Below are positions 1-64,000 of a stretch of 64,000 bases of DNA, in pieces (within the stretch, counting starts at the first letter, position 1; each line of letters starts with the position of its first letter). This stretch comes from Alphaproteobacteria bacterium (lineage in GTDB: Bacteria > Pseudomonadota > Alphaproteobacteria > GCA-2731375). Location: positions 1-64,000 of the forward strand of contig CBDDBZ010000039.1 in the NCBI GenBank assembly GCA_965225945.1. Reading direction: 5' to 3'. A program made the translations under genes and the position numbers. Under the pieces are notes generated by a model. That model saw nothing but the letters and a program-made list of their open reading frames with translations, searched no databases and was not told where the DNA came from.

Positions 1-188
1 TGGGTGACGGCGAGCGCGGTCAGGACGACGAAGAACAGACGGTTGCCGCTCTCGCGCCGCGCCGCCGTGGTGTCGGCCCGCGCCACCGCCATCTTGTATT
101 GCTCCAGCAGGTGCTGGGAGTAGTTCGAGCCGTATTCTTCCGGCGTCTTGTGGACGATCGGTTTTAGAGGCGCCGACGCGTCGCTCAT
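1..188 (-). CDS. 5' part of small membrane protein (mirror copy of 11433-11933, cut by the window edge)
   Basis: Reverse complement of 11433-11620. Confidence 0.8.
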   Translation of the reverse strand, partial: MSDASAPLKPIVHKTPEEYGSNYSQHLLEQYKMAVARADTTAARRESGNRLFFVVLTALAVT

Positions 189-383
189 GTTAGCCCCCGT
201 CGTGGCACACGAACCTCGGGCCGGATATGACCGGGCGAATCGAGGTTCACCGCCGTGAGCATAGCCTTATCGCGACGCATGGAAAACAGTTAGAGTCGGT
301 GCCGAACGCCGCGCCGATGCCGAGGGCTTCCGGCGCGGCGCCATGAGTTGGCGAGAGTGGAAGCGAGTAGCGTGCCCAGAATC

Positions 384-1043
384 ATGAAAGATCCGGTCCA
401 GCGTCATCCGACCCGGACGGAGCAGCTGGATATTCTGACGACCGTCATCCAGGATCTGGTGCCGCCCGGCGGACGGGTGCTGGAGCTCGGCATCGGCAAG
501 GGCTACGTCGCCCATCTGTTGGTGGAGAAGCGGAGCGATTTCCGTCTGGTCGGGGTCGACAAATCGGACGACGCCTTGGCGGAGGCGGAGCGGAACCTCG
601 CCGAGCGGGCTTCGGCACTGACGCTGGTGGCCGGCGATCTCGCCGAGTTCGACACGCTGGCGCTGCCGGAGGGTCCTTATGACGCGATCCTGGCCGCCCT
701 GGTGTTTCACGATCTCGACGACGCGGCGAAGCGGCGCGTGATCGCCGGTGCCGCCGGGTTGCTGGCGCCGGCCGGCATCTTCCTGCTCTACGACCGGGTG
801 CGGCTGACGGAGGCGGCGCTGTTCGAGGCGCAGCGGAGCTTGTGGCGACGGATCGAGCGGGTGCACGGCACCGCCATGCGAACCGCCGAGGACTTCGAGA
901 GCTATCTCGCCGACCTCGGCACCGACAACCGGCCGGCGGCGCTCGCCGAATATGGTCCCTGGTTCGCCGAGGCGGGCCTGTCGATGGCCTGCCTGCATCT
1001 CCACGGCAACGTCGCGCTGCTGGCCGGAGCGCGCGCCCGGTGA
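384..1043 (+). CDS. Class I SAM-dependent methyltransferase (copy 1)
   Basis: VLELGIGKG motif I, LVGVD, YDAILAALVFHDL; start taken at ATG 384. Confidence 0.85.
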   Translation: MKDPVQRHPTRTEQLDILTTVIQDLVPPGGRVLELGIGKGYVAHLLVEKRSDFRLVGVDKSDDALAEAERNLAERASALTLVAGDLAEFDTLALPEGPYDAILAALVFHDLDDAAKRRVIAGAAGLLAPAGIFLLYDRVRLTEAALFEAQRSLWRRIERVHGTAMRTAEDFESYLADLGTDNRPAALAEYGPWFAEAGLSMACLHLHGNVALLAGARAR

Positions 1044-2257
1044 CAGCCGCGGTCGGTGCCAAGGGACGCGACGCCGAAACCATCGGCCTCGTCAGCACGG
1101 GCCATTTCCTCAGCCACTACTATCTGTTCGTGCTGCCGCCGCTGTTTCCGATCATGAAGGAAGCCCTTGGCGTCGGCTATACCGAGCTCGGCCTACTGAT
1201 CACCGCCTTCTCCGTTGGCTCCGGCGTGACGCAGATTCCGGTCGGCTTCCTGGTCGACAGGATCGGCGCTCGAGTCATCCTGATCGGCGGCATCGCGTTG
1301 GAGGCGGCCGCCTTTCTCGTGCTCGGCCTCTCCGGCGTGTATTGGGTCATGCTGGTCTGCATGGCGGTGGCGGGCCTGGCCAACAGCGTCTATCACCCGG
1401 CCGACTACGCGATCCTCTCCGATACGGTGGCGGACGATCGCATGGGCCGGGCATTCTCTATCCACACCTTCTCCGGCTTTTCGGGGAACGCGGTGGCTCC
1501 GCTCGTCGCCGTCGCGCTCGCGCAGGCACTCGGCTGGCAGGCCGCGCCGATCGCCGCCGGCGTGCTGGGCTTCGCGGTCGCCCTCGCCATGCTGGCGCGC
1601 GGCGAGGCGCTCCGAGGGGGCGACATCGCGGCGAACCGCGCCGGACATGGCGCGCGCCAGGGCGGCGAGACGGGCGAGGGTCCCGGCGGCATGGCGCTCT
1701 TGCTGTCGCCGCCGATCCTGATGTGCTTTCTATTCTTCACCATGCTGTCGATGTCGTCGGGTGGTCTCAGCACCCTCGGCGTGTCGGCCCTGGTGACGCT
1801 CTACGAGATCGAACTCACGCCCGCCAACGTGGCGCTGACCGGATTCCTCGCCGCCAGTGCTGTCGGCATCCTCGCCGGCGGGGTGATCGCCGACCGTACC
1901 CGCCGGCACGAGCTGGTGGCGAGCGTGGGTTTTGCCTCGACGGCGGTGATCGTCTTCGTTATCGGCTCGTTTGTCCTGCCGACGCTGCTGATGATCGCGC
2001 TGTTCACGCTGGGCGGCCTGCTCTACGGCATGATCATGCCGTCACGCGACATGCTGGTGCGCGCGGTGACGCCGCCGGGCTCCATGGGCAAGGTGTTCGG
2101 TTTCGTCTCGACCGGCCTCAGCCTCGGCTCGGCGGTGACGCCGATCCTGTTCGGCTGGTTGTTGGATCACGGTGATGCGCGCTGGCTCTTCTGGGGCGCC
2201 TCGGGCTTCATGATTCTTGCCCTCGGCACGGTCTTGCTGGCCAAATCCACGCGGTAG
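1040..2257 (+). CDS. MFS transporter, Fsr-like (copy 1)
   Basis: About 12 hydrophobic segments, GFLVDRIGAR motif A, SVYHP; GTG start overlaps the methyltransferase stop (GTGA). Confidence 0.88.
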   Translation: MTAAVGAKGRDAETIGLVSTGHFLSHYYLFVLPPLFPIMKEALGVGYTELGLLITAFSVGSGVTQIPVGFLVDRIGARVILIGGIALEAAAFLVLGLSGVYWVMLVCMAVAGLANSVYHPADYAILSDTVADDRMGRAFSIHTFSGFSGNAVAPLVAVALAQALGWQAAPIAAGVLGFAVALAMLARGEALRGGDIAANRAGHGARQGGETGEGPGGMALLLSPPILMCFLFFTMLSMSSGGLSTLGVSALVTLYEIELTPANVALTGFLAASAVGILAGGVIADRTRRHELVASVGFASTAVIVFVIGSFVLPTLLMIALFTLGGLLYGMIMPSRDMLVRAVTPPGSMGKVFGFVSTGLSLGSAVTPILFGWLLDHGDARWLFWGASGFMILALGTVLLAKSTR

Positions 2258-2315
2258 TCCCCGGTTGAAAAGTCCTTCGCTTCGCCTCGGAGATAGATCG
2301 CCGGGGCGCTCGGTT

Positions 2316-3619
<1,304 letters not shown>

Positions 3620-3623
<4 letters not shown>

Positions 3624-4171
3624 CCCTCGATGGTCTCGATAGTCAGGTTGTCATTGGTGTAGATGCAGATCTCGGCGGCGATCGCCATCGCGCGCCGCGC
3701 GATGCTCTCGGCGTCATGATCCTCCCGGTCGAACAGCGCGCGGGCGGCGGCCAGCGCGAAGGCGCCGCCGGAGCCGATACCGATCAAGCCGTCCTCCGGC
3801 TCCAGCACGTCCCCGGTGCCGGTCAACATCAGGCTGGTCGTGGCGTCGGCCACCGCCATCATCGCCTCGAGGCGGCGGAGGTAACGGTCGGTGCGCCAAT
3901 CCTTGGCGAGCTCGACCGCCGCCCGGGTGAGGTTGCCGGGATGCTGATCGAGTTTGGCCTCCAGGCGCTCGAAGAGAGTGAAGGCGTCCGCCGTGGCGCC
4001 GGCGAAACCGGCGATCACCTTGCCTTCGCCCAAGCGTCGAACCTTGCGGGCGTTGGATTTTATGACCGTCTGCCCGAAGCTCACCTGGCCGTCGCCGGCG
4101 ACCACCACGCGGTCGTCTTTGCGGACGCTCAGGATTGTCGTGCCGTGGAAAAGGGGCGAGGAATCACTCAC
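3620..4171 (-). CDS. hslV: ATP-dependent protease subunit HslV (copy 1)
   Basis: [43 protein letters not shown]; GTG start. Confidence 0.97.
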
Positions 4172-4243
4172 GCGGTCGTCCCATCGTCGGTTGCGCGCAA
4201 CTCGGCGGAAAGGCGCCGGGCCGGGGGGCCGACGCCCCCCACG

Positions 4244-4271
4244 ATGTAGGCGAAAGCGCCGCTGGGTCAAG
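4244..4271 (-). promoter_or_regulatory. Putative RpoH (sigma32) promoter of hslVU (copy 1)
   Basis: Mirror of 7350-7377: CTTG-N17-CCTACAT. Confidence 0.6.
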
Positions 4272-4352
4272 TCGGTGGGTGCGCCTTGCGCCGGTGGAGG
4301 TTTCGCGAAACTGTCGCCCTCGGCGGCGATCGTGCCGTGCCGAGGGGAGTGA

Positions 4353-5042
4353 GTGGAGATGAACGGCTTCGGGATGCGACGTCGACTCGTGGCGGAAGGC
4401 TTGGGCACGGCGCTCCTTCTGGCGACCGTGGTCGGCTCCGGTATCATGGGGGAGCGGCTGGCCGACGGCAACGTGGCGCTGGCGCTGCTCTGCAACGGAA
4501 TCGCCACCGGTGCGATCCTGATGGTGCTGATCCTGATCTTCGGCCCGATCTCGGGCGGCCATTTCAATCCCGCCGTGACCCTCGCCTTCACCGTCCGGCG
4601 CGAACTCTCGGCCGGTGACGCCGTCGCCTACGTGCTCGCCCAAATCGCCGGCGGAATCGTCGGCGTCGTCGTCGCCCATGTGATGTTCGAGGCCCCTGTC
4701 CTCGCCGCGTCCCTCAACGTGCGGACGGGACCGGCGCAATGGGCGAGTGAATTCGTCGCCACCTTCGGCCTGCTGGCGACGATTCTCGGCTGCCTGCGCT
4801 TCCGCCCCGACGCGGTGCCCTATGCCGTCGGCCTCTTCATTACCGCGGGCTACTGGTTCACCGCCTCCACCTCCTTCGCCAATCCGGCGGTAACGGTGGC
4901 GCGTACGCTGACCGACAGCTTTTCCGGCATCCGGCCGATCGACGCGCCCGGCTTCATCGCCGCCCAGCTCGTCGCCGCCCTCGTCGTCGTCCCGCTCTTT
5001 CGCTGGCTTCATGCCGAGGCGGCGGCGGATCAGTCAAAATAG
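4353..5042 (+). CDS. MIP/aquaporin family channel, AqpS-like (arsenite/metalloid-associated type) (copy 1)
   Basis: GHFNPAVT and [11 protein letters not shown] boxes; [10 protein letters not shown] and [12 protein letters not shown] typical of ars-associated aquaporins. Confidence 0.9.
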
Positions 5043-5340
5043 ACCACGGCACCCGTGTGGATCGAGGCCCGGCAGGCGGACCTGAGCGCCACCAGGCAAT
5101 GGGCGGCGTCGGCATGGGCGCGCCAGGTCGGCGGATGATCCGCCTCCTCCGCGTCCTCGGGCGTCCAAGCTTGCCTATCCGGTTATCACCCACACCCACT
5201 ATATGTAGTGTGTCTCCTTGGACTGCAGGCAAGGGCCGGCGCAGGCGCATTGAGGAGGCGATCCGGCTAATTCTTGATTGTTCTGAAAACCGAACCGGAG
5301 TTTAATTCACGTCACGTACTTAACATCGGGGGACGGAACG

Positions 5341-5649
5341 GTGGCGACCAAGGGAAAAACGAAGAAACCCACGGCCAGACGGGAAGCTGCTGATGAAACG
5401 ACATCGTCTGAGCGATTGACGGCACTAGTCGAAGAAAGCGACGCGCTGGCACGAATCGTTGCGAAGAACCCGTCCGCGCCTGTTAGTCTCCTGCGCGTTT
5501 TGAGTCGCAGCGAAGACGAAGCGACACGCAAGAACGTGATCCTCAATCCGTTTACTTCATATGACGTATTGAGCGAACTTGAAAACCAGTTCACAGAGCT
5601 ATTTGTGAATAATCCGGCACTCGAATCCTACAATTCAATGAAGCTCTGA
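5341..5649 (+). CDS. Passenger ORF with leucine-rich-repeat-variant (LRV/HEAT-like) repeats, possibly truncated
   Basis: Repeated VAKNPSAP..LL..L / NVILNPFTS..VL..L / NNPAL pattern; GTG start after GGGGA. Confidence 0.6.
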   Translation: MATKGKTKKPTARREAADETTSSERLTALVEESDALARIVAKNPSAPVSLLRVLSRSEDEATRKNVILNPFTSYDVLSELENQFTELFVNNPALESYNSMKL

Positions 5650-5796
5650 TTTCCTGGAATATTCCATCGGTGTCGTTCACCTCCGATTTCAGATAAATTT
5701 CAATGAAGTGACGGTCCTTTATGCAACGTGGCGTTTTGCCAAATCCGACTCAATGATTAGGATTTCCACCACGCTAAAGTGTCGCCTAAAAGGCGC

Positions 5797-5908
5797 TACA
5801 ATGCCGTCCGAGTCCCTGCTCGGCATCGCCGGAGATATCTCCGCTTCGACCTGCACCGAGCTTTACTCAGGAAAATGGGTGCACACTACATATAGTGGGT
5901 GTGGGTGA
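5797..5908 (+). pseudogene. Probable C-terminal remnant of an IS1595-family transposase
   Basis: YNAVR/SLLGIAGDISASTCTELYSGKWVHTTYSGCG* (one frameshift) ends inside the right TIR; resembles my recollection of IS1595 transposase tails, unverified. Confidence 0.5.
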
Positions 5909-6403
5909 TAACCGGATAGGCAAGCGTCCAAGATTGCTCGAGGTCGGCGTATTCGTAGTCGACCGGCAGCTCCAAGCGTTCGGCCAGGCGCCGGCATTCG
6001 TCGAGCAGGCGTTGCGCCGAGCCGACGATGTTGCCCGGCACCTCCAGCTCGTCATCGGCGATGATCACGTTCTTGAAGTCGCGCGGCAGATAGAATCCGG
6101 CGGAATCGCCGTGGAACATGAGATGCTGGTAGACCGGCGGACGGCGCCAGACGAAGGAGCTCACGAAGCCGAAGATGCCCGGCGCGATCGGCGCCCCGCC
6201 CCGGTCGTAATAGAGGTCGACGACCCCGTCCTCGTCCTCGTCCGCTTCGCCCGCCTCCGGCGACGAGGCCGGCAAGCCGGCGCTCAGGGCGTCGTGCGCG
6301 GCGATCTGGCGCAACAGATGGAGGTGGGAATGGTCCGCCAGCTCGAGCTGGATGATCGCCTCCTCCGCCAGTTCCTCCGGCTCGTGATGCGGCGCCTGGC
6401 CGG

Positions 6404-6591
6404 AACGCTTGGAGCTGCCGGTCGACTACGAATACGCCGACCTCGAGCAATCTTGGACGCCCGAGGACGCGGAGGAGGCGGATCATCCGCCGACCTGGCG
6501 CGCCCATGCCGACGCCGCCCATTGCCTGGTGGCGCTCAGGTCCGCCTGCCGGGCCTCGATCCACACGGGTGCCGTGGTCTATTTTGACTGA
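6404..6591 (+). pseudogene. 3' fragment of the hypothetical gene (uninterrupted allele, contains the empty target site)
   Basis: LELPVDYEYADLEQSWTPEDAEEADHPPTW...VYFD*. Confidence 0.75.
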
Positions 6592-7268
6592 TCCGCCGCC
6601 GCCTCGGCATGAAGCCAGCGAAAGAGCGGGACGACGACGAGGGCGGCGACGAGCTGGGCGGCGATGAAGCCGGGCGCGTCGATCGGCCGGATGCCGGAAA
6701 AGCTGTCGGTCAGCGTACGCGCCACCGTTACCGCCGGATTGGCGAAGGAGGTGGAGGCGGTGAACCAGTAGCCCGCGGTAATGAAGAGGCCGACGGCATA
6801 GGGCACCGCGTCGGGGCGGAAGCGCAGGCAGCCGAGAATCGTCGCCAGCAGGCCGAAGGTGGCGACGAATTCACTCGCCCATTGCGCCGGTCCCGTCCGC
6901 ACGTTGAGGGACGCGGCGAGGACAGGGGCCTCGAACATCACATGGGCGACGACGACGCCGACGATTCCGCCGGCGATTTGGGCGAGCACGTAGGCGACGG
7001 CGTCACCGGCCGAGAGTTCGCGCCGGACGGTGAAGGCGAGGGTCACGGCGGGATTGAAATGGCCGCCCGAGATCGGGCCGAAGATCAGGATCAGCACCAT
7101 CAGGATCGCACCGGTGGCGATTCCGTTGCAGAGCAGCGCCAGCGCCACGTTGCCGTCGGCCAGCCGCTCCCCCATGATACCGGAGCCGACCACGGTCGCC
7201 AGAAGGAGCGCCGTGCCCAAGCCTTCCGCCACGAGTCGACGTCGCATCCCGAAGCCGTTCATCTCCAC
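6579..7268 (-). CDS. MIP/aquaporin family channel, AqpS-like (copy 2)
   Basis: Identical translation to 4353-5042. Confidence 0.9.
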
Positions 7269-7349
7269 TCACTCCCCTCGGCACGGCACGATCGCCGCCG
7301 AGGGCGACAGTTTCGCGAAACCTCCACCGGCGCAAGGCGCACCCACCGA

Positions 7350-7377
7350 CTTGACCCAGCGGCGCTTTCGCCTACAT
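7350..7377 (+). promoter_or_regulatory. Putative RpoH (sigma32) promoter of hslVU (copy 2)
   Basis: CTTG-17 nt-CCTACAT about 70 nt upstream of hslV, close to the alphaproteobacterial heat-shock consensus CTTG-N17/18-CYTATNT. Confidence 0.6.
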
Positions 7378-7449
7378 CGTGGGGGGCGTCGGCCCCCCGG
7401 CCCGGCGCCTTTCCGCCGAGTTGCGCGCAACCGACGATGGGACGACCGC

Positions 7450-7997
7450 GTGAGTGATTCCTCGCCCCTTTTCCACGGCACGACAATCCTGAGCGTCCGC
7501 AAAGACGACCGCGTGGTGGTCGCCGGCGACGGCCAGGTGAGCTTCGGGCAGACGGTCATAAAATCCAACGCCCGCAAGGTTCGACGCTTGGGCGAAGGCA
7601 AGGTGATCGCCGGTTTCGCCGGCGCCACGGCGGACGCCTTCACTCTCTTCGAGCGCCTGGAGGCCAAACTCGATCAGCATCCCGGCAACCTCACCCGGGC
7701 GGCGGTCGAGCTCGCCAAGGATTGGCGCACCGACCGTTACCTCCGCCGCCTCGAGGCGATGATGGCGGTGGCCGACGCCACGACCAGCCTGATGTTGACC
7801 GGCACCGGGGACGTGCTGGAGCCGGAGGACGGCTTGATCGGTATCGGCTCCGGCGGCGCCTTCGCGCTGGCCGCCGCCCGCGCGCTGTTCGACCGGGAGG
7901 ATCATGACGCCGAGAGCATCGCGCGGCGCGCGATGGCGATCGCCGCCGAGATCTGCATCTACACCAATGACAACCTGACTATCGAGACCATCGAGGG

Positions 7998-8001
<4 letters not shown>
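7450..8001 (+). CDS. hslV: ATP-dependent protease subunit HslV (copy 2)
   Basis: As copy 1. Confidence 0.97.
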
Positions 8002-9305
<1,304 letters not shown>

Positions 9306-9363
9306 AACCGAGCGCCCCGGCGATCTATCTCCGAGGCGAAGCGAAGGACTTTTCAACCGGGGA

Positions 9364-10581
9364 CTACCGCGTGGATTTGGCCAGCAAGACCGTGCAGAGG
9401 GCAAGAATCATGAAGCCCGAGGCGCCCCAGAAGAGCCAGCGCGCATCACCGTGATCCAACAACCAGCCGAACAGGATCGGCGTCACCGCCGAGCCGAGGC
9501 TGAGGCCGGTCGAGACGAAACCGAACACCTTGCCCATGGAGCCCGGCGGCGTCACCGCGCGCACCAGCATGTCGCGTGACGGCATGATCATGCCGTAGAG
9601 CAGGCCGCCCAGCGTGAACAGCGCGATCATCAGCAGCGTCGGCAGGACAAACGAGCCGATAACGAAGACGATCACCGCCGTCGAGGCAAAACCCACGCTC
9701 GCCACCAGCTCGTGCCGGCGGGTACGGTCGGCGATCACCCCGCCGGCGAGGATGCCGACAGCACTGGCGGCGAGGAATCCGGTCAGCGCCACGTTGGCGG
9801 GCGTGAGTTCGATCTCGTAGAGCGTCACCAGGGCCGACACGCCGAGGGTGCTGAGACCACCCGACGACATCGACAGCATGGTGAAGAATAGAAAGCACAT
9901 CAGGATCGGCGGCGACAGCAAGAGCGCCATGCCGCCGGGACCCTCGCCCGTCTCGCCGCCCTGGCGCGCGCCATGTCCGGCGCGGTTCGCCGCGATGTCG
10001 CCCCCTCGGAGCGCCTCGCCGCGCGCCAGCATGGCGAGGGCGACCGCGAAGCCCAGCACGCCGGCGGCGATCGGCGCGGCCTGCCAGCCGAGTGCCTGCG
10101 CGAGCGCGACGGCGACGAGCGGAGCCACCGCGTTCCCCGAAAAGCCGGAGAAGGTGTGGATAGAGAATGCCCGGCCCATGCGATCGTCCGCCACCGTATC
10201 GGAGAGGATCGCGTAGTCGGCCGGGTGATAGACGCTGTTGGCCAGGCCCGCCACCGCCATGCAGACCAGCATGACCCAATACACGCCGGAGAGGCCGAGC
10301 ACGAGAAAGGCGGCCGCCTCCAACGCGATGCCGCCGATCAGGATGACTCGAGCGCCGATCCTGTCGACCAGGAAGCCGACCGGAATCTGCGTCACGCCGG
10401 AGCCAACGGAGAAGGCGGTGATCAGTAGGCCGAGCTCGGTATAGCCGACGCCAAGGGCTTCCTTCATGATCGGAAACAGCGGCGGCAGCACGAACAGATA
10501 GTAGTGGCTGAGGAAATGGCCCGTGCTGACGAGGCCGATGGTTTCGGCGTCGCGTCCCTTGGCACCGACCGCGGCTGTCAC
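9364..10581 (-). CDS. MFS transporter, Fsr-like (copy 2)
   Basis: As copy 1 with one G/C amino-acid difference near the C-terminus. Confidence 0.88.
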   Translation of the reverse strand: MTAAVGAKGRDAETIGLVSTGHFLSHYYLFVLPPLFPIMKEALGVGYTELGLLITAFSVGSGVTQIPVGFLVDRIGARVILIGGIALEAAAFLVLGLSGVYWVMLVCMAVAGLANSVYHPADYAILSDTVADDRMGRAFSIHTFSGFSGNAVAPLVAVALAQALGWQAAPIAAGVLGFAVALAMLARGEALRGGDIAANRAGHGARQGGETGEGPGGMALLLSPPILMCFLFFTMLSMSSGGLSTLGVSALVTLYEIELTPANVALTGFLAASAVGILAGGVIADRTRRHELVASVGFASTAVIVFVIGSFVLPTLLMIALFTLGGLLYGMIMPSRDMLVRAVTPPGSMGKVFGFVSTGLSLGSAVTPILFGWLLDHGDARWLFWGASGFMILALCTVLLAKSTR

Positions 10582-11237
10582 CGGGCGCGCGCTCCGGCCA
10601 GCAGCGCGACGTTGCCGTGGAGATGCAGGCAGGCCATCGACAGGCCCGCCTCGGCGAACCAGGGACCATATTCGGCGAGCGCCGCCGGCCGGTTGTCGGT
10701 GCCGAGGTCGGCGAGATAGCTCTCGAAGTCCTCGGCGGTTCGCATGGCGGTGCCGTGCACCCGCTCGATCCGTCGCCACAAGCTCCGCTGCGCCTCGAAC
10801 AGCGCCGCCTCCGTCAGCCGCACCCGGTCGTAGAGCAGGAAGATGCCGGCCGGCGCCAGCAACCCGGCGGCACCGGCGATCACGCGCCGCTTCGCCGCGT
10901 CGTCGAGATCGTGAAACACCAGGGCGGCCAGGATCGCGTCATAAGGACCCTCCGGCAGCGCCAGCGTGTCGAACTCGGCGAGATCGCCGGCCACCAGCGT
11001 CAGCGCCGAAGCCCGCTCGGCGAGGTTCCGCTCCGCCTCCACCAAGGCGTCGTCCGATTTGTCGACCCCGACCAGACGGAAATCGCTCCGCTTCTCCACC
11101 AACAGATGGGCGACGTAGCCCTTGCCGATGCCGAGCTCCAGCACCCGTCCGCCGGGCGGCACCAGATCCTGGATGACGGTCGTCAGAATATCCAGCTGCT
11201 CCGTCCGGGTCGGATGACGCTGGACCGGATCTTTCAT
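10578..11237 (-). CDS. Class I SAM-dependent methyltransferase (copy 2)
   Basis: As copy 1 with one A/V difference. Confidence 0.85.
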   Translation of the reverse strand: MKDPVQRHPTRTEQLDILTTVIQDLVPPGGRVLELGIGKGYVAHLLVEKRSDFRLVGVDKSDDALVEAERNLAERASALTLVAGDLAEFDTLALPEGPYDAILAALVFHDLDDAAKRRVIAGAAGLLAPAGIFLLYDRVRLTEAALFEAQRSLWRRIERVHGTAMRTAEDFESYLADLGTDNRPAALAEYGPWFAEAGLSMACLHLHGNVALLAGARAR

Positions 11238-11432
11238 GATTCTGGGCACGCTACTCGCTTCCACTCTCGCCAACTCATGGCGCCGCGCCGGAAGCCCTCG
11301 GCATCGGCGCGGCGTTCGGCACCGACTCTAACTGTTTTCCATGCGTCGCGATAAGGCTATGCTCACGGCGGTGAACCTCGATTCGCCCGGTCATATCCGG
11401 CCCGAGGTTCGTGTGCCACGACGGGGGCTAAC

Positions 11433-11933
11433 ATGAGCGACGCGTCGGCGCCTCTAAAACCGATCGTCCACAAGACGCCGGAAGAATACGGCTCGAACTA
11501 CTCCCAGCACCTGCTGGAGCAATACAAGATGGCGGTGGCGCGGGCCGACACCACGGCGGCGCGGCGCGAGAGCGGCAACCGTCTGTTCTTCGTCGTCCTG
11601 ACCGCGCTCGCCGTCACCCACTCGATCGGCGTCGGCGCGCAGTTGAGCACGCTGGTACCGCTGCTCGGCTCCTACATTTGCGTCGGCTGGTTGGTTTTCG
11701 TCTGGAGCCGCTCGAAGATGAACTTCTCGACCTTCGCCGTGATCCGGGAAATCGAGCAGAAGCTCCCCGCCCGCCTGTTCGAGGGCGAGCGGGAGCGGCG
11801 ATTGGCCGAACAGGGCCAGACGGCGCAGCTCATGGCGGTGAGCTGGTTCGAGCTGATGATGCCGATCCTCTTCGCGCTGCTGTTCATGCTGCTGCTGCTC
11901 TGGAATCTCTTGGCCCCCGACTCTAGGGCATGA
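11433..11933 (+). CDS. Small integral membrane protein, RipA-like octameric membrane protein family
   Basis: LLEQYKM...AD...RR...N..FF, three hydrophobic helices, F.VIREIE..LP...F..E pattern; family name from recollection. Confidence 0.6.
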   Translation: MSDASAPLKPIVHKTPEEYGSNYSQHLLEQYKMAVARADTTAARRESGNRLFFVVLTALAVTHSIGVGAQLSTLVPLLGSYICVGWLVFVWSRSKMNFSTFAVIREIEQKLPARLFEGERERRLAEQGQTAQLMAVSWFELMMPILFALLFMLLLLWNLLAPDSRA

Positions 11934-11956
11934 TCGGCTCACGCTGAAACGCCTGG

Positions 11957-12010
11957 CCACCCGCTCCCCCGCCCCACCATCCCGTGGGGGTTGAGCGGGG
12001 GAGCGGGTGG
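11957..12010. repeat. GC-rich hairpin (16-bp perfect stem), terminator- or REP-like
   Basis: CCACCCGCTCCCCCGC (11957-11972) pairs with GCGGGGGAGCGGGTGG (11995-12010); no U-tract. Confidence 0.6.
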
Positions 12011-12162
12011 TGGCGCCGGCTCGGACGATGCCATGGCACGCCGCGCGAGTCCGTCCTCCCTCGGCCGGCCCTTTGGTTCGCCGCGCCGACTTGCTAAACT
12101 CGCTCCCGCACGAATGCGCGCCGTTCGGCGCGGACCGGCGAGGGAAGCGAGGGAGAGCTCCG

Positions 12163-14199
12163 ATGACCACGGCAACGGCAACGGCAAGGGCAACGGCAAC
12201 GGCAACGGCCAAGCGCCGCGGCAACCTGAAACTGCCGCCGAAACAGCTCGAGGATCTCTACGTCACCATGCGCCGCATTCGCGGCTTCGACGAAAAGGTG
12301 GCGGAGCTGTTCAAGGCCGGCGAGATCAAGGGCACCGCCCACAGCTATGTCGGCGAGGAGGCGATCGCGGCCGCCGTCGGCGCCGTCCTCAACGACGACG
12401 ACTACATGGCGAGCAACCATCGAGGCCATGGTCACTGCATCGCCAAGGGCGCGCAGATGGACAAGATGATGGCCGAGCTGATGGGCCGCGACACCGGCTA
12501 TTGCCGGGGCCTCGGCGGCTCGATGCACATCGCCGACATGGAGCTCAACATCCTGGGCGCCAACGGAATCGTGGGCGCGGCGATGCCGCTCTCGACCGGC
12601 GCCGCGCTCGCCTCCAAGCTCGAGGGCAAGGGTCAGGTGGTGGTCGCCTTCTTCGGCGACGGTGCCTCCAATCAGGGCATCTTCCACGAGTCGATGAATC
12701 TCGCCTCGATCTGGAAGCTGCCGATGATCTTCATCTGCGAGAACAACCAGTATGCGCTGTCGACCTCCTATCGCCAGACCACGTCGGTGGATCAGGTGGC
12801 CCTCCGGGCCGGCGCCTACTCCATGACCGGGATTACCATCGACGGGAACGACGTGGTCGAGGTCTACCACGTGGTCTCCGAAGCGGTGGAACGCGCCCGC
12901 GCCGGCGAGGGCCCGACGCTGATCGAGGCGATGACCTATCGCTGGGGCCAGCACTCGATGCGGGCCAATCTGCGCGATCCGCGCCCGGAGGCCGAGTTCG
13001 AGGCCTGGATGGCGCGCGATCCGCTCAAACTCACCGAGCAGGACCTGGTGAAGAGCAAGGCGGCAAGCAAGAAGCGGATCAACGAGATCGGCCGGCAGGC
13101 GGACCAGGAGCTCGACACGGCGATCGAGTTCGGCCGCCAGAGCCCGGAATCGATGATCGAGGTGATGAACGCGGCGGTCTACGCGCCGCACGTCGCCTTT
13201 CAGGAGCCGGGCCCCAAATCGGCGCGCGAGTTGAGCTTCACCGAGGCCTTGAACGAAGCCTTGCATCAGGAGATGGCGCGCGACGATCGGGTCCTGCTGA
13301 TGGGCGAGGACATCGGCGCCACGGGCGGCATCTTCGGCGTCTCTAAAGGCCTGATGGAGGCTTTCGGCGCGGACCGGGTGCGCGACACGCCGATCTCGGA
13401 GGCGACCTTCGTCGGCTGCGGCGTCGGCGCCGCGATCGCCGGCCTGCGCCCGGTGGTGGAGCTCCAGATCTTCGACTTCGTGGCGCTGACCATGGACATG
13501 CTGGTCAACCAGGCGGCCAAGTTCCGTTTCATGCTGGGCGGCAAGGACACGGTGCCGCTGGTAGTGCGCGGGCCGCAAGGTGGCGGCATTCGCATGGCGG
13601 CGCAGCACAGCCAGAGCCTCGAGGCCTGGTTCACCCACGTGCCGGGCCTGGTCGTGCTGGCGCCCTCGACGCCTTACGACGCCAAGGGCCTGCTGGTCGC
13701 GGCGATCCGCGACGACAATCCGGTGATCTTCCTCGAAACCAAGATGCTCTACATGACCAGCAACGGTCCGGTGCCGGAGGAGCTCTATGCGATCCCGATC
13801 GGCAAGGCCGAAGTCAAGCGGGAAGGCACCGACGTCACCGTGGTCGCGACCATGGCGATGGTGCCCCGCGTGCTCTCCGTCGCCCAGCAGTTGGAGCGCG
13901 AGGCCGGAATCAGCGTCGAGGTGGTGGACCCCAGGACTCTGCGCCCGCTCGACGAGGAAACGATTCTCGGCTCGGTGCGCAAGACCAACCGCCTGGTGAT
14001 CGCCCACGAGGCCTGCCAGAAGGGCGGCTTCGGAGCCGAGGTCGCGGCCATGGTGGTGGAAAAGGCCTTCGACGACCTCGACGCGCCGATCGTGCGCTGC
14101 GGCGCGCTCGACGTGCCGATTCCCTACAACGACGAGCTGGAGCGGGCGGTGATCCCGAGCCAGGAGCGGATCGCCGAGGCGATCAGAAGCGTCTTTTAG
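12163..14199 (+). CDS. 2-oxoacid/acetoin dehydrogenase E1 alpha+beta fusion (TPP-dependent)
   Basis: HSYVGEEA, GGSMH, FFGDGASNQG..HESMN TPP motif, DTPISEA, AAQHSQS, VVDPRTLRPLD. Confidence 0.93.
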   Translation: MTTATATARATATATAKRRGNLKLPPKQLEDLYVTMRRIRGFDEKVAELFKAGEIKGTAHSYVGEEAIAAAVGAVLNDDDYMASNHRGHGHCIAKGAQMDKMMAELMGRDTGYCRGLGGSMHIADMELNILGANGIVGAAMPLSTGAALASKLEGKGQVVVAFFGDGASNQGIFHESMNLASIWKLPMIFICENNQYALSTSYRQTTSVDQVALRAGAYSMTGITIDGNDVVEVYHVVSEAVERARAGEGPTLIEAMTYRWGQHSMRANLRDPRPEAEFEAWMARDPLKLTEQDLVKSKAASKKRINEIGRQADQELDTAIEFGRQSPESMIEVMNAAVYAPHVAFQEPGPKSARELSFTEALNEALHQEMARDDRVLLMGEDIGATGGIFGVSKGLMEAFGADRVRDTPISEATFVGCGVGAAIAGLRPVVELQIFDFVALTMDMLVNQAAKFRFMLGGKDTVPLVVRGPQGGGIRMAAQHSQSLEAWFTHVPGLVVLAPSTPYDAKGLLVAAIRDDNPVIFLETKMLYMTSNGPVPEELYAIPIGKAEVKREGTDVTVVATMAMVPRVLSVAQQLEREAGISVEVVDPRTLRPLDEETILGSVRKTNRLVIAHEACQKGGFGAEVAAMVVEKAFDDLDAPIVRCGALDVPIPYNDELERAVIPSQERIAEAIRSVF

Positions 14200-14262
14200 C
14201 GCCAGGATTGGTTCCATGAGTGGGATCGAGATCCGCCCGTCGGGCGGTGGCCTCGATGCCGT

Positions 14263-14892
14263 TCAACCGCCGCCGATCAGGGCCTCCGCGGTGGTCAAAT
14301 CCTCGGGCCGGTTGGCGTTGAAGAAGGGGTCGTGGGGCGCCGTCTCCCAGGCGACCTCGGCGATGCCGTGGCGCGCGGTCCAGAGGTCGATTTTGCGCAG
14401 GCCCTCCTCGCCCAGCGCCCGGCCCAGGTCGGCGGCCATATCGAGCCGCCAGAGGCCGATCACCGGATGGCTCCGCCCGCCCGAGGCGGCGCAGGCGAGC
14501 GGCAGGTCGCGGGCCTCGGCCGCCGCCTTCAAGCGCGCCACCAGATCCCTCGGCAGGAACGGCGCGTCGGTCGGGAAGCTGGCGAGCCAGCGCGCCGCCG
14601 GCACAGTTCGCCCAGCCCAGTGCATCGCCGTCAGGATGCCGGCGAGTGGGCCCTGAAAGCCGTCGATCTCGTCGGCCGCGACCTCCAGCCCGAATTCGGC
14701 GAAGCGGGCGGGATCGGCGTTGGCGTTCAGCAGCAGGCGGGAGACCTGGGGCGCCGCCCGCTCGATCACGTGGGCCAGCAGCGGCCGCCCGGCCAGCGCA
14801 CGCAGGCATTTGTCGCCGCCCCCCATGCGGCGCGCCCGGCCGCCGGCCAACAGCACGCCGGCGACGTCCGCCGCCGCCTCAGGCGGCGTCAT
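14263..14892 (-). CDS. mobA: Molybdenum cofactor guanylyltransferase
   Basis: LLAGGRARRMGGGDK, GPLAGI, PTDAPFLP, FFNANRPEDL. Confidence 0.93.
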   Translation of the reverse strand: MTPPEAAADVAGVLLAGGRARRMGGGDKCLRALAGRPLLAHVIERAAPQVSRLLLNANADPARFAEFGLEVAADEIDGFQGPLAGILTAMHWAGRTVPAARWLASFPTDAPFLPRDLVARLKAAAEARDLPLACAASGGRSHPVIGLWRLDMAADLGRALGEEGLRKIDLWTARHGIAEVAWETAPHDPFFNANRPEDLTTAEALIGGG

Positions 14893-15760
14893 CGGCCCGA
14901 GCGGCCTTTCGCCCGTGGCGCTTCGATTCCGCCGGCACCGCCGCCGGATCGACGTCGTAGACCAGCCGCTCAGGCCCCGCGAGGCAGAGGAAGCGCCGGC
15001 CCCGGGCGCGGCCGATCAGCGTCAGGTTGGCCTGGCGGGCCAGTTCCACCCCCCAGGCGGTGAAGCCCGAGCGCGAGATCACGATCGGGATTCCCATTCG
15101 CACGCACTTGATCACCATCTCCGAGGTGAGCCGCCCCGTGGTGTAGAAGATCTTGCCTTCCGGCCCCTCACGCTCCAGGAACATCCAGCCGGCGATCTTG
15201 TCGATTGCGTTGTGGCGGCCGACGTCCTCCATGTAGACCAACGGCCGATCGGCTTCGCAAAGGACGCAGCCGTGGATCGCGCCGGCGGCGAGATAGAGGC
15301 TCGGCTGGGTGTTGATCTTGCGGGTCAGGCCATAGAGCCAGGAAGTGCGAAGGATCGCGTCCTCCGGCAGTCGCACGCTCCCGAAGCTCTCCATCACGTC
15401 GCCGAAGACGGTGCCCTGGGCACAGCCGGAGGTGAGCGTCTTCTTCGCGAGCTTTTCCTCGAAATCGGTCTCGTGGCCCGTGCGAACGACGACCACGTCC
15501 AGTTCCTCGTCGAAATCGATAGCCGTGATCTCGTCGCCGGGCCGGAGCATGTTCTGGTTCAAGAGGTAGCCGACGGCGAGATAGTCCGGGTGGTCGCCGA
15601 CCGTCATCATGGTGACGATCTCAGCGCTATTGAGGAACAGTGTCAGCGGTCGCTCGACCACGACCCGGGTCTCGGTGGTGGCGCCGGTATGGTCGACTCC
15701 GACCACCCGCTCGGTCAGGCGGCCATCCTCGGGATCGGGCTTGAGGGCGAATTCCTCCAT
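14879..15760 (-). CDS. fdhD: Formate dehydrogenase accessory sulfurtransferase
   Basis: TSGCAQG, GAIHGC, EDVGRHNAIDK, TTGRLTSEMVIK. Confidence 0.95.
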   Translation of the reverse strand: MEEFALKPDPEDGRLTERVVGVDHTGATTETRVVVERPLTLFLNSAEIVTMMTVGDHPDYLAVGYLLNQNMLRPGDEITAIDFDEELDVVVVRTGHETDFEEKLAKKTLTSGCAQGTVFGDVMESFGSVRLPEDAILRTSWLYGLTRKINTQPSLYLAAGAIHGCVLCEADRPLVYMEDVGRHNAIDKIAGWMFLEREGPEGKIFYTTGRLTSEMVIKCVRMGIPIVISRSGFTAWGVELARQANLTLIGRARGRRFLCLAGPERLVYDVDPAAVPAESKRHGRKAARADDAA

Positions 15761-15806
15761 CGCTCGACTATGCGCCAACCGTAAGGCCGGCGCCAGCCGC
15801 CGAGGT

Positions 15807-16853
15807 TCAGGCGAGGCTGTACTGGAAGGCGTAGCCGACGATGACCGAGCCGGCGAAGGCGACGCCCAGGTACCAGAGGAAGACCGGCCAGCGCACCAGG
15901 GCATGGACCGCGATCGCGGCGGGGATCGAGGAGACCGCGCCCGCCGTCATGAAGGCGAGCGCCGCCCCCGGCGCCATGCCGAGGTCCATCAGCCCATCGA
16001 CCAGCGGTATGGCGGCATAGCCGTTCAGATAGGCCGGCATGCCGACCAGCGCCGCCAGCGGCACGTTCAGCGCGCTCTCGCCGCCGATCAGGTTCGCCAC
16101 CAGATCCGCCGGCAGCCAGCGCAACATCAGGCTCTCCAGCGCGAAAGCGAGGATCAGCCACTTGGAGAGGAAGGCGAGGGTCGAAAGCGCTTCCCGGGCG
16201 AACACCCGGCGCCGCTCCGGATCCCGGTAGAAGCGCCACTCGACGTTCGCCTGGGCCAGCTTGGGCGCGCCGCCGCACCCGCCACCGACGTCCCCCCCGA
16301 CGCCAGGTTTCAAAGCGTCGGCGAAGCCGCCCCGGGCGATCACCGCCCAGGTGGCGAAACCACCCAGCAGGCCGAGGGCAATCGCCGCGAATGTCTTGAC
16401 CGTGGCGAAGAGGAAGCCGAGCGGCCCGGCGGTCAGGAAGTACATCTCCGGGTCCATGATCGGCGAGGCCAGCCAGAAGGCCATCACCGCCGGCAGCGGC
16501 ACCCCCATCGCCAGTAGCGCCGCGATCAGCGGAATGACGCCGCAGGAGCAGAACGGCGAGAGCGCGCCGAAGATCGCCGCGACCACGATCGCCTTGCCGC
16601 CGTGGCCGGAGAAGGCGCGGGCGATCAGGCCGTCGGCGCCGCTCGCCTTGGTGCCGGCGGCCGTGGCGATGGCGAGCGCCAGGAACGGCGCGATCGACAG
16701 CAGGGCCTCGAGCACGAAGGCGAGCGCTTCCAGCGTCACGCCGGGCGCCAGCGCGAGGCCGGCCGGCAGGGCGAGGCCGAGCGACAGCCAGACCCGGTCC
16801 ACCCGGCCAGCGCCCTGGGCGAAACGGGTCATCGTCGCCGTCAAGCTCGTCAT
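15807..16853 (-). CDS. Permease, DUF318/ArsP family
   Basis: SPFCSCGVIP, MAFWLASPIMDP, many TM helices; follows an ArsR gene. Confidence 0.85.
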   Translation of the reverse strand: MTSLTATMTRFAQGAGRVDRVWLSLGLALPAGLALAPGVTLEALAFVLEALLSIAPFLALAIATAAGTKASGADGLIARAFSGHGGKAIVVAAIFGALSPFCSCGVIPLIAALLAMGVPLPAVMAFWLASPIMDPEMYFLTAGPLGFLFATVKTFAAIALGLLGGFATWAVIARGGFADALKPGVGGDVGGGCGGAPKLAQANVEWRFYRDPERRRVFAREALSTLAFLSKWLILAFALESLMLRWLPADLVANLIGGESALNVPLAALVGMPAYLNGYAAIPLVDGLMDLGMAPGAALAFMTAGAVSSIPAAIAVHALVRWPVFLWYLGVAFAGSVIVGYAFQYSLA

Positions 16854-16920
16854 TGTCCCATGCTCCCGGAATTATCGAAATTTCCAGCCATGCGCGATTC
16901 CCACCGCATCGCCTCGTCGC

Positions 16921-17262
16921 CTATGCCTTGGCGTGTAGGTGTTCCGCGATCCGCGCCCGCTGCTCGGGCCCGGCGCAGCATTCCCGGGTGAGGAAGGCCA
17001 GCATCGATTCCATGCCCTCGAAATCGGTCGTGCAGATCAGCCGCCGCCCTTCGCGCCGCTGGTGAATGAGCTCGACCCAAATGAGCCGCGAGAGATGGTG
17101 CGTCAGGGTCGAGGCCGGGATTCCCAGCTCGCGCTGCAACGCGCCGACCGCCATGCCGTCCGGCCCCGCCTTGACCAACAGACGGTAGATCGACAGCCGG
17201 GTCTCGTTGCCCAAGGCTTCCAGACAGGCGGCGACGGTCTGCAGTTCGTCGAGTTCGTCCAT
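16921..17262 (-). CDS. ArsR/SmtB family transcriptional repressor
   Basis: ALGNETRLSIYRLLV, STLTHHL, RREGR, C-terminal FLTRECC. Confidence 0.9.
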   Translation of the reverse strand: MDELDELQTVAACLEALGNETRLSIYRLLVKAGPDGMAVGALQRELGIPASTLTHHLSRLIWVELIHQRREGRRLICTTDFEGMESMLAFLTRECCAGPEQRARIAEHLHAKA

Positions 17263-17297
17263 GGCGGCAATATGGCCGCGCGGCGACACCATTGCAA

Positions 17298-17321
17298 CGA
17301 TATTTCTGGAAATATCGAAAT
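17298..17321. promoter_or_regulatory. Putative ArsR operator
   Basis: AT-rich 9-2-9 palindrome CGATATTTC-TG-GAAATATCG upstream of arsR; near-copy GGAATTATCGAAAT at 16868-16881 upstream of the permease. Confidence 0.65.
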
Positions 17322-17378
17322 ATATTCGATTCGAGGGCCCATGGCGCTCCTCGACGCCGCGAGAGGGCATCATGGCGA

Positions 17379-17441
17379 GCGAGGATAAAGGGACGCTATA
17401 CTTATCTTCCAAGGATAAGTATAGCGTCCCTTTATCCTCGC
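17379..17441. repeat. Perfect 28-bp inverted repeat with 7-nt loop (REP/REPIN-like)
   Basis: GCGAGGATAAAGGGACGCTATACTTATC / GATAAGTATAGCGTCCCTTTATCCTCGC. Confidence 0.85.
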
Positions 17442-17627
17442 GGAGCGCCGCCCTGGATCGCCACGGTGCTTCGCGCTTCGCGACGACGAGGTTTTGGTCC
17501 GCGCCAAACCTTGCGACGATGTCGAAGTGTCAGCCTTTCCATGCGATCGGACGATGCACCAATTCGCCGCTTGACCGAGGCCGGAAGGCCGTGATCCCCT
17601 CCGCCCGCCCTCGCCCGGAGTCCCGCG

Positions 17628-18416
17628 ATGACCGAAGATGTTTCCGCGTTGCTCGCCCGTCTCGCGCGTCTCGCCGAATTGGCCGGTGCCGCGATCATGG
17701 AGGTCTATGCCCGCGACTTCGACGTCCGGGCGAAGGCCGACGCCTCGCCGGTGACCGAAGCGGACGAGCGGGCGGAGGTCATCATCGTCGCGGGCCTGAA
17801 GGAACTGACGCCCGACATCCCCGTGGTGGCGGAGGAGATGGTCGCGGCCGGTCGGGCGCCGAGGATCGAGGACGGCCCCTTCTGGCTGGTCGACCCGTTG
17901 GACGGCACCCGCGAGTTCGTCGGCCGCAACGGCGAATTCACGGTCAACATCGCGCTGATTCGCGATTCCCAACCGGTGCTGGGCGTCGTCACCGCGCCGG
18001 CGGCCGAGCTGGGCTTCGCCGGCGCGCTCGGCCGGGGTGCGTGGCGCTGGCGCGGCGGCGGCGCGCGCGAGGCCATCGCCTGCCGCGCGCCCGGCGAAGG
18101 CGGCGCGGTGGTCGTCGCCAGCCGATCCCACATGACGACGGAAACCGAGGCCTGGCTCGCGGGTGTCCGGATCGAGAGCCTGACGAGGGCCGGAAGCTCC
18201 CTCAAGTTCTGCCGCTTGGCGGAGGGCACCGCCGACCTCTATCCCCGGCTGGGCCGTACCATGGAATGGGACACGGCGGCCGGCCACGCGGTGCTGATCG
18301 CCGCCGGCGGCCGGGTCGAAACGCTGGACGGCGCGCCGCTTCGCTACGGCAAGCCCGGGCACGAGAATCCGCACTTCATCGCCCGGGGCCTGGAGCGGGG
18401 CGGCCGGGACTCATGA
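17628..18416 (+). CDS. cysQ: 3'(2'),5'-bisphosphate nucleotidase
   Basis: SPVTEAD, VVAEE, WLVDPLDGTREF, SRSH, EWDTAAGHAVL. Confidence 0.95.
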   Translation: MTEDVSALLARLARLAELAGAAIMEVYARDFDVRAKADASPVTEADERAEVIIVAGLKELTPDIPVVAEEMVAAGRAPRIEDGPFWLVDPLDGTREFVGRNGEFTVNIALIRDSQPVLGVVTAPAAELGFAGALGRGAWRWRGGGAREAIACRAPGEGGAVVVASRSHMTTETEAWLAGVRIESLTRAGSSLKFCRLAEGTADLYPRLGRTMEWDTAAGHAVLIAAGGRVETLDGAPLRYGKPGHENPHFIARGLERGGRDS

Positions 18417-18425
18417 GCACTGGTG

Positions 18426-20565
18426 CTACTTGGCGGCGAAGACGATGGTCTCGCCCCGTTCGCCGGCCCTGAGCCGGGCCAAGTGGAAGACAATCAGGGG
18501 ATCGTCGGGATGCGCCGCGGCCGCCGCCTCGAAAGCGGCGAGCGCCCCCGGGTCCTCCGCCTTTATCAGCTCGTAGGCCGCCATGTAGTCCCGGACGTGG
18601 GCCCGGGTCATCGCCTCGCCGGTCATGGGTTCATAAGCCTTGATCGCGACCGACTTGCCGACCAGCACCAGGTTGCCGGCAGGGCGGCCGATGAAACCGA
18701 TCGCCGCTTCCGCCGCGCTGGCGCTGACGCAGATGTTGGTGCCGAGTTGCCGGTTGACGCTTTCGAGGCGGGCCGTGGTGTTTACCGCGTCACCCAGCGC
18801 GCGATAGTCGAAGATCGAGGCGCCGCCGACGTTGCCGACGATCACCGGGCCGGTGTTGACGCCGATCCGCGTCCGCCCGACCATGACACCTTGCTCCTGG
18901 CTGGCGCCGCGCGAAATCGCGGGCGAAGGCGTCCATGGCGAGCGCGCAGTCGACCGCGCGGCGGCCATGGTCGGCTTGCGGCACCGGGGCCGAGAACATC
19001 ACCGCCACGGCATCGCCGATGATCCGGTCGATCGTGCCCTCGTGGCGGAGCGCCAGCTTGATCATGCCGTCCAGGTAATCGTTCAAGAGCACGACGATCC
19101 GGGCCGGGTCGGCCCCTTCCACCAGGCTGGTGAAGCCGGCGAGATCGGTCATCACGAAGGAACACTCGCGCCGCTCGCCACCGAGCGCCAGGGTCTCCGG
19201 GTTCTCGATCAGATGCTCCACCAGGTTGGGCGAGATATAGGTCGAGAAGGCGTCGCGGATCCATTTATGTTGCCGCTCGCTCTGGATGTGGCGCGGCAGC
19301 GAGCAGCCGATATAGAGCGCCACGGCCGTGATCGTCGGTAGCAGCGGATCGATCAGCAACCGGCTCTCGGTGAAGGCGAACCAGGACGCGGCGATCGCAC
19401 AGGCCATGACCACGACCACGACCACGGCCGACCAGAGCGCGCCGAGCCGCATGATGAGCGGCACCAGCGCCAGCCAGAGGAGGACGAGGAAGATCGCTTC
19501 GGCGCCGCGCACCCAGTCGGGCCGCGTCAGATAGTCGCCCGCGAGCATCTGCTCGATGGCCTGGGCGTGCAGTTCCACCCCCGGCGTCAAGCCGAAGGGC
19601 GTGAAACGGATGTCCTGGAGGCCGGCCGCCGAGGTGCCGACGATGACGATGGCGCCGTCGAGCGAATGCGCCGGGATCTGGTTCTCCAACACCTTCCAGG
19701 CGGAGAGGTAGCGCTCCCGCCCCGGGGCTGTGAAGTGCAGCCAGAGGTTTCCGGCGGCATCCGTCGCCACCTCTCGGTTGCCGATCCGAAGCCCGGAGAT
19801 ACCGCTCGTCGCGGCGAAACTGTCGTCCATCTCGGCTCCGGAGGAACGCAGGACCAGCCGCTCCGCGCCAGTCACGAGACGCGCCATTTCGACCGCGAGC
19901 GAGGGGTACAACTGGTCCCCTAGGCTCACCACCATGGGCACGAAACGGATAATCCCGCCGGTATCGGTGGTGAAGTCGAGGGCGCCCAGGCCGGCCGCCC
20001 CCTCGAGCAGGCCCGGCAGGGGCGCGACGACGCCTCGATAACGCTGGAGGAACGGCCCGGGGTCGTCGCCTCGGACCGCGATCGGCATCTTCGGCGTCGG
20101 CGCCCGGAAGGTCGTCTCCTGGGAGGTGAGGACAAAGCCCAAAATCGTCGGTGCCTTCGCCAGCGCCTCGGCGAAGACCTCGTCGTCGTCCGGCAGAACC
20201 GAGGCGATGGCCTTCAACGCCTCGTTCGCGCCCCAGCGCTCCAGCACCCTGAGCGGCGCGTTGCGGTCCGGCTCGGCGAATATGACGTCGAAGGCGATCA
20301 CCCGCGCGCCGGCGCCATGCGCCCGCTCGACCAATTCCGCCATGCGCGTCCGGGGCCAGGGGCACTGGCCGAGCTTGGCCAGCGAAGCCTCGTCGATATC
20401 GATGATCCGCACCTTGCGGTCCTCGTAGACCCGAGGCGCCAGGCGCTGATAGCCGTCGAAGGCGATGTTGCGCAGTCCCTGGACCGGCCCGGGATTCCAT
20501 ACGAGCAGCGCCAAGCTGAGCAGCAGCACGCCGAAAGAAACCCAGAGCCCGAGATTGCGCAGCAT
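18426..20565 (-). pseudogene. CHASE2-domain adenylate/guanylate cyclase with one frameshift at about 18900
   Basis: IIDIDEASL..GQCPWPR, FDVIFAEPDR, PGVELHA, 3 TM, MTDLAGFT, IGDAV; continues in another frame as RIGVNTG, GDAVNTTARLE. Confidence 0.85.
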
Positions 20566-20717
20566 CTCCCATTGGCATGTGTCGACACATGGTCTGTCAA
20601 GCGGCGGCATCGCGCGCCACGCCACCTTGGGGAAGACTCAGCACTGGCCTGGAAGGGAAGCGGGACGGCCCTGGCACTCGCCGGTTTGGGACGAGGGCCG
20701 AGAGCGAGAGTGCCGCC

Positions 20718-20858
20718 ATGGCTCGAAATCCATTGAGCGAGGCAGAAGTCGAGACCTATCGCCGCGACGGCCTGGTGATCCCGAACTATCGGCTCGACCC
20801 GGAGTTGTTGGCCGCGATGCGCGCCGTCCTCGAGCGGCTTCTCAAAGGGAATGGATGA
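20718..20858 (+). pseudogene. N-terminal fragment of a phytanoyl-CoA dioxygenase (PhyH) family gene
   Basis: MARNPLSEAEVETYRRDGLVIP matches the PhyH N-terminal pattern; ends after 46 aa by running into the convergent gene. Confidence 0.6.
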
Positions 20859-21690
20859 AAGCCGGCCAATAGGCGTCCTCGTCGCCGGCGGCCATGCTGG
20901 CGGCGAGGCGCCGGCGCGCCAACGCCAGGCCCTCGAGCTCGACGCCCAATTCGGCGCGGAGCGTCTCCAGGTAGTCCAGATCCTTCAGCATGTAGCGGGT
21001 CGGAAAGCGGCCCTCGGGAAAGTCGTCGGGCAGCAGGGCGTCGAAGCCGTGCTGGCGCAGCGCGAAGGAATCGGCGCCGCCGGCCAGCGCCTCGAACAAG
21101 ATGGCGCCCTCGACGCCGGCCGCGCGCGCCAGCACCAGCGCCTCGGCGAGCGCGCCCACCTGCTCGGCCAGCACCATGTTGAGCAGCAGCTTGACGGTCT
21201 GTCCGGCGCCGAAGCCGCCGCAGCGCATGACGGTCTTCGCCATTGCCTGGAGCGGCGCCTCGATCGTCGTGAAAATCGCCGGCTCGGCGCCAACCATGAG
21301 GCTGATCTCGCGTCTCGCCACGCTCGCCGCCGTGCCGGCGATCGGTGCATCCGCGAAACCGATGTCTCGTTCGCCGAGACGCTGGGCGAGCTCACGCGCC
21401 AGCGCCGGCGGCGAGGTCCCGCAGTCGACCAGGATCGCGCCCGCGCCCATGTGCTCGATCATCCCCCCGCGGCCGAGCACGGCCCGGCGCACCTCCGCCT
21501 CCCCCGGCAGGACCAGAAAGACGATGCCAGCGCCTTCAGCAACAGCGCCCGAGGTCTCGACCGCCGTCGCGCCAGTGACGACGCGCGCCGGGTCGAGATC
21601 GTGGGTGCGCACGGCCCAACGCCCGTCGCCCGCGAGGTTGCGGCACATGGCGCCGCCCATGACGCCCAGGCCGATGAAACCCAGCTTCAC
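20842..21690 (-). CDS. NAD(P)-dependent oxidoreductase, 3-hydroxyisobutyrate dehydrogenase family
   Basis: GFIGLGVMG, FADAPIAG, GAGQTVKLLLN, YMLKDL. Confidence 0.88.
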   Translation of the reverse strand: MKLGFIGLGVMGGAMCRNLAGDGRWAVRTHDLDPARVVTGATAVETSGAVAEGAGIVFLVLPGEAEVRRAVLGRGGMIEHMGAGAILVDCGTSPPALARELAQRLGERDIGFADAPIAGTAASVARREISLMVGAEPAIFTTIEAPLQAMAKTVMRCGGFGAGQTVKLLLNMVLAEQVGALAEALVLARAAGVEGAILFEALAGGADSFALRQHGFDALLPDDFPEGRFPTRYMLKDLDYLETLRAELGVELEGLALARRRLAASMAAGDEDAYWPAFIHSL

Positions 21691-21694
21691 GGCC

Positions 21695-22675
21695 CTAGAC
21701 CACCCGGCGTTCGAGTTTTTCGGCCATGTGCGCGCCGGCCAGGATCGGCGGGTATTTCGGCGCCGCGCCGGGCGCCAGGCAGCTCGGCAGGCAGGCGATC
21801 ACGGCGTCGTAGTTGGGATGCAGGAAGAAACCCATGGATTGCCGCCGCGCACTTGCCTCGACCGCCTCCGGCGGGTTTACCACGCGATGCATCGTCGATC
21901 GCCAGCGCTCGTTGGTCCAGCGCGCCATCATGTCGCCGAGATTGACCACCAGGGCTCCCGGGGTCGGGCGGACGTCGCGCCAGCCGAGGCCGGGCATATC
22001 TATCTGAAGACCGCTCGCGGCACCGTCGATCGCCAGGATTGTCAGGCTGCCGAAGTCGGTGTGGGTGCCGGCGCGGATCTGTTCCGCCTCCCGATTGGCC
22101 GGCGGTGGGGGATAGTGGTTGGAGGGCAGCGTGCTGAAATGCCGGTCGATCTTGTCGTCGAAATAGCTCTCGTCCAGATCGAGGGCGAGGGCGAAGATCC
22201 GCATCAGGGCGAAGGCCAGCCCCTCCCATTCCCGGTAGAGCCGGCTGAAGACGGGCCTATATTCGGCGGGCGTCGCCGGCCAGACGTTGGCGCCGTAGAA
22301 GCGCGCCGCCCCCTCGATATGGGCGAAGCGTTCCGGCTCGCCGTCCAGCGGGCCGATGAAGAACTGCTCGCGCAGGTCCGCCGCCGCGTCCAGGCCGAGG
22401 GTGCGCGCCAAGCTCTTCGTGGCGAAGCCGGTATAGCCGCGCGGCACCGAGGGGTCGGCCGGGGCGTAGCGCCGTTTCTCCTCGACCGGCCGGTCGAAGA
22501 AGGCGCGGGAGACGGCGAAGGCGTCCTGGATCGCCGCCTCCGAGACGCCGTGGTTGGCGATGACGAGGAAGCCGATGTGCTCGCAGGCTTCGCCCACGGC
22601 GCGGGCGACCTCCCGCTTTCCGGCCTCCGTGGCGGCGAAATAAGGGGCGAGGTCGATGACGGGGACATCGGTCAT
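21695..22675 (-). CDS. Isopenicillin N synthase-like 2OG-Fe(II) oxygenase
   Basis: VPVIDL, GFLVIANHGV, HTDFGSLT, GDMMARWTN, HRV, RQS. Confidence 0.92.
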   Translation of the reverse strand: MTDVPVIDLAPYFAATEAGKREVARAVGEACEHIGFLVIANHGVSEAAIQDAFAVSRAFFDRPVEEKRRYAPADPSVPRGYTGFATKSLARTLGLDAAADLREQFFIGPLDGEPERFAHIEGAARFYGANVWPATPAEYRPVFSRLYREWEGLAFALMRIFALALDLDESYFDDKIDRHFSTLPSNHYPPPPANREAEQIRAGTHTDFGSLTILAIDGAASGLQIDMPGLGWRDVRPTPGALVVNLGDMMARWTNERWRSTMHRVVNPPEAVEASARRQSMGFFLHPNYDAVIACLPSCLAPGAAPKYPPILAGAHMAEKLERRVV

Positions 22676-22706
22676 GTTGGTGATCCCGTTCCTATTCCCG
22701 ATCAAC

Positions 22707-23717
22707 TCAATAGCGATCGTAGATCGCCTGCAGTGCCTCCGACTCCCGCGTATGGCCCAGCGCCAGCATCGCCAGCACCCGGGCCTTCTGCGGGTTCAAG
22801 TTGTCGGCGGCGACGATCCCGTCGCGCTTCATCGAACTCCGCCGGAGCACCCGGCCGCTGCCGACGCGGCTCGAATAGATGATCACCACGCCGGCCTCTC
22901 GTGCGCGGGCCAACGCGTCCATCTGCGTCGTCGCCGGCATGCCCGGCGCCAGCGAGGCGACGATGATCGCCCTCGCGCCGGCCTCGACGAAGGCGTCGAT
23001 GGCCACGCCGTCGGCGCCACCGTAACTATAGGCGATATCGACCCGAGGCAGCGCCTCGATATTCGAGACGTCGAACGGCGTCTCGTGCGTGTGCGCACGC
23101 ACGGGCTTCCGATAGAACACCACGCGGCCGTCGGCGTCGGCGTAACCGAGCATGCCGAGATCGGGGCTGCGGAAGGTCTCCAGCCGGAAGGTCGAGGTCT
23201 TGGAAACCTCGCGGGCGGCCTGGATCTCGTCGTTCAGCAGCACCAGGACGCCCATGCCGCGCGCCTCGGCGCTTCCCGCCACGCGGACGCCGCCCAGCAG
23301 ATTGGTGCCCGCGTCGGTGCCGAGCGCCGTGCTCGGCCGCTGCGCGCCGACCAGCACCACCGGCAGGTCGACCTTCAGGGTCAGATGGAGGAAATAGGCC
23401 GTCTCCTCCAGCGTCGCCGTGCCGTGGGTGACGACGATGCCGTCCGGCGGCACCGGCCGAGCGGCCACCTTCTGGATTCGGCGGGCCAAGCCGAGCCAGT
23501 CCTCGGGCGTGACGCCGGAGCTCGAAAGCTGGGCCTGGTCCACCAGGTCGAGTTCCGCCGCCGCCTCGACCTCGGGGAAGCGGGCCAAGATTTCCGCCAC
23601 CGTCTGGCGCTGGCCGAACTCCATGTACTCGTAAACGTCCAGGCTGTCGCGCCCGGCGAAGGAGATCGTGCCACCGGTACCGATGATGGCGATGCGAGGC
23701 CGCGTCTTGGTGGTCAT
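22707..23717 (-). CDS. Asparaginase/glutaminase family protein
   Basis: IGTGGTI, VVTHGTATLEETAY, GAQRP, LNPQKAR. Confidence 0.92.
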   Translation of the reverse strand: MTTKTRPRIAIIGTGGTISFAGRDSLDVYEYMEFGQRQTVAEILARFPEVEAAAELDLVDQAQLSSSGVTPEDWLGLARRIQKVAARPVPPDGIVVTHGTATLEETAYFLHLTLKVDLPVVLVGAQRPSTALGTDAGTNLLGGVRVAGSAEARGMGVLVLLNDEIQAAREVSKTSTFRLETFRSPDLGMLGYADADGRVVFYRKPVRAHTHETPFDVSNIEALPRVDIAYSYGGADGVAIDAFVEAGARAIIVASLAPGMPATTQMDALARAREAGVVIIYSSRVGSGRVLRRSSMKRDGIVAADNLNPQKARVLAMLALGHTRESEALQAIYDRY

Positions 23718-23727
23718 GAGCGCCTCC

Positions 23728-25332
23728 TCAATCGAACACCGTCTCTCTGTAATGGTCGCCGTCGACCACCGCCTCGATCACCGTCGGCCCGTCGGCGGCC
23801 AGCGCCCGTTCCAGCGCGGCGGCCAGCGCCGGGCCGTCGCGGACCCCGGTGGCCGGCGCGCCGAAATAATGCGCCGGCGGCTCGCCGTAGGCCTCCTCCC
23901 GCAGGCCCGAGCCGTAGAGACCATATTGCCTTTGGGCCTGCTTGATCTGGATCAGGCTGAGCCAGGAATCGTCCAGCACCACGACCGGGAGCGCAAGCCC
24001 CAGCCGCTCGGCCGTCGCCATTTCGCCGCAGGTCATCTGGAAGCAGCCATCGCCCAGCACGCAGACGACGGGGCGTTCGGGCTCGGCGAGCTTGGCGGCG
24101 ATCGCCGCCGGCAGGCCGAAGCCCATCGACGACCAGCCGTTGGTGATGAGGAATCGACCGGGCGCCGGCGCCGCCCACTGGCTGGCGATCTGATGGGTGT
24201 GCGCGCCGACGTCGAAGGCGAGGATGCCGTCGCCCGGCAACACCCGGCGGACCACGTCGATCGCCTCGTGCGGCGTGAAGTTCGCGCTCTGGGGGCGGAG
24301 CGAGGCCCCGAAGGCTCGGCGATGGGCATCGAGCGACGCTGCCTCGAAACCCGGGCCTGCCGCCGGCAACCGCAGCAGCGCCTTCAGTCCGGCGGCGAGA
24401 TCGCCGGTCACCTCGCCCGCTATCCTGACCGAGGGCGCGACGTCCACCGGCTCGATATCGACCTGGAGCAGCGGCACCTCGCCCAGCCAGGCCTCGTACT
24501 CCACCTCCACCGTGTCGTAACCGAGGCCCACCATCAGATCGGCGCCGGCGACGAAGCGCCGCTGCAGCTGGCGCCGGGCCCGCTCGATGCAGCCCAGCGC
24601 GAGGGGATGGTCGTCGTCGATCAGGCCCTTGGCCATGGTGGTGGTGAGGAAGGGCAGGTTGTGATGCTCGACCACGCGACGGAGCAGGCCAGGGTCGGAG
24701 AGGCGCATGGCGTTCGAGCCGATGATCGCGAGCGGCAGGCTCGCGGCGCCCAGGATCTCGCCCGCGCGCGCCACCGCCGCCGCCGCCGGCGCCGCCAGCG
24801 GTGCGATCTCGAGCGCGCGCACCCCCGCGCCCTCCGGCGCCGGCGCCAGGGAGACGTCCTCCGGCAGGTCCAGATGCACCGGGCCTTGAGGCTCGGCGAG
24901 GGCGATTTCCAGTGCCCGGCTCACCGTCTCGGCGACATTGTCGAATCGAAGCGGCAAGCTCGCCTTGGTGATGGGGCGAAACAGCGCGTGATGGTCGATC
25001 AGCATTTGCAGCCTGCGGCCCAACTGGTCGGAATTGAGGTTGCAGGTGATCGCGATCATCGCCGATCGGTCGAGATAGGCACCGCCCACGCCGGTCGCCA
25101 AGTTGGTGGCGCCGGGCCCGAGGGTCGCCAGGCAGAAGCCGGGCCTGCCGGTCTGCCGGGCCATGACGTCGGCGGCGAAGGAGGCCGAGCCCTCGTGCGC
25201 GGTCAGGACGTATTCGATACCACCCGTCCGCATCGCCTCGATCAGCGGCAGCACGTTGCCGCTGGGGATACCGAAGCCATGGCTGACGCCGGCGGCCTGC
25301 AAGATGGAGACGATCAGTTCGGAGTTGTTCAT
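23728..25332 (-). CDS. TPP-binding enzyme, acetolactate synthase-like
   Basis: FGIPSG, HEGSA, LGPGATN, SMGFGLPAA, GDGCFQM. Confidence 0.88.
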   Translation of the reverse strand: MNNSELIVSILQAAGVSHGFGIPSGNVLPLIEAMRTGGIEYVLTAHEGSASFAADVMARQTGRPGFCLATLGPGATNLATGVGGAYLDRSAMIAITCNLNSDQLGRRLQMLIDHHALFRPITKASLPLRFDNVAETVSRALEIALAEPQGPVHLDLPEDVSLAPAPEGAGVRALEIAPLAAPAAAAVARAGEILGAASLPLAIIGSNAMRLSDPGLLRRVVEHHNLPFLTTTMAKGLIDDDHPLALGCIERARRQLQRRFVAGADLMVGLGYDTVEVEYEAWLGEVPLLQVDIEPVDVAPSVRIAGEVTGDLAAGLKALLRLPAAGPGFEAASLDAHRRAFGASLRPQSANFTPHEAIDVVRRVLPGDGILAFDVGAHTHQIASQWAAPAPGRFLITNGWSSMGFGLPAAIAAKLAEPERPVVCVLGDGCFQMTCGEMATAERLGLALPVVVLDDSWLSLIQIKQAQRQYGLYGSGLREEAYGEPPAHYFGAPATGVRDGPALAAALERALAADGPTVIEAVVDGDHYRETVFD

Positions 25333-25445
25333 GGCGTCTCCGTTCCCCGGCGAGCGGCGAGCCCAACATGGGCGGCGCGCGAGCCCTCTGCTACTCTCCG
25401 CCGCGACACCATGCAACTACCGAAGCGAGCGAGGGGAAGAACGAA

Positions 25446-26222
25446 ATGAGAGAAAGCAGAACCGTCGTCGTCACCGGCGGCGCCAGCGGCATCGGCCGGG
25501 CCACGGCGCGACGCTTCGGCCAGGCCGGCGACGAGGTGGTCGTCGCCGACATTAATTCCGATGCGGGCGCGGGCGTGGTGGCCGAGATCGAGACGGCGGG
25601 CGGCCGCGCCCGCTTCCACGCCGTGGATGTCGCCGAGGAGGCCTCGGTCTCGGGCCTGGCCGAGGCGGCGGCCGACGCGGGCGTCCTGGTGAACTCCGCC
25701 GGCCTGCTGCAGAACATCAGCGAGATCGAGAGCCTCGACATGGACGAGCACGACCGGATCTGGGCGGTCAACTATCGCGGCACCCTGCTCGCGGCGCGCG
25801 CCTTCGCCCGAACCATGTCGGCGCGCGGCGGCGGCAACATCGTCAACATCTCCTCGACCTCGGCCGTCGCCGCCTTCCCGCTCCATTCCTACGGGCCCGG
25901 AAAGGCGGCGATCGATCGGCTGACGGCGATCCTGGCCTCCGACCTCGGAGCCAAGGGCATTCGGGTCAACGCGGTGATGCCGGGCTACGTGTTGACGGAG
26001 CAGATGAAGGCGCGGATCGCGTCAGGCCACCGCGATCCGGTGATGATGGAGCGGCAATCGCCGCTCGGCCGCATGGTGGAACCGGCGGAGATCGCCGACG
26101 CCATCCATTTCCTCTGTTCCGATGCCGCCCGCGCCGTCACCGGGATCAGCCTGCCGGTCGACGCCGGCTGGCTCGCCCACGTCACCTACCGCCAGCACCC
26201 GGGCTTCGCGGGGACGAACTAA
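25446..26222 (+). CDS. Short-chain dehydrogenase/reductase
   Basis: TGGASGIG, NSAG, YGPGK, GIRVNAV. Confidence 0.9.
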   Translation: MRESRTVVVTGGASGIGRATARRFGQAGDEVVVADINSDAGAGVVAEIETAGGRARFHAVDVAEEASVSGLAEAAADAGVLVNSAGLLQNISEIESLDMDEHDRIWAVNYRGTLLAARAFARTMSARGGGNIVNISSTSAVAAFPLHSYGPGKAAIDRLTAILASDLGAKGIRVNAVMPGYVLTEQMKARIASGHRDPVMMERQSPLGRMVEPAEIADAIHFLCSDAARAVTGISLPVDAGWLAHVTYRQHPGFAGTN

Positions 26223-26235
26223 ACTCGGCCGCGCC

Positions 26236-28353
26236 CTACTCCGCCGCCGCCTGGAGACCGAGCGCCTGGCGAAGCGCGGCGTCGAGCGGGCGGGCCTGGC
26301 CGATCGGCGCCAACACCCTGGGCGGGGTCAGCGCCAGCTTCATCGGCGAGCCGAGCGCCGGCCACTCCCGACCCTCGGCGTCTCGCGCGATCGGAATGAG
26401 CTCTCGGCTCCCCGTCAAGGGATGTTCCGCCGCCTCGGCTATGCCGACGATCGCCGCCGCCCGGTGGCCGGCGGCGCGGAGCGCGGCCACCGCTTCGCCG
26501 CGCGCCAGGGCGCCGACGTCGTCGAGCGGTCGGTCAACTTCGACATAGACATGGCCGCCGGCGCATTCGAGGACGCGGCGCTTCGGTGCCTGCGCGTCGC
26601 CCGCGTTCCAGGCCGTCCGCGTCATCCACAGCGCGACGTCCTGCATGGCGATGTCGACCGTCTGGCCCCGGCCGGTGATCTCGCGCTGCTCCAGCGCCGC
26701 CAGCAAGGCCACGAGGCCGAGCTGACCGCCGGCGATGTCGCCCATCGAGACGCCCGACTTGAGCGGCGTCTCGCCGTCCCGCGTCAGGTCCATGAAGCCG
26801 GACATTGACTGCACGATGGTGTCGACCGCGGGGCGGCCCGGATAGGCGGAATCGGCGCCGAAGCCGGTGATCGCGCAATAGATCAGGCGCGGGTTGATCC
26901 GCGCCAGCGCGGCGGCATCGAAGCCGAGCTTGGCCAGTGCCCCCGGCTTCAGGTTCTCCAGCAGGATGTCGGCGCCGGCCAGCAGCAGGCGGAAGTCGTC
27001 GGCGCCGGTCTCGCTGCCAATGTCCAGCGCCAGCGCCGTCTTGCCGCTGTTGGAGAAGGCGAAATAGTAGCTGAGCCCGTCCTGATGCGGCGCCCAGGTC
27101 CGCCCCGGATCACCCTCCGTCGGCTCGATCTTCAAGACCTCGGCGCCGAGCGCGGCGAGGTGGCGGCCGGCCAGAGGTGCCGTTGTGTACTGGCCGATCT
27201 CCAGGACCCGAAGGCCGGCGAGCGGCAGCTCCGGCCTCGCCGCTGCCGCCTCGGGCCGGAGCGAGGCCGGTCGTTCGAGAAGCGAGCGGACATGGTCCCG
27301 CGCCTCGTCGGGCGCGGGGATGGCCTCGGCGGGCCGGGGCGCCCAGCCGCTCGCCCGCAATATTGGGCCCGGCACCCGGACCTCGGCGCCCGAGACCGGA
27401 TCGTCGAGCCGGCGCACCATTTCGCGGTGGCGGATGTTCGCTTCGGCCTCGAATTTGGCCATGGTGACGATCGGGCCGCCGGGGATACTCGCCGCCTCCA
27501 GCACCGCCAAACACTCGGCGATGGTGAGCCCGCCGGTCCATTCGCCGACCAGCGCGTCCAGCCGCTCCCGGTTGGCGACTCGCGCCGGCACGCTCTCGAG
27601 ACCGGCGGCCTCGACCAGTTCGGGCGCCCCCATCGCCGGGCAGAGGCGGCGCCATTGTGCTTCGGAGGGACAACACAAGAGGATCCAGCCGTCGGCGCAG
27701 GCGTAGGCGTTCCAGGGCGCGGTCAGCGAATGGGCGTTGCCGATGCGCCCGACCTCCTGGCCGCCGAAATAGGCCGGCAGGAAGGTCGGAAGCGCGTTGA
27801 TGGCGACGTCGAAGAGGGCGATCTCGATTGCCTGCGCCGGACCGCCCCGGCGCCGGACCCGGAGCGCCGAAAGGATCGCGGCGACGCCATAGAGCCCGGC
27901 CGAGAACTCCAGCGCCGGCGCGCCGATCGGCACCGGCGGCCCCTCGGCGAGCCCCGTCGTCTCCATGATCCCGGTCATCGCCTGGATCTCGCCGTCGCTC
28001 GCGCCCTCGCCGCCGGCGCCGAAGGCGGTGAAATCGCAATGGATCGCGCCCCCGTCGCCAGCGGGCGTCTCGGCCAGCGGGCCGCCGTCGTCGCTGGAGG
28101 CGAGGATCACGTCGGCGCGGTTCACCAGCGCCCCCAGCAGTTCCCGGTCCCCGGCGTTCCTGGTGTCGACCCCGAGGCTGCGCTTGCCGGCGGCGAAGCT
28201 CGCCCGGTGGCGCCACTTGTGCCCGCTGGCGCCGGGCGGCTCCACCAGCACCACCTCGGCGCCGAGTTCCGCCAGCAGCGCGCCCGCCGCACTGACACCG
28301 ATCCGCGCGCCGATCTCGGCGACCAGCAGGTCCTCCAGCGGTCGTCTGGTCAT
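26236..28353 (-). CDS. CaiB/BaiF family CoA-transferase, tandem two-domain form
   Basis: Two CoA-transferase III repeats (LAELGAEVVLVEPP; LAALGAEVLKIEP, NPRLIYCAITGFG). Confidence 0.88.
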   Translation of the reverse strand: MTRRPLEDLLVAEIGARIGVSAAGALLAELGAEVVLVEPPGASGHKWRHRASFAAGKRSLGVDTRNAGDRELLGALVNRADVILASSDDGGPLAETPAGDGGAIHCDFTAFGAGGEGASDGEIQAMTGIMETTGLAEGPPVPIGAPALEFSAGLYGVAAILSALRVRRRGGPAQAIEIALFDVAINALPTFLPAYFGGQEVGRIGNAHSLTAPWNAYACADGWILLCCPSEAQWRRLCPAMGAPELVEAAGLESVPARVANRERLDALVGEWTGGLTIAECLAVLEAASIPGGPIVTMAKFEAEANIRHREMVRRLDDPVSGAEVRVPGPILRASGWAPRPAEAIPAPDEARDHVRSLLERPASLRPEAAAARPELPLAGLRVLEIGQYTTAPLAGRHLAALGAEVLKIEPTEGDPGRTWAPHQDGLSYYFAFSNSGKTALALDIGSETGADDFRLLLAGADILLENLKPGALAKLGFDAAALARINPRLIYCAITGFGADSAYPGRPAVDTIVQSMSGFMDLTRDGETPLKSGVSMGDIAGGQLGLVALLAALEQREITGRGQTVDIAMQDVALWMTRTAWNAGDAQAPKRRVLECAGGHVYVEVDRPLDDVGALARGEAVAALRAAGHRAAAIVGIAEAAEHPLTGSRELIPIARDAEGREWPALGSPMKLALTPPRVLAPIGQARPLDAALRQALGLQAAAE

Positions 28354-28363
28354 CTCCCCATCC

Positions 28364-29515
28364 TCAACGAAAGGCGCCGATGCCGGTCAGCTCGCGGCCC
28401 TGGATCAGGGTCAGGATCTCGTTCGTTCCGTCCGGCACCGCCAGCATGCGGACGTCGCGCCAGAGCCGCTCCAGCCCGCTCTCGCGGCCGATCCCCATGG
28501 CGCCGTGGACGTGCATGGCCAACGAGACCGCCTGTTCGCAGGCCGTGGTGGCGTGCCGCTTGGCCATCGCCGAGACGCCGTTCGCCCGCTCTCCCCGATC
28601 CACCGTGTCGAGCGCCAGGTAGCAGAGCAGGCGGCTGGTGGTGACCGCCGTCTCGATGTCGGCCAGGTTCTTCTGCACCAATTGGTGGCCGGCGATCGGC
28701 TTGCCGAACTGCTGGCGGACGCCGGCATAATCGACCGCCGCCTCGAAGGCGCGTTGGCCCAAGCCGACCGCGGCGAGGCCGACCAAGGGCCGGTTGACGT
28801 TCCAGGTGAGCGTCAGGAGGCGGGCCGCGTCGCCGGCCTCGCCAAGGGCGTTCTCCGCCGGGACCCGGCACGATTCGAACAGCCATTCGCCGAGATGGCC
28901 CTGGTTCAGCCCCAGCACCGGGATCTCGCGGGCCTCGAAGGCTGAGACGGCACGTTCGACGACGACGCGGCGCAGCCGCCCCTTGGCCTCGCCCTCGGTC
29001 TCGACGCAGGTGACGTTGGCAAAATCGGCGATCGAGGCGTTGGTGATCCAGGACTTGGCGCCGTCGATCACCAACGCGTCACCGTCCCGGCGGACCCGGG
29101 TCTTGACCTCGCGGGGATTGGAGCCGACGTCCGGCTCGGTGGTCCCGGTGGCGCAGAACTTGCGCCCGGCGAGGAGGTCGGGGAGGAAACGCTCGCGCTG
29201 TTCCGGGGTGCTCTCGAGATTGAGCCGGGTGATGGTCACCTCGTGGCCCATCAGCGATATGGCGATAGTGGGCGGCAACTGCTCGAACATGATGCCGTAG
29301 TCGAGCATCGAGAGCCCAGCCCCGCCGTCGGCCTCCGGCACCCGGGGCGCCATCAGGCCGTGGCGCGCCAGCAGCCCGTATATCTCCAACATCGCGGCCC
29401 GGGGAAGGGGGCGATCGGGATCGTGGGCGTCGAGGATCGGGCGGATGTCGCGCGCGGTCATGCGGCGGGTGGAGTCCCGCATCATGACCTGCTCGCTGGA
29501 AAGCTCGAATTTCAT
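28364..29515 (-). CDS. Acyl-CoA dehydrogenase family protein
   Basis: TEPDVGSN, GAKSWITN, RQQFGKPI, HVHGAMG, DGTNEI. Confidence 0.92.
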   Translation of the reverse strand: MKFELSSEQVMMRDSTRRMTARDIRPILDAHDPDRPLPRAAMLEIYGLLARHGLMAPRVPEADGGAGLSMLDYGIMFEQLPPTIAISLMGHEVTITRLNLESTPEQRERFLPDLLAGRKFCATGTTEPDVGSNPREVKTRVRRDGDALVIDGAKSWITNASIADFANVTCVETEGEAKGRLRRVVVERAVSAFEAREIPVLGLNQGHLGEWLFESCRVPAENALGEAGDAARLLTLTWNVNRPLVGLAAVGLGQRAFEAAVDYAGVRQQFGKPIAGHQLVQKNLADIETAVTTSRLLCYLALDTVDRGERANGVSAMAKRHATTACEQAVSLAMHVHGAMGIGRESGLERLWRDVRMLAVPDGTNEILTLIQGRELTGIGAFR

Positions 29516-29526
29516 CTCTCGCTCCC

Positions 29527-29991
29527 TCAGAGCCAGCGGCGGACCCGGGCCTTGTAGTCGAGATAGGCCGCGCCGAATTTCACCTCCAGAAAGCTCTCCT
29601 CGCGGGTAATGACCAGGCGGTCGACCAGCAGCGCGGCCGGCACCGCCGTCGCCAGCACCCAGAGACTGTCGGCCATCGTCGCGACGCCGGCGACGAAGAG
29701 CGTCATCGAGACGTAGACCGGATTGCGAGAGCGTGCGTAGGGGCCGTCGTCGACGATCGCGGTGGTCGGCCGGCGGTGATCGATGCTGGTCGCGTGGCGC
29801 GCGAGCGCCCACCAGGCGGCGGCGAGCAGCAGCAGGCTCAACGCGACGAGCGGACCGCCGATCCACCAGCGAAGCCCGAGGGGGACGAAAGTCGACGGCC
29901 AGAAATGTTCCAGGCCGAACCCGATGGCCAGCCCGCCCAGGAAAAATAGCGGCGGCCGGATGACCTTCTCGCCGCTTCCCGTCTCGGTCAT
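29527..29991 (-). CDS. Isoprenylcysteine carboxyl methyltransferase (ICMT/PEMT) family membrane protein
   Basis: GPYARSRNPVY, REESFL..KFG..Y..Y...VRRWL. Confidence 0.88.
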   Translation of the reverse strand: MTETGSGEKVIRPPLFFLGGLAIGFGLEHFWPSTFVPLGLRWWIGGPLVALSLLLLAAAWWALARHATSIDHRRPTTAIVDDGPYARSRNPVYVSMTLFVAGVATMADSLWVLATAVPAALLVDRLVITREESFLEVKFGAAYLDYKARVRRWL

Positions 29992-30097
29992 CGCCGCTGC
30001 TCCCCTCCGGGCCAGCCTACGAAATTTACGCCTTTCTCGCGAGGTTCCCGTCGCCGGGCCGCGCGGGGAGCCATACGACGAAGGCACTTGGAACATT

Positions 30098-30739
30098 TCA
30101 AGATTGCTCGAACCCGCCCGACTCCCGGTAGGCGCGCCCGAGTTCGGCGGCAATGCGCCCCACCTCCGCCGCCGGGCGGCCGGGCTTGTAGAGGGTGGAG
30201 CCGATGCCGAAGCCTCGGGCGCCGGCGGCGAGGTAGGGCGTAAAACTTTCCGCGCCGATGCCGCCCACCGGGATCAGCGCCACCTCGCCCGGCAGCACCG
30301 CCCGCCAGGCCTTGACCACGGGCGGCGGCAGGGCCTCGGCGGGGAAGAGCTTCAAGCCATCGGCGCCGGCGCGAAGCGCCGCGAAGGCCTCGCTCGGCGT
30401 CGCCACCCCCGGCACCGCCAGAAGATCACGGCGCTTGGCCTCGGCCACGACGTCCGCGTCGAAGTGCGGCATCACGACGAGGCGCCCGCCGGCCTCGCCC
30501 ACAGCGCGGGCCGAGGCCACGTCCAGCACCGTGCCGGCGCCGATCAACGCCTCGGCCCCGAAACGATCCGCCAGCAGGCGGATGCTGTCGAGCGGATCGG
30601 GCGAGTTGAGCGGCACCTCGATGATGGTGAAGCCGGCCTCGATCAGCGCCGCGCCGACGGCCACCGTGTCCGCCGGCCGGATGCCGCGCAGTATCGCGAT
30701 CAGTGGTAGGCCGGCCAGATGGCGGTCGAGTTCGTTCAT
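30098..30739 (-). CDS. dgoA: 2-dehydro-3-deoxy-6-phosphogalactonate aldolase
   Basis: PLIAILRGI, IEVPLNSP, GAGTVL, LKLFPAE. Confidence 0.92.
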   Translation of the reverse strand: MNELDRHLAGLPLIAILRGIRPADTVAVGAALIEAGFTIIEVPLNSPDPLDSIRLLADRFGAEALIGAGTVLDVASARAVGEAGGRLVVMPHFDADVVAEAKRRDLLAVPGVATPSEAFAALRAGADGLKLFPAEALPPPVVKAWRAVLPGEVALIPVGGIGAESFTPYLAAGARGFGIGSTLYKPGRPAAEVGRIAAELGRAYRESGGFEQS

Positions 30740-31659
30740 CTCTCTTCTCCAATCAGGCAAGCGGCCCGGGCGACGGCGTGGAGGCCCGCTGCCGCCACGT
30801 CTCGGGGGGCGGGGCGGGACGAGACACCGAGGCGATCCAGCGCGATTCCGTAGCGTATCGCCAGCTCGGGCGTGCCGACGGTCAAAACCGGGCCGCCCGC
30901 GTTCATGGCCAGCGCTTCCGCCACCTCCTGGCCGATCAGCAGACCGGAGAGGTAGTCGCTCGTGGCCGTATCGGACATCTGGTCGAACAGCGCCAGCGTC
31001 CGCGCGCTGAACAGACGGTGCAGCAGGCCACCCGCCGGCCCGAGCAACCAGGCGTAATCGAGACCGCGACGGAAGGCGTCGAGGTCGATGATTTTGGCTG
31101 GTGCCATCATCCGTCCGAGAATGCTGTGCTCTGAGAGGACGGCGAAGACCTCCCCGGTCATGAAGGTCGCGAAGCCGAGCACCCGGCCGTCGGCCACGCT
31201 GGCCCATTTGCTGTGGGTGCCGGGCAGCAGCATCAGCCGTGCCTCGGGCGCGCCGGCAACCGCGCCGAGGATCTGGGTCTGCTCCCCGCGCATCACGTCG
31301 GGCACGTCGCCGGGGCCGTCATGGACCAGGCCGGGCACGAAGTGAATCTCGCGCCCCTCGGCGAGCCCGTGGGCCATCAGCCCGAGGGCGATCTCAGCCG
31401 CGCCCGCCGGACAGGGCAGATACGCCGTCTCGACCCATCCCTGTCGGCTGGTGATCATGCCGGAGGCGAGGATCGCGGCGGCGGGATGGTCGCCGAGCCA
31501 GGGCTCGATCTCAGCCAGCAGTGCTGCTTCGAAGGCGCCGCCCTCGATCCTGAGGACGCCGGCCGCGCTCTCCCGGGAATCGAGCACGCCGCCCGCCGCG
31601 TCCAACAGATAGGCGCGGAGCCGAGTCAGCCCCCAGTCGACGGCGATCAGCGCGGCCAT
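30736..31659 (-). CDS. dgoK: 2-dehydro-3-deoxygalactonokinase
   Basis: IAVDWG, GMITSRQGW, DVMRGEQTQ, PGTHSKW, FMTGE, YLSGLLIG. Confidence 0.92.
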   Translation of the reverse strand: MAALIAVDWGLTRLRAYLLDAAGGVLDSRESAAGVLRIEGGAFEAALLAEIEPWLGDHPAAAILASGMITSRQGWVETAYLPCPAGAAEIALGLMAHGLAEGREIHFVPGLVHDGPGDVPDVMRGEQTQILGAVAGAPEARLMLLPGTHSKWASVADGRVLGFATFMTGEVFAVLSEHSILGRMMAPAKIIDLDAFRRGLDYAWLLGPAGGLLHRLFSARTLALFDQMSDTATSDYLSGLLIGQEVAEALAMNAGGPVLTVGTPELAIRYGIALDRLGVSSRPAPRDVAAAGLHAVARAACLIGEER

Positions 31660-31686
31660 GGGCGCACGGCTAGTGGATAGAATCCA

Positions 31687-32772
31687 CTAGATCTTGCCCT
31701 CGGCCGAGGGGTAGTCGTCGATGCCGAGAAGCGGGCGAAAATCCGCGCTCGCCTCGGCCTTGGCCAATTCCAGCGGCGTGCCGGTGGCGTCGGCCACCCG
31801 GTCGATGGCGTCGAACTGGGCGATCACCGCCGCCGCGTCGACCAGCGCGGGCTCTCCCATTGCCTCGGCGATCGCGTCTCGCGCGGCCCGGATAGCCGTC
31901 GTGTCCGCCGCCAGCACCGCCTCGGCGAAGCCGACGAGCAGGGCGCCGTGGGCGATGCCGCCGTCGCCCCGGCCGCCGTTCACCACCTCCAGATCATAAT
32001 CTCCACCGCTCTCTCGGCCGCTCTCACGGAGCATCGCCACGTGCGAGGTGGTTCAGTAGACGCACTGGTTCAAGGCCGAAACCCGGGCCGCCAGCAGCTC
32101 GATCTGGGCTCGGTCGATGGCGCGATTCAGCGCCGCGCCGCCCCGGATCCTGGGCACGTCGAGATAGTGTGCCTCGCCTAGGTCGAAGAAGCCGATCACC
32201 TCCTCCGGCACCAGGCTCAGGGCCCGAGGGATGTTGGCGCCGCGCCCGCCGGCATAGAGCTCCGGGTCGTCGGGTCCGACCTCGTCGGGCGCCAGCGTCG
32301 GCACCCAGTGATGGGCCATGGCTGCACCCGCCGGGCGTCGCTCGCACGGCTGGCCCGCGAGCGCCCTGGGCAGCGCCGGGGCCGGCTGGCCCAAGGCCAG
32401 ATGGAAGCTGTCGATCAACACCACCGTCGCGACCACGCCCGCGAGCTCCACATAGTGCTCGACCGAGAGACCGCCGGCCAGCACGCCCTGGTACCAATCG
32501 CGGGTGAGCCGGCCGGGATCGGTGCGGATCGCGTGGATCGCCTCCACCGCCGGCGCCGGCAGTTCGCCCAGATGGTCGTGCTCGCCACGTTGCGCGCGGG
32601 GCGAGAGCGCATCCAGCCGCCGGAGGCAGAGCTCGCAATCGACCGCGTGCCTGGTCTCCGCCGCGATTGCCACCCGCTCCGTCCCGCTCCACCAGACGCC
32701 GGGGGCTTTGAGCCGATCCCAGGCGCGCCGCTGGCTCTGCACGATATCGTCGCGAACTTCGTACCCGCTCAT
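31687..32772 (-). CDS. AhpD-like alkylhydroperoxidase-related selenoprotein, 361 aa, in-frame UGA (codon 240) probably Sec
   Basis: ORFs 32053-32772 and 31687-32040 are in frame and 12 nt apart: ...QIELLAARVSALNQCVY-UGA-TTSHVAMLRES..., giving CxxU..SH; SECIS-like hairpin follows. Confidence 0.8.
32012..32047 (-). promoter_or_regulatory. Candidate bacterial SECIS element
   Basis: UGGC-gau-GCUC-(cguga)-GAGC-g-GCCG; apical loop starts 24 nt after the UGA with G at loop position 2. Confidence 0.55.
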
Positions 32773-32883
32773 CTCGTCGTCTCCCCGCTGGGCTTCCAGA
32801 ATCTTACGCCCGAGCCGAGTTGATGTCTCGCCCCGCGTCGCTAGTATCGCTCTCTCGCGGCAACGAACGAGGGGAGGGTCACC

Positions 32884-34482
32884 ATGGCGGCCATGATTAG
32901 TCCGGTCGAACTCAAGGCCCGAATCGCGGCCGGTGCCGAGTTGGCGATCCTCGACGTCAGGGAGGAGGGCGCGCATTCTCAGGGCCACCCCTTCTATGCC
33001 GCGCCCGTACCGCTCGGCCGGCTGGAGCTGATGGTCCTCGATATGGTGCCGCGCAAGGCGACGCCGGTCGTGCTGGTCGACGACGGCACCGACCTCAGCC
33101 GGCGCGCCGCGACGCGCATGGCCGGCCTCGGCTACACCGAGGTGGCGATCCTGGAGGGCGGTGCGCCGGGCTGGGAGGCGGCGGGCTTCGAGCTCTTCAG
33201 CGGCGTCCACGTGCCGAGCAAGGCCTTCGGCGAATATGTCGAGCATCACTACGGAACGCCGCATATCGATGCCGACACGCTCAAGGCGATGATGGACGGG
33301 GCTGACGATTTCGTGATCCTCGACAGCCGCCCCTTCGACGAGTTCGCGGTCATGAGCATCCCGGGCGGGATCGACGTGCCCGGGGCGGAGCTGGCCTACC
33401 GGGTGCGCGATATCGCGCCCGATTCCCAGACCACGGTGGTGGTCAACTGCGCCGGGCGCACCCGCTCCATCATCGGCGCCCAATCGCTGATCAACGCCGG
33501 CATTCCGAACCGCGTGGTGGCGCTGGAGAACGGCACCATGGGCTGGCATCTGGCCGGCCACGCGCTGGAGCACGGCGAAAGCCGGACTTACGGATCGGTG
33601 AGCGAGGCCGCCCGGCCCGGCCTGCGGGAGAGCGTCGAACGGCTCAAGCAACGCTTCGGCGTCGAGGTCATCGATCACGCGAGGCTCGAGGCCTGGCGGG
33701 CCGAGGCGGACACCCGCTCGCTCTACCTGCTCGACGTCCGTGCGCGCGAGGACTACGAGGCCGGTCACCTGCCGGGCTCCGGCTGGGCGCCCGGCGGGCA
33801 ACTGGTGCAGGAAACCGAAACCTGGGTCGCCACGCTGGGCGGCCGAATCGTGCTGATCGACGACGCCATGGTCCGCGCGGTGCTGACCGCTTCCTGGTTG
33901 GTCCAATCGGGCTGGGGCGAGGTCGCGGTGCTCGACGCGCCCTTCGAGGGTCGGTCGCTGGAACAGGGTCCCTGGCGCCGGACGATGCCGGCCATCGCCG
34001 AGGCGGCGCATGACCAGGTCTCGCCCGAGGGCTTGCGGGCGATGCTGGAGGCGGGCGAGGCGGTGGTCGTCGATCTGGCGCCGAGCGCGGAACACGAGAT
34101 GGGCCACGTGCCGGGCGCCTGGTACGCGGTCCGAGCCCACTTCCCCACCACTTTGGCGAAACTGCCGGGCGCGGGCGCGATCGTGCTGACCTCGCCCGAC
34201 GGCATCCTCGCCCGGCTGGCCGCACCCGAGGCCTCGGAGCTGACGGCCCGAGCGGTCAAGGTGCTGGCCGGCGGCACACACGCCTGGCGCACGGCCGGAG
34301 GGGCGCTAGAGGAAGGTCTCCCCAACATGGCCGACGCGCGCAACGATGCCTGGCTCAGGCCCTATCAACAGCCGGGCGACGTGGAGGAGAGGATGCGTGC
34401 CTATCTCACCTGGGAAGGGAACCTGGTGGCGCAGATCGCCCGCGACGGCGATCACCGCTTCCGCCTGTTTCCCGAGGCCTGA
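32884..34482 (+). CDS. Four-domain rhodanese/sulfurtransferase
   Basis: ILDVREE, LDSRP, LLDVR..EDYEAGHLPG, GHVPGAW repeats; active-site loop NCAGRTRS. Confidence 0.9.
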   Translation: MAAMISPVELKARIAAGAELAILDVREEGAHSQGHPFYAAPVPLGRLELMVLDMVPRKATPVVLVDDGTDLSRRAATRMAGLGYTEVAILEGGAPGWEAAGFELFSGVHVPSKAFGEYVEHHYGTPHIDADTLKAMMDGADDFVILDSRPFDEFAVMSIPGGIDVPGAELAYRVRDIAPDSQTTVVVNCAGRTRSIIGAQSLINAGIPNRVVALENGTMGWHLAGHALEHGESRTYGSVSEAARPGLRESVERLKQRFGVEVIDHARLEAWRAEADTRSLYLLDVRAREDYEAGHLPGSGWAPGGQLVQETETWVATLGGRIVLIDDAMVRAVLTASWLVQSGWGEVAVLDAPFEGRSLEQGPWRRTMPAIAEAAHDQVSPEGLRAMLEAGEAVVVDLAPSAEHEMGHVPGAWYAVRAHFPTTLAKLPGAGAIVLTSPDGILARLAAPEASELTARAVKVLAGGTHAWRTAGGALEEGLPNMADARNDAWLRPYQQPGDVEERMRAYLTWEGNLVAQIARDGDHRFRLFPEA

Positions 34483-34494
34483 GGGGCGCCCGCG

Positions 34495-35748
34495 GTGAAC
34501 GCCGAATTGGGCGAGCGCCGCGTCGCCGTCGTGGGCGCCGGGATCGTCGGCCTCGCCACCGCGCTCTATCTCCAGCGCGAGGGCTTCCGGGTCGCGCTAT
34601 TCGACAAGGGCGGGGTGGGCGAGGGCGCCTCCTACGGCAACGCCGGCGTCATGGCGGTGGGCTCGGTGCTGCCCGTCGGCATGCCGGGGATCGCCAAGCA
34701 GGTGCCGGGGATGCTGCTGGACCCGCTCGGCCCGCTCACCATTCGCTGGTCCTACCTGGCGCGGATCGCGCCCTGGCTGCTTCGGATGTTGAAGCACACC
34801 AGCCACGAGGAGGTGGTGCGAATCTCCGGCGCCATGGCCTCGCTCAACCTGTCGTCGATCGCCCATTACGAGCCGTTGCTGGAGGACGCGGGCGCCCGCG
34901 ATCTGGTCGGCCGTTCCGGCTCGCTCTCCGTCTTCACCACCGAGGCCGAGCTGACCGACGCCCAGTTCGGCATCGAGCTTCGCCGCCGCCACGGTGTCGA
35001 GTTCGAGCCGCTGGGCCCGGACGAATTGCGCCAGATGGTCCCGGCGCTGTCGCCCGATCTGGCCGGCGCGATCTTCTTGCCCGGAGCCGGCCATTGCCTG
35101 AATCCGCTGGCGCTGAGCCAGTCCTTCGCCCGTCTGCTCGAGCAGCGGGGTGGCGCCTTTCACCGGGAAGAGGTGGTGGATTTCGACATCGGGCCCGAGG
35201 GACCGAGCCATGTGGTGACCGACGCCGCGCGCCATGCCTTCGACGAGGTGGTGATCGCCGCCGGCGCCTATTCCCGCCCGCTCGCCCGCCGGCTCGGGGC
35301 CAGCGTGCCCCTGGAGACCGAGCGCGGCTATCACGTGATGCTGCCCGATCCCGGGATCGACGTCCGTCTGCCGATGCTGTTCAACGGCTTGGGTTTCGGC
35401 GTGACGCCGATGGCCGACGGCCTGCGCTGCGCCGGCACGGTGGAGTTCGCCGGGGTCTACGCCGAGCCCAATTACGCCCGGGCCGAGGCGATTCTGACCA
35501 AGGCCAAGCGGGTCCTGCCCGGGCTCCGGGACGCGGGCGTCGAGCGCTGGATGGGCCGGCGTCCCTCGCTGCCGGATTCGCTGCCCGTGATCGCCCGCTC
35601 GCCGCGTTTCCGCAACGTCTACCTCGCTTTCGGACACGGCCACCTGGGCCTGACCCAGGCGGCGGTCACGGGACGGATGATCGCCGATATGATGACGGGG
35701 CGTTCGCCGGCAGTCGATCCATCGCCCTTCCGCGCCGACCGTTTTTGA
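34495..35748 (+). CDS. FAD-dependent D-amino acid dehydrogenase/oxidase family protein
   Basis: VVGAGIVG, GASYGNAG, ERGYH, WMGRRPSLPDSLP, FGHGHLGLT. Confidence 0.9.
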   Translation: MNAELGERRVAVVGAGIVGLATALYLQREGFRVALFDKGGVGEGASYGNAGVMAVGSVLPVGMPGIAKQVPGMLLDPLGPLTIRWSYLARIAPWLLRMLKHTSHEEVVRISGAMASLNLSSIAHYEPLLEDAGARDLVGRSGSLSVFTTEAELTDAQFGIELRRRHGVEFEPLGPDELRQMVPALSPDLAGAIFLPGAGHCLNPLALSQSFARLLEQRGGAFHREEVVDFDIGPEGPSHVVTDAARHAFDEVVIAAGAYSRPLARRLGASVPLETERGYHVMLPDPGIDVRLPMLFNGLGFGVTPMADGLRCAGTVEFAGVYAEPNYARAEAILTKAKRVLPGLRDAGVERWMGRRPSLPDSLPVIARSPRFRNVYLAFGHGHLGLTQAAVTGRMIADMMTGRSPAVDPSPFRADRF

Positions 35749-35752
35749 ACGC

Positions 35753-35974
35753 CTATGGAACTTCGTCGCGGTCCGTCAGGGCCTCGGCCAGGGCTTCCTC
35801 CAGCTCCGCCAGCTCGTCGGGCTCCAGCTCGTCGAAGGGTGCCTGTTCGGTCAGCCGGTAGTGCCCACCGAACCAGCGGGCGAGATCGGCGTCGGCGCAA
35901 CGGCGCGAGCAGAAGGGGTGGTAGCGCTGCACCACATCGCGACCGCAAATCGCACAAGTCTTCTTCGCCGTCAT
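35753..35974 (-). CDS. yacG: DNA gyrase inhibitor YacG
   Basis: CAIC...YHPFCSRRCADADLARW. Confidence 0.92.
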   Translation of the reverse strand: MTAKKTCAICGRDVVQRYHPFCSRRCADADLARWFGGHYRLTEQAPFDELEPDELAELEEALAEALTDRDEVP

Positions 35975-37374
35975 GGCGAGCCTCCGGCTTCGAGGCGCCA
36001 AGTCTCGCGCGCCAGCCCGATTTCCGCCACCAGTTCGATTGAGCGCCCGAGGCGCTGCCCGAGCGCGACCGCCACGCTATCGGAATCGGGGATCGCGGCG
36101 ATCACCTCGGGGACCGCGACCAGCCGCAATGTTGTCGAAGCGTATGTCGCGCCGGGTTCGGGCCTCGATACCTCGCGTAGCATCCGCGCGGCCAGGGCAC
36201 GGGCGGTGAGGTCCGGGGTTCCCGGTTGCAGCAGCATTTCGGCCAGCGAGGGCCGGTTGCGCGCGCGGGCGATCTCCACCAGGCCGAGGGGCGAGAAGCC
36301 GCCGTGGCGAGTCGGTGTTGGATCCTCGGCCCGCGCGGCATCGAAGGCGGCGATGACGGCGTCGCGGTCGGCGCGGGAATCGAGCTTCAGGAAATCCACC
36401 ACGATCAGGCCACCGATGGCCCTGAGACGGAGTTGACAGGCGATCTCCACCGCCGCCTCCAGGTCGACCCGGCGCGCGGTCCGCCCCCGCCCGCCCTCGG
36501 CCCCGTCGGTCCCGCTGTCGACGTCGATCGCAACCAACGCCCGGGTCGGCTCGATGATGAGCCGTCCGCCCGACGGCAGCGCCACCTCCGGCGCCAGCGC
36601 CGCCAGAATCGCGGCCTCGATGTCGTGCGCTTCGAACAGCGCTTGCCGCGCGGCGTGATGGCGCAGCCCATCGAGCGCGTCCGGCCGGTGGCGAGTGCAC
36701 CAGGCTCGCGCCCGGGCAAGTGCGTCGAGATCGTCGATGACGATATCCACCGGCCCGTCCGCCATCTCGCGCAGCACGCGGCGGACCACGTCGTCGTCGA
36801 GATCGAGCGCCATCGGCGCGCTGCCCGACTCGGCGCGGGCCACGATGTCGCGCCAGAAGCCCGCGAGATCCTCGGCCTCGGCGGCGAGCGCGGCGTCCTT
36901 GGCACCCTCGGCGCGGGAGCGAACGACGAAGGCGAAACCGTGCGCCGCCATCGCTGCCCCGGCCCAGGCTTCGAGTCGGCGGCGTTCCCCTGCGTCACGG
37001 AGACGCGGCGATAGGCGCACGGCATCGGCGAACGGCGCCAGCACCAAGCGGTGGCCGACCAGCGTTGCCGCCGTCGTCAGGCGCGCGCCCTTCTCGGCAC
37101 TGGGCGGCCGCGTGACCTGGACGAGCACGGCCGCGCCCTCCGCCGGTCGTCGCCCGTGGCCGAGCGGCAGGAAACCGTCCGGGCCCCCGCCCAATTCGAC
37201 GAAGGCGGCGGAGAGCGAGGGCACGACACGGCGCACCCGGCCGAGATGAAGCGCGCCGACCACGAAGCGTTCGCCCAGAGGATGGATCTCGATCTCGAGC
37301 AGACGGCCGGCGCCGTGCCGCGCCACCCGGGTCTCGATCGGCCCGACCTCGATCCTGATCTCCGCCTCGCTCAC
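35971..37374 (-). CDS. Ribonuclease E/G family protein
   Basis: S1 region (AAFVELG, VLVQV), LPSGGRLIIEPT.ALVAIDVDSG, LRLRAIGGLIVVDF. Confidence 0.88.
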   Translation of the reverse strand: MSEAEIRIEVGPIETRVARHGAGRLLEIEIHPLGERFVVGALHLGRVRRVVPSLSAAFVELGGGPDGFLPLGHGRRPAEGAAVLVQVTRPPSAEKGARLTTAATLVGHRLVLAPFADAVRLSPRLRDAGERRRLEAWAGAAMAAHGFAFVVRSRAEGAKDAALAAEAEDLAGFWRDIVARAESGSAPMALDLDDDVVRRVLREMADGPVDIVIDDLDALARARAWCTRHRPDALDGLRHHAARQALFEAHDIEAAILAALAPEVALPSGGRLIIEPTRALVAIDVDSGTDGAEGGRGRTARRVDLEAAVEIACQLRLRAIGGLIVVDFLKLDSRADRDAVIAAFDAARAEDPTPTRHGGFSPLGLVEIARARNRPSLAEMLLQPGTPDLTARALAARMLREVSRPEPGATYASTTLRLVAVPEVIAAIPDSDSVAVALGQRLGRSIELVAEIGLARETWRLEAGGSP

Positions 37375-37961
37375 GGCTGGCTCTCGCCCGTCCCGGGCGG
37401 CAGCGGATAGCCGAGCCCGCCCAAGAGATTCCAGGTCTCGGCGAGCGGCAATCCGACGACGTTGGAGTGGGAGCCGTTCAAGCTCCGGACGAACACCTCG
37501 GCCCGGCCCTGGATGGCATAGCCGCCGGCCTTGCCGCGCCATTCGCCGGAGGCGAGATACCAGGCGATCTCGCGCGGACTCAGGCGCTTGAAGCCGACCG
37601 TCGAGACCACGCGGCGCTGGCCCGCCCGGCCGTCGGGGGCGATAGCCACGACCCCGGTGATCACGCGATGGCGCCGGCCGGAGAGACGGCGCAGGCATCG
37701 CTCGGCCGTCGCCGGGTCTTCGGCCTTCGGCAATACGCGCCGGCCCATGGCGACCACGGTATCGGCCGCCAGCACAAACTCGCCGGGCCAATTCCGCGCG
37801 ACCGCCGCCGCCTTGGCGCTCGCCAGACGCTGGACCAGCGCCATCGGCGTCTCGTCGGCCTCGGGCGTCTCGTCGATTTGCGCCGCCTGGGTGGCGTCCG
37901 GGGCAAGGCCGACGCGGCGCAGAAGTTCCAGCCGCCGGGGCGAGGCCGAGGCCAGAATCAG
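37371..37961 (-). CDS. maf: Maf family nucleotide pyrophosphatase (no canonical start; CTG/ATT assumed)
   Basis: LILASASPRR, IDET, LAADTVV, LSGRRHRVITG, GKAGGYAIQG, SNVVGLPL in one frame. Confidence 0.88.
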   Translation of the reverse strand: MILASASPRRLELLRRVGLAPDATQAAQIDETPEADETPMALVQRLASAKAAAVARNWPGEFVLAADTVVAMGRRVLPKAEDPATAERCLRRLSGRRHRVITGVVAIAPDGRAGQRRVVSTVGFKRLSPREIAWYLASGEWRGKAGGYAIQGRAEVFVRSLNGSHSNVVGLPLAETWNLLGGLGYPLPPGTGESQP

Positions 37962-38007
37962 CCGGGGCGCGCCGTGCGACGTCGCGCCGCGCGCGTCCCC
38001 GGAGGCG

Positions 38008-38226
38008 TTATTTGTAGCGATAGGTGATGCGGCCCTTGGACAGGTCGTACGGCGTCATCTCCACCAGCACCTTGTCGCCGGCGAGAACGCGGATCCGATG
38101 CTTGCGCATCTTCCCCGCCGTATGCGCCAGAACCTCGTGGCCATTTTCGAGGATCACGCGAAACATCGCGTTGGGCAGCAGCTCCTTCACCGTGCCCGGA
38201 AACTCCAACAATTCCTCTTTCGCCAT
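38008..38226 (-). CDS. infA: Translation initiation factor IF-1
   Basis: [34 protein letters not shown]. Confidence 0.98.
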
Positions 38227-38338
38227 TCCGTCTCCAAGTCATGTGTATCGCCAGGGCGGGCACAAGATGCGGAGGCGGCCGGCAAAAATCAACCTGTTTG
38301 CGGCGCGACCGCGTCGCCGGATCGCTCGATCCCGCCCC

Positions 38339-38812
38339 TCAGCCTCGGCCTCGAAGCACGCAAATCAGGGTGAAGAGGCGCCGCGCGGTCTCGAAATCGA
38401 TGTCGATCTCGCCGTCGAGGCGCCGGCGAAGCACTTCCGAGCCCTCGTTGTGGAGCGCCCGGCGGCCGACGTCGATCGCCTCCACCCGCGAGGGCGTGGA
38501 GGTGAGTGCCGCGTAGTAGCCCTCGCAGACCGTGGCGTAGTCGCGGATCACCTGGCGCAGCGGCGTCAGCGACAAGAGAAACAGCCCCACATGCGCCCCC
38601 TCGCCATCGCTGACGGCGATGGCGAGGCGGTTTTCCTGCATGGCGAGGCGAACGTCGTAGGGCCCGCCCTCGTTGTCGCGCGGCCGGAAGTAGTTCTCGT
38701 GCAGCAGGTCCGCCATGGCGACGCGGCGTTCCTGCTCCAGGTGCGGCGCGCGCCGCGAGACGGAACTCTCGTCCAGGCTGATATGGGCGATCCGATAGCT
38801 GGCGGCGCTCAT
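38339..38812 (-). CDS. UPF0262 family protein
   Basis: ER.VAMADLL.EN.F, IDVGRRALHNEGS, DFETARRLFTL; conserved position after hisD. Confidence 0.9.
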   Translation of the reverse strand: MSAASYRIAHISLDESSVSRRAPHLEQERRVAMADLLHENYFRPRDNEGGPYDVRLAMQENRLAIAVSDGEGAHVGLFLLSLTPLRQVIRDYATVCEGYYAALTSTPSRVEAIDVGRRALHNEGSEVLRRRLDGEIDIDFETARRLFTLICVLRGRG

Positions 38813-38817
38813 CGCGA

Positions 38818-40119
38818 TCACACCAGCGCGTCGAGCCGCGTGGCGACGGAGCGGGCGTGCGCGTCCAAGCCCTCGGCCTCGGCCAGGCGGACGGCGCTCG
38901 GGCCGATGGCTTTAAGGCCGGCTTCGGTGCAGGCGACGAGGCTGGAGCGCTTGAGGAAGTCCAACACCGAGAGGCCGGAGGAAAACCGGGCGCTCCGGGC
39001 CGTCGGCAGCACATGGTTGGGGCCGGCCACGTAATCGCCGATCGCCTCCGGCGTCCAACGGCCGAGGAAGATGGCGCCGGCGTTGCTCACAGCTGTCGCC
39101 AGCGCCTCCGGTTCGGCGACGGCGAGTTCCAGATGTTCGGGCGCAATTTCGTCGATCAGCGCCGGCGCCTCCGAGCTTAGATCGCCGACGAGGATGACGG
39201 CGCCGTGGCGGGCCCAGCTCTCGCCGGCGATCTCGGCGCGGGGTAGCTCGGCGAGGATGGCCTCGATTCGCGCACTCACACGCTCGGCGAAGGCCAAATC
39301 GTCGGTGATCAAGATCGCCTGCGCCGCCCGGTCGTGCTCCGCCTGCGACAGCAGGTCGAGAGCGATCCAATCGGGATCGTTGTCGCCGTCGGCCACCACC
39401 AGGATCTCCGAAGGACCGGCGATCAGGTCGATGCCGACGCGGCCGTAGACCTGACGCTTGGCCTCCGCGACCCAGGCGTTGCCGGGGCCCACGATCTTGT
39501 CCACGGGCGCGATCGTTTCGGTGCCGAAGGCGAGCGCGGCGACCGCCTGGGCGCCACCGATACGATGAATCTCCTCGACTCCGGCTAATTTGGCGGCGGC
39601 GAGCAGCAGGGGACTGCATTTGCCCCCCGGCGTCGGCACCACCATCACCCGCCTGGGCACGCCGGCGATTCGAGCCGGCAGCGCGTTCATCAACACCGAC
39701 GACGGATAGGCCGCCAAGCCGCCGGGGACGTAGAGACCGACCGAGGGGACCGGGCGCCAGCGATGGCCGAGACGGTTTCCGAGGCCGTCGTCATAGAGCT
39801 CGTCGGCGGGCAGCTGGCGGCGGTGATAGGCCTCGATTCGGCTCGCCGCCATCCGCAACGCTTCGAGCGTCGGCGCCTCGATGGAGGCGAGGGCGAGCTC
39901 GATCTCGGCCTCGGGGATCCGGCTGCCGGCGGCCCCGAGATCGACCCGCTCGAAGCGCCGGGTCAGGTCATGGACCGCCGCGTCGCCTTCCCGCCTCACC
40001 CGCTCGAGGATCTCAGCGACCTCGACCTGGAGGTCTCGAGTCTGCTCGCGCTTGGTGGCCAGCAGGGCTTTGAGCGCTGCCTCGAAGCCGGCCTCGCGCG
40101 TTGCCAGCCTATGCGGCAT
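38818..40119 (-). CDS. hisD: Histidinol dehydrogenase
   Basis: [44 protein letters not shown]. Confidence 0.97.
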
Positions 40120-40771
40120 CGAGCGCCTCCTCGAAGCGCTGGACCCAACCGCCGATCCGCTGCGGTCGGGTCTTCATGGCGGCGCGATTGACGATCAGCC
40201 GCGACGTCACCTCGGCGATTCCCTCGACCTCGACCAGCCCGTTGGCGCGCAGCGTGTCGCCGGTGGCGACCAGGTCGACGATCCGCCGGCAGAGGCCGAG
40301 CGCGGGGGCCAGCTCCATGGCGCCGCTCAAGGCGATGCACTCGGCCTGCACGCCCCTGGCCGCGAAGTGAGCCCGAGTGACGCGGGGATATTTGGTGGCG
40401 ATGCGGACGTGACTCCAGGATCTGGGATCGTCGCGGGCCGCGAGGTCCCTGGGCTCGGCCACCGCCAGCCGGCAGGCGCCGATGGCGAGATCGAGGGGCG
40501 CGTAGATCTCCGGATAGTCGAACTCCATCAGGACATCTCGACCGACGACGCCGAGTTGGGCGCCGCCGAAGGCGACGAAGGTCGCAACGTCGAAACTGCG
40601 CACGCGGACGATAGAGACTTGCCGCTCGTTGCAGGCGAAGCGGAGCCGGCGCGCGTCGGGATCGTCGAAAGCCGCCTCCGGCTCCAGACCGGCGCGCCGC
40701 AGCAGCGGGCGGAGTTCCCGCAGGATGCGCCCCTTCGGGACGGCGATTACCAGGGGTTCATTCGCGCTCAA
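40109..40771 (-). CDS. hisG: ATP phosphoribosyltransferase (short form)
   Basis: [37 protein letters not shown]; TTG start assumed. Confidence 0.95.
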
Positions 40772-40790
40772 CCTTCGTGCCCCCGCATCG

Positions 40791-41243
40791 CTAACCCTGG
40801 CCGTCTCCGTCCAGGGCGTGGTCGGGCCGGTTGGCGGTGGGCCAGGGGCTCCCGGTGTCGGAAAGTCGGGCGTCAAGCGAGTCGGCCTCGAGCCTGAGCC
40901 GGCCACCGCCACCGAATTCGAAGGTGACCTCGACGCCCGGCGTCGTCGCCTCGGCGGTCAACGCCAGCAGCGGGATCAGACCTGTCCGGTGTTCCTGGTC
41001 GACGCCCTGGGTCACCACCTTCCGCACCCCCTCGAAATGCAGACCGGAGCGAATTCGCATCCCCTCCGCCCCCGGCGCCGGGTCCACCACTTCCCACATG
41101 AAGCGGGAGAAGACGACGGCGAAGCGTGCCTCCTCCGAGAGGAAGGCCATGTCCGAGACCGAGGTCAGCGCGTCCTGCAGGCAGGCGGAGATCACCTCGA
41201 GATCTTCCAGGTCCTCGGCGCGCAATTTCAGCAGTTCGCTCAT
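40791..41243 (-). CDS. DUF2948 family protein
   Basis: [24 protein letters not shown]; conserved position after murA. Confidence 0.88.
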
Positions 41244-41255
41244 CGCCGGCCAAAC

Positions 41256-42536
41256 CTAGCCCGCGACCCGCTCGATCGAGGCGCCACAGGCGGCGAGCTT
41301 GGCCTCGATCCGCTCGTAGCCGCGATCGAGATGATAGACTCGGTTGACCATGGTCTCGCCCTCGGCGCCCAGCCCCGCCAGCACCAGGGAGACCGAGGCG
41401 CGAAGGTCCGTCGCCATCACCGGCGCGCCGGAAAGCCTGGACACGCCCCGGACCAGCGCCGTTCCGCCGTTGACGACGATTTCGGCGCCCATGCGGCGCA
41501 GCTCCTGCACGTGCATGAAGCGGTTTTCGAAGATCGTCTCGGTGATCGCCGCCACCCCCTCCGCCGTCGTCATCAGGGCCATGATCTGGGCCTGCATGTC
41601 GGTCGGGAATCCGGGATAAGGCTGGGTCGTCACGTCGACGCCGCTCACCCTGGCGCCGTTTCGCCAGACGTGGAGATCCTCGCCCCGCTGCTCCAGCCCG
41701 ACACCCGCGTCGAGCAACACCCCCGCCGTCGCCTCGATCAGCTCCAGGCGGCCGCCGGCGAGCGTCACGGCGCCACCGGCGACGGCGACGGCGACGGCAT
41801 AGGTCGCGGTCTCGATCCGATCGGGCAGAACATCGTGCTCGGCTTCGTGCAGCGCCTCGACGCCGTCGATCACCAAGAGATCACCGCCGATCCCCTCGAT
41901 CCTCGCCCCCATGGCGACGAGGCAGCGGGCGAGATCGGCGATCTCCGGTTCGCGCGCCGCGTTCTCCAGTACCGTCCGGCCCCGGGCCAGCACCGCCGCC
42001 ATCATCAGGTTCTCGGTGGCGCCGACCGAGACGCTGGGAAAACGAATGGTCGCGCCGAGCAGGCCTCGGGGCGCGCGGGCCTCGATATAACCGTCCTCCA
42101 GCTCGATCTCGGCGCCGAGACGGCGAAGTCCGTCGATGTGCAGGTTGACGGGGCGGCTGCCGATGGCGCAGCCGCCGGGAAGCGAGACCCGGGCCCGTCG
42201 CCAGCGCGCGAGCAGCGGTCCCAGCACCAGGACGGAGGCGCGCATCTTGCGGACGATGTCGTAGGGCGCGGTCGCGTCGGCCAGATCCCGGGTCGCCAGC
42301 GTGACCCGTTGGCCGGCCGAATCCGCGCCGCCGTTGTCGAGCGTGATGTCGACGCCGTGCCCGGCCAGCAGTCGCAACATGGTCTCGATGTCCGCGAGCC
42401 GGGGCAAATTGGCCAGACGGAGCGGCCGCTCGGTCAGCAGACCCGCCGCCAAGAGCGGTAGTGCCGCGTTCTTGGCCCCGCTGATTGGGATCCGCCCCTC
42501 GAGCGGTCGGCCACCGGTGATGCGAATGCTTTCCAT
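41256..42536 (-). CDS. murA: UDP-N-acetylglucosamine 1-carboxyvinyltransferase
   Basis: [48 protein letters not shown]. Confidence 0.98.
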
Positions 42537-42546
42537 GATCTCGCCG

Positions 42547-42582
42547 GATCGGGTTGGTGTAGAAGATCGGGTTGGTGTAGAA
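42547..42582. repeat. Exact 18-bp tandem duplication upstream of murA
   Basis: GATCGGGTTGGTGTAGAA x2. Confidence 0.9.
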
Positions 42583-42660
42583 ATCGTCGCCCGCGCCGGC
42601 TCTATACTCCCGTGGCGCGGGAAAAAGAAGGGGCGGCGGGCAATTGCCCGAAAGATGGCG

Positions 42661-43128
42661 CTATTCGCCCTCGAACGCGGCGCGGGCCAGATCCGCCAGA
42701 GCCTCCGGGGGCACGTCGCGCAGCTTTCGGGCGAGCGACCAAGCGTGGCCGAAGGGATCGCGAAGGCGGGCATAACGATCACCCCAGAACATGTCCTCGG
42801 GCGCCATGGTGCCCTCGGCGCCCGCCTCCAGCGCGGCGGCGTAGACGGCATCCACGTCCACGTCGTTCAGATGGATGGTCACCGGGCTGGGCCGTGCGGG
42901 GTCGGGTCCCCGACCGCCGAAGGTCGGATTCTCGTCGGCCAGGTAGATCGCCTGGCCGGCGATGGAGAGCTCGGCGTGCATCACCAGATCGCTTCCCGGC
43001 ACGTCGATGGCGAAGAGGGTGACCGCGCCGAAGATCCGCTCATAGAAGGCCATGGCGGCCCGCGCGCCCTTGACCGTCAGGTGGGGAACGACGGCGGCGA
43101 GCGGGCCGGTATCGGGGCTATCGTTCAT
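42661..43128 (-). CDS. VOC/glyoxalase (PhnB-like) protein; frame open upstream to ATG 43338
   Basis: [26 protein letters not shown]...DPFGHAW. Confidence 0.88.
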
Positions 43129-43538
43129 GGGGGGGTCTCCCGAGCGCGAGGGGGAATCAGGCGAGACATTCGAGGGGAGGAACGTGGCGACATCGGGCTC
43201 GACCGGCACCGGCCCGTCGGCCCGGGCGCGGGACTGCGCCTTCCGCCGCGCGAGATTGGCGCGAAGTGCCACGGACTGCCTTCGCCGCCGCGCATTTGTG
43301 GCGCCCGCGCGTTCGTTTGGATCCTCGCCCCTCGTCATCGCCCGAGCATGTCCCGCCGGCCGCGCGCCGGCAAGCGGCTTCGCGCGATCAGTCGAAGTCG
43401 TGCCCAAGCGCTTCGCGGGCGGCGGCGGGCAAATGCGCCGATGGCGACATGGCTCGCACATGGAGACTAGCGCCCAGCCCGTCACCTGTCCTAAAAAGAG
43501 ACCGCGCGAGCGACAGCCATGGGGAGCTCGAGACGGCA

Positions 43539-44459
43539 ATGGCGAGCGAGAAGATGTTGGCGGGCAAGGTCGCGCTGGTGACCGGCTCCGGGCGGGGGAT
43601 CGGTCGGGACATCGCCCTAGCGATGGCCCGGCACGGCGCCCGGGTGGTGATCAACGACCTCGGCGGCACCGAAAAGGGCGAGGGCGAGGACCGCACGCCG
43701 GCCATGGAAACCGTCTCGGAGATCAAGGATCTCGGCTCCGACGCGGTCGCCAACACCGACAGCGTGACCGATTTCCAGGCCGCGGAGGGCATGGTCGGCC
43801 AAGCGGTCGACGCCTTCGGTCGGATCGACGTCGTGGTCAACAACGCCGGCATCCTGCGCGACGTCATTTTCCACCGGATGACCGAGGACGACTGGGACGC
43901 GGTCATCAACGTCCACCTCAAGGGCTCGTTCAACGTCTCCCGCGCCGCCGCCACCCGCTTCCGCGAGCAGGAGAGCGGCGCCTTCATCCACATGACCTCG
44001 ACCTCGGGCTTGATCGGCAATTTCGGCCAGGCCAACTACGCCGCGGCAAAGCTCGGCATCGCCGGCCTGTCGAAGTCGCTGGCGCTCGACATGCAGCGCT
44101 TCAACGTCCGCTCCAACTGCATCTCGCCCTTCGCCTGGAGCCGGTTGATCGGCACCATCGCGATCACCGACGAGGCCCAGGCGGCCCGCGTCGAGAAGAT
44201 CAAACAGATGACGCCGGCGAAGATCGCGCCCATCGCCGTCTTCCTGGCGAGCGAGGCGGCCCGGGACGTCAGCGGCCAGATCTTCGGCGTCCGCAACAAC
44301 GAGATCTTCCTGATGGGCCAGTCGCGCCCGCTCCGCTCGGTCCATCGCGGCGAGGGTTGGACGCCCGAGACCGTGGCCGAGCACGCGATGCCGTCGCTCG
44401 CCGCGAGCTTCTATCCGCTGGACCGCTCGCAGGACGTCTTCAGTTGGGATCCGATCTGA
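43539..44459 (+). CDS. SDR family oxidoreductase (3-hydroxyacyl-CoA dehydrogenase-like)
   Basis: TGSGRGIG, VVINDLG, NNAGILRD, GQANYAAAK. Confidence 0.92.
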   Translation: MASEKMLAGKVALVTGSGRGIGRDIALAMARHGARVVINDLGGTEKGEGEDRTPAMETVSEIKDLGSDAVANTDSVTDFQAAEGMVGQAVDAFGRIDVVVNNAGILRDVIFHRMTEDDWDAVINVHLKGSFNVSRAAATRFREQESGAFIHMTSTSGLIGNFGQANYAAAKLGIAGLSKSLALDMQRFNVRSNCISPFAWSRLIGTIAITDEAQAARVEKIKQMTPAKIAPIAVFLASEAARDVSGQIFGVRNNEIFLMGQSRPLRSVHRGEGWTPETVAEHAMPSLAASFYPLDRSQDVFSWDPI

Positions 44460-44527
44460 GGCCGGGCTCGCCAGGCGGGCGCCGAATACCTGAAACGCAA
44501 AACTGACTTCAACCGGAGGAAAACCCC

Positions 44528-45289
44528 ATGCGACAGAACAACATCAAACGGATCTGGGCCGATGGCGGCCACGCGGTGAACGGCTGGCTCGGCATCGCCA
44601 ATTCCTTCAGCGCCGAAATGATGGCGCACGAGGACTTCGACAGCCTCACCGTCGACATGCAGCACGGCATGGTTGATTTCCAGGCCGCCGTCTCGATGCT
44701 GCAATCGATCTCGACCCGCGACGTGACGCCGCTCGCCCGCGTGCCGTGGAACGACCCGGCCGCGATCATGAAGATCCTGGACGCCGGGGCCTACGGCGTG
44801 GTCTGCCCGATGATCAACAATCGCGAGGAGTGCGAGCGCTTCGTCGGTGCCTGCCGCTACGTGCCGCGCGGCTATCGCAGCTTCGGGCCGGCGCGCGGCT
44901 TGCTCTATGGCGGTGGCGACTACGCCCAGGCGGCCAACGATACCATCATCAGCTTCGCCATGATCGAGACCGCCGAGGCGCTGGCCAAGCTGGACGAGAT
45001 CATGACCGTCGAGGAGTTGGATGCGATCTACATCGGTCCCGCCGACCTCGCCATCAGCCTCGGTCATCCGCCCGCCGGCGTGCCGGAGATCCCGGAAGTC
45101 CTCTCGGCGATCGACGACATCCTAGCCGCCGCCAAGCGCAACGACGTCGTCGCGGGCATCCATTGCGGCTCCGGCAAGATGGCCAACGAGATGTACAAAA
45201 AGGGCTTCCAGTTCTGCACGCTGATGAACGACGCGCGCCTGATGTCGTCCGGCGCCAAGACGGAGATCGCGGCGGCCCGCGCGGCCTGA
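44528..45289 (+). CDS. HpcH/HpaI aldolase family protein
   Basis: VDMQHG, ARVPWN, LDAGAYG, AMIET, YIGPADL. Confidence 0.92.
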   Translation: MRQNNIKRIWADGGHAVNGWLGIANSFSAEMMAHEDFDSLTVDMQHGMVDFQAAVSMLQSISTRDVTPLARVPWNDPAAIMKILDAGAYGVVCPMINNREECERFVGACRYVPRGYRSFGPARGLLYGGGDYAQAANDTIISFAMIETAEALAKLDEIMTVEELDAIYIGPADLAISLGHPPAGVPEIPEVLSAIDDILAAAKRNDVVAGIHCGSGKMANEMYKKGFQFCTLMNDARLMSSGAKTEIAAARAA

Positions 45290-45327
45290 TCGCGATCGGC
45301 CCTGGCCATACAACCAATGGTGAGCCG

Positions 45328-46311
45328 ATGGAGAACCTGAAGCGGGTGCTGCTGCTCGGCCGAATCATGGCGGAGGGCCGCGCGCTGCTGGAGGCGCGGG
45401 ACGATATCGTTTACGAGATGCTCGTGGCACCCAGCCCGGAGGAGATCCTCGAACATGTGAGCGACGTCAATGCGATCGTCGTCCGTGGCGCGCGCATCGA
45501 TGCCGAGCTAATCGCCGCCGCGCCCCGGCTCGAGGTGGTGACCCGGCACGGCGTCGGCTACGACAGCGTCGACGTCGACCGATTGACGGCGCGCGGCATC
45601 CCGCTCGCCGTCACCGGCGCCGCCAACTCACTCTCGGTGGTGGAGCACACCTTTGCCCTGATGCTGGCGGTGGCCAAGAACCTGGCGCATCAGGACCGCG
45701 AGGTCCGGGCCGGCAACTACGACGTGCGCCACCAGGCCGGCGCGGTGGACATCGCCGGCAAGACGATCCTGGTGGTCGGCTTCGGGCGGATCGGCACCCG
45801 CATGGCCCAGCGCTGCCAGGCCTTCGACATGGTGGTGGTGGTCGCCGATCCCTTCGTGCCGCGCCGCGCGGTCGAGGACCAGGGCTATCGCTGGGTCGGC
45901 GACTTCCGCGAGGCGTTGGGGGAGGCGGACATCGTGACGCTCCACCTGCCGGGGAACCGGGACCGCTCGCTGGTCCTGGGCGCGGCCGAGATCGCGGCCA
46001 TGAAGCCGGGCGCGATCCTGGTCAACTGCGCCAGAGGCAGCCTGGTCGAGGAAGAGGCCCTGGCGGCGGCCTTGGCCGACGGGCGGCTGAAGGGGGCCGG
46101 CCTCGACGTCACCCGGGTCGAGCCGCCGGGCGACGATCATCCCTATCTGGGGCTGCCCAACGTGGTGCTGACGCCCCATACGGCCGCCGCGACACCGGAA
46201 TGCATGCAACGGATGTCGGTGACGGCGGTGCAAAACACCCTCGACGCGCTGGACGGCAAGCTCGACCCCACCATGTGCGTCAACGAGGAGGTGCTGGGCG
46301 AAGCGACATGA
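45328..46311 (+). CDS. D-isomer specific 2-hydroxyacid (phosphoglycerate-type) dehydrogenase
   Basis: RHGVGYD, VGFGRIG, VNCARG, GLDV...EP, LTPHTA. Confidence 0.9.
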   Translation: MENLKRVLLLGRIMAEGRALLEARDDIVYEMLVAPSPEEILEHVSDVNAIVVRGARIDAELIAAAPRLEVVTRHGVGYDSVDVDRLTARGIPLAVTGAANSLSVVEHTFALMLAVAKNLAHQDREVRAGNYDVRHQAGAVDIAGKTILVVGFGRIGTRMAQRCQAFDMVVVVADPFVPRRAVEDQGYRWVGDFREALGEADIVTLHLPGNRDRSLVLGAAEIAAMKPGAILVNCARGSLVEEEALAAALADGRLKGAGLDVTRVEPPGDDHPYLGLPNVVLTPHTAAATPECMQRMSVTAVQNTLDALDGKLDPTMCVNEEVLGEAT

Positions 46312-46949
46312 CCGAGCTTCCTCGCCATGTCGGCCCCGACTTCGTCTGGGCGGAGTGGCGCTCGCCCGCGCGGCCGGCGCCGGCCCTCTTCCTCGACCGC
46401 GACGGGGTGATCGTCGAGGACACCGGTCACCTCCAGAGCGTCGACGAGATCCGGCTGATCCCCGGCGTCGAGCAGGTGATCGCCGAGGCCAACCGCAAGG
46501 GCATCCATGTCGTCGTCGTCACCAACCAGTCGGGCATCGGCCAGGGGCTCTTCCGCTGGCGCGATTTCGAGCTGGTGCAGAACCACATCCTGGAGCAATT
46601 GGCGGTGGCCGACGCCCATGTCGACGGCGTGCTGGCCTGTCCCTTCCACGCCCGAGGCGCGGGCCCCTACATCCATCGGGACCATCCGACCCGCAAGCCC
46701 AATCCCGGCATGCTGCTGAAGGCGGCATCGGCCCTCGGCATCGATCTCGCGGCCTCCTGGATCGTCGGCGACCGCGCCACCGACATGGCCGCCGGCCGCA
46801 ACGCCGGCATCGCCGGCGCGCTCCACGTCCTCACCGGTGCCGGCGCGGAGGAGCGGGACCTGGCGTTGGCGGAGGCGCGCGGCGACTTCGAGGTGCGGCC
46901 GGTCGACAGCGTGCTCGGTGCGCTGGAGGTGCTGGCGCGCGACTTCTGA
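46308..46949 (+). CDS. HAD-IIIA phosphatase, GmhB/histidinol-phosphatase family
   Basis: FLDRDGVI, VTNQSGIG, RKPNPGML, VGDR. Confidence 0.88.
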   Translation: MTELPRHVGPDFVWAEWRSPARPAPALFLDRDGVIVEDTGHLQSVDEIRLIPGVEQVIAEANRKGIHVVVVTNQSGIGQGLFRWRDFELVQNHILEQLAVADAHVDGVLACPFHARGAGPYIHRDHPTRKPNPGMLLKAASALGIDLAASWIVGDRATDMAAGRNAGIAGALHVLTGAGAEERDLALAEARGDFEVRPVDSVLGALEVLARDF

Positions 46950-46968
46950 CGACGGCGCTCGCCATGCG

Positions 46969-48639
46969 CTATTCGGCCGCCGCCGGGTGGGTCTTGCCGT
47001 CGGCGAGATCGCGGGCCAGCGCCGCCGGGTCGCGGGCCCCGGGATCGCCGTGGCCGCCACCGCCCGCGGTCTCGACCCTCAGCCGGTCGCCCCGGTTCAG
47101 CACCGTCTGGCACTTGGACGGCACCACTTCCTCGCGGCCGTCGGCGCGGATGACGACCGAGTAGGCGGACGCCCCGTCGCCGCCGCCGGCGAGGCCGGGG
47201 GCCTGGCTGAAATGCCGCTCGCCGCGATGCGAGAGGGTGATCCCGTCGGCCAGCATCTCGAATTCCCGGACCACCCCGAGACCGCCGCGGCGCGCCCCGA
47301 TGCCGCCCGAATCGACGCGCAGCGAATAGTTGAGCAGGCGGATCGGCGCCTCCATCTCCAGGGCTTCGGCCGGCAGGTTCATGCAGTTGGTGGCGTCGCT
47401 CTCGACCACGTCGACGCCGTCGCCCGTGGGCCCGGCGCCGGAGCCGCCGGCGATCAGGTCGCTGACGATATAGACGCCGCGGTCCGTGTCGGCGCCGCCG
47501 AAGGCGAGGACCAGCAGCGCGCCGGCGTTGGCCGCCGGCATCCGCTCGGGCGCGGCCTCGGCGAGCGCGCCGAGGATGGTGTTGGTGATGGTCTTGATCG
47601 TCGCGGACCGGGCGTTCACCGGCGCGGGCGGGCGCGGGTTGACCAGCGAGCCCTCGGGCAGGTGCAGCGAGACCGGGCGGAAGCAGCCGCCGTTGGTCGG
47701 AATCTCGGAGTCGGTGACGGCGCGGACCGCGTAATAGGCCGCCGCCGCGCTGCCCGACGGCACGCAGTTGATCGGCCCCTTGGCCTGCGAGCTGGTGCCG
47801 GTGAAGTCGAAATGGATCGCGCCGTCGCCGATCCTCGCCTCGACCTCGATGCGGAGCGGGCGGTCGAGCTCGACCCCGTCGTTGTCCATCCAGCCGACGC
47901 AGGCGTAGCGCCCCGGCGGCAAACGGGCGAGCGCCTCGCGGGTCATCGTCTCGGAGCGCCGAATCAGCTCGTCGAAGATGGCCGAGAGGTGGTTGTCACC
48001 ATGGCGTTCGGCGAGTTCGCCCAGGCGCCGCGCGCCGACGGTGCAGGCGGCGATCTGGGCGTTGAGGTCGCCCATGAAGACCTCCGGAATGCGGACGTTC
48101 AATCGCAGGATCCGAAGCAGCATCTCGTCGAACTCAGCACCCCGGCGCAGCCGCACCGGCGGGAGGCGGATGCCTTCCTGATAGATTTCGGTGGCGTTGG
48201 TCGGAACCGAGCCGGGCGCCATGCCGCCGACGTCCTGGTGGTGGGTCATCGTCGCGCTCAAGGCGATCGCCCGGCCGTCGCGCAACACCGGCATCACCAC
48301 GGTGAAGTCCGGCAGGTGGGTGCCGCCGCTATAGGGATCGTTCAGGATATAGACGTCGCCTTCGCCCATCGTCTCCACGGGAAATTCGGCAATGATGTGG
48401 CCGACCGCCGGGATCAGGGTGCCCAGATGGATCGGAATCGCGCAGGCCTGGGCCAGCGTGGTGCCGTCGGCGAGGAAGAGGCTGGCGGAGGCGTCCTGTC
48501 CCTCCTTGACGATCGGCGAGAAGGAACTGCGCAGCAGCGCGTCCTCCATCTCGTTGGCGATGCCGTCGACCTTGTGGCGGATCACCTCGACCGTGATCGG
48601 ATCGAGGGGCGCCTCGCCCGCGCCGCTTTCAGTCATCAT
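46969..48639 (-). CDS. Hydantoinase B/oxoprolinase family protein
   Basis: NDPYSGGTHLPD, HHQDVGG..PGS, EIYQEG, TAGGGGHG. Confidence 0.92.
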   Translation of the reverse strand: MMTESGAGEAPLDPITVEVIRHKVDGIANEMEDALLRSSFSPIVKEGQDASASLFLADGTTLAQACAIPIHLGTLIPAVGHIIAEFPVETMGEGDVYILNDPYSGGTHLPDFTVVMPVLRDGRAIALSATMTHHQDVGGMAPGSVPTNATEIYQEGIRLPPVRLRRGAEFDEMLLRILRLNVRIPEVFMGDLNAQIAACTVGARRLGELAERHGDNHLSAIFDELIRRSETMTREALARLPPGRYACVGWMDNDGVELDRPLRIEVEARIGDGAIHFDFTGTSSQAKGPINCVPSGSAAAAYYAVRAVTDSEIPTNGGCFRPVSLHLPEGSLVNPRPPAPVNARSATIKTITNTILGALAEAAPERMPAANAGALLVLAFGGADTDRGVYIVSDLIAGGSGAGPTGDGVDVVESDATNCMNLPAEALEMEAPIRLLNYSLRVDSGGIGARRGGLGVVREFEMLADGITLSHRGERHFSQAPGLAGGGDGASAYSVVIRADGREEVVPSKCQTVLNRGDRLRVETAGGGGHGDPGARDPAALARDLADGKTHPAAAE

Positions 48640-50701
48640 CGGACTCCTCCCGCTCCAATATCAGGTTGCCGTCGGCGTCCACGATGCCACGCCAGCCGGG
48701 CGAAACCAAGGCGGTCGTATCGGCCTGCTCGACGATCGCCGGGCCGAGAAGCGCCGCGCCCGGCGCCAGCGCCTCGCGGGAATGGATCGCCGCCTGGACC
48801 CGGCCCCAGGGCTCGGGCAACAGGATCTCCCGCGTGGTCTCGGGCCTCGCCGGGCGGGGCGCGGGGCGTTTCGCCCGCCTCGGCGTCTCCGCGCCGCCGG
48901 CGCCATGCACCGCGCGCAGGTTGACGATCCGGGCCGGCGTCCGGGCGGCATAGCCGTGGATCCGATCGTGAGCCACGAGGAAATCTCGGTAGAGATCGCC
49001 CAGCGGGTCCTCGGCCGCGAGGTCCACCCCCACCTCCAGGTGATAGCCCTGGCCGATATAGCAGACGTCGGCGAAGTGGCCGACGCGGATCGGCGCCTCG
49101 CCGAGTCCCTCACCCGCCATGAGCGCTCGGCAACGCCCATCGAGCGCGCCGTAGCCCCGGCGCAATTCCTCCAGCCCCAGCTCGCCGAGGGGGCGCGAGA
49201 AGGCGCTCGAGAGCTCCTGCTCCACCGGTGCCGCCAGGAGGCCGGCGGCCGACAGCACGCCCGGATGGCGCGGCACGACGATGCGACGAATCGCCAACTC
49301 CTCGGCCAGCGCGCAGGCGTGCAGCGGTCCGCCGCCGCCGAGCGCCACCAGCGCGAAGCCCCGGGGATCGTGACCGCGGCGGATCGAGACCAGGCGAATG
49401 CCCTCCGCCATCGCCGCGTTCAGCACCCGGTGAACGCCGAGCGCCGCCGCATCGCTGGAGATCCCCATCGGCGTCGCGATCCGCGCTTCGAGGCTCCGTT
49501 GCGCCAGATCGGGGTAAAGCCGCATCGCGCCGCCGGCGAAGCTCGCCGGGTTGAGATAGCCGAGCACGAGGGAGGCGTCGGTCACCGTCGCCTCCTCTCC
49601 GCCCTGGCCGTAGCAGGCGGGTCCCGGTTCCGCCCCGGCCGAGCGCGGCCCGACGTGTAGGCCGCCCGCCGCGTCGAGCCACGCGATGGAGCCGCCGCCG
49701 GCGCCGATCGCGTTGACGTCGATCATCGGCACGCGGATCGGAAAGCCGATGATCACCCCCTCGGCCCGGATCACCGGGCGGCCGGCTTCGACAAGCGCGA
49801 TATCGCAACTGGTGCCGCCGATGTCGACGGTGATGGCGTCCGGCGCGCCGGCCGTCTCGCCCGCCCGCTTGCCGCCCACGACGCCCGCCGCCGGGCCGGA
49901 GAGCAGCATGCGCACCGGGCGCTCGGCGGCGATCGCCGCCGAGGCGACCCCGCCCCGCGACATCATCACCTGCAAGGGCGCCGGGATCTCGGCCGCCGTC
50001 AGGCTTCGGGCCATGTCGCGGAGATAGTGGTCCAGCACCGGCTTGACGTAGCCGTCGAAGGCGGTGACCGCCGTCCGCTCGTATTCGCGATAGGCCGGGT
50101 CGACCTCCGAGGAGAGCGATATCGCCACGTCGGGATGGCGGGCGCGGACGATTTCGGCCGCGCGCCGTTCGTGGCCGTCGGCGGCGAAGGAGAAGAGGAA
50201 GACGATGGCGATCGCCTCGACGCCGTCGGCGACCAGGGCGTCGGCCGCCTCGGCCACGGCGGCCTCGTCCAGGGCCTCGATTTCGCTGCCGTCGGCGGCA
50301 ATGCGGCCGCCGATCTCCTTGCGCCGCGCGCGGGGCGCGAGGAATCCCGGCGTCTCGGGCGAGAGCGTCAGATCGTACATCCTTGTCCGCTTCTGGCGGC
50401 CGATCTCCAGCACGTCGCGAAAGCCGCGGGTGGTGAGCAGGCCGAGACGGGCGCCGCGCCGCTCCAGCACCGCGTTGGTGGCGATCGTGGTGCCGTGGAC
50501 GAAGCGGGCGACGTCGGCGGGCGCGACCTTCCACTCGGCGAGCGCGCGGCGGATTGCCTCGGCCACGCCGTCGGCGGGGTTGGCACGGGTGGTGGGCACT
50601 TTCATAACATCGACTTCCCCACCGCCCCGGCGGCAAACCAGGTCGGTGAAGGTGCCGCCGATGTCGACGGCCAGCTCGACGTTTCGCGACGTTTCCCTCA
50701 T
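48629..50701 (-). CDS. Hydantoinase A/oxoprolinase family protein
   Basis: VDIGGTFTD, HGTTIATNA, LSGPAAG, IGAGGGSIA, PGPACY. Confidence 0.93.
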   Translation of the reverse strand: MRETSRNVELAVDIGGTFTDLVCRRGGGEVDVMKVPTTRANPADGVAEAIRRALAEWKVAPADVARFVHGTTIATNAVLERRGARLGLLTTRGFRDVLEIGRQKRTRMYDLTLSPETPGFLAPRARRKEIGGRIAADGSEIEALDEAAVAEAADALVADGVEAIAIVFLFSFAADGHERRAAEIVRARHPDVAISLSSEVDPAYREYERTAVTAFDGYVKPVLDHYLRDMARSLTAAEIPAPLQVMMSRGGVASAAIAAERPVRMLLSGPAAGVVGGKRAGETAGAPDAITVDIGGTSCDIALVEAGRPVIRAEGVIIGFPIRVPMIDVNAIGAGGGSIAWLDAAGGLHVGPRSAGAEPGPACYGQGGEEATVTDASLVLGYLNPASFAGGAMRLYPDLAQRSLEARIATPMGISSDAAALGVHRVLNAAMAEGIRLVSIRRGHDPRGFALVALGGGGPLHACALAEELAIRRIVVPRHPGVLSAAGLLAAPVEQELSSAFSRPLGELGLEELRRGYGALDGRCRALMAGEGLGEAPIRVGHFADVCYIGQGYHLEVGVDLAAEDPLGDLYRDFLVAHDRIHGYAARTPARIVNLRAVHGAGGAETPRRAKRPAPRPARPETTREILLPEPWGRVQAAIHSREALAPGAALLGPAIVEQADTTALVSPGWRGIVDADGNLILEREESDDD

Positions 50702-50710
50702 CGCCTCTCC

Positions 50711-51940
50711 CTAGCGCCAGAGCGCATCCCGCCAGCGGATCGCGATCCAGATACTACCGGCGATGCCGAGCGTGCAATAGACGCCGACGGCGAGCGCGAA
50801 GCCCAGCCAATCGATCAGGGCGGCGGAAGCCATCAGACCGATCGGCAGGCCGTAGACGGCGAGCATCCGCGCGCCCATCACCCTGGCCCGGAAGGCCGGC
50901 TGCGCCGTCGCCAACAGCGCCACCGACATGGCGACCAGGGCGAAGCTTTGCACCGCGCCGATGACGAACAGCAAGCCCAGCCCGGCGGCCATGGCGTCAA
51001 CCTGGCCGAAGACCAGCAATGCGACGTACCAGAGCAGGATGTTCACGACCGAGACCCGTAGCGGACGGCGGACGCGGGCCGAGATCGCCAGCGCGAGCGA
51101 GCCGGCGAGCGCGCCCGCCGCTTGCGCCGCCACCATGTGGCCGAGGCCGGTCGCGTCGACGCCGTAGACGTCGCGGGCGATAAAGGGCAGCAGGCCGTGG
51201 CTGATGGGGAAGGCCGTCAGGTTCACCAGAAAGGCGAGCCACATGAGCGCCAACAGCCGGGGCGTGTTCCAGACATAGGCCAGTCCTTCGGTAAGGTCGC
51301 GCCAGGGCGACGGCCTGGGTGCCGTCGATGGCTCGGCGCGGGGCGGCGGGAGCTTGGAGACGCCGAAGGTGAGCGCCAGGCCGAGGGCGTAGAAGGCGGC
51401 GACGAAAGCGTAGCTCGGACCCAGCCCGAAGCTGGCAAAAAGCCCGGCGCCGATAAGTGCGCCGGCGATGCGGGCGGAATCCGTCGTCGTCCGCGCCACG
51501 GCCATGGCGTTCATCAGCAGCATCGGCGGCATGGTGTCGCCGATCAGCGCGTTCCGCATCACCTGGTCCGCCGGCTTCAACAATCCCGCCATGAAGCCGA
51601 TGGCGAAGACCGATTGGACGCCCAGCAGGTCGAAGAGACCGAGCGTCATCAACCCTCCCGCCAGAACGAGGAACGCCGCGCGCAGCCCGCAGAGCATCAC
51701 GCGGCGGCCGATCCGATCGGCGATCACGCCGAACATCGGCGCCAACAGGGTGCCGAGGAACTGCAACGAGGCGAAGACGGTCAGCAGGAAGACCGAATCG
51801 GTCGCGACCAGCACATACCAGCCGAGGATCACGGTCTCCATCTCGAAGGCCCAGGCGGTCAGCAGGTCCGCCGGCCATTGGAAACGGAAGCTGCGCACCC
51901 CGAACGGGGCCGTCAGGGAGGCGCGCGCGGGCGTCGACAA
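50711..51940 (-). CDS. MFS transporter
   Basis: About 12 TM, GVIADRIGRR motif, RARVMG. Confidence 0.85.
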   Translation of the reverse strand: MSTPARASLTAPFGVRSFRFQWPADLLTAWAFEMETVILGWYVLVATDSVFLLTVFASLQFLGTLLAPMFGVIADRIGRRVMLCGLRAAFLVLAGGLMTLGLFDLLGVQSVFAIGFMAGLLKPADQVMRNALIGDTMPPMLLMNAMAVARTTTDSARIAGALIGAGLFASFGLGPSYAFVAAFYALGLALTFGVSKLPPPRAEPSTAPRPSPWRDLTEGLAYVWNTPRLLALMWLAFLVNLTAFPISHGLLPFIARDVYGVDATGLGHMVAAQAAGALAGSLALAISARVRRPLRVSVVNILLWYVALLVFGQVDAMAAGLGLLFVIGAVQSFALVAMSVALLATAQPAFRARVMGARMLAVYGLPIGLMASAALIDWLGFALAVGVYCTLGIAGSIWIAIRWRDALWR

Positions 51941-52210
51941 CTACGCAACCCTCGCTGTTGCCTTGTGGTAGGGACGCGGGTGGGTGGTGGCGAACGAAAG
52001 GGGACTTTAGCGGTCCTCGCCGCTCCGGCCCAGCCGCTCGGCGCGCCAGCGCCGTCGTTGCCGAGGCGATGATGGCGCTGTTCCGCGGCGAGCGCATCCA
52101 GGGCGCCGCCCGCTCCCCCGGCCTTCGCCCTTTCCGCGGCGCCGGCGGAGTTTGCTATAGTCCCGTTCTGGACCAGGCCCCCAGGGGCCGGAACGGTGGG
52201 AGGACCCGTC

Positions 52211-53074
52211 ATGGCGTTGTCGCTCCGCGCGCTTCACCCTTCGCTCGGCGTCGAGGTATCGGGAATCGATCTCGGCTTGCCGCTGGACGCTTCGACGCGG
52301 GCGGAAATCGTCGCCGCCTGGGAAACCCATGGCGTCCTGGTGTTCCGCGATGCCGACATCAGCGACGACGAGCATGTCGCCTTCAGCCACAATTTCGGCG
52401 AGCTGGAAGTGCTGCCCGAGCGCGACCACACCGAGGACGGGTTGCCGGAGATCTTCACCCTCTCCAACGTCGGCCCGGACGGTGAGATCCTGCCCGCGGC
52501 GAGCGAGCCGGTGACCTTCGCCTCCCTCACCTGGTTCTGGCATACCGACAGTTGCTACCGGGCGATCCCGAGCAAGGGCGCGATCCTGCACGGTCTCGAG
52601 GTGGTCGAGGGCGGTGGCGGCGAGACCCGCTTCGCCAACCTCAAGCAAGCGCTCGCCGAGATGGGGAGCGAGCTGCGGGCCCGCATCGAGGACCTGGAGG
52701 CGCGGCATAGTTTCGTCTGGATGCGCACCCACCGCGATCTGTCGCCGATGAAGCCGGAGGAAGCGGCGAGCGTGCGGCCGGTCCGCCACAAGCTGATCCG
52801 CAACCACCGCGACGGCAGCCAGTCGCTCTACATCAGCCCCGTCTACATGGAACGCATCATCGGCCGTGGGGAGAGCGAGAGCAGGGCTCTGGTCGAGGAG
52901 TTGACCGAATGGGCCACGCAAGACCGCTTCGTCTACCAGCATTCCTGGCGGCCGCACGACGTGGTGATGTGGAACAACACCTGGACCATGCATCTGGTCA
53001 TGCCTTACGACCAGGCGCGCCAGCGCCGCGTGATGCACCGCACCGCAATCGCCGGCGTCGAGGCGGTGTTGTGA
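52211..53074 (+). CDS. TauD/TfdA family 2OG-dependent dioxygenase
   Basis: GVEVSGIDL, WHTD, GGETRFAN, W...DVVMWNN..TMH, RVMHR. Confidence 0.92.
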   Translation: MALSLRALHPSLGVEVSGIDLGLPLDASTRAEIVAAWETHGVLVFRDADISDDEHVAFSHNFGELEVLPERDHTEDGLPEIFTLSNVGPDGEILPAASEPVTFASLTWFWHTDSCYRAIPSKGAILHGLEVVEGGGGETRFANLKQALAEMGSELRARIEDLEARHSFVWMRTHRDLSPMKPEEAASVRPVRHKLIRNHRDGSQSLYISPVYMERIIGRGESESRALVEELTEWATQDRFVYQHSWRPHDVVMWNNTWTMHLVMPYDQARQRRVMHRTAIAGVEAVL

Positions 53075-53910
53075 GCGCCGGGGCACTGACGGCGGCAGAG
53101 ATCAGCACCTTCGAGGCCGAAGGTTACCTGAACCTCGGCCAGTTGTTCGACGGTCGCGAAGCCGCGCTGCTGAAGCGGGAGGCGGGGCGAATCGCCTCGC
53201 CGGAGCGGGAATTGTCGGAAGCCAACCTCCGCGACGCCGAGACCGGGCACGTCTGGCGGAGCTACGCCATGGATCTCGATAGCGAGATCTTTTACCTGGC
53301 GACGCGCCTGCCGCGACTGCTGGACCGCGCCCGCGCGCTCATCGGTCCCCACATCTACCTCTGGCAGTCGCACATGAACCACAAGCCGGCGGGCAAGGGC
53401 GAGGCCTGGCAGTGGCATCAGGACTACGCCAACTGGTACCTCGACGGCATGCCGCGCGGCGGGGTACGCGACGTCGTCACCTTCATGGTGATGGTGGATG
53501 ACTGCACGCCGGAGAACGGCCCGCTAAAGCTCATCCCCGGCTCGCACTCGGGGGGGCGGGACGAGGGCTATTGGGATTCCACCTCCGCCAAGTTCGCCCA
53601 GCAGGTGATCACGCCGGCGAAACTGGAGGCGCTGATCGAGGCGAACGGCGTGGTTCAGTTGCTGGGGCCGGCCGGCACGGTGGTGATGCTCACCGGCCTC
53701 GCCATACACGCCTCCTCGGAGAACCTGTCGGATCGGCCGCGCTGCCTCGCCTATTTCGTTTACAACCGCGAGGACAACCGGCCGACCCTCGGGCCCGGGA
53801 TGAGCGGCCGGCCGCACGTCTCCAAGTATCAGATCGATCTCTCCAAGCCGGAGATCGACGACAGGGCGGACGACGCGGCGCTCAGGCGACTGGCGGGGTC
53901 GGCCGAATGA
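53071..53910 (+). CDS. PhyH family dioxygenase (ectoine/proline hydroxylase-like)
   Basis: FEAEGY, WQWHQDY..W..DGMP, NGPLKLIPGSH, HASSENLS. Confidence 0.88.
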   Translation: MSAGALTAAEISTFEAEGYLNLGQLFDGREAALLKREAGRIASPERELSEANLRDAETGHVWRSYAMDLDSEIFYLATRLPRLLDRARALIGPHIYLWQSHMNHKPAGKGEAWQWHQDYANWYLDGMPRGGVRDVVTFMVMVDDCTPENGPLKLIPGSHSGGRDEGYWDSTSAKFAQQVITPAKLEALIEANGVVQLLGPAGTVVMLTGLAIHASSENLSDRPRCLAYFVYNREDNRPTLGPGMSGRPHVSKYQIDLSKPEIDDRADDAALRRLAGSAE

Positions 53911-54284
53911 GTGTCGGGGCCGGCGATCGAGCACTTCACCCGACCGTGACCGTCGCGACGGTCACGGTGGCGGTGCGCGGAGCGGAGCGCGACAAGACCG
54001 CCTTGACCCTCGGCATCCTCGCCTATCTCGGCGGCGGGGCCAGCGCGGTTTATCTTCCCTTCGGCGTGCTCGGCGTGCCGCTGGCCCTGATCCTCGGCGC
54101 CGTGGCGATCCGGCGGGGGAGCCGACTTCGGCAATGGCCGCCGGTCGGGGCGGCGGTCCTCGGCCTGCTGTTCTCGATGCTGTGGTTCGGGCTGATGGCG
54201 ATCGATTCCGGCGCCTTCCCCGAGCTCTTTCGCTGCGCCGCCATCGAGGCGCCCTGCGAGGCGACGGCGCCCCTCGCCGAATAA
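53907..54284 (+). CDS. Hypothetical membrane protein
   Basis: ATGA overlap with the upstream gene; three hydrophobic stretches. Confidence 0.55.
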   Translation: MSVGAGDRALHPTVTVATVTVAVRGAERDKTALTLGILAYLGGGASAVYLPFGVLGVPLALILGAVAIRRGSRLRQWPPVGAAVLGLLFSMLWFGLMAIDSGAFPELFRCAAIEAPCEATAPLAE

Positions 54285-54391
54285 AGGCGGTGGGATTCGC
54301 ACACGGCGGCGCATGGTATAAACTCCGATCCGCGCGCGGCGATCGTCCGTGGTCGTCGCCCACCGAACAGCGAACGCGGGAGAAAGCAACG

Positions 54392-55621
54392 ATGAACGCA
54401 ATCACGCCCCCCGACGGCGCGCCGGCGCTCGCCGGCATTCGGGTTCTCGATCTGACGCAGTTCGAGGCGGGACCCTCCTGCACCGAGGCTTTGGCCTGGA
54501 TGGGCGCCGAGGTGGTGAAGCTGGAGGAGCCGAACAAGGGCGAGCCCGGGCGCTGGAGCTTCAGCGATAAGCCGAACGTCGATGCCAACTATTTCATTTA
54601 CTACAACCTCAACAAGAGAAGCATCACCTGCAACCTGAAGTCCGACGAGGGCAAGGCGCTGCTGGCCCGCCTCGTCGCCGAGGTCGACGTGGTGATCGAG
54701 AACATGGCGCCCGGCACCTTCGCCCGGCTCGGCTTCAACTACGAGCGCCTGAGCGCCATCAACCCCCGGGTGATCTTCGCCCAGATCAAGGGCTTCGCCC
54801 CCGACAGCCCGCAGGCGGACTATCTCTCCTTCGACATGATCGCGCAGGCCACCGGCGGCACCATGGCCGTCAACGGCCAGCCCGACGGACCGCCGATCCG
54901 CCCCGGCTCCACCATCGGCGATACCGGCACCGGGATGCTCTGCTGCATCGGCATTCTGGGCGCGCTGTTCCAGCGCCACGCGACGGGGCGCGGTCAGCAC
55001 ATCCAGATCGCCATGCGGGACGCGATGATGAACTACATCCGCACGCCCATGAGCAAGCAGGTCCCGCTCGAGGGCGTGCTGCCGCGCCCCGGGAACGAGG
55101 TCGTCGGCACCTCGCCGGGCGGGCTCTACGCTTGCGCGCCGGGCGGGGCGGACGACTATTGCTTCATCTTCGCCAGCCGTGCCAACGAGGCCCATTGGCA
55201 CCGCCTGGCGCGGGTCATCGGGCGGGAGGACCTGATCGAGGATCCGAGGCTCCCCGACCCCTCCGCCCGCTGGGAGCATAAGGAGGTGGTCAATGAGGCG
55301 ATCACCGCCTGGACCTCCGGGCACACCAAGGAGGAGGTGATGGCCCGAGTGGCCGGAGCGGGTGTGCCCTGCGGCGCCGTGTTCAACACCAAGGAGCTGA
55401 TGTTCGACGAGGACCTGCATGCCCGCGGCATCATGACCAAGGTCGAGCATCCCCAGCGCGGCGAGGTCAACGTCGCCGGCTGGCCCTTGAAGATGTCCGA
55501 CAGCCACGTGCCGGTGGAATGTGCGCCGCTGCTGGGCGCCGACAACGAGTCGATCTACGCTGCCTGGCTCGGCTGCACGAGGGAAGAGGTGCGCGACATG
55601 GCCGAGCGAAGGGTGATCTGA
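54392..55621 (+). CDS. CaiB/BaiF CoA-transferase, formyl-CoA transferase-like
   Basis: LDLTQFEAGPSCT, NKRSIT, IENMAPG, IGDTGTG. Confidence 0.9.
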   Translation: MNAITPPDGAPALAGIRVLDLTQFEAGPSCTEALAWMGAEVVKLEEPNKGEPGRWSFSDKPNVDANYFIYYNLNKRSITCNLKSDEGKALLARLVAEVDVVIENMAPGTFARLGFNYERLSAINPRVIFAQIKGFAPDSPQADYLSFDMIAQATGGTMAVNGQPDGPPIRPGSTIGDTGTGMLCCIGILGALFQRHATGRGQHIQIAMRDAMMNYIRTPMSKQVPLEGVLPRPGNEVVGTSPGGLYACAPGGADDYCFIFASRANEAHWHRLARVIGREDLIEDPRLPDPSARWEHKEVVNEAITAWTSGHTKEEVMARVAGAGVPCGAVFNTKELMFDEDLHARGIMTKVEHPQRGEVNVAGWPLKMSDSHVPVECAPLLGADNESIYAAWLGCTREEVRDMAERRVI

Positions 55622-55639
55622 GGGCGGCGCCCCTTAGCG

Positions 55640-56020
55640 CTACCGCGTCGGCACGCCGTAGAGATACCTCGTGTTGACCTCGGCCTCGTTGCCGTCGGGG
55701 TCCATCATGAAGAGGGCGCGGCCCTTGCCCCGTTCGCCGTAAGGGCCCCGGGTGAAGTCCCTCCCGCCCTCGAAGCGGGCGACGATCTGGTCGAAGACCT
55801 CCTCCTCGACGGTGAGCGCGAAGTGCATCGGGCCGCCGCCCCGGTGTCGCCCGGTGTGGTTGCGGAGCTGCAGCACGATGTGGCCGCGCGCCATCTGCAG
55901 GTAGGTCCGCTCGTCGTCTCGCTTGTCGATCGGGATGCCGAGGAGTTGGTGGTAGAAGGCCAGCGCCTTCTCCATGTCCCTGACCTTGAGAAAGATCTCC
56001 TCGATGCCGATGACGCTCAT
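55640..56020 (-). CDS. VOC family protein
   Basis: VRDMEKALAFY..LLG, HFAL, DPDGNEAE. Confidence 0.85.
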   Translation of the reverse strand: MSVIGIEEIFLKVRDMEKALAFYHQLLGIPIDKRDDERTYLQMARGHIVLQLRNHTGRHRGGGPMHFALTVEEEVFDQIVARFEGGRDFTRGPYGERGKGRALFMMDPDGNEAEVNTRYLYGVPTR

Positions 56021-56136
56021 GGCGCGCTCCGTTCCCTCGGGTGGTGATGGCTCGCCCCATCATACATGCGAAACGGTTTGCGCCGGGAAGGGAGTCGTGG
56101 ATTTATCGCCGGGGACCGGCGCCGGGCCCGGCCCGG

Positions 56137-57359
56137 CTATTGGGCCGCCCGGCGGGCCGCCTCGGCCTCGGCGAGTTTCTGGAAGCCGTCGCGGCTCTGC
56201 GGCAGTTTCATCCCCAGAATGCGCGAGGCGACCACGGTCCTGAGGATCTCCGCCGTACCGCCGCCGATGGTGAACATGCGGGCGTCGCGGCACATCCGCT
56301 CCAGCGGATTGTTGCGGGAATAGCCGGCGGCGCCATGAACCTGCAGGGCGGCGTTGGTGATCTCGATCGCCGCTTCCGAGGTGAATATCTTCGCCTGCGC
56401 CGCCTCCAGCGCGTCCGGAAAGCCCTCGCCGGCATTCTCGGCGGCGCGCCAGATCAGCGCGCGGCTGGCGGCGAGCTTGGTGCTCATGTCCGCCAGCATC
56501 CATTGCAAGCCCTGGAATTCGGCGATCGGGCGGCCGAACTGCTCTCGCTCGCGGGCATAATCGAGGGCCAAGAGGTAGGCCCCCTCGGCGAGCCCCAGGG
56601 CCACGGTCGCGGCGCCGACGCGCTGGCTGTTATAGGCGTTCATCAGGTCGGCGAAGCCCTTCTTCAGACCCCTCGGCGGCAGCACCAGCATCGAAGGCGG
56701 CAGCTCCATGTCCTCCAGGATCACCTCGGCCTCGGGAATGCCGCGCAGACCCATGGTCGGCTCGCGCTCGCCGATCCGCAGGCCCTCGGTTTCGCCCCTG
56801 ACGGCGATGAAGCCGCCGATCCCCTCCTCCTCGCCGGCCTCGTCGAAGACCCGGGCGAAGATCAAGTGCAGGCGCGAGACGCCGCCACCGGTGATCCAAT
56901 GCTTCTTGCCGTTCAGGACATAAGCGTTGCCACGCTTGTCGGCGCGGGTGGTCATCTCGCTGGCGGCGCTGCCGGCATCCGGCTCGGTGATGAGAATCGC
57001 CGGTTGTCGCCGGACAGCACAAGACCGGCGGCGAGCCGCTTCTGCGCCTCCGTGCCGTAGGCCATGATGGCGCTGAGGGCGCCCATGTTGGCCTCGACCG
57101 CGATCCGCCCGGTGACGCCGCAGACCTTCGCCATCTCCTCGATCACCAGGACCGCGTCCATGTAGGTGAGGCCGCCGCCACCGAGCGCCGTCGGAATGGT
57201 CATGCCGAAGAAGCCGGCCTCGCACAGCTTCTCGACGTTTTCCCAGGGGTATTGCTCGCTTCTGTCGACCTCCGAGGCGCGCGGCCGGATTTCGCCCAGG
57301 GCGAGTTCGCGGGCCTTGGCGCGCAGGCTCTCGCGCTCGGGGCTCAGACGGTCGGGCAT
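56137..57359 (-). pseudogene. acdA: 3-sulfinopropionyl-CoA desulfinase-like acyl-CoA dehydrogenase homolog with a frameshift at about 57004
   Basis: EQYPWENV, GRI, GD[K]PAI.ITEPDAGSAASEMTTRADK, WITGGGVSRLHLIFARVFD, AYNSQRVGA, MKLPQSRDG; N- and C-halves lie in different frames. Confidence 0.8.
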
Positions 57360-57405
57360 GGCGATGACTCCCTGGTCGAACCCGGAGCGAGCGCGGCGCG
57401 GGGCC

Positions 57406-57975
57406 TCAGCTCGACAAGCGGGTCAGATAGATGTTGATCTGTTCGTTGCGGGTCGGCGCATGGGCCACCAGATACTCCGCGTCCTCGGCCACGAAATAGA
57501 TCTTGGTGGTACCCGCCGAAGCGCCGTCGGCGACGATGCGATTCCAGACGTCGTCGCCCAGAATGCGCTGGGCACAATCGATTTCATAACGCTCGAACAG
57601 CTGTCGCGTGGTGGCGCCGAGCTCCACCAGTTCGCCGGTCCGGGTCGCGCGGAACACCGGATCGGGCTTACGCTCGGGAAAATCGGCGATCGATTCGATC
57701 CGCCGGTTCTTGTAGCGCGCCGCCACGGCCGAATAGATGCCGACACAGAACGGGAAGGCAAAGGCGAGAAACACCGAGAACAGCGTCAGGCCCGGCCTGA
57801 GGTCGAATTCGCGCGCGAACATGGCGAAAGGGTCCCTGTCGGTGCGGAACCAGGGCACCAGGAGCTGGCCATAGAGATTGATCAAGATGCCGACGATGGC
57901 GGCGAGAACGTAAGTCGCTCGATCGTGCAGCTTGTCGACGATCAATCGACGGATGAGCCGATAATCCATCGCCAT
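57406..57975 (-). CDS. Membrane protein: NrtS-like 2-TM N-terminus plus PAS-like C-terminal domain
   Basis: AAIVGILINLYGQ...AFPFCVGIYS, then ADFPERKPDPVFR...INIY, which aligns with the repeats of the neighbouring cyclase. Confidence 0.6.
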   Translation of the reverse strand: MAMDYRLIRRLIVDKLHDRATYVLAAIVGILINLYGQLLVPWFRTDRDPFAMFAREFDLRPGLTLFSVFLAFAFPFCVGIYSAVAARYKNRRIESIADFPERKPDPVFRATRTGELVELGATTRQLFERYEIDCAQRILGDDVWNRIVADGASAGTTKIYFVAEDAEYLVAHAPTRNEQINIYLTRLSS

Positions 57976-58105
57976 CCCTCGCAGTCCGGCGTGTCGGTCC
58001 CGTGCGAGGGACCGCGTTTGCGATGCGCCCCTCGCCCTTCCGGCACTGTCTCGACAGCCGCCGAAAGCTAGCTCATCGGCCGCGCGAAGTCGAGGCGAGC
58101 GGCGC

Positions 58106-60316
58106 TTACTTCACGGTTATCTCGGTGATGGCGCTCCAGTTTTCCGGCGGCGGTCGGGCCATGTAGCGCCAGCAGCGGTCGAGGTAGATCTGCGTCGGGC
58201 GATCGTTCGGATTGCACCCGAGGGCCTCGGTGAAGCGCTCCGCCCCCTGCCGCCATTGGCGCTGGCGATAAAGCCGCCGGCCCTCGGCGAAGGCGGCGAG
58301 CGCCTCGTCCAGGCGGGGAAAACTCGCCTCGGTGTGGTGATCGAGAATCTCATGGAGCATGATCGGCCGCTCGCGCCCCGGCACGCGGACGCGGTCGATC
58401 TCCCGGTAGCGCCAATCGGCCTTGAGGCGGGCGAGGGTATCCTCGCTCACCAGGATTCTGGTGCCGTAATACTTGTTGGCGCCCTCGATTCGGCTGGCGA
58501 CGTTCACGTGATCGCCGATCACGGTGTAGTCCATCCGCCTCGGCGAGCCGATGGTGCCGGCCACGACGGGGCCGGAGTCGATGCCGACGCCGATGACGAT
58601 TTGCTCGCCGCGCTCGGCCTGCATTCGGGCGTTGAAGTCCTTCAGTTGGACCAGCATCTCGACCGCCGTGGCGACGGCGTTGTCGGCATCCTCGGGTCCC
58701 TGGAAGGGGGCACCGAACACGGCCATGAGCGCGTCGCCGATGAACTTGTCGAGCGTGCCCCCATGCTTGAAGACGATGTCGACCATGGTGGTGAAATATC
58801 GGTTCAGAATCTCCACCATTTCCCGCGCGTCGAGCCGTTCCGAAAGGCTGGAGAACTCGCGGATGTCGGAGAAAAAGATCGCCGCTTCCTGACTGGTGCC
58901 GCGCAGCATGGCCTCCTCGTTGTCGAGCAAGCGCTCGACGACGCTGTCGGACATGAAGCGGACCATGGTCCCCTTGATCCGCTTCTCGCGGGTGATGTCC
59001 TCGAGGATCAACATGCAGCCGGCGCCACCACCCAGGGGAACCGTCGTCAGGTTGACCGAGATCGCCTCCTCGGCGCCGACGTCGAGTTCGTGGTCGAGCT
59101 CGATGCCCGAGCCGCCGGTCGCGATCGTCTCCCGTAGGCGGGAGACGATGGCCTCGTTCCCCGGCCAAAGGTTGCGAGCGGCGAGACCCTCGACCGCCCC
59201 CTGCAATCGCAGGATCGCGCGGGCCGCCGGGTTGGCCATGGTGACCTGGAGCTCGCGATCGAAGGTGACGACGCCGTTGGAGAGGTTTTCGAGAATGTTC
59301 TCGTTGAAGTTCTTGGCGTCGATCACCTCTTGTTGGGCGCGCCGCTCCTCGGTGACGTCGCGGCCGTAGAGGTTGACGTAGTCGGCCCCCGCCACCGGCG
59401 TCAGCGCGAAGACGAAGGTCCGCTCGCCGCTGTGGAATTCGGCGAAACTGTTCTCCTCGGCGGCGCCGGCGGCGATCACAACGTCGCGCAATTCCCTCGC
59501 CAGCGCCGCGCCGTCGATCAAGCCGGAAAGCCGTCGTCCGGCCTGGTTGGAGAACAGCACCTCGCCGTCGCGGTGGACGCGCAGCACCGGGTTCGGATTT
59601 TCCTCCGGGAACTTGGCGAGGTCGTGCACCTCGCGAAGCGCGCGCCGCTCCTCCGTCACGTCGCGGCCGTAGAGGTTGACGTAGTCGGCCCCCGCTACCG
59701 GCGTCAGGGCGAAGACGAAGATGCGATCGCCGGCTTCGAACTCGGCGACGCGGTTGGCGCCCTCGCCGTAGGCCTCGCTCACCTGGGCGGCGAGCGCCGG
59801 GTCGAGCACGCCCGCGTCGAGCAGCCCCGGGAGTCGCCGGCCGGCCTGGTTCGAGAACAACACCCCGCCGTCACCGGCAACGCGCAGCACCGGGTTCGGG
59901 TTCTCCTCGGGGAACTTGGCGAGATCGCGCACCTCGCGGAGCGCGCGCCGCTCCTCCGTCACGTCGCGGCCGTAGAGGTTGACGTAACCGGCGCCCTCCA
60001 CCGGCGTCAGGGCGAAGACGAAAATCCGCTCCTCGCTCTCGAATTCGGCGAAGCGGTTGGCGCCTTCGCCGTCGGCCCGGGCGACTTCCTCCCGCAGTGA
60101 TGTGGTCAACGCCTCGCCGTCGAGCAATCCCGACAGTCGCCGCGCCGCGCCGTTCGAGAACACCACCGCGCCGTCGCCGGCGACGCGCAGCACGGGGTTC
60201 GGGTTCTCCTCCGGAAAGGTGGAGAGGTCCATTCCGCTCGGCGTGGTCTTGGCCCGGCGCGCGGCGAGCCGGCTTGCGCCGCGCTCCGAAGCATCTCGGT
60301 CGGACGCGCGATTCAT
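58106..60316 (-). CDS. Soluble class III adenylate/guanylate cyclase with 3 tandem PAS-like repeats, a further PAS and a C-terminal TPR-like tail (alternative start 60232)
   Basis: FPEENPNPVLRV x3; FSDIREFS, DKFIGDALMAVFGAP, YTVIGDHVNVASRIE. Confidence 0.92.
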   Translation of the reverse strand: MNRASDRDASERGASRLAARRAKTTPSGMDLSTFPEENPNPVLRVAGDGAVVFSNGAARRLSGLLDGEALTTSLREEVARADGEGANRFAEFESEERIFVFALTPVEGAGYVNLYGRDVTEERRALREVRDLAKFPEENPNPVLRVAGDGGVLFSNQAGRRLPGLLDAGVLDPALAAQVSEAYGEGANRVAEFEAGDRIFVFALTPVAGADYVNLYGRDVTEERRALREVHDLAKFPEENPNPVLRVHRDGEVLFSNQAGRRLSGLIDGAALARELRDVVIAAGAAEENSFAEFHSGERTFVFALTPVAGADYVNLYGRDVTEERRAQQEVIDAKNFNENILENLSNGVVTFDRELQVTMANPAARAILRLQGAVEGLAARNLWPGNEAIVSRLRETIATGGSGIELDHELDVGAEEAISVNLTTVPLGGGAGCMLILEDITREKRIKGTMVRFMSDSVVERLLDNEEAMLRGTSQEAAIFFSDIREFSSLSERLDAREMVEILNRYFTTMVDIVFKHGGTLDKFIGDALMAVFGAPFQGPEDADNAVATAVEMLVQLKDFNARMQAERGEQIVIGVGIDSGPVVAGTIGSPRRMDYTVIGDHVNVASRIEGANKYYGTRILVSEDTLARLKADWRYREIDRVRVPGRERPIMLHEILDHHTEASFPRLDEALAAFAEGRRLYRQRQWRQGAERFTEALGCNPNDRPTQIYLDRCWRYMARPPPENWSAITEITVK
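59309..60217 (-). repeat. Three intragenic 303-bp tandem repeat units
   Basis: The Phe codon of FPEENP starts at 60217, 59914 and 59611 (spacing 303). Confidence 0.9.
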
Positions 60317-60469
60317 CGCCGCCCCCCTCGGATCAGAAGCTGAATTCTCTTATACGCCCGTCGACCGACACTGGCGAGCCGTTGGCGGCCGTGGCGCACC
60401 CCTCGAGCGCCGTCTCGTCGCCGCGCGAGAAATCTGCTATGAGGCGCCGATCCATCCACAGGCGACCAC

Positions 60470-60546
60470 GCGCCCGTAGCTCAGTCGGATAGAGCACTTG
60501 ATTCCTAATCAAGGGGTCGCAGGTTCGAGTCCTGCCGGGCGCGCCA
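60470..60546 (+). tRNA. tRNA-Arg (anticodon CCT)
   Basis: GCGCCCG acceptor stem, CTTGA-TTCCTAA-TCAAG anticodon arm, GGTTCGAGTCC T-arm, encoded CCA; 77 nt. Confidence 0.97.
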
Positions 60547-60768
60547 CCTATCGGATGTGAGAATTCGATTTCGTCACCGCCCTCGCCCGCCTGGCGGGAC
60601 CTGGGCAAGTCGTCGACGTTATCGTTATTTTCGGCCCACGCCCCGGCGCGGCAAGTGCAATCGGCTTGGCACTGGCCACCAAATGCTTGTCGATCCAGCC
60701 TCGAGGGATGCAGCATGAGCCCCCTACAAGCGAGGCAACGTCATCGTTCGCAGGAGGAAGCTATCGTG

Positions 60769-62430
60769 ATGGGAACGGAAGCGGGGATCAAAGCTTCGGA
60801 TCTCTTGGTCAGGGCGCTGGAGAACGAGGGCGTGGAGTATGTCTTCGGGGTCCCCGGCGAGGAAAATCTCGACTTTCTCGAGTCGCTCAGGACCTCGAGC
60901 ATCCGGCTGGTCTTGACCCGTCACGAGCAAGCCGCCGGCTTCATGGCAGCGACCTACGGGCGCCTGACCGGCAAGGCCGGGGTCTGCTTGGCGACCCTCG
61001 GTCCGGGCGCCACCAACTTCGTGACCGCGGCCGCCTATGCCCAGCTCGGCGCGATGCCGATGGTGATGATCACCGGCCAGAAGCCGATCAAGGTCAGCAA
61101 GCAAGGCCGTTTTCAGATCGTCGACGTCATCGCCATCATGCGCCCGGTGACCAAGCTCGCCAAACAGATCGTCGACGGCGGCACGATCCCGAGCCTGGTG
61201 CGCGAGGCGTTCCGGCTGGCCGAGGAGGAACGGCCCGGCGCGGTGCTGCTGGAACTGCCCGAGGACATCGCCGCCGAGCAGGTGGCGGACGATGCGCTGT
61301 TTCCCGCCACGACGCCCCGGCGACCGAATTGCAGCGATGCGGCGATCGACGATGCCGCGGCCATGATCCGCGCGGCCACGCGCCCGTTGCTGCTGGTCGG
61401 CGCCGGCGCCAACCGCAAGCAGATCATCGACGCGCTAGAGCTCTTCCTCGCCAAGACCGGCATCCCCTTCTTCAACACCCAGATGGGCAAGGGGGTGATC
61501 GGCGGTTTCCACCACCTCTACATCGGCACCGCGGCGCTGTCCGACGGCGATTATCTGCATTGTGCCGTGGACCGTGCCGATCTCGTCATCAACGCCGGCC
61601 ACGACGTGGTCGAGAAACCGCCCTTCTTCATGGAGCACGGCGGCAAGCAGGTGATCCATATCAACTTCAACCCGGCCCATGTCGACCAGGTGTATTTTCC
61701 GCAGCTTGAGCTGATCGGCGACGTCGCCTCCAGCTTCCACCGCCTCGCGGACAAACTGGAGCCGGTGGCGAGCCACGATTTCGACTATTTCATGGCTGTG
61801 CGCGAAGAAGTGCTGGCGCATATCGCCGAGGGCACGGACGATCCGCGCTATCCGCTGGCCCCGCAACGCATCGTCGCCGACGTTCGCGCCGTGATGCCGG
61901 ACGACGGGGTGATCGCGCTCGACAACGGCGTCTACAAGATCTGGTTTGCCCGCAATTATCTAACCCGGCAGCCGAACACGGTGCTGCTCGACAACGCGCT
62001 GGCGAGCATGGGGGCGGGCCTGCCGTCGGCGATGACGGTGGCGTTGCTGTATCGCGACCGCAAGGTGATGGCGATTTGCGGCGACGGCGGCTTCATGATG
62101 AACAGCCAAGAGCTGGAGACCGCGGTTCGTCTCGGCCTCGATCTGGTGGTGCTGATCCTGAGGGACGATGCCTATGGCATGATCCGTTGGAAGCAGGCGG
62201 CCCAGGGCCTGCCCGACTGGGGTCTCGAATACGGCAACCCCGACTTCGTCAAGTATGCCGAAAGCTACGGTGCCTCGGGCCATCGCGTCGGGGCGACAGC
62301 AGACTTGGTGCCGATACTGGAACGGTGCTTCGGGGCGGGCGGCGTCCAGGTGGTCGAGGTGCCCGTCGATTATGGCGAGAACCAGCGCGTCTTGATCGAC
62401 GAACTGGCGGCGCGCGCCTGCCGGATCTGA
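60769..62430 (+). CDS. Acetolactate synthase large subunit-like TPP enzyme
   Basis: FGVPGEENL, TRHEQAAGFMA, LGPGATN, GDGGFMMNSQELET. Confidence 0.92.
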   Translation: MGTEAGIKASDLLVRALENEGVEYVFGVPGEENLDFLESLRTSSIRLVLTRHEQAAGFMAATYGRLTGKAGVCLATLGPGATNFVTAAAYAQLGAMPMVMITGQKPIKVSKQGRFQIVDVIAIMRPVTKLAKQIVDGGTIPSLVREAFRLAEEERPGAVLLELPEDIAAEQVADDALFPATTPRRPNCSDAAIDDAAAMIRAATRPLLLVGAGANRKQIIDALELFLAKTGIPFFNTQMGKGVIGGFHHLYIGTAALSDGDYLHCAVDRADLVINAGHDVVEKPPFFMEHGGKQVIHINFNPAHVDQVYFPQLELIGDVASSFHRLADKLEPVASHDFDYFMAVREEVLAHIAEGTDDPRYPLAPQRIVADVRAVMPDDGVIALDNGVYKIWFARNYLTRQPNTVLLDNALASMGAGLPSAMTVALLYRDRKVMAICGDGGFMMNSQELETAVRLGLDLVVLILRDDAYGMIRWKQAAQGLPDWGLEYGNPDFVKYAESYGASGHRVGATADLVPILERCFGAGGVQVVEVPVDYGENQRVLIDELAARACRI

Positions 62431-62541
62431 TCTCCCGCAACGGCGTCCCGCGCCCCCGATGTCGGGCTCGCCGATCTCCGGGCTCGCGGCCAGGCGTGAT
62501 CGGGGTAAACTCCGCCGGCGCGACCATAGGGGGGACGGCAC

Positions 62542-62853
62542 TTGAACGAGCAGGCGAGCGACGGCGCCCAGATCCTCGATCGGCTCTACGAGGTGATCGA
62601 ATCGCGTCGGGGCGGAAACCCGAAGGAATCGCGGACGGCACGGCTTTTCGATCGGGGCCTGAACAAGATCTGCCAGAAGGTCGGCGAGGAGGCGACGGAG
62701 ACCGTGGTGGCGGCGCTGGTCGAATCGGACAAGCGCCTGGTCTCCGAGAGCGCGGACTTGATCTATCACCTGATGGTGCTGCTGGCGGCGCGCGGGATCC
62801 GGCCGGAGGCGGTCTGGGCCGAGCTCGCCGAACGCGCGTCCGAGCGGAAGTAG
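62542..62853 (+). CDS. hisE: Phosphoribosyl-ATP pyrophosphohydrolase
   Basis: QKVGEEATE, ESADLIYHLMV, ELAER. Confidence 0.93.
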   Translation: MNEQASDGAQILDRLYEVIESRRGGNPKESRTARLFDRGLNKICQKVGEEATETVVAALVESDKRLVSESADLIYHLMVLLAARGIRPEAVWAELAERASERK

Positions 62854-62870
62854 AAGCGGCGAGACAACCG

Positions 62871-63236
62871 ATGGCCTATGACGCGAGCAACGTCTTCCGC
62901 AAGATCATCGACGGCGAGATTCCGTGCCGGAAGGTCTTCGAAAACAGCCACGCGCTGGCCTTTCACGACGTCAACCCGGTCATGCCGGTCCACGTGCTGG
63001 TGATCCCCAAGGGCCGCTACGCCACGATGGTCGAATTCGCCCGCGATGCCAGCGCCGAGGAGCAGGCCGACCTGGTCCGCGCCATGGGCGAGGTCGCGCG
63101 CCTCATGGGCGTGGCGGAGAGCGGCTGCCGGCTGATCGCCAACAACGGCGCGGACGGGCGCCAGGAGGTGGGGCATCTGCACTTCCACGTCCTCGGCGGC
63201 ACGCGAATCGGCGGCCGCTTGGTCAAGCTGGATTGA
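62871..63236 (+). CDS. hinT: Histidine triad nucleotide-binding protein
   Basis: NVFRKII.GEIP, AFHDVNP, HVLVIPK, GHLHFHVLGG. Confidence 0.92.
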   Translation: MAYDASNVFRKIIDGEIPCRKVFENSHALAFHDVNPVMPVHVLVIPKGRYATMVEFARDASAEEQADLVRAMGEVARLMGVAESGCRLIANNGADGRQEVGHLHFHVLGGTRIGGRLVKLD

Positions 63237-63261
63237 GGTCGGGCACGACGCGCCAGCGGAT

Positions 63262-63349
63262 CATGCCGCTCCTCGACGAGCCGCACGAAGGCCTGGCGCC
63301 GATCGTCGCCCGCGACAGGGTGAAGGCCATCAACAGGCTTAGAGCATGA
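63262..63349 (+). pseudogene. Relic of an ABC transporter ATPase (LivF-like Walker B/D-loop)
   Basis: LLDEPHEGLAPIV...AINRLR. Confidence 0.5.
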
Positions 63350-63547
63350 TCCGACCATATGGTGTTTTTGGGCTCCATGGAGCAGTTCGATCGCGACCGC
63401 GAGATCGCGCGTTGCTGCCTTATGGTGGTACAATAGGCCGACAACTCGCGCCATCGTCGGCATTCGGCGCCGCGGGGGATCGAATTCGGCGCCGATTGCT
63501 CATATGATCGCTTCACATTCGGTCCGATATGCGGCAGAATAATCTAA
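63339..63547. repeat. Degenerate MITE-like intergenic element
   Basis: Begins TTAGAGCATGATCCGACCATATGG and ends ...GATATGCGGCAGAATAATCTAA (imperfect IR); internal hairpins. Confidence 0.4.
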
Positions 63548-63817
63548 CGTAAATTCGATATTCATGTGGCCACCGATGGTCGACATGGTCTCGGCCTTGG
63601 GCCCGGCCAGCGACCCCGGCGGTGATGGTTCGACATCGAACGCATGGAATCGGCCCGCCGTCGTGTGGGGGATGAATGGCGAGGCGGCCGGGAGGGGTGT
63701 CTGGACGAAGCTCGGACGCTCGGCGGCCAACGCCCGAGGCGTCGGGTCGGCTCGAAAGAGGCCGAACGGCGCGCGAAGGTGGTGACGATGAACGGCTATG
63801 CGAGGAGGGGAACAATC

Positions 63818-63982
63818 ATGGATCTCGAAACGGAACCAGTCCAGGAAGCCATCGATCGACCGACCAACGATCGGCCGACGGAACGGCCATGCCTTTGTTG
63901 TAACAAGATATTCTCCAGTGCGGGCTGGGCCAATCGGCTCTGCAACGATTGCAAGCGACGGGACGGACGGCCTTACTTCTGA
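63818..63982 (+). CDS. Small Cys4 zinc-binding protein
   Basis: RPCLCC..IFSS.GW.NRLCNDCK; GAGGAGGGG RBS upstream. Confidence 0.7.
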   Translation: MDLETEPVQEAIDRPTNDRPTERPCLCCNKIFSSAGWANRLCNDCKRRDGRPYF

Positions 63983-64000
63983 GCCACGGCGCCGCGCGCT

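Follow-up and report, generated by a model that had tools for sequence, protein, structure and literature searches.

A probable transposase-less insertion cassette with IS1595-type ends and an LRV-repeat open reading frame as cargo

Transporter IS (tIS) of the IS1595 family were reportedly described by Siguier et al. in 2009. In a tIS, a passenger gene lies within IS1595-family ends and the element retains its own transposase. The MIC231 elements take another form: they derive from an insertion sequence (IS) of the IS4 family, and their cargo is an enzyme or a resistance gene. Mobile insertion cassettes (MICs) as a class are defined in PMC3129680, which names the IS231-MIC231 elements of Bacillus cereus and states that a cognate transposase can activate MICs. 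According to PMC8101967, flanking duplications of 8 bp, one transposase gene, a zinc finger at the N terminus, and the domain DDE_Tnp_IS1595 are usual among IS1595-family members.

Here, we describe a cassette found in a 64,000-nucleotide stretch of DNA, which we refer to as the window. Our main reading, to which we give a probability of roughly 0.8, is that window positions 5170 to 5924 hold a non-autonomous mobile insertion cassette that derives from an ISAcr1-like IS of the IS1595 family and keeps an LRV-repeat open reading frame (ORF) as a working protein. Transposase-less passenger cassettes are rarely annotated, and on this reading the IS1595 family also yields such cassettes.

An insertion in one arm of an inverted duplication

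The cassette is an insert of 755 bp with a GC content of 51%, set within surroundings of 67 to 69% GC. Its GC fraction of 0.510 compares with 0.687 for the whole window and 0.674 for positions 1 to 5169, and 300-nt windows inside the cassette fall as low as 0.457 to 0.48. The insert is bounded by terminal inverted repeats (TIRs) of 43 bp, a left repeat (IRL) at 5170 to 5212 on the plus strand and a right repeat (IRR) at 5882 to 5924 on the minus strand, which are complementary at 43 of 43 positions. Allowing up to 3 mismatches, the 43-mer occurs at 2 places only in the window, and none of 100 shuffles contained any match. Identical 8-bp flanks, CGTCCAAG, form a left copy at 5162 to 5169 and a right copy at 5925 to 5932; because this target site duplication (TSD) directly borders both ends, the length of the cassette is 755 bp. 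An Rfam search of positions 4800 to 6700 returned no match.

The gene that received the insertion lies on the minus strand (5030 to 6404) and reads from 6404 down to 5933 and then from 5169 to 5030. We compared it with its homolog P0267, a protein of 211 aa, to which it is 60% identical over the main tblastn stretch. Positions 6404 down to 5925 correspond to residues 14 to 170 of P0267, and positions 5167 to 5033 correspond to residues 169 to 211. This break in the alignment therefore places the cassette at about codon 170 of approximately 211. P0267 was the only close homolog of the host gene in the length band that we searched. The first ~13 codons of the gene are removed by the junction of an inverted repeat, and the window holds no intact copy: the cassette interrupts one, which also has no start, and of the other only a C-terminal stub is present.

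Filled and empty target sites stand side by side here because window positions 1 to 5981 are an inverted copy of positions 6403 to 11620. With the cassette and one TSD copy left out, positions 1 to 5169 plus 5933 to 5981 are the reverse complement of 6403 to 11620. The left arm, cassette excluded, runs from 1 to 5993 and extends past the window start, and the right arm runs from 6390 to 11620. Apart from the cassette, the two arms differ over 5218 nt by 4 substitutions: 3 are transitions and 1 is a transversion, and 2 of the 4 are synonymous changes at third codon positions, one in hslU and one in a methyltransferase gene. The empty site, with the 8-mer present once at 6452 to 6459, lies in the other arm of the duplication; it is an exact reverse-strand match, and its flanks match both sides of the insert. 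With the filled and empty alleles only 0.08% apart over 5.2 kb, the insertion is therefore recent, whichever reading of the duplication is adopted. The locus offers a near-isogenic filled/empty pair for the study of target choice.

At the junction between the arms (6402/6403), we found a 13-nt inverted microhomology (5981 to 5993 and 6390 to 6402) with one extra G and a loop of 396 nt. A template switch yields a structure of this kind, whether it happens inside a cell or gives rise to a chimeric molecule or read. We judge the odds to be a little better than even that the filled and empty sites do not belong to one genome, and that the first ~6 kb represent a second strain haplotype, mis-joined in inverted orientation via a template-switch chimeric molecule or read. 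The inverted repeat continues beyond the start of the window, and the junction falls inside the host gene, where it removes the start of the gene and sits at the microhomology with a 1-nt slip. The arms, with nothing but the cassette and 4 substitutions between them and half of the latter synonymous, resemble two natural haplotypes, a pattern that a duplication within a single genome would fit slightly less well than a mis-join of co-existing strains. A true inverted duplication that arose in vivo by template switching would look alike, however, and the 396-nt loop would make the inverted structure tolerable in a cell.

An earlier note, made from the letters of this DNA alone, had described a lower-GC insert of 755 bp with perfect 43-bp TIRs and an 8-bp duplication, and the coordinates, the complementarity of the repeats, and the GC values confirm each of these. 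It had also described an interrupted coding sequence, which is present, and its uninterrupted allele at 6404 to 6591, which is not a whole one: that segment holds only the C-terminal ~65 codons and lies inside the 5.2-kb inverted duplicate. The filled and empty sites that it placed side by side are found in the window as described, but they may owe their adjacency to a mis-join of two strain haplotypes and not to one genome.

The inverted duplication contains hslU, hslV, an aquaporin-like gene, an MFS transporter gene, and a methyltransferase gene. Two further features of the window lie outside it. A 730-aa ORF at 12007 to 14199 matches the alpha (residues 80 to 393) and beta (residues 408 to 729) subunits of pyruvate dehydrogenase E1 and, judging from these matches, may be a fused alpha-beta E1. 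A tandem repeat at 59337 to 60229 comprises 2.9 copies of a 303-nt unit with 79% matching; its period is divisible by three, and it may therefore be a repeated protein domain.

Insertion sequence origin of the ends

The first 15 nt of the cassette are identical to both ends of ISAcr1 as found in Acidiphilium cryptum pACRY02 (L001). In that plasmid, ISAcr1 is 1080 bp long and has an 8-bp TSD, and its transposase of 338 aa contains the domains DDE_Tnp_IS1595 (E value of 5e-40) and Zn_ribbon_IS1595. When we compared the cassette with plasmids by blastn, 11 records matched, none of them covering 80% of the query, and in 8 of the 11 the match fell under genes annotated as an IS1595-family or "IS1595-like element ISAcr1" transposase. 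The plasmid matches were to IS ends only, and blastn found no full cassette in the plasmids. A phage collection searched with both DNA and protein gave no match.

We also scanned genome contigs with a pattern derived from the TIR and obtained at least 61 loci; the window's own locus is not among the matches listed. Most loci among the matches listed are IS copies of 1080 to 1158 bp. Identical 8-bp flanks border 36 of the 50 end pairs in the fetched loci among those matches, a set that includes 3 duplicates from overlapping loci as well as the window's own pair.

Comparison with these full copies defines what the cassette has kept. On its right side, the cassette becomes homologous to full IS copies at the DNA level from about element nt 630, and the remnant of the 3' end of a transposase gene occupies 5799 to 5908 on the plus strand. 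The transposase of one full copy, L056, produced a single match to the window, in which its residues 307 to 338 align to positions 5810 to 5905 with 65.6% identity. These are the last 32 codons of the gene, and the stop codon that follows (5906 to 5908) lies within the IRR, as the transposase stop lies within the right repeat of ISAcr1. On the left side, homology to the transposase-start side of the subfamily represented by L004, L041, L046, and L058 extends as far as element nt 66, 23 nt beyond the repeat; this remnant of the IS leader, inside the IRL, spans 5213 to 5235 on the plus strand. The IS-derived parts of the cassette amount to the left 66 nt and the right ~125 nt. With leader homology at the left and the transposase relic at the right, both natural IS ends are therefore retained. 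We also considered that both cassette ends might be copies of an IS right end (41/43 versus 36/42 matches to L056), and we rejected this because, up to nt 66 and with the leader included, the left end resembles the left side of the other subfamily.

Between the retained ends, ~560 bp of foreign DNA (5236 to 5798) has taken the place of a segment that began shortly before the transposase start and extended to about codon 306. The zinc ribbon and the domain DDE_Tnp_IS1595, both present in full relatives, are absent from the cassette. Because only 32 C-terminal transposase codons are left, the cassette is a derivative of the IS1595 family and not an autonomous member of it. The link to IS1595 that had been proposed beforehand thus holds, supported by the 15-nt identity with the ISAcr1 ends, the 8-bp duplication, and the 32-codon relic. 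We take ISAcr1 to belong to the ISSod11 group of the IS1595 family, and the ends of the cassette presumably fit the end consensus of that group, nnnGcnTATC. Separately, the window contains a tRNA-Arg (CCT) gene at 60470 to 60546, and a 96% match of the window to L004 is due to this gene.

The LRV-type cargo

The foreign DNA begins with 5236 to 5340 (plus strand), which contains a purine-rich GGGGGA 9 nt before a GTG start codon. This start opens an ORF of 102 aa at 5341 to 5649 (stop codon included), also on the plus strand, in the orientation of the lost transposase gene. A non-coding "tail" follows on the same strand at 5650 to 5798; elsewhere, IS1595-type transposase sequence, and not the LRV ORF, precedes this tail. 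Against Pfam, the ORF scored 34.1 bits for LRV_2 (PF25591), above the cut-off of 27 (E value of 2.6e-8), and 19.4 bits for LRV (PF01816), below the cut-off of 21.6. NCBIfam holds no family for either the ORF or the host-gene fragment. The earlier note had reported a 102-aa ORF with LRV similarity and no intact transposase; the ORF is there and passes the LRV_2 cut-off, and the transposase is reduced to its 32-codon relic.

To place the ORF among its relatives, we considered 251 candidates, of which 234 matched at an E value of ≤0.001. The best 120 of these 234 share 74 to 99% identity with the ORF, most of them also carry PF25591, and 85 of the 120 are exactly 102 aa long. The family is abundant: by a hand sum, the best 120 of the 234 clusters contain about 1,000 member sequences. 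Contigs shorter than 4 kb are the sole source for 93 of these 120 clusters, the effect that a repeated element has on short-read assembly, and many metagenome assemblies are therefore probably interrupted by the element. In an alignment of 98 sequences, 606 inferred replacements were distributed very unevenly over the sites (dispersion of 3.8; chi-square P = 3e-35): repeat positions occupied by Asn-Pro and Leu are almost invariant, and variation is greatest in the basic N-terminal tail. This pattern, read at the protein level from predicted intact ORFs and with some ascertainment bias, points to constraint on a folded protein.

An AlphaFold model, a check that had been proposed for this ORF, contains seven short helices over residues 23 to 100, with pLDDT values of 83 to 88 over residues 51 to 100 and disorder over residues 1 to 32. 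Its mean pLDDT is moderate, at 67.8, and it has no significant neighbor in the PDB: a structure search gave 43 matches, none at an E value of ≤0.001, and the best hit of the ORF profile to PDB sequences had an E value of 0.67.

More distant relatives are much larger. A profile search retrieved 5301 representative proteins at an E value of ≤0.001, mostly of 400 to 2200 aa with many LRV repeats, and the main content of the 16 distant relatives that we scanned was LRV, LRV_2, and HEAT repeats. Among 134 long relatives, 97 have their best match to the cassette ORF beginning within residues 1 to 40, with 39 to 53% identity, and three LRV proteins from cyanobacterial plasmids likewise match the ORF at their N termini. 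The ORF aligns as a whole to the N-terminal ~95 residues of large LRV proteins and ends mid-repeat, and no further LRV repeats were found 3' of it in six frames. Because of these N-terminal matches and the mid-repeat end, the cargo resembles the 5' portion of a large LRV gene, which would since have been maintained as a mini-protein.

The same features bear on a possible but unlikely alternative, in which the element is just as mobile and the ORF is an inert captured fragment of the 5' end of a gene. The cassette would then be a MITE-like remnant, and the apparent conservation would stem from recent bursts together with the prediction of intact ORFs only. An ORF that ends mid-repeat and equals the N terminus of much larger proteins agrees with this, as do the many close copies that are broken, frameshifted, or interrupted (P0013, P0015, P0020, P0026, P0031, P0071, P0089, and P0119) and the fact that no sigma-70-like promoter was found upstream of the ORF (5236 to 5340). 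An inert fragment is harder to reconcile with a length of exactly 102 aa that is still seen in relatives down to 74 to 75% identity, with replacements that avoid the residues defining the repeats, and with stand-alone relatives of 102 to 104 aa that exist at 52 to 65% identity. Because its length and repeat residues are conserved, we favor the reading that the ORF is kept as a working module, probably an alpha-helical one that binds protein.

That a non-autonomous element encodes a conserved protein prompts the question of whether the gene serves the hitch-hiker's own benefit or that of the host. We consider it distinctly unlikely, if worth stating, that the LRV mini-protein is an element-encoded factor that promotes the spread or retention of the cassette itself, as opposed to passive cargo. 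The idea arises because the ORF has taken the transposase's place behind the IS leader and because its length and repeat residues are kept across more than 200 sequence clusters. Such a factor could engage the transposase of the parent IS or a host factor, or it could act as a dominant N-terminal fragment against the giant LRV proteins of the host. A predicted complex of the L056 transposase and the LRV protein scored 0.01, which is evidence neither way. If the mini-protein did act in this manner, the cassette would parasitize an IS and bring along a helper gene of its own.

Other copies, mobility, and comparison with known elements

We found further copies of the cassette in two other genome bins. 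L032 (JAKZRK010000112.1) contains element nt 1 to 247 at 99.2% identity, ORF start included, and L012 (JAKZSU010000171.1) contains element nt 616 to 755 at 99.3% identity. Both have flanks different from those in the window, and each copy is ended by a contig end. Among predicted proteins, P0006 continues across the same TIR into other flanking sequence, and P0070 records one cassette copy inserted within the ORF of another; several others with upstream starts represent truncations or insertions by other IS. Copies at several different sites (the window, L032, and L012, plus the flanks of P0006 and P0070) are in keeping with a MIC.

A search with the L056 transposase revealed no source of transposase in the 64-kb window, and no full IS with ends identical to those of the cassette is present among the matches listed (at least 61 loci). 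The closest full IS among them is L056, which matches at 41/43 positions at one end only and whose C terminus is 66% identical to the relic. Ends of a related IS subfamily occur in L032's own bin (L004, L022, L046, and L058, among the matches listed). That the cassette is a dead relic, no longer able to move, we regard as very improbable: it would account for the absence of a transposase from the window and of a listed partner with identical ends, but the TIRs are perfect, the TSD is intact, the empty allele is only 4 substitutions away in 5.2 kb, copies that are 99% identical sit at other sites in other bins, and L032's bin holds the related full-length IS ends.

The TIR search suggested in the earlier note thus recovered other copies, at 99% identity and at other sites, but not an autonomous partner with identical ends among the matches listed. 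The note had staked its reading on the existence of other TIR copies and on the LRV similarity of the ORF, and both were found; a recently mobilized mini-transposon that spreads an LRV-type module is accordingly a supported description of the locus.

The scan also turned up relatives that carry no such cargo. Deletion derivatives with perfect 8-bp duplications measure 288 bp (9745 to 10032 in both L005 and L054) and 357 bp (9676 to 10032 in L041). Facing IS ends only 109 bp apart (L018, 39 to 147) and 64 bp apart (L029, 9969 to 10032), both without matching duplications, may be abutting or rearranged ends. Two longer loci, L025 (9998 to 12178; 2181 bp) and L045 (9998 to 13262; 3265 bp), were considered as cargo carriers and rejected. 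They are ISAcr1-like copies with intact outer 8-bp duplications and nested elements, IS630-like in L025 and IS21-like (istA/istB-like) in L045, labels that come from ORF reading and not from a family scan.

The tail of the cassette also occurs in other company. P0270 matches window positions 5645 to 5905 at 98.9%, and in P0270, P0272, and P0275 the translated 3' tail of the cassette (from ~5645) is joined to an IS1595-type transposase and not to the LRV ORF. P0272 contains PF12762; over 48 residues, its transposase part shares 48% identity with the L056 transposase, and it is only 33 to 37% identical to plasmid IS1595 transposases. In P0275, the tail is joined to an ISAcr1-like transposase from about residue 220 onward, with 75% identity. 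Judging from these joins, the three may stem from sibling elements, intermediates, or nested insertions.

We propose the following model for the cassette. The transposase gene of an ISAcr1-like IS has been replaced, between the retained ends, by lower-GC foreign DNA carrying the LRV ORF. A zinc-ribbon/DDE transposase, supplied by a full-length relative of this IS present in the same cell, would bind the 43-bp repeats and, acting in trans, would move the cassette and make the 8-bp staggered cut in the target. The ORF would probably be transcribed from the IS's own leader, and its conserved length and repeat residues would reflect its retention as a working module.

Within the limited library that we searched, we found no literature that links LRV proteins with insertion sequences and none that describes such an IS1595 cassette. 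This agrees with the earlier note, whose author knew of no description of the cargo.

The ISAcr1-like IS are among the nearest known elements. They share with the cassette the terminal 15 nt, similar 43-bp repeats (41/43 to one end of L056), the 8-bp duplication, and a transposase stop within the right repeat, and the cassette retains the last 32 codons of their gene. It differs from them in having no transposase, in its length (755 bp versus 1080 to 1158 bp), and in its foreign ORF; moreover, full copies have non-identical ends (79% over 48 nt in ISAcr1), whereas the two repeats of the cassette are identical. The MITE-like derivatives of 288 bp (L005 and L054) and 357 bp (L041) have the same type of ends and 8-bp duplications and are likewise non-autonomous, but they are plain internal deletions without foreign DNA. 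With 755 bp and a conserved 102-aa ORF, the cassette is therefore not a strict MITE. A tIS resembles it in having a passenger gene inside IS1595-family ends; because a tIS keeps its transposase and the cassette has none, the cassette is not a tIS.

In contrast to MIC231, the cassette derives from an IS1595-family IS and not from an IS4-family one, and its cargo is a small repeat protein in place of an enzyme or resistance gene. Its likeness to MICs in general, as PMC3129680 defines them, lies in IS-type inverted repeats around a passenger gene unrelated to transposition, in the lack of a transposase, and in mobilization in trans by the transposase of a cognate IS, which is presumed here by analogy. 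The cargo, in turn, resembles the large LRV proteins, to whose N-terminal ~95 residues the whole ORF aligns with 39 to 53% identity. Those proteins are 240 to 2200 aa long, whereas the ORF encodes 102 aa with about three repeats inside a mobile element, and because it contains no cysteine, it is without an Fe-S domain. The kind of element is thus a known one, the passenger cassette, and an LRV cargo within IS1595 ends is a new example of it.
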